Of a DNA stretch of 64,000 bases, positions 1 through 64,000 are shown in pieces. Both the position numbers and the translations under genes were made by a program. Numbering within the stretch: position 1 is the first letter of the stretch; every line of letters starts with the position of its first letter. The notes beneath the pieces are model-generated. The model was given only the letters and a program-made list of their open reading frames with translations. It was not told the origin of the DNA and did not search any database. This stretch comes from Balanoglossus misakiensis (lineage: Eukaryota; Animalia; Hemichordata): assembly GCA_040954595.2 (NCBI GenBank), contig CM082591.2, forward strand, positions 1,773,745 to 1,837,744, written 5' to 3'.

Positions 1-769
1 TTTCAGAAGCGCCCTCAGATTCAGAGAGGTCACATCGTTTCTTTGAGTCAGTTGACCCAGATGCGTTCGATGAAAAATAACGCAAGAGACTCATGGCTGT
101 TTTTCAAATCTCTGCCATTTTCCAGGATGTTTTACCCAACAAAATTGTGCAACTTTACTATTACTGTTACACTCACATGCACTTGTTATTCTAGTTTAAC
201 AAATCATTTAAAGGCTTTTGACTGTGATAGTACACATTTCAATGGCCTCCCCATGAAGACATAAGTAAAACAAATTTTCCCAAATCATTTAGCATATTTG
301 GCTAAAATTTAAGTGATCTCCGCCCCCCCCCCCCTCGGCCGTAAAAACTGAACAGTCTCTAAAGCAATGATTTCTGTCCTGATAAAATCGACAAATTAAT
401 GATGGAAATTACTGTTTTGCTGCTGAAAAAAACACACAAAAACCGCCTGCCTTTTTTGCTTCTTTTTGACATCACTAATTGCCCTTGAACATCGATCTCA
501 GGGTGTCTGCCGCGGCCGTCTGTACAAGTATTCTGCAGACGCGCGGACACATGGCATGACCTCTAACATAAGTTGCTACATCTTTTGTCAAGTTTTAGAT
601 ATTTTGTTGCGACCGGAACGCTGAGCTGCGTTAGTTGTTGCAATTTGTGCGTTACTATGTCAATGATACTATTTATAGGACGCCTGTCTAAAGATAACTG
701 GTACGCTGAGTGAAATGGGCAACGCGTACTGTTTCACGATCCGGTGAAATGCGATCGTGACTCGCGGTT

Positions 770-973
770 TTCCAGGAGTTTCAAGGAGAAATTTTGAATT
801 TCCAGGAGATTTCAGGAGTTTCCAGGAGGGGTTTCAAATTCCAGGAGTTTCCAGGAGCGTACGAACCCTGGCCGTGACACTTGCCCGTCGGGCGGCAGGA
901 ATTTTGATTTTACTTGCCCGGACGTAAATTTCACTTGCCACGGGCGTCGGGCGGCGGGAATTTTCGAGCCCTG
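770..973. mobile_element. Two adjacent hAT-like DNA transposon ends with subterminal repeats
   Basis: Reiterated TTCCAGGAG motifs (770-858) end in CGTACGAACCCTG (870). Reiterated ACTTGCCC motifs then end in TTTCGAGCCCTG (973). Both ends read CAGGG... on the minus strand, typical of hAT TIRs. The partner ends were not found. Confidence 0.45.
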
Positions 974-3900
974 TTTGTGACTGAAAATAATGCTCAAGAT
1001 AGCACAAAGGTGAGGCTGCTCAGACACATCCATTAGATGAAAAACACCCAAAATGTAGTTGCTTTGTGCTATCGATACGCCAGTAATCAAAGGCACAGTT
1101 CCAGAAGATCTCACAAAGCTAGAGAATACTTTCGGAAGATTTACAAAGAGGTAAAAGGCTGGATAATGTATGGTAGCAATTTTACAACTTGGTTTGACTT
1201 CGATATGTATACAAACCAGAATTCTAGAATTGGATATTATTGGACAAATCACCCAACTGGGACTTCCGTCAATATTGTTAACATTTTTCTTGTATTCAAC
1301 CATAATTGCCCCAGAGAAATGTATTTACAACTCATTGAGCCAGTTGTAATCTTACCTATATCGCGAGATAGTCAGAAATGTGCAGTTTTTTTCAATATGA
1401 AACCTGCAGCCAGAAGCAAAGATATTACCACCAACAAAGAGAAACCTCATTTATGCAGATCGAAAATTTCCCAATCAAACGATTATGTGGAAATTACACC
1501 ACCAATAACTGATATACTTCGAAAGAAAACTGGATAGCAATGGCGTCAGTAATGAGACGCGTAACATTTTACCCCCAAAAGCTTTTGTGCGAGTATCAGA
1601 CGACAATTTCGCAAATGTGTGTCTTATTCCCAACAAGGGTACCTAATAGGGGATTTTGGAATGATTTTCTTTGCTGCAGGAAACAGGGTTACTCTATTCG
1701 ATTTGATGTGCCCAGCAGGCAGGCAGAAGAGATCCCTTGTGTTTCAAACAATGTTCTTATAAGGTCAGCTCTCGGCGGGTAGTGGCATAATTTTGCCTCT
1801 TCGTGTAAAAAACATGCCTTCTGGATGTACTCGCCTATACTTTTTGGAAGAATTCACCTTTAATGTAACTCTGAGTATAATAAACCCAGTTTTAAGGAAT
1901 AATTTTTGCCGAAGCCCTTTAAAATTAATGAAAATTTCTAATTTAGGTTAATCATTCAAGTTACATGCAAATTAATTTTTGCTGTTTTGATTTCCAAGAA
2001 ATGACACTGCACATTGTATTTTTTACTGTGTCAATGTCATTGTCAATGTCAACTTTACCCAAATGAGTTGGCGAACTTCCTGTTAGAAATAATCCATAGA
2101 ACAATGTTAACATTCAGCTTACCACCCCCAACCCCCCCTCCATCTTCCCTCTGATATCCATGCCACTGAGAGCTGGCGTAAACGAGTTCCAGGTGAATGA
2201 ACACAACTCCATCTGGTACTTTGGTGTAATTTCATGCGTTGAAAGACATCGATAGACGTCTTCGCGGAATTTGAGAGAGCAATTTTCGGCTGAATGGTTT
2301 CAGAACACCTTCAATTGTTCCAATTTACAGGAGCGCAGAATACCCCCTGGTAATTATATTACATCTACCATTATGTCGGAAAATCAGCCGGACGAATTTG
2401 AACTACACCTCTTTTGTGAAATGTTCGAGCACATTCACGACCATCGGAAAAATACCCACACCACACGAATGTCCCAATTACTCAAGTTTCAGCTGGCGTA
2501 AAAACGGTGAGATGATTGCGCAAAATACCACACGCATCAAACATAACACAAATCTACTATTCTTTAAGTAACCGATTATGTTTACCCATGCTAGTTTATG
2601 CAAACTGTATACGCGTTTATTTGACTGAGGGACTAGCTGGCTAGGAATCATTTTTGGCTAGCAGATGCTCATGTGCCTTCTCAATTTTCAAAATTTCTTG
2701 AAGATATTTCAAGTTTAGGTCTTCATATAAATCTCATATGAGCACTGTGGTACTCTGTTCTATTCAAAGGCCAGGAGCATTCTGACAACCATCGCCCTTT
2801 AATGGTGCATCCTGTTAAAAGGTTGTTTTCTCTAACGCTGGTGTTGAATCGAGCCAAAGAAAGCGCTAGTGAACCACACGGCCAATATCACAGATAACGG
2901 TCGAGGACAAATAGATACCTGTATACGCACAATGTTAACAATGCCTCGCGCTGTTTTCCTCCCAAGAATTCTACAGAAAAGCCACTTACACAGTGTGATA
3001 TTGCTCTTAATCAGTTGAAGGGAGTAGCTAAATTCATTCACCTTTACAAAATACATGATAATGGTACACCATCCTTGCGAAGTCATTGACATACAGTGTG
3101 GTGTCTATGACGCATAACCTTCGAGAAAGCTGTCATTGAGGATTTTCTCTATATCTCCCTGAATTTAATTTTGCAGCGGCGATGAGATTTAGTCAATTAT
3201 AGCCCCATGTGGAGAAGTGTCAGTAGAATATACTCCAAAAGCAACATATTAAGTTGGTGGGGATAAACTTACATATAAGGCATGACGTAAAGCTATGACA
3301 ATTGCGAACGAAAAAGCCAATATCACCGGTTGATAAATGACAATAAGCAAGAAGAAGTAAAATGATGTTAGACTCATCTAATTGTTGAAAAGAACACAAC
3401 ATGTTACTTGAACAGAATAAATGTGACAAAACAGCGGAAAGTGGAACCAAATCAGGCAAGGCATAGTAAGTATACGTGAAACAAGATACATTTGGTTCTA
3501 ATACATACAGTGTGAAACGAGGTTCATAGTTTAAATGGCTGTGGTTATTAAGAGGTCTCTCTGTGTGTAATTTGAAAACACTTAATCCGACGTATTGGAG
3601 CTTACAGGGCCCAGGGTAAAAGGAAAATGCGCTACAAGGTTTAATTCCATGCTAATCCAGAAAAAAAAAACAATCTACAAGAGCATTTGCACTGGTAATC
3701 ATGTGCAAAGCTGCTTTCAGTCGAGTCGTACCGAGGGCTCGAATGATGATAGGGAAAATTCAATGCAACAAAAAGTGATTGCAAATGATATACTTTCAAC
3801 AACAGCGGAAACTGTGAATTCACAAAAGGGGACTTCCTTTTACCTGAAACAACTTTTAAGTGAAAATAAGTCCTTAACATTTGTCCATATGTAGCATATT

Positions 3901-5588
3901 CAAAATTATAAATGACCTCTTTAGGTTGTTTCCATAACTACGGTGACTTACATTTCCTGTTTAGTTTCAAAATTGGTCATCGCAAGCGAAATAGGTTAGA
4001 AAAGGTTTGAAGGGACTACCGGTACATTTGTTTTTGAGATGTATTATCTCGTAACGAGGGCATATCTTCAGACATATTAGAGACCTATAAAACCAGCCTG
4101 TCAAGATTGCACGAGGAAAAGCGAAGAGAAATAATCTTTCAGGCATGGCCATATTTTCTCATGGGAATTGTCATTTCAATTTTCCTAATTGTCCCTGGTA
4201 CGTATCGCGGGCACAGGGTTAACACACGGCGTAGCTGTCATTACCAATTTCAGACATTGCTGGGTCGCATTATGTGAGTTATTTTATCTGGGGCATTTGA
4301 ACGGGTCTCGCTTTGTTTTGTTTTTATCAGAAGATTTGGCATCAATGCAGGTTTTCTGAAAATGCCCTTTTTATGCCCTGAAACATATAGGGGCACATGC
4401 AGGGAGCTGGCATCATTGCTAACGACATTTAAATATGCAGGTATTTGTTTACGCGACACTTCTTTTCTCCAATGAGTGTGAGCATGCTCACTTTAACCGA
4501 TGACGCCATCATCCAATATGACTGCCTCGTGCACCCCGTAAATGTGTCATAGTTGGATCAACATGTCTATGGATATTTCTATGGATATTACCATAGAACT
4601 TCTCAAATAATCTAACTACCCTACTTTCTAAACTCCCCCCCCCCTTTCACTAGCTTTGATGCTAATAGACTGTGTCTCACGCGAAAGACTCAATGTGAGT
4701 CCCAAACTGTACAAGATCTCATCAAATGCAGATGTTGTGTTGATGACAGCATGTAAAGAACGAAGGCGTAAAAAGCCTAAGATTAACACTTTTATCTTTT
4801 ATAGCATCTCGCTTTTTTAAATAGGCTTCGACAGCACCCATAAAGATCTTCAAATTGAAGTTCTTAGAGAAGAACAAGAAACTTCGATTAAGAAAATCCA
4901 AAATAGGTTTAGGCCTATGCTAATGTCACTGAACCACGCCATCTGCATGTATTGATTTCTTGTACAAATGCATTAAAAATCAATGCCTCTTCAATCTGTC
5001 TAATGAATTAGTTGGCTAATGCTCAAGACAGCAATGTGTCCTCTATCTAAACAGCAATGGTCCAGAATATTTATTTCTATGACTGATCATATTGTGGACA
5101 ACAACTTTAGAAATGCCTTGTCATCAAAGCTCCATTAGGTATTACTAGTAACTTTTATGATAAGGTCATTTTCTTTACATCATAACTACGCACGCTTTAA
5201 TCTGTCATCGACTAAAAGCATATGTCAAACACAAGGAGCAGTTTATTGCAAGGAAAATAAACAGACACAGCCTCCTCCCCCTCCGACACCCTCGGGGGTG
5301 ACACGCGTGTTCCCAAAATCACAGGGAAGGGTGTTCATTCCCTATCACGGGTCCATGAAATCGACAAAAGGGGGAACGCACTTTTAAAAGAACTGGCTAA
5401 AAACGGTTTGAAATATCCCCGAGAAATATCTATCACACACTCAAACTTCACCCCGGACTTGAAATTTTGTGGAACGAGTCAGCAAGGATGCCCAAGCTCC
5501 GTTTGTGACCACCGGGAATGAAATCGGGCAGCTCCGTAATATACACACCTGATCAAGACTTCTCTTTCCTCATTGGGATAGAATGCGT

Positions 5589-5590
<2 letters not shown>

Positions 5591-5627
<37 letters not shown>
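5591..5627. repeat. (CT)n microsatellite
   Basis: Perfect dinucleotide run read directly. Confidence 0.97.
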
Positions 5628-5630
<3 letters not shown>

Positions 5631-6653
5631 CCGTGGTATTTTGATGAACAGGGTTGCTAAGCGTCTGCCTCCGACAGGATAATCGTATAAGGCAGACAGC
5701 ACGTTGTAATAAAGACAACGTTGACAACTGAACCGCTATTTATAGCAGAACCGCGCGGGAAAATACCAAAAAGTAGCAATTCGATATCAAGCGAACGTAA
5801 AAGTAAATACCAATTGCAACATTTTAGCGGGAGATTTCTTTACGATTTCCGGGCAAAGGAAAAGGAAGCGCCCGATTGGCTGCAAGGGATCTCCATCAGG
5901 ATCCGCATTGTGATACAAAACTCTGTATAGTTCAAATAACAGTTATTTGTTCTCTGCGCCCGTGAAGCACGATACGATTATAGAAATAGTACGTCTGTCT
6001 CTCCTGGATTTTGTAATTCACGGGGTGTTCTTGGTTTTTGAGTAGGGGTATCTTGAAGATTTGTGGAACGAGCATGGATGCCCAAGCTCCGTTAGAGTGA
6101 TGTCACCACAGGTTAACAGACTCAGACAATTCAATAAAATGAAAATCTATCAGTATGTACACTTTAAATGGGCAAAACCTTGGAATCGAAGATTGCGTCA
6201 CAAGGGCCGTGTGATAATCCTTCCTTTTAAGTAGCAGTCGATGAAAACAAATTAGATTTACTTTCCCGATCGATAGTGCAGACGACATTCGGTGCAGTTC
6301 TGGCAATTTAATATTGTTCTTGTATCTTACGGATTTGATGTTCATCTATACACCTCTTGGTTTGACAAGCAAACTTTTCATGGCAGTGTATTTATCTTTG
6401 AGAGAACGGTCGCCGTGGGGAAGATGAAATCGACTTGAAGAAACTGATGCACACCGCAGATATCAAGTCAATCTGTCTGAAGGGTTTGTATATCTTAGTA
6501 GGAAAAAGTGCAACGCCGATGATTCGTTCTACTATGAGGTCATCGTCTCATTTTCTAGTACTAATACTTTCACTGGAAGAGTTGTATCCATGGAAACACT
6601 ATATGTGATAGCCTATGTCACCTTATTCAAACAAATATCTGATTACTTCTGTC

Positions 6654-6673
6654 AGAGAGAGAGAGAGAGAGAG
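6654..6673. repeat. (GA)n microsatellite
   Basis: Short perfect dinucleotide run. Confidence 0.9.
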
Positions 6674-9600
6674 ATCTTATTGGAGAACAAATTAATAACT
6701 AACGGGAAAAAGTACAGAGTAATTGGATCGTGACATTACATGTTTAAATTCCTATGGTGCACAGTGTACTGAGACCCCAAAATGATTCCAAAGAAGAGGG
6801 ACAGACATATCACGGAATGTTAAATTTAATATGTACTCCAGTAATAACTCATCTGCAACATACATGTACTTCGCAGTCGAATATAATATTAAAAAACAAG
6901 TCCTTGTCAAAGTAAGCCATCTGTGATCAGAGACGGAGCAATACGAGTTAATAATGTCACGGCTTTAGCGTGGCTTGGGGGCCGAACTAATCATGGAGTC
7001 ATTTGCCCGATGCCCTGTTCTCGATGGAGATCTTTGTCGGCAAATAAGGACGTAGACCCCTGTGACAATGGCGTAAGTCTCGGGAGAAACAATTACCTTC
7101 GTTAAGTTCTATGAACTCGACGTTCATCAAAACCCAGATTGCAGGAAAAGTGGAATGAAAGATATGGCAATAAGCAGACATGATAACCAATGTTGACCTT
7201 TTTTTGTCTTGGATGACAAAGATAGACCTGGTGAACGGGAACTTTATCGCCCTATCCAGAAATTAGTGAATATTCTGATATCAAGACTAGTTTAGTTCCG
7301 TTTATTCAGATCATATTGAGTCCGTGTGATAGGATGGGGACGTGTGCATGAAAACGCATGACTGGGAGCGGATGATGAGAGGTTTTTGCTGTCAAGACAA
7401 GAAGACGAAGCCATCACTATAATGGACGCGTTGTGTCTCGCGGGAGGAGTTCGCACTCAGGTCGTCATGGGAGCGCCGTTAGAAAGTCTTCGATGTTATA
7501 AGTGCTTGAAACGCGAAAAGGTGGGTGAACACGGGGCTCTTACCTGTCAAAATGTCATACACTTAACTGACGATCAAACACAGTGCGCTTGTAATATGCA
7601 CACTTTAATTTGTTAGTTTTGATGCTTTTTTGGTGTGAAAAGAACCGCCAGAAATGATTTTGCAGAACGGCGCTGTTTTGCAGCATGCCTTTGGAGCTAT
7701 ACGTTCGGAGACTAAAATGTGAAATATGGGATGTCAAATCATATAACTCGACTACCAAATCATCTTTTAAAAGGCGTTAGACGCATTTACTGCTTGTAAT
7801 CATGACGTCAGCAAGGACACCAATGGGATTCATATGCGAGGACTTCAAAGCAGAATTTTCTCGCGATCACTCCGCGTGTTACTAGTAATTGATGAACTCA
7901 TCGAACTACTTTTTTTCTGTTTCCAACGGACTGGACTGATCACAAGGCGAATCTTTTAGTCCCCTTTTCAAAATCTCGGCAAAACAAAAGCGTCAGATGC
8001 CACTTCCGTTAGTTTTTGTTCTCTTTCACCGTCTCACTCTGTTTCAAACAAATCCAAACTTTTTTCTCGCGGGCTGAGCTCTACTAATATGTCAACTAAC
8101 AAAATTTATGCGATGCCAGTGCGTATTTACAAAAATCCTGATGCGAGTTTCTTGTTGCTTCGAGCGCAGGCTCTTTGACGACAGAATTCATTCGCCGTTT
8201 TTATCGAGGCGTACAAGAAATCTGCAAAAGAAATTTAAAACTCGCCGCTAACTGCAGACAGGTCTCTGGGGAGCAGCCATCCTCACTGCGTAATTATCTT
8301 TAGGTGTGCAGCGCATCGCGGGGACGTGTTCTTTGTCTAACCAGACGGAAGTGATTCTTTATCGACGTGGAAAAATCACGCGGACGTGTCTGTTTGCTGG
8401 AAACGATCGACTTGTTGAAGTAGTCAGCAAATCTATTTCTGTTCCTACCAGTCACGAACGCCGCCGTCGCATAATATATCTCACATCGATGAAAATCGGT
8501 GCAAAAACTTTCTTGATCAGTGTTTTTGGGGTGTGGCAGATTTATTGCATGTGTTGGTGACATTCGCATGTGACGCACAATAGCTCATTATGTTAACAGA
8601 AATTACAATTCTGCACCAGTATTCTAGTTTCATACAAAGCTCGCCTTGTATACCTTGCTGGCAACCCGTTGCTATGGTAATTAACCAAGTCTCGCGGGAT
8701 CTTGCAATGAGCGGAAACTATATTTACCACCAGAAACCAGAACACATTTATGAGATGCATCTGATGACACCTTTGGGCGATTGAAAGAATAAAATATATA
8801 TCGACACGCAATCACAGCATATTATTATCAAATTTCCCTGTCGAGGAAAGATATCTAGTCCTGTCATTTATATAGAAAGACATGTTCTTATGATAAATGA
8901 CAGACTTATCCAAGCGATGACACATTGACTAATGGTGAATATAGAATACTTTGTGGATGTTATTTTGACATTTTAAAATGTCATTGTCAGTTAAATCTGG
9001 AAATGTCTGCTTTTACATTCATTTTCGTTATTTTACTCATGCGAACTTTTAGCCTATACGAATCAGGGTCGCAACCATCACAGTGTTTATCTTAAAACAA
9101 GAGAACATACAATTGTCAGTACTGAGGGCGTCATTCGACCGACATTTGAGAGTGAAATCAGGCAAATTCCTTCGTTTAAATATCAGTATGATGGTGTTTT
9201 GGAAAATAAGCGCCACAATACATATCCATAGGCCTATTCCATAAAATCATATGTAACAACATCACATTTTCATAGCCAGTAACAAATACGTATACAAACA
9301 CAAACAGTACAAGTTTAATCCATATGGGAAATATGTATGTGAACCTCAGGCAAAAAAAAACCTAAGTAATAAAAGGTGTGCCAAGTGGCAAGCCAATCTA
9401 TTTATCGCCCGACATTTGAGCTATTTATAACCGCGTGTTTATAACCTCAAATCGCCATATTATGGCGATTCGTGTCGACGTGGGCTTTGCCTTGACAACA
9501 AAGAGACGCTATGACGAGCGCAGGTAAACATTGATAAACATAGAATAGGGGAACAATGGGTCCAAATTGCTTGGTGTGTGGCCTTTGAATACTGAACCCT

Positions 9601-11482
9601 CGCAGTCTGAAAATCGGGAAAGTTTACAAGGAAAACACATTCCTTAGAAAGAATATTTGATGTTACACCTGTTCATAAAATGGATGTTGGCGTGTGTACT
9701 TCACACAGTCTCTGTAACGTGGAAGACTGCCTAGTGCAAGGGATTACTTCCCCATATTTTGAATGGAATTTTCCTGTGACGTCGAGGCATCTGTTGTTAT
9801 GTAAATAAATGACGTAGGGTACTCTCCATTTCATTCACCTACATACGTTGTACTAAATTTAAACGGTAGCAAAGTGAACGCATACTTTTGATCAGCATCG
9901 TTGCCTGACAGACATTACATCAGTAGTGGTAACAGAAGAGGTAAGTATGCATATTTATTGAGAAACAACAGGAATAACCATCATTTGCTAGACGGCCCCC
10001 TGTGCAACGATAAACCCCTCGGACACTCCTGTGATAGACGTTTGGAATAACCTTGAAAGCGAGTGTTGGACGTGTACATTACTGTTCATTACAACGACCC
10101 TTCGAATTTGTGAATTATGACTACACAAAACTATGCAATTACACGAATATAGTTGCTGGTACCTGGGACTGATCCAAACTGTCCCCATCTGGTAATATTT
10201 GCTGTCAGCAGCGAAAGCTACGCAGATATATTGGCGGCGTTGCTTAGCAAACCGGGCGTCGCCTGTCTATAAAATATGCTGACAGTAACACACTACAGAC
10301 CTAGGAATTTATCAATCATTTACACCGGCTACCAATAACATGCCACCCCTATAAATCACATAACTGCTTCAGCGAAATATTAAATTTTGCTAGTATTTTA
10401 TCAAAATCCACATACAAACATACACTGACTGTAATATCCTTCGACAATAACAGCTAGAAAACATGCATGATCATCAAAACTAGTTCAACGACCCGCGTTT
10501 TAATTCGTTTTAAACGTACCCATTCACTTGATTTAATCATGTAAATTTGCCCATATGTAATTTTTGAATAGTGCCGATATATATGAAACTTTTCGCCAAA
10601 ATAAGCGAGACAAATTCACGTAGAAAAAAATCAAACCTTTCTACTCTATCGATGATTTCCTTCAAAATTCCGAACATTCTGTTGTTGATGCCCGCGGCAT
10701 TGAAGTTGTACTCTATTGCCAAGTCGTATTTCATGCTAATGGACCTTCGATTGAAGGACAAGATAAAAGCGAAAACAATGTAGTTAATCCCCCTTTGTTC
10801 AATCCTCATCAGATGTTGAAAACCATTATCCCCAACAGCAGACGCCTTTCACAGATTTCATTAACAGCAAAATTTGCGACGTGTAGTTCAATGCGTGGGA
10901 TTTAGCCTAAAACAAGCAATCATATCCAGTTCATACTGCAAAAATCTGTCAAGCCTTCCATAATTATTCTATTTCACATTACGTTTCATTTCTTTTTTTA
11001 TTTACAACAATGCGCTCCAACTTACTAGTAAATGAATGAAACGCGACAACATGTCGCACTACTGACGCGCACATACACATGATAGACTATGCCAACAGGT
11101 GTTTAACCCAGTTTCAAGGTCACGGATACGTCTACCGAAATGTTTGATATCACTCAAACTTTAATAAAAGACAGTTCGTTTTGTTTCTCGTGAATAAAAC
11201 ATGTAAACTAGGAACCCATTGATAAAGATTTGACGCAAAACGTCACACGAGAAGTCCGTGCGTGCGCAAAAAGCGGACAAGACGATCGATTTCAAAATGG
11301 AGACCACACGTGGTGGCCGATTGCGTATTCCATTAAAAAAAAGCTGCTTGGCGTAATTTTGAAATTAAATGTGGAGATTTCAAATATAAGAAATCAATTA
11401 TTGCCTGCAAAGTGTTATTTACTGGTTCGTTTTTTTCTTCAGATATTTTATTTTTTTGAAGATTTCAACACAAACCTGAACG

Positions 11483-14072
11483 ATGAGTGAAAGCCTGGGA
11501 GGTTGCGCTCAATGCGCCAAGATTCTTATGATCGTCTTCAATTTAATATTCTTCGTAAGTACAGAAAAAAATCATCCCTGTATTTTTGCAGTTTTTATCT
11601 GTGACACATGAAAGTGTGGTCGAAGGAGCTAGCACGAAAAAAGCACAGCTGTGCCAAAACAGCAAAAGTGATGACTCATCAACACACGTGATAGACCGTT
11701 ATTCAAATGAGTGACTACGCGTTTTGATGACTCATCACTTTTGTTTATACTTTCATGTATACATTGTATGCCCTACCCCTAACAGTTATGGTACCAAGCC
11801 CCTCTTTACACCTTTTCACAAATGAGGAATGTATACTAACTGCTCCCGTTCTCCATGACTAAACCAACAAGAATTTACTCAATGATTGTATACTTCGCAA
11901 AACTCATAGACACAAGTTGCCATCAAAACAATAGAATTCAAGCAAACCTTGGTGGCAAAAGGTTAAATGCATCATATCTTGTATTGATCTGCAACCTTCA
12001 CGTCACCACATAAATAAACTTTTATCTACCTGGATGGCATTTTGGACAAAAGCCGGTTTTACAGTATTACTCAATTTTAGGGGCAGGAAAAATATGAAAG
12101 TGTTGCAAAGCAGAGCTTAATTGAAGCAATATACAGTGAGCACATTCTTCTTTGTTCACAGGTTATTGGAGCAGCATTCTTGGGCGTTGGGATATGGACT
12201 GTGACAGATTTCTACAAGCCAGACATCTTGGCTATAATGGACAACCCAGCTATCACAAATGGAGCGTACATACTTATAGCAATTGGGGCGTTCATTTTTG
12301 TTCTGGCTGGTCTTGGTTTGTGTGGCGCTTGTTGCCAAAGCAAGTGTATGCTTATTTTGGTGAGTTCTTTGTCCTTTTTATTTCTAAGCTTTAAAGGGGC
12401 TTTAAAGGGACAAGCTGCGCTATTTGATATTACTTTTTTGGTTGTAACAAGTATAATTTCATTAGAAATTGAAGTCACAATATGAGTAGCTAAAAACTTG
12501 CAACTATTTCTGTCCTGTTAATCAGGCATGACTGGTGTAATTGTCCTAATATATAAAATAACTAATTATAATCCATTACCTTTTTACTTTCAGTACTTCA
12601 TCATTCTGTTGGTCGTTTTCCTGATCCAGCTCATTGCCTTTGGTATCGTCTTGGCATTTCAGAACAAGGTGAGGTTCATGCCGACTGTAATTCCATGATA
12701 TTGGCTGTAGTTCCCTGAGCTTCACTTAGAGTTGACAATCTGGTGCAGTGTTCAGATATCTTCAGGCATAGGTGCATCTTGGTGTAAAATATGCCTCTGA
12801 AACACTAAAGGTGGAAGTTTTTTTTTGTAATACAGTGCTTGCTCGAAATTAGAATCTGAGTAATCTGAGTGTAATAAGCTTGTTGCTCCATCTGTGATCA
12901 ACTTTTTTTCTGTTTGAATAGGTTGAGAGTTACCTGCGAACAGAAATGGAGGACAGTATGGACAGATACCAGGCCATTGATGGGACTGACACCTACAGTA
13001 CAGCATGGAATGCAGCACAGGCTTTTGTAAGTGTGATAGCATGGCCTCATGTGGGGCAGGGTGTGCTGACTATTTTCGAAACATCTCGCATCACTTCCTG
13101 GTCTTTTTTGCCGGAAGTCCAAGTATCTGTCTGTTACAGACTTGACTTTGTTCTCTGTGTTTTGTTGATTGTTTGTGTTGTGATTGTCTTTTCATCTGGC
13201 CATGTAAATACTGTGTATTTTGACTTCTGAGTTCATTCACAATCATGGGTTAGTTCTTTTCATTTCCAATTTCAGCTCCAATGCTGTGGCATCGAGAACT
13301 ACACAGAATGGCAGAGTACAACCTGGTATAGTGACCAAACACCGTATCAAATTGGCGGACAGTCAATCACCCTTGACTACCCATTATCATGTTGCTATGT
13401 GAGTATTTCATGTAATTAATTTTTTTCCACAACAGTAATCATGGCTTCACTTCATTTGCATTTTTGTTACAAATTATTAATCAACCAAATGCATCGTTAT
13501 AAAAAACTCTGTGATCTTTAAACTGGCAGGTTGAAGATCCAACAGCCATAGTGAATGGTGAGACACCGGAACCAGCTAACCTGACGGCATGTATTGGGTA
13601 TGGTGCAGCTATTCCAAATGAATTCATGTACGATGAAGGCTGCTACACCAGTCTGAAGAACTACTTTGTTGATAACATTTTGTATGTTGGTGCTGTTGGA
13701 CTTGGCATTGCCTTCATTGAGGTGAGTCATTGATCACAAATTTCTACAAAATGATAATTTTTTTTAAACTTTTACCTCAAATTTAGACAAAGTTGGATCT
13801 TTTCATTATTTCTGGCATGTCTGGATCAAAATTAAGTGATGTACAGCCTACAAATACCATATTTTGAAACAAATACTTGTAATTTGTGGTATCTTTACAC
13901 AGGTTTTTTGGCAGCAATTTTATGTGGCTTTCAAACTACACCTTATCTTTACAAAATTACACCTTCTTTGTGTGTGATAATCTCTGCTTTTTCCACCTAA
14001 CAGATCTTGGGTTTAGTGATATCCATCTGTATCTTCTGTGAGCTCAAAAAAATGGATAACACGGTGGCTTAG
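11483..14072 (+). CDS. Tetraspanin family protein, isoform with proximal last exon (ends ...CIFCELKKMDNTVA*)
   Basis: Exons 11483-11554, 12162-12359, 12594-12668, 12922-13026, 13276-13398, 13530-13721, 14004-14072; all GT-AG, phase 0, one open frame. Four hydrophobic TM segments, N-terminal CAKILMIVFNLIFF, and CCG, PLSCC and EGC motifs in the large extracellular loop. Probable 5' UTR acceptor at 11442, with a candidate upstream donor at 9941. Confidence 0.93.
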
Positions 14073-14683
14073 AACGCAACTTCTGATTCTCTCAAAACTA
14101 CCTGCTCTTCCTTTGCACGGGTTGGTGTTATTGCTCCTCTGGCCAAAATGACAGCAAAACCGGTCTGAACCGGTTTATCTGTTCAAATTTCCGTATGCCA
14201 GTCGAATATCTGAACACCAAAATTTAATTTAGAACATTTTTGAAAAGAAACAATGTTTGCTTTTGGCTGCGTACATTCAGTGATTGTAGGATTATAAGTT
14301 TATAATGTTTAAAAATATGCACAAGACAATTTCTGCATGATTAATACCAATATCAGAAATACTGAGTATCCTTTTTGGAAGCCATTATTTCATCACATGA
14401 TTCACACAGGTTTTGCTGTCTCCCCATGGCAACATCCTCAACTTCTTTTCACTTTCTGAATTTCTCTAGCTTAAAATCACTTTCTTTTGCATGAACTGTT
14501 GTTATTGTGTTGTCGTCATTTAATGTAAGCTTAAGATTTGTGTACATTATGCTGCTCACTGAAAAGTCTTGAATGACTTTATCTCCACTAACCTATGCAG
14601 TCCTGAATGGATCAGGTGATGCAGAAGGCCGTCTAGCTTCGCCAATATTCTCAAACAACTTCCTGTTTCATTTTCCCCTTCAG

Positions 14684-14749
14684 ATCATGGGTCTCATTCT
14701 GTCATGCTGCATCTACCGTGCAATCAAGAAGAACGACGAAGTTGTTTAG
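14684..14749 (+). CDS. Alternative (distal) last coding exon of the tetraspanin (IMGLILSCCIYRAIKKNDEVV*)
   Basis: Strong polypyrimidine tract plus CAG at 14681-14683; phase 0 matches the donor at 13721; peptide aligns with exon 14004-14072. Confidence 0.85.
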   Translation: MMGLILSCCIYRAIKKNDEVV

Positions 14750-16367
14750 ATGCCATACCTTCTGTGGCCTTCGAGTTGAGCCTCTTGCTCATAATACACG
14801 ACTTTAAAGGGGCAAAGTCCCTTTAAGGATGTAAAATTTAAAGTATTGTCATTTCTTCTAATTGTGGATTTTTGGTTTCTCCTTTGTAAGCATAATTAAA
14901 ATCTGTAATAAAATATAGGGGTCACCGCACTTGTTTTTGAAATAAGTTGATAATTCGCAAAAACTGCTGAGTAAGCATTTTTTCGCCAATGGTTTGTCTA
15001 TGGGCAAAACATTTAATGAAGTTTATCTCAGAAAAGAGCAAGGTGACTATACTATTTTGTTTGACCGTCGACGTCTAAAACAAATGTGAGCCATTTGCAA
15101 AGGAAATAATTTTTTTTGGGTGTAAATTGGAACATTACACCCCAACTTTATCATACAACAACTACCAACATTTGGATTTCAGATGTTCAGCACCTTTTCT
15201 TGTGTGGGTTAATTCCTAGTTTCACACAGAGTGTTTCTGACAGACCTTAGAGGATAATATAGTTTTCCGGATATTTTTGTGTACAGATTTCCACATATTT
15301 CTATTAGAAACTGACTTTATGTAGCCCGCTCTTCAGCCCAGCCGTATGTACTTGAACATGGTTGAAAACATTTTTACTAAATTTGTTTATATATTTTCAA
15401 AATAACTTGTTTGGGTAATAAACACATTTTATTGTGTCTATTAAATATATGACCTTGTTTATCAATAAAATACTACTGTTTACAATACTGAATGTTTTTT
15501 TTTTTTGCTTCAGTCACACTCTGAGAAATTTCTAAATATTCCACACAGCTTCGACTAGGCGTTGATGGCAGTGTCTCGGACACGTTTTTCGACATAAGAC
15601 AGCGCCATCGTTCGACCAGTCTTTGCCTTGCCTTTGTTTTTTCATAAGATGGTCATGCGGAACTTCGCATGCTTGGGTAAAGTTTTCGAAGATGTTTTCA
15701 AGAAATGGTGTGTGGTCACTGAAAATAACTTTTCTTAGCCAACAATAGAACAGAAGCATAAACAAATTTTAACAGATTTAGTCACATGATTATACAGCAA
15801 ATACAGACTACAGATCAAATATTTACATATGATTTGAAGGAAGACCACTGATAAAAAGAAAGTGAGAAGAATATTTCAAACTAAGAAAACGTGGGAGGGG
15901 TGAATCTAAAGGAAAATATTTTTTTCTGCCTGGCCTGGACGGTCTTATTTCAACCCGCCTTTCCAAACATCACTCGGTCATTGCCCTGCAAGCTTTGATT
16001 CCGAATGGAAACGTTCCCAACATACAAATATTTCACCCCGGGGACCCATTCACGGTTGTTTACCAGAAGAGCATTAATACACTTGTCAGAGAATCTAGGC
16101 CTGGCTTCTAAGTGAGTTAATTTGCCGAGCGAAAAACTGGGTTGGGGCTATGACCCTGGCTGGCGTCGATGGTTTGTGTCGTGAATTGTTTTTTTCAGTG
16201 CGTGGCAGGTTGTGACGTCAGTATTTGTGTTGCCAATGGGAATTCCCAACATTGCGACTGTTATGACGTGAAGCTTCCTTAGCTCGGTTGGCATACCGAC
16301 AGCTGCGAACACTGTTTTCGCAAAACTGCTCTTGCCGGGCAAGGAACAGCGAGGCCAACGTCCGACT

Positions 16368-16457
16368 AGTCTCGGTTACCCAGACCCTTTGCTTCTCTCG
16401 ATGCTCTCCAGAAAAGAGAGCACCGGAAGAAGCAAAGGGGTCTGGGTAACCGATACT
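16368..16457. mobile_element. Short palindromic MITE-like element
   Basis: AGTCTCGGTTACCCAGACCCTTTGCTTCT ... AGAAGCAAAGGGGTCTGGGTAACCGATACT form near-perfect ~29 bp inverted arms, with further internal pairing (GCTCTC/GAGAGC). Confidence 0.7.
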
Positions 16458-18155
16458 GACGCCCGACCTGTCCACACGCGCCATCTTGCTTACTGGAGAA
16501 AAGCAACGATTTCAAAATGTTTAAAACATGCAAAACAAATTCCGATCGTGCGTGATATACCGCAGCTTTTTTCCTGTGTAAGGTGAGGCACAGGACTTGT
16601 ACTTTCTGATAAGTGAACTCAGAGTAGAGACGGCTTATACAGAGCAGACAACAAGGCCATTGTGACTGGGTTGAAAGGGTTATTGCAAAAAGAACAGGTG
16701 ACCGGGTAATGAGTTTGGCCCACAGTACTTTGACTTGCGATAACCAGAGTTGCTCATTGGCATGTTCAAAACAGTTGCATTGAGATATATATCTCAGCTA
16801 TCGCTTATGGGTAGGTTTAGTCAAGAGTTCACGAGGCTCGAGTTGGCGAGGTTTTACCGTGTGGTCTGAGGACCATTGTCGTTGGCGGCGCTGCGATTTC
16901 TCGTCAATGGAGAATTCACTATGGCCTACGTGCTGAAGTTCAAGTCAGCGGTTGCAGTTCGATGTCCGCGCTTCAAGTTCAGAGAATGCCCCTGAGCTAG
17001 AGCCGACACTGTTACAGTTTTTGTACGTCTGGTGGTCAAGTTCTCTGGCAGCCTACTCTAGTTGAATCCGCGGTGTGCAAATGTCAGCGATATCACGCCC
17101 GACTCAAACAGTTGCAGAATGTAATATTCTGCATTCCAGGAATGGTTTCGGTGTTAGGCGGTAGAAGATATCTCTCCGGTCTGTAATGAGTATCATTTTC
17201 GCATCCCCTTCTCGTTCATCATTAAATTCATACATTGACCATTGTTTTGAGTTCAATATGTTGACCAGGGTATAAATTCGACGTTGTGAACGGTAATAGC
17301 CGCCATTTTCGAAGGTTTGACGACAGAAAGTGTACAGTTTTTGTTTGTCGGCACGTGTAGGTTCCCGCCAAGAAAAAATGGCGCCCGTTAATGCTAATTC
17401 TGATCTCGCCCCAACGTCAACGAGACGTCAGATGACGGCCAATTCTGAATTCGAAAGTGTCTTAGTTGTAGCATTCCACGTTTGTTGACAAAAATACGCT
17501 TGTGTGGAGTCAACAACAGACATAAACAGGAATGGCAAACACGCAACTTGTAGACTCTTTGAAAAGATGCATGCTGTTTACCTGACCCCAGAGTGACCCC
17601 GGTGGACAGGGAAAGAATTCTTGTCCAAGAAAGGCAGTAAACAACTTCTGACGTACCTGCACGGCTTCGCTTACACCACTGCGACCCAGTTCCCTCGACA
17701 CAGCCAACGAACGAACAATAGTCGCGCCTTTATTTACGTCATCCTGTTGTCGTCTGCTCGCTCTGTTTACTTCTGAGGTACTCTGTGCTGTCACCTGAGC
17801 CCATATCGACGACGACACTTTTTGTCTGTCTGCTCCATTGTACAACACGGCGTCGGTTCGGATAACAAGTGTCTTCAGGTTCGCTAACGACCTTCTGAGT
17901 GACCGTGAATTCACCAAAGTTCGGAGATGTGAATACGTTCAAAAACCTGCAATGAATACAGATATACATGCCTATGTAATTTATCGAATAATATACAAAT
18001 ATTGAGCAGTGCATGGGGTGCCAAAAACATAAAATAAATGAAAAAGTTACAAATATTGTAGAATTTGTCATTATTACACCAATATTAACGATTGCTAAAT
18101 GTTAAGAATACGGAGAAACAACGGCATTGACGATGATGGTGGAGATGATAGTGGA

Positions 18156-18209
<54 letters not shown>

Positions 18210-18227
18210 AATGATGATGATGATGAT
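18156..18227. repeat. (GAT)n microsatellite
   Basis: About 24 trinucleotide units with one interruption. Confidence 0.97.
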
Positions 18228-20974
18228 GGAAACGAAGCTTCGCCTTCACTTTATAACATTACTGATATATAATATATTGTTTTATTGAGTACAGTACGTG
18301 ACATGTGCGTAGTACACGTCTACATACAACAATAGAAAACCCCTGTGACCTAGCTAGGGAACCGTCTCAAGGTCATCTGAGAGCGACTGAGCTCAGAAGT
18401 ACACTAGTTCATTGGTTTTATCGTCGGTATATGCTTCCCTTGTTAACCCACAAACCCATCACCGTCGAGAGAAACTTTGTTTCATTCTAATCAATTGATT
18501 TAGACAAAGTAAATTTTATCCTCTCGGAGTCGATAATAAAACGCATGGTGGTTTGAACTAGAGGTTTGAACTTTTGAGACTTGTTTACTTCGGGCATTAC
18601 AAACACAAATTAACTACTTGATCCTGCATTGTGCTGGGACTTTATGATCAATTTGGACAGATTTATTAGCAACAGTCAAAGTGCCTTCGGATTTTGGAAT
18701 AAACGGTCGTGCAACACTCAAAGTGAGTTCATCGAAATGTCAGTGCTCGCTATAGGCGGTGTTTACTCGTGTAGTCAGTTTAAATGACATGTAAAGAACG
18801 TCTGATAAGTTGTACAAAACATGTTATTGGCTTTAAAACCACGCAATTTGTCAAGTACACAGATAAGAACTACATTATTTGTCTCGAGGGTTGAGACTGG
18901 TCACAGCTGGAGATAAAATTTAAATCAACAGGTGGTCGAAGCGGCCATTACAGAAATTTTGTCGTGCAACCCAATAATTGTTATCAATTTTAATTAACGA
19001 AGTCTAATTCAGTTATTATGGTTGTCTGACATGATGTGTCACAAGGGGATACACCTAGCGTACGCATCATTCATGTCTTGCCAGAAAGAAGTAACATCAA
19101 GAAGATATTCCTCGAAAATACAAATGTTTCATTGATAAAACTGTAACAACGGCTACATATTTAGTGTGATATAGTTTTTACATAAATAATGCGCATGCAC
19201 GACTTTTTTGTGGAATCTAGACACGACAGATCACATTCTTCTCTCATAAAGCCTCTGGATCTTAAAATCTGGAAACGTGCGTGTCAGCAGATCTGGGTCA
19301 TTCGCCAGTCAGATCGAGCAAAGCTGATGCAACGACCGTCCGCAAGACCTTCTGTTATTGGTGAGATTATCCGTTCAAATCACACCATACACTATCAGAT
19401 AACCGCAACCTGATATGACACCGAAACAGCCAGAAGCACGTCGGTCCTACCTAGCAGAAATGTCAATTTTTTAAGGTCGCAGCGGCAGTATCGCAAGAGA
19501 TTCAGCCCAGTTCCCCAGTAACTTTCTGCTGACCCCGGCTGGTTTAGATGGCGTGTACCATGTCCCGTTTCCGAGCATCGTAAACGAAATCATTAATCAC
19601 AGTCTGATGTGGAAACTGCCTGCAGAGTCTCGAAAATCTCAACCTGTCGTCGTCGATGTCAAGAACAGTCGACTTTCTACAAATTTCTTGACTGATTTGT
19701 CTCCCCAACCCGAAAACTTTCAAGCCCTTGTGGGACAAGTATTTGGAGTGTAGTCACAAGCTTTGGCTTAACTTAAGCCTAACTGTCATTTTCGCTTATC
19801 TTCGGCCAGTTAAAAAGTGCTAGCCGAAATTACTAGATAGTTAGTTGAAGATTCAGTGAAATATTTTGAAGAAACATTTATGCAGAGGTTCATAGAAATA
19901 TTACGATGACTACCCTACAGACAATACCAATAAAATAGATAAAAATCAAAGGTCTTAATAATTGACACATTTTACGTGTAGAAACTTGCTGACTCGGCAA
20001 TGTACTAAAAGGTCTATACTGTCTGGTCTTATTATAAACATGTGGAGATCAGCTGTTTATGGCGCCCAGCTGTTGGTAACTGGAGACGATTCTGTCAAAC
20101 AGACCCTGCTTCGCGCCATAAATCCATGGAATTGGAATATAAGTGGTGACACGATGGTGGTGGTGTGGTTTTTGCTGTCGTGCAAAACCCACCATCCGTG
20201 TGCACGTGAAAGACAAAAGATTGCCACGTGGCAAGCCCAGAACACTAACAGAGAGGCACGTGTTCATATTTGGCTACAATTTAAGGACTTTGTGCTTCAT
20301 TTTTGAAATTGCAACAATCTATATTTTTAGACGGCTTAGACTGTGATTTTTATTACCGTGAACCTTTTGGCTGCCACATTTCACACGCGATTATGAGTGC
20401 GGGATCCCCCTTTGACGTCATGCCACCCTGTCAGAAACTAAATTGATGGGCCATTCATATGTTCTCAACAAGCGTCTTGATGGCGACACATTTACAGTTG
20501 GAACTTGTTTTCGGATCCGTCCCGGATCTTATTTATAACTTCATGACGTGCCACTCATAGCGTTGAGTGACTTTCAAGACTTATTTTGTCCCCAAAAAGT
20601 ACCGACACAGCAAATTGCGCTGGAAACGTCGATTTATCGTGACAGATGCAAGGTTTCCGAAAGGTTATCTTGTTAATTAATTATATCAGCTGCACTTCAC
20701 GACCATCATCCCAGGTTAGAGTATACGATACACTGTTCATAATAAAGCTAAATAAATCTTAAACATCCGAGAGAGACTTGCCTTAGGTAAAATTTTTCTT
20801 TCCCTTCAAACAAAGTCAAAAATATTTGTGTGTTCCTTCGCAAATTTTTGAGTCGAGACAGTAGAGATATGTCAAGCTCACATTTCATAATGTATCTGGC
20901 TCACTATTTGGTAGTATTTGGTTAATAATCTGGACAAGTCTATCATGTTTAATGAAGTTAACTAAGTAGCATTG

Positions 20975-21243
20975 AATAGGCCACTTTCATGACCCCTACA
21001 CGACCTTACATCCTTATACTTCCGTTGGTACATGTGGTATCATGGAGTTGTCAAAATTCAACATTCGGGACAAGAAACGTGTAAAATGTTTCTTAGAAAA
21101 ATCCCTTTTTAATTAAGTACATAATGTCTTGACTCCATCTGCAATTATAAAGTTTTTATAGAGGATTTAGTCAACCTGATGGATTCATTCCAACGGAAGT
21201 ACGAGGATGTAAGGTCATATAGGGGTCATGAAAATTGTCTATT
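20975..21243. mobile_element. MITE-like element with ~54 bp terminal inverted repeats
   Basis: 20975-21028 (AATAGGCCACTTTCATGACCCCTACACGACCTTACATCCTTATACTTCCGTTGG) is the reverse complement, with a few mismatches, of 21190-21243; the core is AT-rich and non-coding. Confidence 0.75.
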
Positions 21244-24200
21244 GTTCAGTCATAAGACAAGCAAGGTAATCTATGACTGGTGGACGACACTGGACCAAGA
21301 AATGTCAGTGAAAGGCCGTTGCTTCCCCCAGGGACAATGCTCTGATATCACTCTGATATCACGCCCTTCAGGTCTGCATGTATCATTGATAGTGCACGCG
21401 GTCATCCACGCGTAATCCTGTTGTTAGAAACGTGATGGAGGATTAACAGCGAGGATTATACAGACAGCTCTTCCAAATGTCAAAAAAACGAGTCTTATTA
21501 CGTTCACCTTTCCAACTTATACTTCACTCTGCATAAGGAACTCGGGCAGGCGTGTATCGTGTACTGTAACGTGTTGGTGTAAACCTGTATTTAGCTACAT
21601 GCCCAAAGTTGCTTGTGTAATATTTTATTCTTTACAGATTTAAACGTGAAGCAAAAGTTATACCGCTAATCTTCCTCAAAGAATGAAAACGTGCCATTTA
21701 TCAATGTTTTGACCTAAGGTGAACTGGTTGTTTCATGACCCCACCGTCACTAGGTCCATTGTCTGCGTTTGTGGAAAATGCCCAAAACGCGTGCTTTAAT
21801 GAGCCCTCTTGTATCCCCTTATCTGTTTGTCTGAAGTGACCCATTTGTCAATCCTACGGTGTTGCACACCATCGCCATGCTCCAGCACGTGCGGCAGGGA
21901 TGTTGATCATACTTACAAATGACCATGTTTTCCTTTGTTGCAATCACATCATCAATTAATCATTCTTTATCAGTATAATAAATGATAAACATCACTAAGG
22001 TTGCAATTCATTCAGTACATTCAACGAGCAAGCACGTAGTGATAGGTCAGTCACTGACCAGAAAAGGGCAACGACCGACATGAAAGAACTTCCCGCCCGT
22101 TTGATTGAACGATTGAAATTCCCGCGCAATAATTTTGAATGATCGTTTGGAACTTTTGGAGAAACACTTACACGAAATAAATAGTTAAAGCACCTCTGTT
22201 TTGAAACCAAACTAAACATTTTTGGTCTTTTTGTGTGTTTGTGTTGTTACAAGCAAAGAAAACAACGAAGAAAACCTTGAAAATGGGTATTACTGTAGTG
22301 CATATCAGATCGCGTTTTTAAAAAACTGTGAGAAGTAATGTTTTGAATAAAGGTTGTGTAAATAACCAAAATGCTGCCTGCCATTTTGGATCGTACAACA
22401 ACAAAAATGTAGATTGAATGCACTTTATTTGTGAAATGTTTTAGTCATAGCTGGGTGACCCCATATTCACTAATATGGATCTTAATGATTCATTCATGAA
22501 ATGTCCTCGGCCTATTTTTCGGGTCAAGTGACCGACAAAGATTTACCCTGATCTGTTTTTTTAGACTTTCCCGCCATATTCCTCCGCCTTCAGAGACATT
22601 TGAAGGTTAGGACAAACGGTCTTCTGAGATTATTTCGGGTTCAAATGATACGGCAAGGCCTTGACCCTGTACTTGTTGTTGATTTTGGTAGTCAAAATGT
22701 TTGAATGACACGCTGTAGGACGTTAGCATCCGATTTGAGTTTCATGTGTTATTCAACGGAACCAGAATGTTCCTGATTTTGACAAAAAAACACGCTGTGA
22801 CTAATATTGCTTTAGGCATATGCGTGTCTTCAATATGCAAATTCGAAAAACTGGCAAACTAAAGGGGAGAGTCAATATCCTCTGCCCATGCGCGGGGTGA
22901 GAGCTAAATTTCACAATTTAGATTGTCACCTCGTCTCAAATAAAATTGATTGAACATATTGGTTCAAAAGTTCAGCAACTTCTCTCGTATTTTCCGCTTA
23001 TACATCGAAATCCTTACAAATATATACCAACTTAAGCAGATTTCTTAAAATCACCTTTAAAATCTTGAACCATCTAATCATAGTTTATCACAAGCAGGTC
23101 AGATGGGGAACATGAATATTCTCGACGAATACCCTTCAAAAGCAAGGTCAACGCGAAGCCTTTATCACTTGATTGGTGTCTTTCACGTTTCACTTCTGAG
23201 GTCAACTGGCGTCTCTTCGTTGAGAATGACCCACTTCTCACCACTGACCTCAAGAGTCAACTTCAGCGTCGTACACGTACGCGCCAGAGTCATGTAACAG
23301 TTAAAGCCATCATCTCTGATTCTCGGCTGATCTGTTAGTTTTCTTGCGAAGAATAATCGTCTGCAGAAATATTTGTCAACTGGCACACATTTTTGACGTG
23401 TCTGGTTTAATTGATAAAGATTCGATATACCAACATCATAATAATATAGGCTTAAATTAGTATCTAAAACAGTCTAATTTGAATACAAGTTATTTGTAAC
23501 TTTGTAATTAATTGTTATCAGTTAATTGTTACCATTTTATTTTAACGGTCACAAGCGACCATAGAGGGAAAACTTGTTTGTTAGTTAACTGCCGATAAAT
23601 GTCATGTCATTTTAAAGGTCATCTTGTGGATTCCAGCACTTCTGCTATTTGAATAATTTTGACTTGTGGCGAAAATCTGTGTAACTTGTGGAGTGACAGA
23701 CACCGAAGCAACGCTTGAAGCCACGTCATTTCCGATTACAAGGAATCTGACATCTACGGTGGTCCAATTTAGATTCCGCCTACACGCTACCCAGGTGGAA
23801 TTTTCTGCATGGTCTAATACGCCTGTTGCCATTGCTATTTCAGTCAGGTTTAGAACAAGAATTTCGCAAGATTAATATATTTACTTGCATCTTAGAGGAG
23901 AAAAACACCGAAAAGATGGGCATTACAAATAAAAACGATATCCGAATTTAATTTAATGGAAATTGTATTTTAAAAAACTTAATCGAGGAAACTTGAGCTG
24001 AACTTGAACTGGCCCATAGACTATTCTGCAAGCGTGACTGTACTGAACAACATGCATCCATCAAACTTTGTCAATCCAAACTTGACTTGGCCACGAACCC
24101 ATCAGTAAATGAATGAAGGCAGACTACATTTAATGGTCTGGCCTAGACTGACGAATGGGTCTGATGTCAGAGCGGTGACCTGGCAGACTCCTGCACGTCA

Positions 24201-26261
24201 ATTATCAGTCTGGGTAATCCTGACACAGTTGTGTCATGAAGCCGAACGCAAATCATCTAAACTTAGAATATTTGTTCGCAAAACTTTCACATCTTTATGT
24301 CGCACCAATTATTGCTTCACGTATATGGTAAGTAATGAAATTAAAAATCAATGGTCGACTGGCGGCCAACACTGGATCAGATTGCAAAGCTAATCATATT
24401 TTCTCGTATTATGGAATACACCAACGGACACTTTTCAGAGAAATATTCATGCAATTGGAAATATGGACCTCAGCCAGTCCACGTCCCTCGTATCCCAACG
24501 TGTTCTGTCAAATTTGATAGATCGACCTGTTTTTGAATCATTGTCATAATCTAATCTCGTTCTACCACAATACCTCTTCAAGTAATTGAGATAACTTAAT
24601 AGCTTTTTCTGTCGAAGTCCACCTAAGTCTTTGATTGTATACGTGCGACTTTCTGGCTATGACTTTGTCTTATTGTATTGTGCCGAAATAAATAACATGA
24701 AAATAATCCCCAAAATCCAAAAGGTTAAATTAAAGTGCTCGAATGACGTCATAGGCAGTGTAGCTATTCTATGCAAATTAGGAAGGTCGAGCTTGTCATT
24801 GGACAAGTGATTGATGACCCCGCATCAGCGCCATACAGTACAAACATTAAACTGGCCACCAAGACCAGAGACACGCGTTTATTAAATTTGGGTGCCATCC
24901 ATTGTCTGGAGTGGGAACATACATTACTTGGCCAAACTTTTGTTTATCTCTTTTCGGTTTTATGTGGAGTCTCAGACGAAATTTACGACGTTCCCCAAAA
25001 GTGCAATTTGAACCACCAAGATGTTGAACGTATTAACTTTTTTCCCCGGCTAACTTATCCACGTTTTCTGTGCCAAAGTTCGTCGAAATGTGGAAAATTT
25101 ACAGGTAACACGTTTCCCGTCGTCTGAATTCCAAATGAAAGTCAGCAATTGTGAAAACTTGGCTTGTTCGATTTTTACTATACTAGGGAGAACCTCGCAT
25201 TCAAAAGAGACTCATCTACCATGTGGACATGATGAAAAGTAAAGGGAGTGGTCAAGTGTTTATGGGTGAATGACATCAAATGATGGGTGCAGCTTCTGCA
25301 GTATTGCGAAACCCTTTTCTAACCGTGACAACTGTGTGATACGGCATTCATGGTTGCCTGTAAATGTATAAGTCGATTTCCTGAAGGCCTGGACAAAAAT
25401 TAAAAGACATTACATCACTCGTCACAATAAAACATCTGGTGATTCGAAACCTTGGAACATGACTAATCTCGGGGAAGGAATGTGTATCACTTTATCTGAA
25501 TCATATATTGGTGAAATGTATTTATTTTGTCCTCAGATGACCTCCCACCCAAACATGTGGGCAAAAGCCCTTACCAGTGTGACCACGATATGACAGTAAT
25601 TACTTTCTTCGTAGTTTGACGACCAGGCAATGTGACTGTATATGCAAATTCAACAGGTGTCCTCCTTTACATAAACTTTTGATAAACTAAATAAAACTAT
25701 GCGTTCATTTCTGTCAGTTGGCCTACATGGCTACCGAGGCCATAAGAGAAAACTTCAAAGTTATTATTTTGTTGGATAAAGCGAATGATGGATCTGTGTT
25801 GTTTTGGGAGGAAATATTAAGCCTTGATCCACGGCTGTGCTTTGGAATCTTGCCGAATGTTTACAGGAAGTCTGAGATAGAACATGCGTTTCCATTCCAC
25901 CGGGAAATCGACTTGAGTGGAAATTTCCTATGACGTGGAAATTCCTTACTGAAAGATATCAGCAAAGTGCAAGTAGGTAAATCCTTCAAAAACATCACAT
26001 GTTTACAAGAACCAGGAGTGACATAGTAGACGAGATTTGATTTCGCGAAGAATGTAGTCCGGGCTTAGGGCACTTTTCTTAATACATGTTTTGTTCCACA
26101 TCTCCGTGGCCGGGTCGGCGCTGGAATTTGCAGATCGCCTCACCCAAAATTTTGCAGAAATGGTGTGTCAGATCGGGCCACGGTCGTGACTCGATATACA
26201 CGTACCAATACCAAGCGGATAGCTCATATTGGCCAACGGGCTTAACACAAATGCGCCTATT

Positions 26262-26545
26262 CTGTACTGTACTGTTGTGTACTGTACTGTACTGTACTGT
26301 ACTGTTGTGTACTGTACTGTTGTGTACTGTACTGTACTGTACTATACTGTACTGTACTGTACTGTACTGTACTGTACTGTACTGTACTGTACTGTACTGT
26401 ACTGTACTGTACTGTACTGTGCTGTGCTGTGCTGTACTGTACTGTACTGTACTGTACTGTACTGTACTGTACTGTACTGTACTGTAATGAACTGTACTGT
26501 GATGTACTATACTATACTGTATTGCCTACTGTACTGTACTGTACT
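26262..26545. repeat. (TACTG)n pentanucleotide tandem repeat
   Basis: About 280 bp of CTGTA units with variants; it explains the spurious CTVLY-repeat ORFs. Confidence 0.97.
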
Positions 26546-26750
26546 TGGACGAGAACAACCACTAACTCACCCCTTAGGCCCACCTTTGTAAACTGTGCGA
26601 AGCTTCCTCGTTTGAAAATCGCAAACGATGAACCTGTCCTATTGTTTGAACAGCTTAACCCGATCCATTAGCCGAAGATGGCGGTCCCTGATTACTTTTG
26701 ACATACTTTACCAGGTCAAATGAACTTTGTTCAATCGCTTCGAAAAATAC

Positions 26751-26784
26751 ATGTCTGAAGAGTCCATGTTTTCTAGGATCGTAG
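26751..26784 (+). CDS. Candidate alternative first coding exon of the deiodinase-like gene (MSEESMFSRIV-G)
   Basis: ATG at 26751, then 34 nt to a TAG|GTAAAC donor in phase 1, the same phase as the acceptor at 30092. A YY1-type AAGATGGCGG motif lies at 26675. Confidence 0.4.
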
Positions 26785-27663
26785 GTAAACAGAGAGGTTA
26801 TTTTTCATTTTCCGTCCAGGATATTTAGAATATGCTACAAATGACGCTGTCGTCTCCGCCCTATATTCTGCAGTTCGAGCAAGGGCCTTGAATATCATGC
26901 TGTATGCTTTGCATACGTGCGCCCCTTCACGCCAACTCATTTGCATTTTTGGCTTGCGTAAAAATGACCACCGTTGTTTACTTCGTTACAAGACTGCGGT
27001 ATGCAAACGGAGATGGTTGACATTAGACTTTTGGTGAGAAAATAACAGATGTCGTAAACATGTATATGTGGTAAACAGTGTCTTTTTAGTCTCAAGATGC
27101 CTCAAAACAGCCTGCTAAAAGTAGTCCTCACACTCGGTGCACTGAACACATTCTTACGCGTGCGCGCACGTTGGCCAACCACCAGACAGTACTTTTTACC
27201 CCTGCCAAAGAAAATTTGGTTTTCATTCACAATCTTCATCGTTTACAGCCGGTGAACAAAATATGTTTACCTTCCAACTGTGTCATGTACATAATTGTTG
27301 TCGTGTCATGGCCAAAGGATGGGTATTTTCACCAACACCGGCAGAGTTCTTGACAACGCCATATCCCCTAGCTTGGTGAGAATAAATAATCTTCAAGGAA
27401 ACGGTCATTATCGTTCTGATTTTTTGTTATCTTCAGATAAAACAAATCTTAGTTATCAAAAGAATTTGATTTTTAGACCAAATAGTTTTGTAGCGTGAAA
27501 TATTTTCAGATGGTCTCTTGTAGTTCGGAGATTTCGTCAGCCATCTTTTTTCACGTGAGGTCATTCACACAACTGGGTCGATTCCCGGCCTACTTTGTGG
27601 CGTGACCTACATTACCTGCGCGTGTCCCCGGATGCTCGCGTTGCGGGCGTAGCATGAATGGGG

Positions 27664-27670
27664 TATAAAA
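27664..27670 (+). promoter_or_regulatory. TATA box of the deiodinase-like gene
   Basis: GGGTATAAAAG in a GC-rich context 90 nt upstream of ATG 27754; E-box CACGTG abutting AGGTCA at 27552-27563. Confidence 0.6.
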
Positions 27671-27753
27671 GAACGTGCTCAGCTGGTAGCCGGTAGTTCG
27701 AACAGCTGATTCCGTCAAGAAACTCAGAGAGAAGAAACTTCCGAAATTTACTG

Positions 27754-30700
27754 ATGTCACTGAGACTTCTATCCAGCCCGTGCGCTGGGCCCACTGCCGT
27801 GCACCAGGGCCCGATGCCCATGACGGGCCTACCGCCGATGAGCGGCCCCGGTGGGAAAGTTATCCCACCCGATGGTCCTCCACCGATGTCGATGATGGCA
27901 AATATGATGAACGGTAAGCTAAAACAATTTCACCCATTTGTATGTTCATGTATTACTAAGGGAAACAATTATTTCAAGAAAATTTAAACTTTTGGCAAAT
28001 TTTAGAAATGAATATATTAGGAACATTGTAATACTCGAAAATATTTTTTGCAGTGTTTAAGAAATATATTTTTGAGCTCTTCACGATTTTATCACAACTG
28101 GCATAGCGTTGGTTTTTGTTTGGATTTTGTAATAAAGTATCTGGAAATGTAATTTTACGTGCCTGTAAACTAAAAAAAGCGCTGTCTGCACAAAGTTGAC
28201 ACGTTTGCGAATAAATAGAAGATAGGGCTATACTATTTCGATGCAGCATTTTGCCAACAAAACTTTCTACATACTTTCGCGAAAAAAAAACCCAAGATGA
28301 TTCAAACTCGCCTGACTTTCCGCTGTAGTCGTAAGACTACACTCGTCCATGCCATGTGGTATTAAACGACATTTTCCACCGTATGACGTACATTTCAACC
28401 TGTTAGCGTATTTCATCACCATCTATCGTTACTCTGTATGTATATAATTACATCAAAATTTTCCCCAAGTCAATGTAAACCTTATTTCTCGTGGAGTTTG
28501 AGAACTTGCTGTTTGTTTTTTTACCAGGGGCAAAACGTCTTATCTTTCGACCATCTTTTTTTCTATTCGATGGGTGAGAATATCGTATTCCACGCCATGT
28601 CACGCTAACGTAGAATATAAAAGACGATTTACGTCATATAGAATATTTGTTCTAACTCGAACACCTAGTGTAACAATAGGCGGAACCAGCAGACGACAAA
28701 GTTATCGTTGTTCGTCTTAATGGACCTCTCATTTACAATACGCTGCTTAAGTGTGTCGCGTCTGGTTCCAAAGTCCTGTTTCTAGGAACACGTACACAGC
28801 CTGGGTAACCGCTACGAGACCCATTAAGAATTTAGTCCAACTTTTCGCTAAGATACTAGACCAGTCGACTGTCTAATCGGAAACTGACAGAAATAGGCCG
28901 AGTCAGAAATTATCGTCTGCTACAAATTTACATGAATATGATTCATTTTTGACAAACAAAACTTACTTAAATTTATCGAAAGTACAGGGAAAGTTGATAG
29001 ATACTGTTTGCAATTGCATTACCATTTTGATTGAAGGAATTCGGGGATAAATGATGTCTACCAAGTGAAAACGCTTCATTTGAGACGGAAAGTGAAATTC
29101 GGTAGGTGAGGTTTGAGAGAAATCAGGGAATGGGGTTCTTAATCCAGCATAACACTTTTTGGAGTTGCTCCAATATGTGTCTGGCTTTAACCGGCGCTGA
29201 TTTCCGATGACCGAATTACGGGTACATCAAATTCGCAGTTTACTCGTGAGAAGTTATAAAATGTACGTGCGCGACGAGTTGTTTCTCGTGATCGTTGTTT
29301 GGCGTTTTGTGGGTTACTTTTGGTTCAGTTGAAAACACGCGTAACTTCTAGCGCTCTGATTGGTCCATCACAGTAGCGCCATACGCAACTCCGCAGTGAC
29401 GTCATTCCATTGACGTCACTCATTCTCGGTAGAAGACCTGTTCGCTAATACGGTCCCATGGCCGGGCCTACGAAGGGACAATATGGACTGCTTTTTCAGC
29501 GAACTACTGACGCGTGCATGACTCATGCTAGAAAAATCTCCGCGAATAGTCATGCCACTGTTAACGAATGATTCCCAAGCCAGCTGACAGTAAACAACGA
29601 AGTTTTTCTCCGACTTACTTCGTCTTCGCGACGAGGGAAAGCCCCACCCATTAACTTTATCTTTCAAAACCTTTCCTTATCAAATGACGTTACAATATCA
29701 CATAGCTAGGAATAAAATTGCTTAATTTACTATCGACACTGCAAAATTACACAAGGTATACAACAAGTGAAAGCGGAATTTGTGTCTTGCTGATATGAAC
29801 TTAAAAAGCTATTAACTCCAAATATTTAGTCATTGAAATACATATAGTCTTTCGTTATTATCTGAAAAATGCAACCGTTGCGGAAATTTTACGTGGGCGG
29901 ACCATGCACAGATACGTGCACAGATGCACAAGACACGAGATGACCTCCAGGTTATGTTGAGACCAGCTGGATGTTGTCAGCAAAATGTCAAATGATTTGA
30001 TGAGTGAAAAGGTTACTCCAATTCTGTTTGCCCTGTCGAATACTGCAATATTGTACACAGGCTAAAATATGAATATGGCTCTACTATTTCAGGGAAATTA
30101 TTCAAGTTCCTACAAGACAGGGAAACTGTGATTAAGATAGCGATGAAACATCGCCAGCATACATTTTCCGAAGAAACCCAACACAAGTACAACTTGCTGG
30201 ACCCGTCGAATCGAACCGTTATCCTCGGAATGATGACAATATGGTCGGACACAGCCAACCAAGTTCTCCGGGAGACGTGCCCTGAATTTCCCGACTTCAA
30301 AGGGACGCCATTTGGGGTATTCGCTATAGAGATGCTTCTACAGAAGTACGAGAATGACCCTGAGGTATACAAACCACTATTTATCCAAAAAATCTTAAAA
30401 ATTGGAAGTCGTTCAGGCTATTTTCGGTCGACGATTTCCCGCCAAAATCAAGACAATGTTTCTCGGCCGTCATTAAAATTTTCATCAGAAAATACGCCAA
30501 CTAGAAATGATAATTTCGAGGACGGTCAACGATTAATATTTTCGGGCTTGTGTGTAAATTTAACAAGAAACAACCATCATATATCTGTTTTTTCTTTCAC
30601 ACAGGTTCGCCGCCATCTTGATTTCATGTACGAGTTTAAATCCATGATGCAATCTGGCAACCTGACGATAGGCGACAGAGCGCCCGATGTAGAGATTGTG

Positions 30701-32972
30701 AACCTCGATTCCAAACAGTGTCAACCACTGTCAAGCCTTCATTTACATAACGATAGACCGATGGTCGTCATCGCTTCGTCATTTAGCTGACCCCCGCTTA
30801 GGGTGAGTTTTAAACTTTAATTTATAAAAAAAAAAGATAAATTAGATGGTGATTTTGGTAATTTTTATCGCATGTACCCACAGAGTTTACAAGACCAGAT
30901 ATCAGTTTTTGCTGAACCCTGCCTCTTACAAATAATGGCAAATAAAATTTCGAATTAAATTTACTGAACAGAACTTCGAAAGTATTAAAATATTAAAATT
31001 ATATTAAGTAGGAATTTACTGACCCGTGCCTCTTGTAAATATTGCCAAATAAAAATCTAATAAACTTAAATGCAAAAGAGTTGACACCGAGTGTCTAAAA
31101 TGGTGTACGATATTTCAGACACGTAAAGAAATCGGGTGATTTCTAATAACCAATCAAATTTGTTGGTTTGGGGGTCTGTGTTCCGTTATGCATCGGGTTA
31201 CATGATAGGGTTACATGATACATCTGCGTAACAGCTAATGCACGTGACGATCGCGTGTATAACTTTCCATGCGCACGTGGACATCCTAGCCCATGAGATG
31301 TTGCTGCCATAGGCGAAAGATGACTTTAATTATTATAATTTTAACCAGTGGCTTACATATTTTATCCTTGGAGACTAAATAAGGAAAGAACAAAGCAAAA
31401 CAATACTTCTTCGATCGGTTAACCAGTTCAAAGATCATTTTTAAACTGCACGTACAAGTTTTCCCTCTGCCCTCCAATAACTGTGAACCGGCCCACTTTT
31501 TGTGCGGTTGACCTGCCACGAACGCTGCGCTTGTGTTAGGATAACCCTAGGCCAAGGTCTCCGGTTAAAATGTTTGTCGGAAACGATAATTATGACGGGT
31601 CAAGGTACTTTATAAAGAATCTGAAAGCGTGTATAGGGCTTGGTACACCCCGTGACCACAGGCATCTGAGATTACCAGGGTTAAACTAAGTTCATTCTTA
31701 CAACATACTTCGTAGCGTAGGCACATTACCATGGTGGCGCTGGCCCATAGAAACGATATCAAGCTGACCCCAAAAAAAGTCTAAAACCAGTAAACACGAA
31801 AAGCATGACGGACGACCGTATTCTTACGTTACACGAACTTACAAACAAACTTCTTAGTCGACGGAAAAGAAACGTAGTGACCTACAAAATGGCGAACATC
31901 CTGTTTCTCAATCGGCATTTGATGTTTTTCTCAAGATCCCGGTTTGTTGACCGGACTCCGTTCGACGTAACAACTTGTTGACAGAAAATACACTCAATTG
32001 AACTGCCAGAGTGATGAAACATCGCCGAGAAAGTACTAATCCCTTTAAGTCACGCACGAAATCCTCTTACAAAATATCACCACCGACATTTTCCGACTAC
32101 ATGTATTTCCTTCAGTGTGCGGTCGTAAGTTTAAGGGTTATTGGCGGTCAAATCCCTTGCAAAGTGGGTCTGGCTCATTTACCACAAGTATGCGCTTGCG
32201 CTTGTCTAATTTTAGCGTCAGAGGAAAAGTTTAGGTCAACTTTCTTATTACATGTATTATTATTATTTGTTTATTTCAGGCCATCGTTGATGGCGGCCAT
32301 CTGTCAAGACTAGTAGCAGACTACAAGTCGGACGTCGACTTTCTGTTCGTCTACCTGACAGAGGCGCATCCAAGAGACGGCTTCAGAATGGGGCGAAATT
32401 TCAGCTTCATGAAACAGCACAGAAGTTTGGAGGAGAGAATACAATGCGCACGGTGAGCATTTTAGGGATTCGCGCATGTATGACGGACGCACAGACAATT
32501 TTTTCGTCTGCCCACTAAATATTCATATCGGCTATAGAGAATTTTGGATTTAAACTTAAATTGCACGGTTTGGCGAACTTGAAAATCACTGTTTGGGTTT
32601 AACATTAATTGAGAGAAGACAAAGTATTTGCGGCATGCATTTTCATATAAAAATATTTGGGGAAAAAATAAAGATTGACTCACCTTTTTTATTCTTTTCT
32701 CTTGTAGAGAGCTTCCCAGCAAAGATGGCGACACTTTCACCTCCGACTTGCACTGCGGGTCAAAAGTTCGAGTTGTAGCAGACACAATGGAGAACGACTT
32801 CAACCGAGCCTTCTGTGCACATCCAGACCGTTCATTCATCATCGAAAATGGCAAAATGGTGTTCATTGGGGCCATCATGATAGACCAGCTGAAGATGCCA
32901 CAAAAATTGACCACCGACCATTTGAGAGAGTGGCTTGAAAACCGTTTTCCTAACGCTGCATCGTCGAAATGA
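27754..32972 (+). CDS. Iodothyronine deiodinase-like selenoprotein (~355 aa, Sec at ~residue 206)
   Basis: Exons 27754-27913, 30093-30364, 30605-30802, 32280-32452, 32708-32972 join in frame (phases 1,0,0,2) with one internal TGA at 30788-30790. Deiodinase motifs occur in order: GDRAPD, RPMVVIASSFSUPP, DFLFVYLTEAHPRDG, QHRSLEERI, VVADTMEN, AHPDRSFIIENGK, LREWLE. A SECIS is present in the 3' UTR. Confidence 0.9.
29360..29418. promoter_or_regulatory. Intronic CCAAT box plus two tandem perfect CRE sites
   Basis: ATTGG at 29360; TGACGTCA at 29397-29404 and 29411-29418, within intron 1 of the deiodinase-like gene. Confidence 0.5.
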
Positions 32973-33847
32973 ATTTCCTCTGACAATAAAATGACTGACA
33001 TTTCCCCCATTTCACCAGCATTCCGTTCAGACTGCCATGCTCACAGGCGCTTCAGGAACTGTACACCGATAACAAAACTTTCGAACACCCCAAACTAAGA
33101 GAGCTAGACACAGCAAAATATACTTCAGCGCTTGCACGCCGTCTCCCTTCTGACCGAACGAAATATACAGAAGAATAAAAACAGGTGGTTTATTTGCATG
33201 TAGACAGTTCTTCCCGAGCGTCAAAACGACAGGTGCGAACCGAACAGTAGACACCTCGGCGACAAAGTTTTGCATATTTCCTCGCTGGCCGGTTGGTGGC
33301 GCAATATACCCTAGCAGGTTATTCGAAAAGCAGCGCCCGACAATTCAGAGAGGATTTATATGCTTGAAATTTATCACCAACCAAGCTAGCGAAAATATAT
33401 TTATCAAGCACTGTAAAAATAGCATCACAAGCTGTTTTTATAGCCATTTTGAAAACTGTTCATGTGAAAATGCCACCATAAAGTGCTGTTTGAAATTTCC
33501 GAGCAGCATACCACTGGCCAACCGTCCGAGTCAACATCAGTCTTATTGTCAATCTATGCAGCCTAAAAGTTGCATGATAGTCCCTGTTTTTATCATCTTT
33601 GTTACCGGATAAGAAAAAAACTTAAGTTATTCGTCTGAAGATAAGTTGTTTTATCAGTGAAGTAAGAAAGAAAACTTGCATTGAAAAACTGCTTGGAATT
33701 CACGATGTCAGCCTCCTATTTATTGAATTTCATGATTTAAGTTAGAATATTTTATTTTATCTGTTCTATTTGGTCTCATACACCCTTTACCTGAAATAAC
33801 ATTTAAATGTAAAATACAACCTCGTTGCAAGCTTTTCAGATGCTCAT

Positions 33848-33942
33848 ACTGCCCTCTATGTGAGGACTTGTGACAGCTAATCGGTAAAACCCGACAACAG
33901 AGGGCGCTGATAGGCTCGATTTTCTCCCTTGCACGAGGCAGT
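33848..33942 (+). promoter_or_regulatory. Eukaryotic SECIS element (type II, GUGA core)
   Basis: Core G-TGAC (33870-33874) / CGAT (33917-33920). Helix II AGCTAATCGGT:GCTGATAGGCT (11 positions, one mismatch). Unpaired AAAA at 33886-33889 and apical mini-stem CCC/GGG. Helix I TGTGAGG:CCTTGCA, extended by ACTGCC(C)TC:GAGGCAGT. Confidence 0.88.
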
Positions 33943-33998
33943 CTGCGCATAACACGAGGCTTGCGATGACGTTGTTGTATCTTTGTATTTCATAAGAA

Positions 33999-34004
33999 AA
34001 TAAA
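33999..34004 (+). terminator. Polyadenylation signal downstream of the SECIS
   Basis: AATAAA 57 nt after the SECIS, followed by a GT/T-rich tract at ~34021-34050. Confidence 0.65.
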
Positions 34005-34402
34005 GCATATTTAACTTCAATGTAGTTTGTGTGGAGTCTTTGCTTTTTAAGTGTCAACATGGTATTTGTATGAAGGAAACTGAACTTATTAAAAGGATAA
34101 GTTTTTGTGCCTCAAAATTCACATGTTCAAACTTTTGCCTGTACTTTATAAAAAGAAAACTGTCAAATTAGAACACACAGACTCCTCTGTAATCAGGACA
34201 ATTCTTTATTAAGGAGATTTTTCAAGATAAAAGTTACAATTTATGGAATTTTATCCGTCTATTGAGGACACACTACTATCTGGATGTGTCCGTATAAGAC
34301 AGGTTTTAATACATACATGTATCTAAAATAAGAAGTCTGTTATTCTAAAGTAAACTGATTGAGTAATTTACCATTCCGAAGAAATTTGATTGGTTTGATG
34401 TA

Positions 34403-36484
34403 CTAGGAAGCCATCATGACTGGTCTGTGTTTCTTGGCCTCCAGGTCGACTCCAGTGCTGGCAAAACCAGTACCACCCTGAAAACAAAACAACAAAAATA
34501 AAAAGGAAAATGTCAAAAGAGATAGACAAGTACATCAGTCTAGTTTGCTTTGGAGATGCGATGTGATGTGGCATACACAGGCCAGACAAGATTAAACATG
34601 TGTACATGTTTACTCACCCTCTGTAACTTGATGACATCATTCTCGGTGATCTTCTCACCACTGATGGGGTCCACCATGTCTTTCTTGATCAGTTTTTCGT
34701 AACATTCCACCGTGATAACTTTGCAGCTGTGGGAACAAGGTGTAAATATTTCTAAGTCTCACATAATATGAACATAGGAATTTCCATGCATAGCTGACAA
34801 GGTTCTTAGATAGGAATTTACATGTATAGCCACCAAGGTTCTTAGATAGGCATTTCTATGCATAACAGACACCTTGCCAAAACCATCAATTCCTTCACTC
34901 TATATGGGTCCAGTTTATATAGGTTTCACTGCATTAGGTGCGACACTAGTCCAAAGAATGAACAACAAACATCCCTTTCTCACCTTGTTTTCAACACAGC
35001 GACCGGCGTAGAATTGGACAACGTATCGCGAGTGACCGCACACATGTAGCGGGCATCTTTATTCAGTAAATGGCGTTTATCATCAGCATCATTCACCTCC
35101 ACAAACTCAATATTCAGAAGGTTTTTCACTTTCAGTGGTTTCTTACTCATTGGACACAAAACGTGCTTGTCCTGTGAAAGAAACAGAAATGTAGAAGATG
35201 AAGATTAGGCTCAGAACGCAAACTGTCCCACAACACCCTGCGTTATGCTATCCGCGAAGTGGTCTATGTTCCTGGTCAACTTCCACCAGTGTCATGACAA
35301 AGGTTCCACCCTGTTATTATAAGTCTCATCAGGGTCACTCCATTATATCATATAGGGGTGTCCACTTACAGGTTTCTTGATCTGTGTGGGTTTAGCATCG
35401 GGTGTCAATGACGGGATCCAGAAACTAGGCAGTTCTTTGGCGGATTTCCCATTACTTGTCTCTCCGTTGGTCTGACTGCTTGTACCTGGCTGGGGTTCGG
35501 ATTCTGTGGTTGACGTCTTCTGTTTCTTGGCTGGTGGACCATTTGTGAATGGGTTGATTGGTTTGCTAGTGATGCTACGTTCTGTTTTGTTTAGAGTATA
35601 AAAAATAGTAAATTGTAACTTTACAAATTTATATGTGTGTGTGTCTTCCTATATAATGACTACTGAATTGAATGGAATACTTTACCAGTTTCAGCAAATC
35701 TCTTCAGGCTCTTCTGTTTTTCTTCACCATTTTTGGTGGACTGTTCCATCTGCAAGTAAAATATTAAAAGATTAAAATATATATGAATGTTCACAGCAAG
35801 TGTAGACCACACTACACTGTACATGGAAATGTAGATCGTAATGGAAGTACAGGTCACAGGTATCCATGATCACTACACTTTCTTTGACCTACAACTATCT
35901 GTCTGGATATCTTACCTCCAACTGTTTCTTTTGTCTTTCAAATTCCTTCTGTTGCCTAGCGATAGCTTGCTTCTGGTGTAAGATGTATTCCAGGATAGCT
36001 TCCTTGTCATACAGCCATCCATCGGGTCTGGAAGGCAGACGAGGAAGGACAACTTAGGTCGATGAGAAAGGATGCTTTTCCTTTGAATAATTTCTTACAC
36101 ATATTATAATTCTTGTTTAAAATTTGACTTACGTTACCACTGGATTTTTGCACGGTTGTAATGTAAGACAACAACAGTCAAAATTTCTTGTTGAGTCTTT
36201 GCCCAGTCGGCCCTGCTTGGTTCCATATCCCGATGTTTCTGTTAAATGTACAGAAACAAAACAAGCTGATTTAGATTGTAAACAAATGCAACATACATGT
36301 ACATGTAGGTTACATGACCCTTGCAGTTACATGTAGCAATGCACAGAGCAGAAAAAGAGCGTCGCTCGTCTACAGCAAAGCGACATTGACTTTGAAAACA
36401 TTGTTGCTACTTGCCTGTATCCTTCTTTCTTTCGTGGTACGAGTAAACCGTCCCGGCTGTACAATTTCGTTGATGTCGCGTCAT
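34403..36484 (-). CDS. NOSIP: Nitric oxide synthase-interacting protein (U-box/RING E3-like, spliceosome-associated)
   Basis: Exons 36484-36415, 36238-36133, 36027-35916, 35749-35686, 35581-35370, 35171-34984, 34726-34618, 34477-34403. Translates MTRHQRNCTAGTVYSYHE..., RLGKDSTRNFDCCCLTLQPC, DGWLYDKEAILEYIL, LPSFWIPSLTP, LQRGGTGFA, RPVMMAS*. Confidence 0.96.
34774..34871. repeat. 36-bp minisatellite (~2.7 copies) in a NOSIP intron
   Basis: Unit ATAGGAATTTCCATGCATAGCTGACAAGGTTCTTAG recurs at 34774, 34810 and 34846. Confidence 0.85.
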
Positions 36485-37063
36485 TTTTTTTACGCCGACT
36501 GAAACAAACACTTCTTCAAAACATCAACTTCCTGTCCAAACAACTCGAGGGGGTTTGTGGGTAGGTCACCCTGCACCCAACTTCACGCAGTAAAATAATC
36601 ACAAGAACACGTAATAAAACGTATTTTGACCAAATAGGACTATTTTTACATATCAAAACGTATAAAATTTGATAAATAAATAATTTTAACGCATTTGTCT
36701 GACTAATTTATGCTACGCTTGTTGTTTTATCTCGTACAGTTTGAACTCTCGCAGATTCTCGCATATGTACAAAGGTTAGAGGTCAGCTGGAAGCCATGTG
36801 TTTGAGCGAGGCCGAAGGACTTGATCGCTGTTTATGCGAAGACATGCACGAAAAAGTACCTGATTACGGCAAATATTAGGGTAACTGTCGTGTATTGTGA
36901 GCCCCGCTTGTTTTGATTTGTGAAGGGAGCACCCAGATCTACGCTTATAGCTTGTAACCCTGCCGCGGCTGGGATCGGTCTGTTGATGACCATTTGCTAG
37001 TAAACAACTTCCGCACATTGGCCCAAGACTCCGCTGTCTGTCTTCCAAACATTATGTGATACC
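36485..37063. promoter_or_regulatory. Bidirectional promoter NOSIP / POLR1F
   Basis: Divergent ATGs 579 nt apart; ETS-type ACTTCC motifs near both ends; TCTCGC repeats at ~36747-36762. Confidence 0.7.
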
Positions 37064-38588
37064 ATGGCTGCTAAAACTTTTCAAGAAGCGAAGCAGTATC
37101 TTGACGATCCATACTCTTGTTTCAAGCTAATCAGCACGACCAAACACATCACATTACCACCATGTTACCTGGGCAAACTGAGGAGTGGGGTGAAGGAAGA
37201 ACTTGGTTCTGAAATGCAGCTTTTTTCGGACAGGTAATGCCTACTCACACATTGGTACCCTTGTCATCAACCCAAGCCATCACAGCACACAACACAGTTT
37301 CCAGCAAACCCAGTGACGTTTCAACATAGCCCAAAGCTGGCCAGATTGAGCTACTAGTACTTTGCTGGGTTGATGTCTGGGTAACATTTATGCTTTTTGT
37401 GTCTTCCAGCCTGAATGGTGTTCTAATTGCATTTGAAAATGTGAAGTTACTCAAGCCATTTGGTGATATCCTAGATGACCAACCCTACATCCATTTTGAT
37501 GTTAATGTAGATATGATTATATTCCAGCCAAGTGTGGGTTCCCTGGTGCGGGTAAGTGGTCGACTTTTTACCCACAATGCAATTCAACATCCATGGTTTG
37601 ATGACTCATATTGACAACTTTGCTGCATCTCTCTTCACAGGGCGTCGTACACAAGATCGCTGTGGACCACATCGGGTGTCTGGTCCATGGTTGTTTCAAC
37701 GCTGCAATTCTTAAACCTAAGCAAGAGGTGAATGGTTGGAAAGGTGCCGGAATGACCCTTGGGGAAGAGTTCATCCTGAGGGTGGTGAGGATAGAGACGG
37801 AGAGGGGGGTTCTATCAATGAAAGGAGTAATTGAAGACATGTAAGTTGACTTGTGTGCCTTGACTGTTAGTTTCTCTAGCCCGCCTGTTACAAAACACAT
37901 GACTGTAGTTGCAGTGTGGTGTGGTTAATACAAACTTGTTTGTGGTCATAGCAGACTCGTTACATTTTTCTTGTGTTTTATCATCAGAGAACTACCGAGA
38001 GGATCAAATGCAGCTTTGAGAGAAACAACAGCAAGCATGGAGACAGAGTTAACATCGGTCAAACAGCGTGTGCTCGGAGAGAAGTCGGGAAAATCACGGA
38101 AAGGATCAAAGAAGTCGTCAGAGAAACGAGACACAAGTGAAGAAGGCAGCAATGTTGGTGAGATCGATGGAAAAGTGACAGTTGGAACTGAGGGGGTTGA
38201 TGGACCGACACAGAGGAAGGAAAAACGGAAGAAACGGAAAAGGGATAAACTGCAGACTGCCGAGACCGATCCTGTCACTGACAGACTTGTAAAGATCGAA
38301 CAAACTGATCTGGACAGTCCCAGTTCCAAAAGACCAAAGATAGTTGAGGGTGTAACAACAGGACAGAATAGCGGGGATTTGGACGGTGGGAGTACATCAA
38401 AAGGACAGAACGGCGACATGGGTCGACCATCTTCCCCTGGAAGGAAGAAGTCAAAAAAGTCGAAGAGAAAAGAGAGTGTTGAAATACACAACAGTGAGGT
38501 CGTGAATGTCAAAGTTGAACCCAAAAGTGATGAACTTGATAATGTCAAAAAGAAAAGTAAGAAATCAAAGAAGAGTAAAAAGAAATAA
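37064..38588 (+). CDS. POLR1F: DNA-directed RNA polymerase I subunit RPA43 (TWISTNB)
   Basis: Exons 37064-37233, 37410-37551, 37641-37840, 37988-38588. Motifs HITLPPCYLG, LNGVLIAFENVK, FQPSVGSLVRGVVHKIAVDHIGCLVHGCFNAAI; long Lys-rich C-terminal tail as in RPA43. Confidence 0.93.
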
Positions 38589-41174
38589 AATGTGTATTTT
38601 GGAAAGCTATCTTGACATTTTTGGTCTGATTATTAATCCCAGGTAAAATGGAGAAAGGTACCTGTCCACTCCTAGGAGGTTATTATGCAAGGACAACACA
38701 AATCCAGAAAACTACAACAGATTAACTTACACAAGCAATTTAATGGGTTTGCAAGTATAATAAAGACATTATACACCACATTCAGTAATCAACTCGTCTA
38801 TCTTTCAAAATGGACTTCAAAATTTTCAAACAAAAAGTTTAACAAGTCAATGATAAATTTTAATCATTTCTTACCCGAAAATAGTCGACCAACCCACTGA
38901 AAAGAAAATTGTAACAGGATTGCACCCAATGGTAGCACAGCAGGATATGGTATTCTCCACATCATGTTTGAAGAACTTGCAATCCTACACCTCCCTAGCT
39001 GCTGAATGGTTCAGTCGATTATCCTTACAACTAGGGCCATACTATTATTTTCTGAGGGCGAGCAGAATAAAAACCCACCACTTAAATTACATGACTCTTC
39101 AATAGCAACAGTACATTTTTGAATAGCGCAAGCCTGTTGTGTTGGCCATCCATAGACAAAACTTCATATTTTCCATAAAGAATCTAACTGCAAATGACTT
39201 TTCTATCAAGGCAAACAAAGCTCACCGCCACCATTTTCACAAAAGCTGAACAGCGCTAGACTCCATCTCCACACTTACACAATACACTCACCCATTTATA
39301 TGCACATTCTTTTTTTTTTGCATAAGGTAATTTTGCTTTTTTGTATAAAACGCAAGACGAAGTGTAAACTTGATTCTGTGGTATAATCATACATGTACCC
39401 CCCCCCCCACCATAAAGGTTTGACACAACCCTAACTCTATTGTTTCTAATTGTAAGATTACACAGCTATACTCATGGAATCAACAGAGGGTATAGAGCAT
39501 ATGAATTTTGGTATAAAGCTAACGGTAAGAAAATTGCTCATGCTTTTGCCTTGGTTAAATAGACCATTTTCTCAACTCCACGAGACAATGTGAGATCTCA
39601 CGTGGCTATGCAAATTATACAGGACTCATGTGACGACCGAATCTCACGAGATCTCACTTTGAGCAGAAAATCGTCTATTACAGATTGTAAAATTCTGAGA
39701 GGACAGAAGAAGACAGAATAGTTGTTGCCATGGCAACTGATGAAGACTACAATTGTGGTAATTACAGTATGAAATTAAATTCAAATGTGTACAGATATTC
39801 ATACAAAGTGGATAACTCGAGTTGAAATTTACAAATTTTGAAGAAAGTTGGATGTTTGGAAAGCACACCAGTATGGGTATGGTAAATAACATTGAGACGT
39901 TGGGTTGATCTTGAGGATTTATAAATATCTATGGAATAATTTGTTAAGTCCCAATGATTTCATGTAAAAGGTTGGACCACCATAAACTGAATTAGGGGAG
40001 AGAGATGGGGTAGGGGTGGGATAATGTAAACTTTTTAACATCTGTACAAGAGGTAACATTACCCCTTATCAATATTCCAACCATCCCTATTTTGCATTAG
40101 TATTGTACTAAATCTGAAAATGTATTTGGCAAGGTGGGTCAAACCATTTAGATATATGGGAGTGTTTAATGTGTAAATTACAAAAATTGGCAGTGCAAGG
40201 GGTACCCCATACTGGTTGCTTTCCGGAGAAAATGTAATAAAATCATTTTTGTCAGTAAATAACAGCTGGAAGCCTAGATGAGGAATTAATTTTAAAGAAT
40301 ATAGGCAGTAGAAAATAGTCAAGAAAATTACAAAAAAATTAATAAAACTTGCATTTCTATTCTAATAATTATTTACAAAGTGCATGTGGATTGGTTGCAA
40401 ACACCAGCTGTCCAATCACAGAGTCAAACACATCATACCGAATGTCTAATGTCTCAAGAGCTGTAATTGGTGCATCTTGCCTAAATCCACGACTGTGATT
40501 ATTGAATGCATATGAAAGACATTTGCTGCTCTACGCTATTGGACAGTAGCGTGCTTTTGCAGTTTGCGCAGGATATGTTACAGTTCGCTAAAAAATTTCA
40601 CTTCCGCGACACGTCACTGTAGTTTCACGGGAACACTGACATCACACAGTTATATATGACAATATATAAAACACTGTCAAATTCAAAATTTTCACACAAA
40701 AACTGTGTACTGTACACCTAGAGACTGTGTTGAATGAATGGGGAACAAACAGATTATATGATTCTGGGGTAAAAAAAATTCAACAACTGCATTCAGCCAT
40801 TAAATAGTTGATAATTAATAATAAATATGACAGATTCAAAAGTGGCCTTGTGGACTTTTTCTTTTCATTTACGGTAACTTGGGTTTACAAAGCGCATAAT
40901 TTAGTCAAAATTACCCATGATTCACTTGTATAACCAAAGGCTGTCTATGGCGCCCTCAACGGCAACTCAGTTTAATCTTCTGTTTTTCACCAGCCATATG
41001 CAGTGCTCAATATGAGCCTTCGTGTCCCAACAAGACACTGTCCACTACTCGAACAAGAGCATATTAGAGAGAAAAGATTTGGATCAAAGATCTCCGTAAT
41101 TTGCTCTTGGTGTTCTCTATTTACTAACTAACTAAGTGTACAACTACAACTGTTTTGAAACTCTTCACTGCAGC

Positions 41175-62133
<20,959 letters not shown>

Positions 62134-62923
62134 ACTATTACTTTATGTCCTATTTTGTCATTAATCTGAAATGCACAAATAAAACTGATCAGACAGTATA
62201 ACCAGCATGCCTTTGTTTACATCTTGACAGTTATAACCATTGTCTAGAGATAAAGGTGTGAATTGGTCGTATGTCAACAAACCTTTGCAATTTCATTGGG
62301 TAATGTTTCGATCAAATTAAAATAAGCAACAAGCAACTCTCTATCCGTGGTTTAATAGTGCTCATTATCTGTTGCATGAGAAAATCTCATATTGAAGTTT
62401 ATATGTGGACTTTGTACATTTCACTATTAACTGTCGACATGTGTATTTATACCAACTCGTCATTTCCAGTAAACAGATCACAATTTGTTGACGACTGAGT
62501 ACTTGAAGCATGCGAGTCGAAAAATACCTTGAAATTATGACTTGGCGAAAAATATATCATGGTTTGGCTTTGGGCGGGATTGTCTGGTAGATCAGCTGTG
62601 TTCTAACATGAATAATGAATATATTCACGGCGGACACAGCCAGATCTGTTTCAGACTGTGGCTCGTTCAGTTTGTTGTTATAAACATCATAAATGAATCC
62701 CTGCTGACTGTCAAAGTGGGCGTGACGGTCAAGGCTTTCGTATTTATTCTAATTTTCCCCACAAACGGCCGCGATCGCATCTGAAACCGTTTTATGACAG
62801 TCGACATACTGTTACATGTCCGATATCTATGTTTGTTTCTGGTCACGAATAAGCAATCAGTAGTTGACCGCGGACTGACTGCCGCAGGAAATATTTCCAT
62901 TGGACGACAACATTTCGCCTTAC

Positions 62924-63612
62924 CTGAAAAGTCCAAGACAAAACCACTCCTTACAGGTGTCGTTGATTACACTTGGCTAAGAATTTCCCTAACAATTCAA
63001 CAAATATTTTCATATAACGTGAAACCTTCCGGTCGATAACGTTCCAACGCACAGGTGACCGGAATGACTGTCGATGGGGTCGGTAGTTTTCAAAATCGAA
63101 GACAGTCATGTGACGGAAATACATGCTTCCTATTGGCGACGACCAGAAAAGTGACGTCATGGGGTGGCACTTTCGGCGGTCGTTTTATCATTCCTCCAGT
63201 AATTATGTAGCGTGAGTCATCCGTCTGGCGACGTTCTAAACGTGCATTCTGTCACTGAACTTTTCAAGAAACAACAATTATCGTCAAGATTTATTTAATT
63301 AAATAAAGGAGGTCAAGTTCTCATGAAAATCACCAACTGCGAGCGCTTGCAAGTTGCACACCATAAAAGTTTAATGTGATTACTCTTAGACTCACATTAG
63401 TTTATTTGATTTTTCAATATCACGAGAAACTTCAGCTTAGACATTAAATTATCCTTCGTACAAAATAAAACATGTTTTCATGTTGCTACAATTGACGTAA
63501 TTTTGTATGTATTTCACTTTAAAAATAAATGTATAAAGTTTATTTGCACAAAAAGGGTATTCGAAAATATGACCTAAAAAGGTAGCACTGCTTTCTGTGG
63601 CAACAGTGCAAG
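62924..63612. promoter_or_regulatory. Bidirectional promoter CKAP5 / CTR9
   Basis: Divergent genes within ~0.7 kb (CKAP5 5' UTR donor at 62923, CTR9 ATG at 63613). ATTGG at 63132, CRE TGACGTCA at 63152-63159, YY1-type CAAGATGGCGGC over the CTR9 ATG. Confidence 0.65.
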
Positions 63613-63987
63613 ATGGCGGCCACTGTTGAAATTCCGCTTAGGGACACAGACGAGGTAAAACTCACAAATATTACGATCACAGTTAACGTATTCATGTAAT
63701 TTGTATTGTAATACCATCGTTAGATATATGCGCAGCGCTAGGGGTGACTTATTCGAAAGCTGTATGTTCAGATTGCGTTATAGCCTTCTTTTCTTCGCGT
63801 GCTTGCTACACGTTTCTTTCGTTTTTGTCAACATTGTCATTGAATCTGACGTATACAATACAAACTGATACTCATCTGTTTCTCACAGGTCATTGAGTTA
63901 GATCTTGATCAGCTTCCTGAAGGGGATGAAGTACTGAACATCTTAAAGCAGGAAAATGCACCGTTACACATATGGATTACACTGGCT
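63613..63987 (+). CDS. CTR9: RNA polymerase-associated protein CTR9 (PAF1 complex), 5' partial
   Basis: Exons 63613-63654 ([14 protein letters not shown]) and 63889-63987 ([33 protein letters not shown]) match the highly conserved CTR9 N-terminus; the gene runs off the window. Confidence 0.95.
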
Positions 63988-64000
63988 GTAAGTTCAAATC

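Follow-up and report, generated by a model that had tools for sequence, protein, structure and literature searches.

Deiodinases are defined as membrane enzymes, and the role of their homologues before thyroid hormones is an open question. DIO1-3 (PF00837; PDB 4TR3/4TR4 for Dio3, 9H48 for Dio2) combine an N-terminal membrane helix with a thioredoxin fold that holds a peroxiredoxin-like module, a deiodinase insertion, an active-site selenocysteine (Sec) and an HPxDG loop, and their genes carry a 3' SECIS element. Outside vertebrates, published sources give "DI-like" selenoproteins for protists, fungi, algae and invertebrates (bioRxiv 10.1101/314781), a deiodinase homologue of Dictyostelium (PMC2375036) and counts of invertebrate DI genes (PMC3473315); the likeness to our protein is one of description, namely deiodinase homology with Sec. 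The amphioxus TRIAC deiodinase is described as a nonselenoprotein (Klootwijk 2011, as cited in PMC8143656 and PMC10083991), and by that description our protein would share with it the status of an invertebrate deuterostome homologue with a substrate other than T4/T3. The bacterial deiodinase family NCBIfam NF038285 matches the core weakly (49.5 bits for the C-terminal half of the Ptychodera flava orthologue), far under its 250-bit cut-off when fragments rather than the joined protein are scored, and has no match to the N-terminal domain. In the literature searched, which covers subscription journals thinly, no soluble or N-domain-bearing deiodinase family is described for hemichordates or echinoderms; members may be present among the invertebrate DI alignments that accompany PMC3473315.

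Analyzing a window of 64,000 nucleotides from the acorn worm Balanoglossus misakiensis, we found a five-exon gene (27754-32972, plus strand) encoding 355 amino acids with a single internal stop. Its architecture and diagnostic residues indicate an enzyme that would work like a deiodinase and yet is not a DIO1-3, which bears out the placement outside that group by the initial annotation. The features of the locus, in window positions, are as follows.

27664..27670, plus strand: putative TATA box (TATAAAA), 90 bases 5' of the start codon
27754..27913, plus strand: exon 1, start codon and Pro/Met/Gly-rich tail
30093..30364, plus strand: exon 2, bulk of the helical N-domain, which matches no Pfam family and has no membrane-like stretch
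30365..30604, plus strand: intron 2, 240 nt, in frame and stop-free, weak donor GTATAC
30605..30802, plus strand: exon 3, final N-domain helix, followed by the peroxiredoxin-like module with the active-site loop SSFS-U-PPL
30788..30790, plus strand: in-frame TGA, codon 206, aligned with Dio3 Sec170; putative selenocysteine
32280..32452, plus strand: exon 4, deiodinase insertion; Y235, E238, H240 and H257 equal Dio3 Y197, E200, H202 and H219
32708..32972, plus strand: coding part of exon 5, remaining thioredoxin fold and TGA stop; P307, D308, R309 and I324 lie at Dio3 F258, E259, R260 and R275
33852..33940, plus strand: SECIS candidate, form 2 (pattern 33870-33920)
33999..34004, plus strand: AATAAA 3' of the SECIS candidate

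All four introns are GT..AG, in phases 1, 0, 0 and 2. RefSeq proteins of P. flava and Glandiceps talaboti, from both of which intron 2 is spliced out, agree with the junctions of exons 1/2 and 2/3, and a second P. flava protein agrees with that of exons 4/5. The junction 30802 to 32280 between exons 3 and 4 is predicted from splice signals, phase and colinearity with a full-length sea-cucumber Cys homologue. Both orthologues begin at the same Met, and no other ATG lies between the TATA box and the start codon. The SECIS candidate and the TATA box are additions to the initial annotation. Searches with six family proteins (tblastn) revealed no second deiodinase-like gene in the window, all matches being these five exons.

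The most visible departure from DIO1-3 lies at the N-terminus, where a predicted soluble six-helix domain and a Pro/Met/Gly tail are found in place of the membrane helix. The tail (12 Pro, 9 Met and 8 Gly among the first 54 residues) is of low model confidence and common only to the two orthologues, whereas the domain of about 100 residues, modelled by AlphaFold as six helices, is a mark of a family. By hydropathy scan, no N-terminal transmembrane helix is present: the Kyte-Doolittle 19-residue maximum is 0.64 in residues 1-165 and 1.21 across the whole protein, and no N-terminal 19-mer exceeds 1.54 in any family member scored. The lack of a membrane anchor and the extra polar, helical domain thus stand as originally proposed. 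Nor would keeping intron 2 in the transcript supply a membrane helix: with it included, hydropathy was unchanged and the Pfam score did not rise. Comparing the domain with solved structures, we obtained no Foldseek match at E<=0.001, a best VIA match to the Sap1 DNA-binding domain (Z 6.4, rmsd 4.1, 89 aligned) in the range of common helical arrangements, a best PDB sequence match of only E 0.084 and a best Atlas score of 0.77, a lead at most. The domain is therefore without a clear solved match, which does not establish a new fold. It would likely serve in place of the transmembrane helix and linker on which dimerisation of DIO1-3 depends.

The remainder of the protein belongs to the deiodinase superfamily. 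Against the Pfam T4_deiodinase profile (PF00837; curated cut-off 27 bits), exon 4 (48.6 bits) and exon 5 (28.9 bits) each score above the cut-off alone, exon 3 (20.9 bits) falls under it, exons 1-2 have no Pfam match, and a full-length homologue reaches 85.7 bits. Read from the model of the full-length sea-cucumber homologue, the predicted fold is a thioredoxin fold with the deiodinase insertion: the top structural match is Dio3 (4tr4; Z 18.1, rmsd 4.6, 168 aligned), followed at Z 13.2 and below by peroxiredoxins and thiol-disulfide oxidoreductases. The proton relay and His202 of Dio3 are kept, with S203, S205, Y235, E238 and H257 at Ser167, Thr169, Tyr197, Glu200 and His219, and H240 at His202; Arg260 is kept too. 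In contrast, the proximal Cys at U-2 (Cys168) is replaced by F204, Thr169 by Ser, Phe258 by Pro, Glu259 by Asp, Arg275 by Ile and Asp211 by Arg. The thyronine side-chain site is thus not reproduced, P307-D308-R309 and I324 standing there with no basic neighbour. The distal Cys is not conserved either, with Val at the Cys239 position and the nearby C284 missing in P. flava, and the protein has no CxxU/UxxC motif.

For comparison we fetched 78 metagenome loci, of which 65 could be scored at the UGA site and 41 entered the residue comparison. Like the window protein, these relatives have the N-domain and an SxS-U-PP site without the proximal Cys (U-2 is Cys in 0 of 65). The equivalents of Ser167, Tyr197, Glu200 and His202 are invariant in the window and in 41/41, and the losses of the proximal Cys, Arg275 and Phe258 are shared as well. 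Pro occupies the Phe258 position in the window and 39/41, at what we take to be the usual thioredoxin cis-Pro site. They differ in having HAxDEW instead of HPxDGF and in mostly lacking His219, whose equivalent is found in just 11/41. The Phe at U-2, the DGF and the replaced GxGP segment were all correctly described at the outset; the features called atypical are present but are traits of the family rather than of this gene, and DGF is local to the orthologues, the W being retained in three further animal members and in 41/41 metagenome relatives.

Sec is very likely the residue inserted at the catalytic-site UGA. This codon aligns with Cys or UGA in homologues and has conserved sequence on either side, the pattern of a eukaryotic selenoprotein. 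Cys occupies this site in sea-cucumber P0015 and P0027, and 64 of the 65 scorable loci have TGA, never TAA or TAG, with 59 continuing in frame past it to E[AS]H. The SECIS candidate runs, in order, through helix I, GUGAC (33870-33874), helix II, unpaired AAAA (33886-33889), an apical mini-stem and CGAU (33917-33920). It is the best, in both helices, of 16 pattern matches on 128 kb, and none of 300 shuffles was equally good. Eukaryote-type SECIS patterns occur in 24 of 45 metagenome relatives, and 6 of those 24 candidates likewise begin with G; GUGA is tolerated as a SECIS start. Against the candidate, it opens with GUGA and not AUGA, an Rfam search gave no SECIS at E<=10, its folding energy does not stand out (z -0.4 to -1.2), and two earlier AATAAA signals (32985 and 33174) precede it. 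A MAFFT alignment of 14 homologous candidates was out of register, and the covariance model was dropped.

Annotation pipelines mostly cut their models at this codon, as had been anticipated. RefSeq splits the P. flava orthologue into one model that stops precisely at the UGA and a separate C-terminal one, and the Glandiceps model likewise ends at the UGA. In a family profile search, 16 of 18 matches end at the [GS]SxS site, one has Cys and one skips the site; because of this the family is largely invisible in databases. Of ten matches looked up, seven are hemichordate or echinoderm N-terminal halves or skipped models, one is a sea-cucumber Cys form and two are environmental. The two orthologues share 79% and 74% identity with the window over exon 2, and paralogues are many and divergent (about 25-30% identity). 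A profile made solely from metagenome loci gives the window model 160 bits over residues 78-350. Judged by sequence, the family has expanded among hemichordates and echinoderms and extends to apparently eukaryotic environmental sequences. Scans for close relatives confirmed no locus, either in viral contigs (with P0001, P0003, P0020 and alignment A6) or in prokaryote genomes (with P0003). The catalytic core of P0003 scores about equally on the metagenome-family profile (95 bits) and Pfam T4_deiodinase (85 bits), which does not discriminate between the two as to the ancestry of the core.

As to function, we give about an even chance to an intact gene whose product, with Sec very likely at the UGA, would be a soluble deiodinase-fold enzyme that strips phenolic aromatics, thyroxine excepted, of their iodine or bromine. 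By analogy with Dio chemistry, the selenolate of U206 would take the halogen by halogen bonding, the S203/S205/Y235/E238/H257 network would pass a proton to the ring, and H240 would hold the phenol. With the equivalents of Arg275, Asp211 and Phe258 lost, the amino-acid side chain of T4/T3 would be poorly held, and the substrate is therefore likely another halophenol, haloindole or thyronine derivative. Because the proximal and conserved distal Cys are missing, re-reduction may depend on an outside thiol or another Cys (candidate C304, beside the active-site Pro), or the enzyme may turn over once like Dio2. Enteropneusts have high levels of bromophenols and haloindoles (PMC6315191), and debromination of PBDEs by Dios has been reported (PMC7144113). 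However, the family is also found in echinoderms and microbes and so is not specific to bromophenol-rich animals, and with His219 in only a minority of metagenome relatives, dehalogenation need not be general in the family.

The same selenoprotein could instead be a peroxiredoxin-like thiol/peroxide reductase on a deiodinase scaffold that dehalogenates nothing, a possible but doubtful reading. The structural runners-up (Z 12-13), which count against dehalogenation, and the Pro at Phe258 fit it, and the family is widespread in organisms without known thyroid signalling, as for Dictyostelium (PMC2375036); yet the deiodinase-specific insertion and relay are invariant in the window and its 41 relatives, CxxU/UxxC is missing, and Dio3 is the top structural match by about 5 Z units. 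It is unlikely, in our judgment, that the protein is a cytosolic thyroid-hormone deiodinase (T4, T3, rT3 or TRIAC) of larval development and metamorphosis. Arg275, needed for Dio3 activity (PMC12025243), is replaced along with Asp211 and Phe258, the Glu259 position carries Asn or Ile in other animal paralogues, and so many divergent paralogues suggest several substrates rather than one hormone. Nevertheless, the window protein and that of P. flava retain the relay, His202, His219 and Arg260 and are acidic at Glu259; D308-R309 and the kept His219 give the window protein more thyronine-site likeness than its microbial relatives, which favours a thyronine substrate over the halophenol reading. 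Moreover, Dio2 without the proximal Cys and Dio1 without the Arg275 equivalent are active on thyronines, Dio dimer formation needs no membrane attachment (PMC11592359), the amphioxus enzyme deiodinates TRIAC but neither T3 nor T4, and thyroid hormones elicit responses in echinoderms (PMC10083991). That the UGA is a real stop, so that the N-terminal half is an independent protein and exons 4-5 belong to another gene or a dead one, as the P. flava annotation has it, is very improbable: truncated RefSeq models and early AATAAA signals that could yield SECIS-less mRNAs agree with it, but the thioredoxin fold would be cut right at the catalytic position, a full-length form with Cys occurs naturally, TGA is never exchanged for TAA or TAG, and the splice sites are in phase and followed by a SECIS candidate.

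Returning to the dehalogenase reading, we offer as a tentative and rather improbable extension that eukaryotic deiodinases of old had this soluble form with a helical domain, that it persisted and gained copies in acorn worms and echinoderms as a hidden set of selenium dehalogenases for natural marine organobromines and organoiodines, the worms' own bromophenols among them, and that membrane DIOs arose by a swap of domain for helix. With models ending at the UGA, the selenoproteins of hemichordates and echinoderms have likely been undercounted. A soluble animal family, whose natural sea-cucumber Cys member can be expressed without selenocysteine machinery, makes the role of deiodinase homologues before thyroid hormones testable at the bench, and a first structure of an active, full-length deiodinase-fold protein may come from it.

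The deiodinase-like gene comprises five exons that join in phase into 355 aa with a single internal stop, TGA 30788-30790 at codon 206, just as the initial annotation had described. The interval between the TATA box at 27664 and position 27754 contains no ATG, and the exons translate into matches to Pfam T4_deiodinase (PF00837) in colinear order (exon 3, profile 70-117; exon 4, 124-173; exon 5, 182-236).

Exons of the gene and neighbouring genes in the window
27754-27913, + strand, exon 1, GT..AG borders
30093-30364, + strand, exon 2, GT..AG borders
30605-30802, + strand, exon 3, GT..AG borders
32280-32452, + strand, exon 4, GT..AG borders
32708-32972, + strand, exon 5, GT..AG borders
12081-13230, 34500-36800, 37330-38588 and 43400-59600, neighbours that look like ordinary animal genes: by Pfam, a tetraspanin (+) and a TOG-domain CKAP5/XMAP215 (-); two more that we take to be NOSIP-like (-) and RNA polymerase I subunit RPA43-like (+), with no Pfam match on the exons tried

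Intron 2 (30365-30604) has a weak donor, a length that is a multiple of three and no stop in the coding frame, a property shared by 12 of 5000 base shuffles; its retention would add 80 aa within the N-terminal domain. Both orthologous RefSeq proteins are without this sequence, and the open frame may be due to chance. Some 1.2 kb before the gene, at 26250-26520, repetitive ORFs mark a tandem repeat of pentanucleotide type.

Among 31 candidates, the exon 2 search found one protein from each of two acorn worms: XP_070564793.1 of Ptychodera flava (79%) and XP_077994540.1 of Glandiceps talaboti (74%). Each is annotated as "uncharacterized", contains the exon 1/2 and 2/3 junctions, and ends with the residue that precedes the UGA. 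The exon 5 search (15 candidates) returned one protein, P. flava XP_070572425.1, annotated as "type I deiodinase-like"; this 158-aa model has an unrelated start followed by the exon 4-5 region. The P. flava gene thus appears to be split into two RefSeq models, as had been forecast for automatic pipelines. In a 62-row tree of the part preceding the UGA (N-half), the window clusters with both orthologues (SH-aLRT 99), and its source is accordingly likely to be an acorn worm.

Searching an N-half profile against 1.84 billion representatives (E<=0.001) gave 18 matches. In 16 the sequence stops at [GS]SxS; of the remaining two, one skips the site and the other is full length (315 aa) and has Cys there. 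Origins were checked for 10 of the 17 new matches: P. flava (2), Glandiceps, Saccoglossus, the crinoid Anneissia, the brittle star Amphiura (2), the sea cucumber Apostichopus, which has the Cys form, and environmental samples (2); of the other seven, only P0020 was traced (JGI/ENA). A further search added 15 proteins, including environmental N-halves likewise ending at GSYS, and six of these served to retrieve 78 metagenome loci, some of them redundant (45 are complete, 41 of these distinct). In 65 loci the profile extended as far as the active site; it fell short in 12 and had no match in one. TGA is the next codon after the motif in 64 of the 65, the sea-cucumber form has Cys at the aligned position, and 59 of the 64 read on in frame to E[AS]H; against this pattern, a true stop at the UGA is highly improbable. 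The residue two before the putative Sec is Tyr in 38 loci, Ile in 10, Leu in 9, His in 3 and others in 5, never Cys. Against a profile from the 45 complete loci, the window model reaches 160 bits, with a match covering residues 78-350 in both the N-terminal domain and the core. The gene is real, and we regard it as very probably encoding a selenoprotein.

Two Cys proteins, P0015 and P0027 (Apostichopus japonicus and a close relative), represent a natural Sec-to-Cys conversion, convenient for expression and structure work. The N-half tree, a quick unrooted search, separates 11 named ambulacrarian and 7 unsourced rows from 44 environmental rows (SH-aLRT 87). Of 45 environmental loci, 24 have eukaryote-type SECIS patterns; these and a neighbouring gene in metagenome locus L007 suggest that the environmental members come from eukaryotes. 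L007 (1390-2346), nearer the environmental than the ambulacrarian group, is an intronless member adjoining a JmjN/ARID/PHD gene in pieces, and this neighbour indicates that the host is a eukaryote whose genome is compact. In another locus, L034 (919-2247), the member forms a fusion with a ubiquitin-like and a ZZ zinc-finger domain (Pfam scores just below cut-off), with TGA at the site and a SECIS pattern 28 nt past the stop.

A SECIS pattern scan of both strands of the window gave 16 matches, the best in helix II (-12.7 kcal/mol) and helix I (-18.8 kcal/mol) being 33870-33920, about 900 nt past the stop and upstream of an AATAAA at 33999, with a form-2 layout as outlined in PMC2673426. When the 3' region was Markov-shuffled 300 times, any match at all turned up in 28 shuffles, and none of the 300 met even looser energy limits. 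Counting against this candidate are its folding z-scores (-0.4 to -1.2), its GUGA start, and AATAAA signals at 32985 and 33174 between it and the stop codon; an Rfam search did not recognise it. These signals, if used, would yield mRNAs unable to recode UGA, and early polyadenylation there may act as a switch.

Dio3 residues, numbered after PMC12025243 and PMC11592359, were mapped through alignments to 4TR3 and the family alignment. Ser167, Sec170, Tyr197, Glu200, His202, His219 and Arg260 are retained, and Thr169 as Ser, whereas Cys168 is replaced by Phe, Asp211 by Arg, Phe258 by Pro (also in 39 of 41 metagenome relatives), Glu259 by Asp and Arg275 by Ile; a conserved distal Cys is lacking. 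DIO1-3 and the window have HPxDG in common, at a place where HAxDE stands in the metagenome relatives. Scored by itself (figures from database protein P0003), the core reaches 95 bits with the metagenome profile and 85 with Pfam T4_deiodinase; core ancestry may therefore be mixed.

In the AlphaFold model of the sea-cucumber protein (pLDDT 72), residues 26-117 form six helices and the core is of thioredoxin type; among solved structures this core is closest to Dio3 (Z 18.1, rmsd 4.6, 168 aligned), ahead of a runner-up at Z 13.2. The model of the P. flava N-half (58 rows) has a helical domain at 51-155, where pLDDT is mostly 85-97, beside a tail of low confidence, in agreement with the extra domain proposed initially; compared with solved structures, the helical domain found no clear match. 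The usual 19-residue hydropathy threshold for a membrane segment is about 1.6. By hydropathy scan, the N-terminal part of the window's protein peaks at a mean of 0.64; the peaks of 18 database proteins do not exceed 1.37 and those of the 65 loci do not exceed 1.54, consistent with the proposed lack of an anchor. With no predicted anchor, a helical N-terminal domain, and Cys168, Asp211, Phe258 and Arg275 replaced, the predicted protein is a deiodinase superfamily member outside DIO1-3 by architecture and diagnostic residues, the placement first suggested.

Because the deiodinase-specific relay is intact and the parts holding the thyronine side chain are altered, the protein would perform Sec-based reductive dehalogenation in the cytosol. 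For a dehalogenase of non-thyroxine substrates, the chances are evenly balanced; a peroxiredoxin-like reductase, set against that intact relay, is unlikely, and a thyronine or TRIAC deiodinase, set against the altered side-chain contacts, slightly more so. For the dehalogenase, bromophenol and haloindole are described as abundant in acorn worms (PMC6315191), with Dios reportedly able to remove bromine from some PBDEs (PMC7144113). Since Dio is active only as a dimer, whose formation needs the N-terminal region but not the membrane (PMC11592359), the helical domain may, by analogy, be a dimer module.

DI-like selenoproteins have been named for invertebrates, protists, fungi and bacteria (bioRxiv 10.1101/314781; PMC2375036; PMC3473315; PMC7539508; PMC8143656), and PMC13134290 covers vertebrate DIO only. 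PMC10083991 and PMC11304627 refer to deiodinase genes of echinoderms, giving no architecture, and describe hemichordate endocrinology as little studied; UGA misannotation is common (PMC12822975). The literature search found no description of a soluble N-domain family in hemichordates or echinoderms, which subscription papers or supplements may cover. As read from its sequence, the gene defines a predicted soluble, helical-domain deiodinase subfamily, masked by annotation, that has expanded in both hemichordates and echinoderms.

Follow-up and report, generated by a model that had tools for sequence, protein, structure and literature searches.

The deiodinase-like locus and its neighbours

The window (the whole 64,000-nt stretch of Balanoglossus misakiensis DNA that was analysed) contains a five-exon deiodinase-like gene on the forward strand, with an in-frame TGA in its coding sequence and a SECIS-like hairpin between its stop codon and the next gene. 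The neighbouring genes are ordinary. A NOSIP gene (34404-36900, reverse strand; zf-NOSIP E 6.9e-6, PDB 8c6j E 5.6e-13) converges on the deiodinase-like gene and stands head to head with an RPA43-like gene (37004-38588, forward strand; PF17875 E 2.8e-4). The window also contains an XMAP215/CKAP5-like TOG gene (about 43400-59500, reverse strand), a tetraspanin gene (12081-13733, forward strand), a pentanucleotide microsatellite at about 26250-26520, and long inverted repeats at 16368-16457 (90 nt) and 56856-56998 (143 nt). When a second deiodinase or SECIS was sought in the window, tblastn returned this gene alone.

Features of the coding part of the gene (+, forward strand; P0002 and P0003 are orthologs and P0004 a C-terminal half, all described below):
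near 27665, +: TATA-like box, ahead of exon 1
27754-27913, +: exon 1 (coding), with the ATG; Pro/Met/Gly-rich N-terminus, alignable with those of P0002 and P0003
30093-30364, +: exon 2, the bulk of the helical N-terminal domain predicted from models of relatives; no Pfam match
30605-30802, +: exon 3, with the last part of the helical domain, the first part of the thioredoxin fold, and the catalytic motif; PF00837 20.9 bits
30788-30790, +: in-frame TGA, residue 206, SSFS-U-PP (TGA-CCC-CCG); predicted selenocysteine codon
32280-32452, +: exon 4, coding for the deiodinase insertion, including Tyr235, Glu238, His240 and His257; PF00837 48.6 bits, E 8.5e-13; 4tr3 E 6.7e-10
32708-32972, +: coding part of exon 5, with the TGA stop, followed by the 3' UTR; PF00837 28.9 bits, E 8.9e-7; 75% identity to P0004

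The five exons, all with GT-AG borders, join into a frame of 1068 nt that encodes 355 amino acids, with a single internal TGA at codon 206. Exons 4 and 5 score above the PF00837 cut-off of 27 bits and exon 3 below it, and exon 4 matches the mouse Dio3 and Dio2 structures. A consensus donor follows 12 nt past UGA 30788, and exon 4 continues in frame. Splicing around the UGA was rejected, as both GT sites that lie in phase ahead of it deviate strongly from consensus and the donor at 30803 is consensus. A Sec-redefinition hairpin 3' of the UGA was also unsupported, with 582 and 779 of 1000 synonymous shuffles folding equally well. Intron 2, of 240 nt, contains no stop and keeps the frame of exons 2 and 3, making a 260-codon open reading frame (30008-30790, forward strand) up to the UGA; its retention would add 80 residues, and the orthologous proteins have no such insert. 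Residue Pro272 (32708-32720, forward strand) is Ile in the Ptychodera ortholog, and this stretch is helical in the model of the relative P0016.

Relatives in hemichordates and echinoderms

Orthologs are represented in the database by two entries from Ptychodera (XP_070564793.1 and XP_070572425.1) and one from Glandiceps (XP_077994540.1). P0002 of Ptychodera flava is 71% identical over residues 1-205 and P0003 of Glandiceps talaboti is 62% identical; both end at residue 205. A separate C-half entry of P. flava, P0004, is 77% identical over residues 204-348; its match starts at the first residues of exon 4, and its own first 18 residues have no counterpart upstream in the family.

A profile of the N-terminal half, searched against 1.84 billion representatives, matched 18 proteins at E<=0.001. 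Sources were checked for 11 of these 18, of which two are environmental records and nine come from named species: Ptychodera (2), Glandiceps (3), Saccoglossus, Anneissia, Amphiura and Apostichopus, that is, three hemichordates and three echinoderms. The gene is taken as a likely member of a subfamily of predicted soluble deiodinase-like selenoproteins in hemichordates and echinoderms. P0002, P0004, P0005 and P0022 are of one species, as are P0003, P0007 and P0013, and within each set the longest contig has an identical length, which suggests paralogs on one chromosome. In a tree of the N-terminal halves only the clade of the three orthologs is resolved (100/100), 11 of 17 inner branches being left open; the metagenome member L001 groups with P0018 and P0021 (96/94) as a second branch.

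When P0002 is included in the alignment, 17 of the 19 relatives end one column before the position of the in-frame UGA. The other two are P0016 of a sea cucumber, which is full length and has Cys in that column, aligned with the Sec-to-Cys residue of the structures 4tr3 and 9h48, and P0007, in which the stretch around the column is missing and the sequence resumes at the start of exon 4. The stop codon was verified on DNA for one of the 17 shortened relatives, L001 (121-1230 of a metagenome record), and a TGA is presumed in the other 16. In L001, a TGA directly follows the last annotated residue and is followed by Pro-Pro and about 140 codons of deiodinase domain (68 bits), so that the record holds an intronless, complete member of the family; the record stops 85 nt past the stop codon, too short for a SECIS. 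A Sec-redefinition hairpin in L001 was unsupported (178 and 66 of 1000 synonymous shuffles fold equally well), another candidate, L002, was a spurious match of 39 residues, and when longer relatives of the metagenome members were sought among lengths of 488-2000 residues, none turned up.

Protein architecture and predicted function

Hydropathy analysis revealed no hydrophobic segment (highest 19-residue Kyte-Doolittle mean 0.64 within residues 1-160, and 1.21 overall), and on hydropathy the protein is predicted to be soluble and to have no transmembrane anchor. Vertebrate deiodinases, in contrast, are described as N-terminally anchored membrane proteins (PMC8143656). They are reported to be active as dimers that are stable only with the N-terminal membrane region (PMC11592359), which is a point against the enzyme reading proposed below. 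In the acorn-worm protein a helical N-terminal domain of about 100 residues would occupy the place of the vertebrate membrane anchor.

Structure models of the relatives P0016 and P0002 were used in place of the joined protein of the window. In the P0016 model (mean pLDDT 76.9) a helical domain at residues 26-119 precedes the thioredoxin fold. The P0002 model, which ends at the UGA, has the same helical domain (pLDDT 85-96) and a poorly ordered end (pLDDT 49 and 32); the stretch that is poorly ordered there scores 89-91 in the full-length Cys relative P0016. The helical domain had no convincing Pfam match in its 19 members and no Foldseek match at E<=0.001. Its best VIA-align result, Sap1 (6ext; Z 7.1, rmsd 3.5, 91 residues), is commonplace for helical bundles, and is neither a fold match nor proof of a new fold.

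By its sequence, the protein is a member of the deiodinase superfamily. It shares with DIO1-3 (PF00837; 4tr3, 9h48) the thioredoxin/peroxiredoxin-like core, a predicted Sec-Pro-Pro, the deiodinase insertion and the Ser/Tyr/Glu/His/His relay. It differs from them in having the helical domain instead of a transmembrane helix, the motif S-F-S-U instead of S-C/A-T-U, extra segments inserted behind the catalytic helix and within the C-terminal half, and replaced Trp, Phe and Lys/Arg substrate residues. It is filed as a variant because the membrane anchor of DIO1-3 is absent. Deiodinase homologs termed DI-like selenoproteins have been reported in invertebrates, protists, fungi and bacteria (10.1101/314781), including a homolog in Dictyostelium (PMC2375036) and expansions in four invertebrates (PMC3473315). 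These too are Sec-containing deiodinase homologs outside vertebrates, often in multiple copies, and are compared here without their domain architecture. The catalytic parts of P0004, P0007 and P0016 score 43-50 bits against the bacterial family NCBIfam NF038285 (deiodinase_rel), whose cut-off is 250, and the N-terminal domain does not match it. The literature searched contained no description of the N-terminal domain or of ambulacrarian members, which the supplements of PMC3473315 and 10.1101/314781, sources available in part, could catalogue.

Residues were mapped by motif, with mouse Dio2 numbering as given in PMC11592359. The relay residues Ser127, Tyr157, Glu160, His162 and His182 of mouse Dio2 are all kept, as Ser203, Tyr235, Glu238, His240 and His257; Thr129 corresponds to Ser205, and the acidic-Arg pair Glu225-Arg226 is kept in kind as Asp308-Arg309. 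At the substrate site, Trp167, Phe224 and Lys241 of Dio2 are changed to Phe245, Pro307 and Ile324; Dio1 also has no Lys/Arg of the thyronine site. A shift of substrate would have a precedent: an amphioxus enzyme of the Cys type is reported to accept Triac and Tetrac and to be inactive on T4 and T3 (PMC8143656).

Because the Ser/Tyr/Glu/His/His relay is kept, the enzyme may be a dehalogenase that removes halogen from an aromatic ring through selenolate attack in the cytosol, and because the Trp, Phe and Lys/Arg clamp is changed, its substrate may be other or wider than T4/T3; judged from residues such as these, the chances for and against this assignment are about even. The protein could instead be a peroxiredoxin-like or thiol oxidoreductase built on a deiodinase scaffold, with Sec and SECIS both real. 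This is unlikely, though with a substantial chance of being right. In its favour, the Dio2 residues Trp167, Phe224 and Lys241 are replaced, the proximal Cys of Dio1/Dio3 is Phe, some relatives come from metagenome records, and the next-best folds for the P0016 model are thiol-disulfide oxidoreductases and peroxiredoxins; against it, Dio2 and Dio3 lead that fold search (E 1e-9) by four orders of magnitude in E-value, the deiodinase-specific insertion is kept with its Tyr/Glu/His/His and with the acidic-Arg pair, and there is no CxxU motif.

The SECIS-like hairpin

The 3' UTR was examined for the hairpin that the sequence-only reading had described as a complete SECIS with a GUGA core, and every part was found where that reading had placed it.

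Parts of the hairpin (+, forward strand):
33848-33942, +: type II SECIS-like hairpin, comprising helix I, internal loop, G-UGAC/CGAU core, helix II, AAAA bulge and helix III
33859-33865/33927-33933, +: helix I, 7 bp, with an outward extension to 33848/33942
33866-33870/33921-33926, +: internal loop, 5 + 6 nt, open
33870-33874, +: 5' core, G33870 instead of the usual A, then UGAC; a known variant
33871-33874/33917-33920, +: quartet UGAC/CGAU, non-Watson-Crick
33917-33920, +: 3' core CGAU, with C at the K of the consensus KGAW, so that a C.C pair sits above the tandem G.A
33875-33885/33906-33916, +: helix II, 11 positions, 10 of them paired (7 Watson-Crick and 3 G-U), one A.A
33886-33889, +: unpaired AAAA, 11 nt above the core
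33890-33892/33902-33904, +: helix III, CCC/GGG, 3 bp, pair probability 0.94, with a 9-nt loop

The unconstrained minimum-free-energy fold reproduces this geometry with the quartet unpaired (pair probabilities 0.86-1.0, and 0.86-0.99 for the 7 bp of helix I), and within the whole 1-kb UTR the mean pair probability is still 0.88 for helix II and 0.95 for helix I. The folding energy is modest compared with shuffled sequences: z is -2.36 for 111 nt (2 of 200 shuffles), -1.75 for the exact 95-nt element (12 of 200) and -2.04 for a 42-nt cut (7 of 200), and on the reverse strand it is -0.44.

In common with type II SECIS elements (Rfam RF00031, SECIS_1), the hairpin has helix I, an open internal loop, the invariant UGA/GA tandem correctly placed where helix II begins, a purine before the core (the R of RUGA, here G33870), a helix II of 11 positions (norm 11-13), an unpaired AA and helix III. 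Its genomic position would suit a 3' UTR element of an mRNA whose coding sequence includes a Sec UGA. It differs from them by the G before the core, by the C at K and by an Rfam score below the gathering cut-off. Two departures from consensus thus occur in the same hairpin, the second of which the sequence-only reading had not flagged, just as it had passed over two AATAAA hexamers 5' of the hairpin and the unusual architecture of the host gene.

The first departure is well documented. Published examples with G ahead of the core include every Ostreococcus SECIS except one per species, as well as several genes of zebrafish and nematodes (PMC2375036). In the sponge Amphimedon, 12 of 21 SECIS elements have it, nearly all others in the same six-invertebrate survey being AUGA (PMC3473315); that survey has no hemichordate or echinoderm among its species. 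The hairpin shares the G for A with these elements and differs in that its host is a hemichordate. An A-to-G change in the rat GPx SECIS is cited as costing about 30% of incorporation (PMC1874613), and UGA/GA alone is described as invariant in the SECIS core (PMC2647825). As to the second departure, CGAU departs at K from the majority consensus KGAW of the 3' quartet (PMC3753652, PMC2647825) and is compatible with NGAN, which each of the four SECISearch patterns uses there. Above the G.A tandem come the C.C pair and then A-U and G-C, in keeping with the reported preference of SBP2 for a non-Watson-Crick pair followed by purine-pyrimidine pairs at this place (PMC1874613). Two markers of weak human SECIS elements (U at -7 and G-C at +2; PMC2761289) are both absent in the analyst's own numbering, which is weak evidence.

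The four published SECISearch patterns (PMC3753652 supplement) were re-implemented. The strict and loose patterns, which begin with ATGAN, miss the hairpin, whereas the default pattern (RTGAN) and loose+ detect it. The earlier description of GUGA as a non-canonical, rarer core that strict patterns miss therefore holds for ATGAN but not for the default pattern, and G at this position is widely published. Because GUGA is a published working variant and RTGAN accepts it, the element itself is ordinary. By the filters of SECISearch3, applied by hand, the hairpin passes (apical part 20, stem 11, no bending, -19.8 kcal/mol) and would be graded at least B, grade A requiring a Covels score.

Covariance models were less favourable. 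Rfam returned no match at the gathering score in the whole window, and no SECIS at E<=10 in a 2.5-kb query. With 131 nt as the query, SECIS_1 was the sole family returned and was covered over its full model, at 12.6 bits (cut-off 35; E 8.5 over 4227 families). The proposed covariance-model check thus had a borderline outcome, a full-length match whose score is far below cut-off.

The default pattern has four matches in 128 kb (the window, both strands), of which the hairpin has an upper-stem energy of -12.7 and the other three -1.1, -2.6 and -2.8. When the UTR was shuffled, 36 of 1000 sequences contained a default match and none a match at <= -11, a threshold chosen once the energy of the hairpin had been seen; the corresponding numbers for loose+ were 676 and 46 of 1000, and a separate home-made scan was consistent (7 of 500 and 0 of 500). 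In block shuffles totalling 3.84 Mb, 2 of 191 default matches reached -12.7, which is about 0.5 per Mb, or about 0.0005 per 1-kb UTR.

These results bear on whether the gene might be a selenoprotein gene in which the hairpin resembles a SECIS by chance or is a copy that has decayed, recoding being directed by another element or by none that is recognisable. The sub-threshold SECIS_1 score, the C at K and the default matches in shuffled UTRs speak for this, as does a report of true fungal selenoprotein genes without detectable SECIS (10.1101/314781). Against it, the hairpin is the sole default match from the stop codon to the next gene, the other loose+ matches in the same interval (33449 and 34355) have far weaker upper stems (-2.2 and -6.9), equally stable matches are rare in the block shuffles, and the hairpin sits just ahead of the best poly(A) signal. 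A look-alike is very unlikely, and the hairpin is, with high confidence, a real type II SECIS.

Poly(A) signals

The sequence-only reading had placed the core about 900 nt after the stop codon and an AATAAA just downstream. G33870 lies 897 nt from the stop codon (32970-32972), and AATAAA 33999 begins 56 nt past the element, in agreement on both counts.

AATAAA hexamers (+, forward strand):
32985-32990, +: 5' of the SECIS, weak context
33174-33179, +: second one 5' of the SECIS, weak context
33999-34004, +: likely main poly(A) signal, with TGTA twice upstream and, downstream, the element richest in U/GU

Contexts were compared among four hexamers. If AATAAA 32985 or 33174 were used, the mRNA would contain the premature UGA and no SECIS. 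The likely signal of the convergent NOSIP gene, at 34210, is about 200 nt from the deiodinase signal. Overlap of the hairpin with the NOSIP UTR was rejected, since this NOSIP signal lies beyond the element.

Probable selenocysteine at UGA 30788

The hairpin had been put forward as independent support for reading UGA 30788 as Sec. Its geometry and position fit that role; the protein evidence for Sec is independent of the hairpin and much stronger than the RNA evidence. Overall, it is very likely that UGA 30788 is read as Sec. That it is instead a true stop ending a 205-residue protein, with the downstream exons a separate gene or remnant, is extremely improbable: the RefSeq entries of relatives end at the UGA, a separate C-half entry exists and the upstream AATAAA sites could remove the SECIS, but truncation at Sec codons is reported as an error familiar from database annotation (PMC12822975), nothing upstream in the family matches the opening 18 residues of the C-half entry, a stop here would cut the thioredoxin fold after its first strand (compare the poorly ordered end of P0002 with P0016), the consensus donor and in-frame exon 4 follow the UGA, and both P0016 and L001 continue through the position.

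As a whole, the reading in which a GUGA SECIS directs UGA 30788 to be read as Sec206 of a soluble deiodinase-like selenoenzyme of 355 residues is probably correct. By this reading the 3' end of the mRNA would form at AATAAA 33999, SBP2 or SBP2L would bind the tandem G.A kink-turn of the hairpin, and eEFSec/Sec-tRNA would deliver Sec at UGA 30788, as in the established eukaryotic pathway. Recoding efficiency may be moderate, given that G costs about 30% in the mammalian test. If recoding failed, or if the mRNA ended at the signal of AATAAA 32985 or 33174, a premature stop would remain ahead of exon junctions, and the message would probably be a substrate for decay.

Implications

The value of the SECIS is its support for a selenoprotein that databases split. 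Since most entries of its relatives end at the Sec codon, the deiodinase repertoires of ambulacrarians are likely to be undercounted. Acorn worms contain bromophenols and bromoindoles. A more far-reaching proposal, doubtful at present, is that the gene belongs to a subfamily, so far undescribed, of deiodinase-fold selenoenzymes that are soluble, have multiplied in hemichordates and echinoderms, and are masked by gene models ending at the UGA. In such enzymes a new helical domain would take the place of the anchor, and the reshaped active site might dehalogenate non-thyroid aromatics such as these compounds. If the protein is indeed anchor-less, it would be a natural enzyme of the deiodinase fold that is easier to express and crystallise whole, and would bear on the dependence of deiodinase catalysis on dimers. 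The family could also be used to test the role of deiodinase homologs before vertebrate thyroid signalling.
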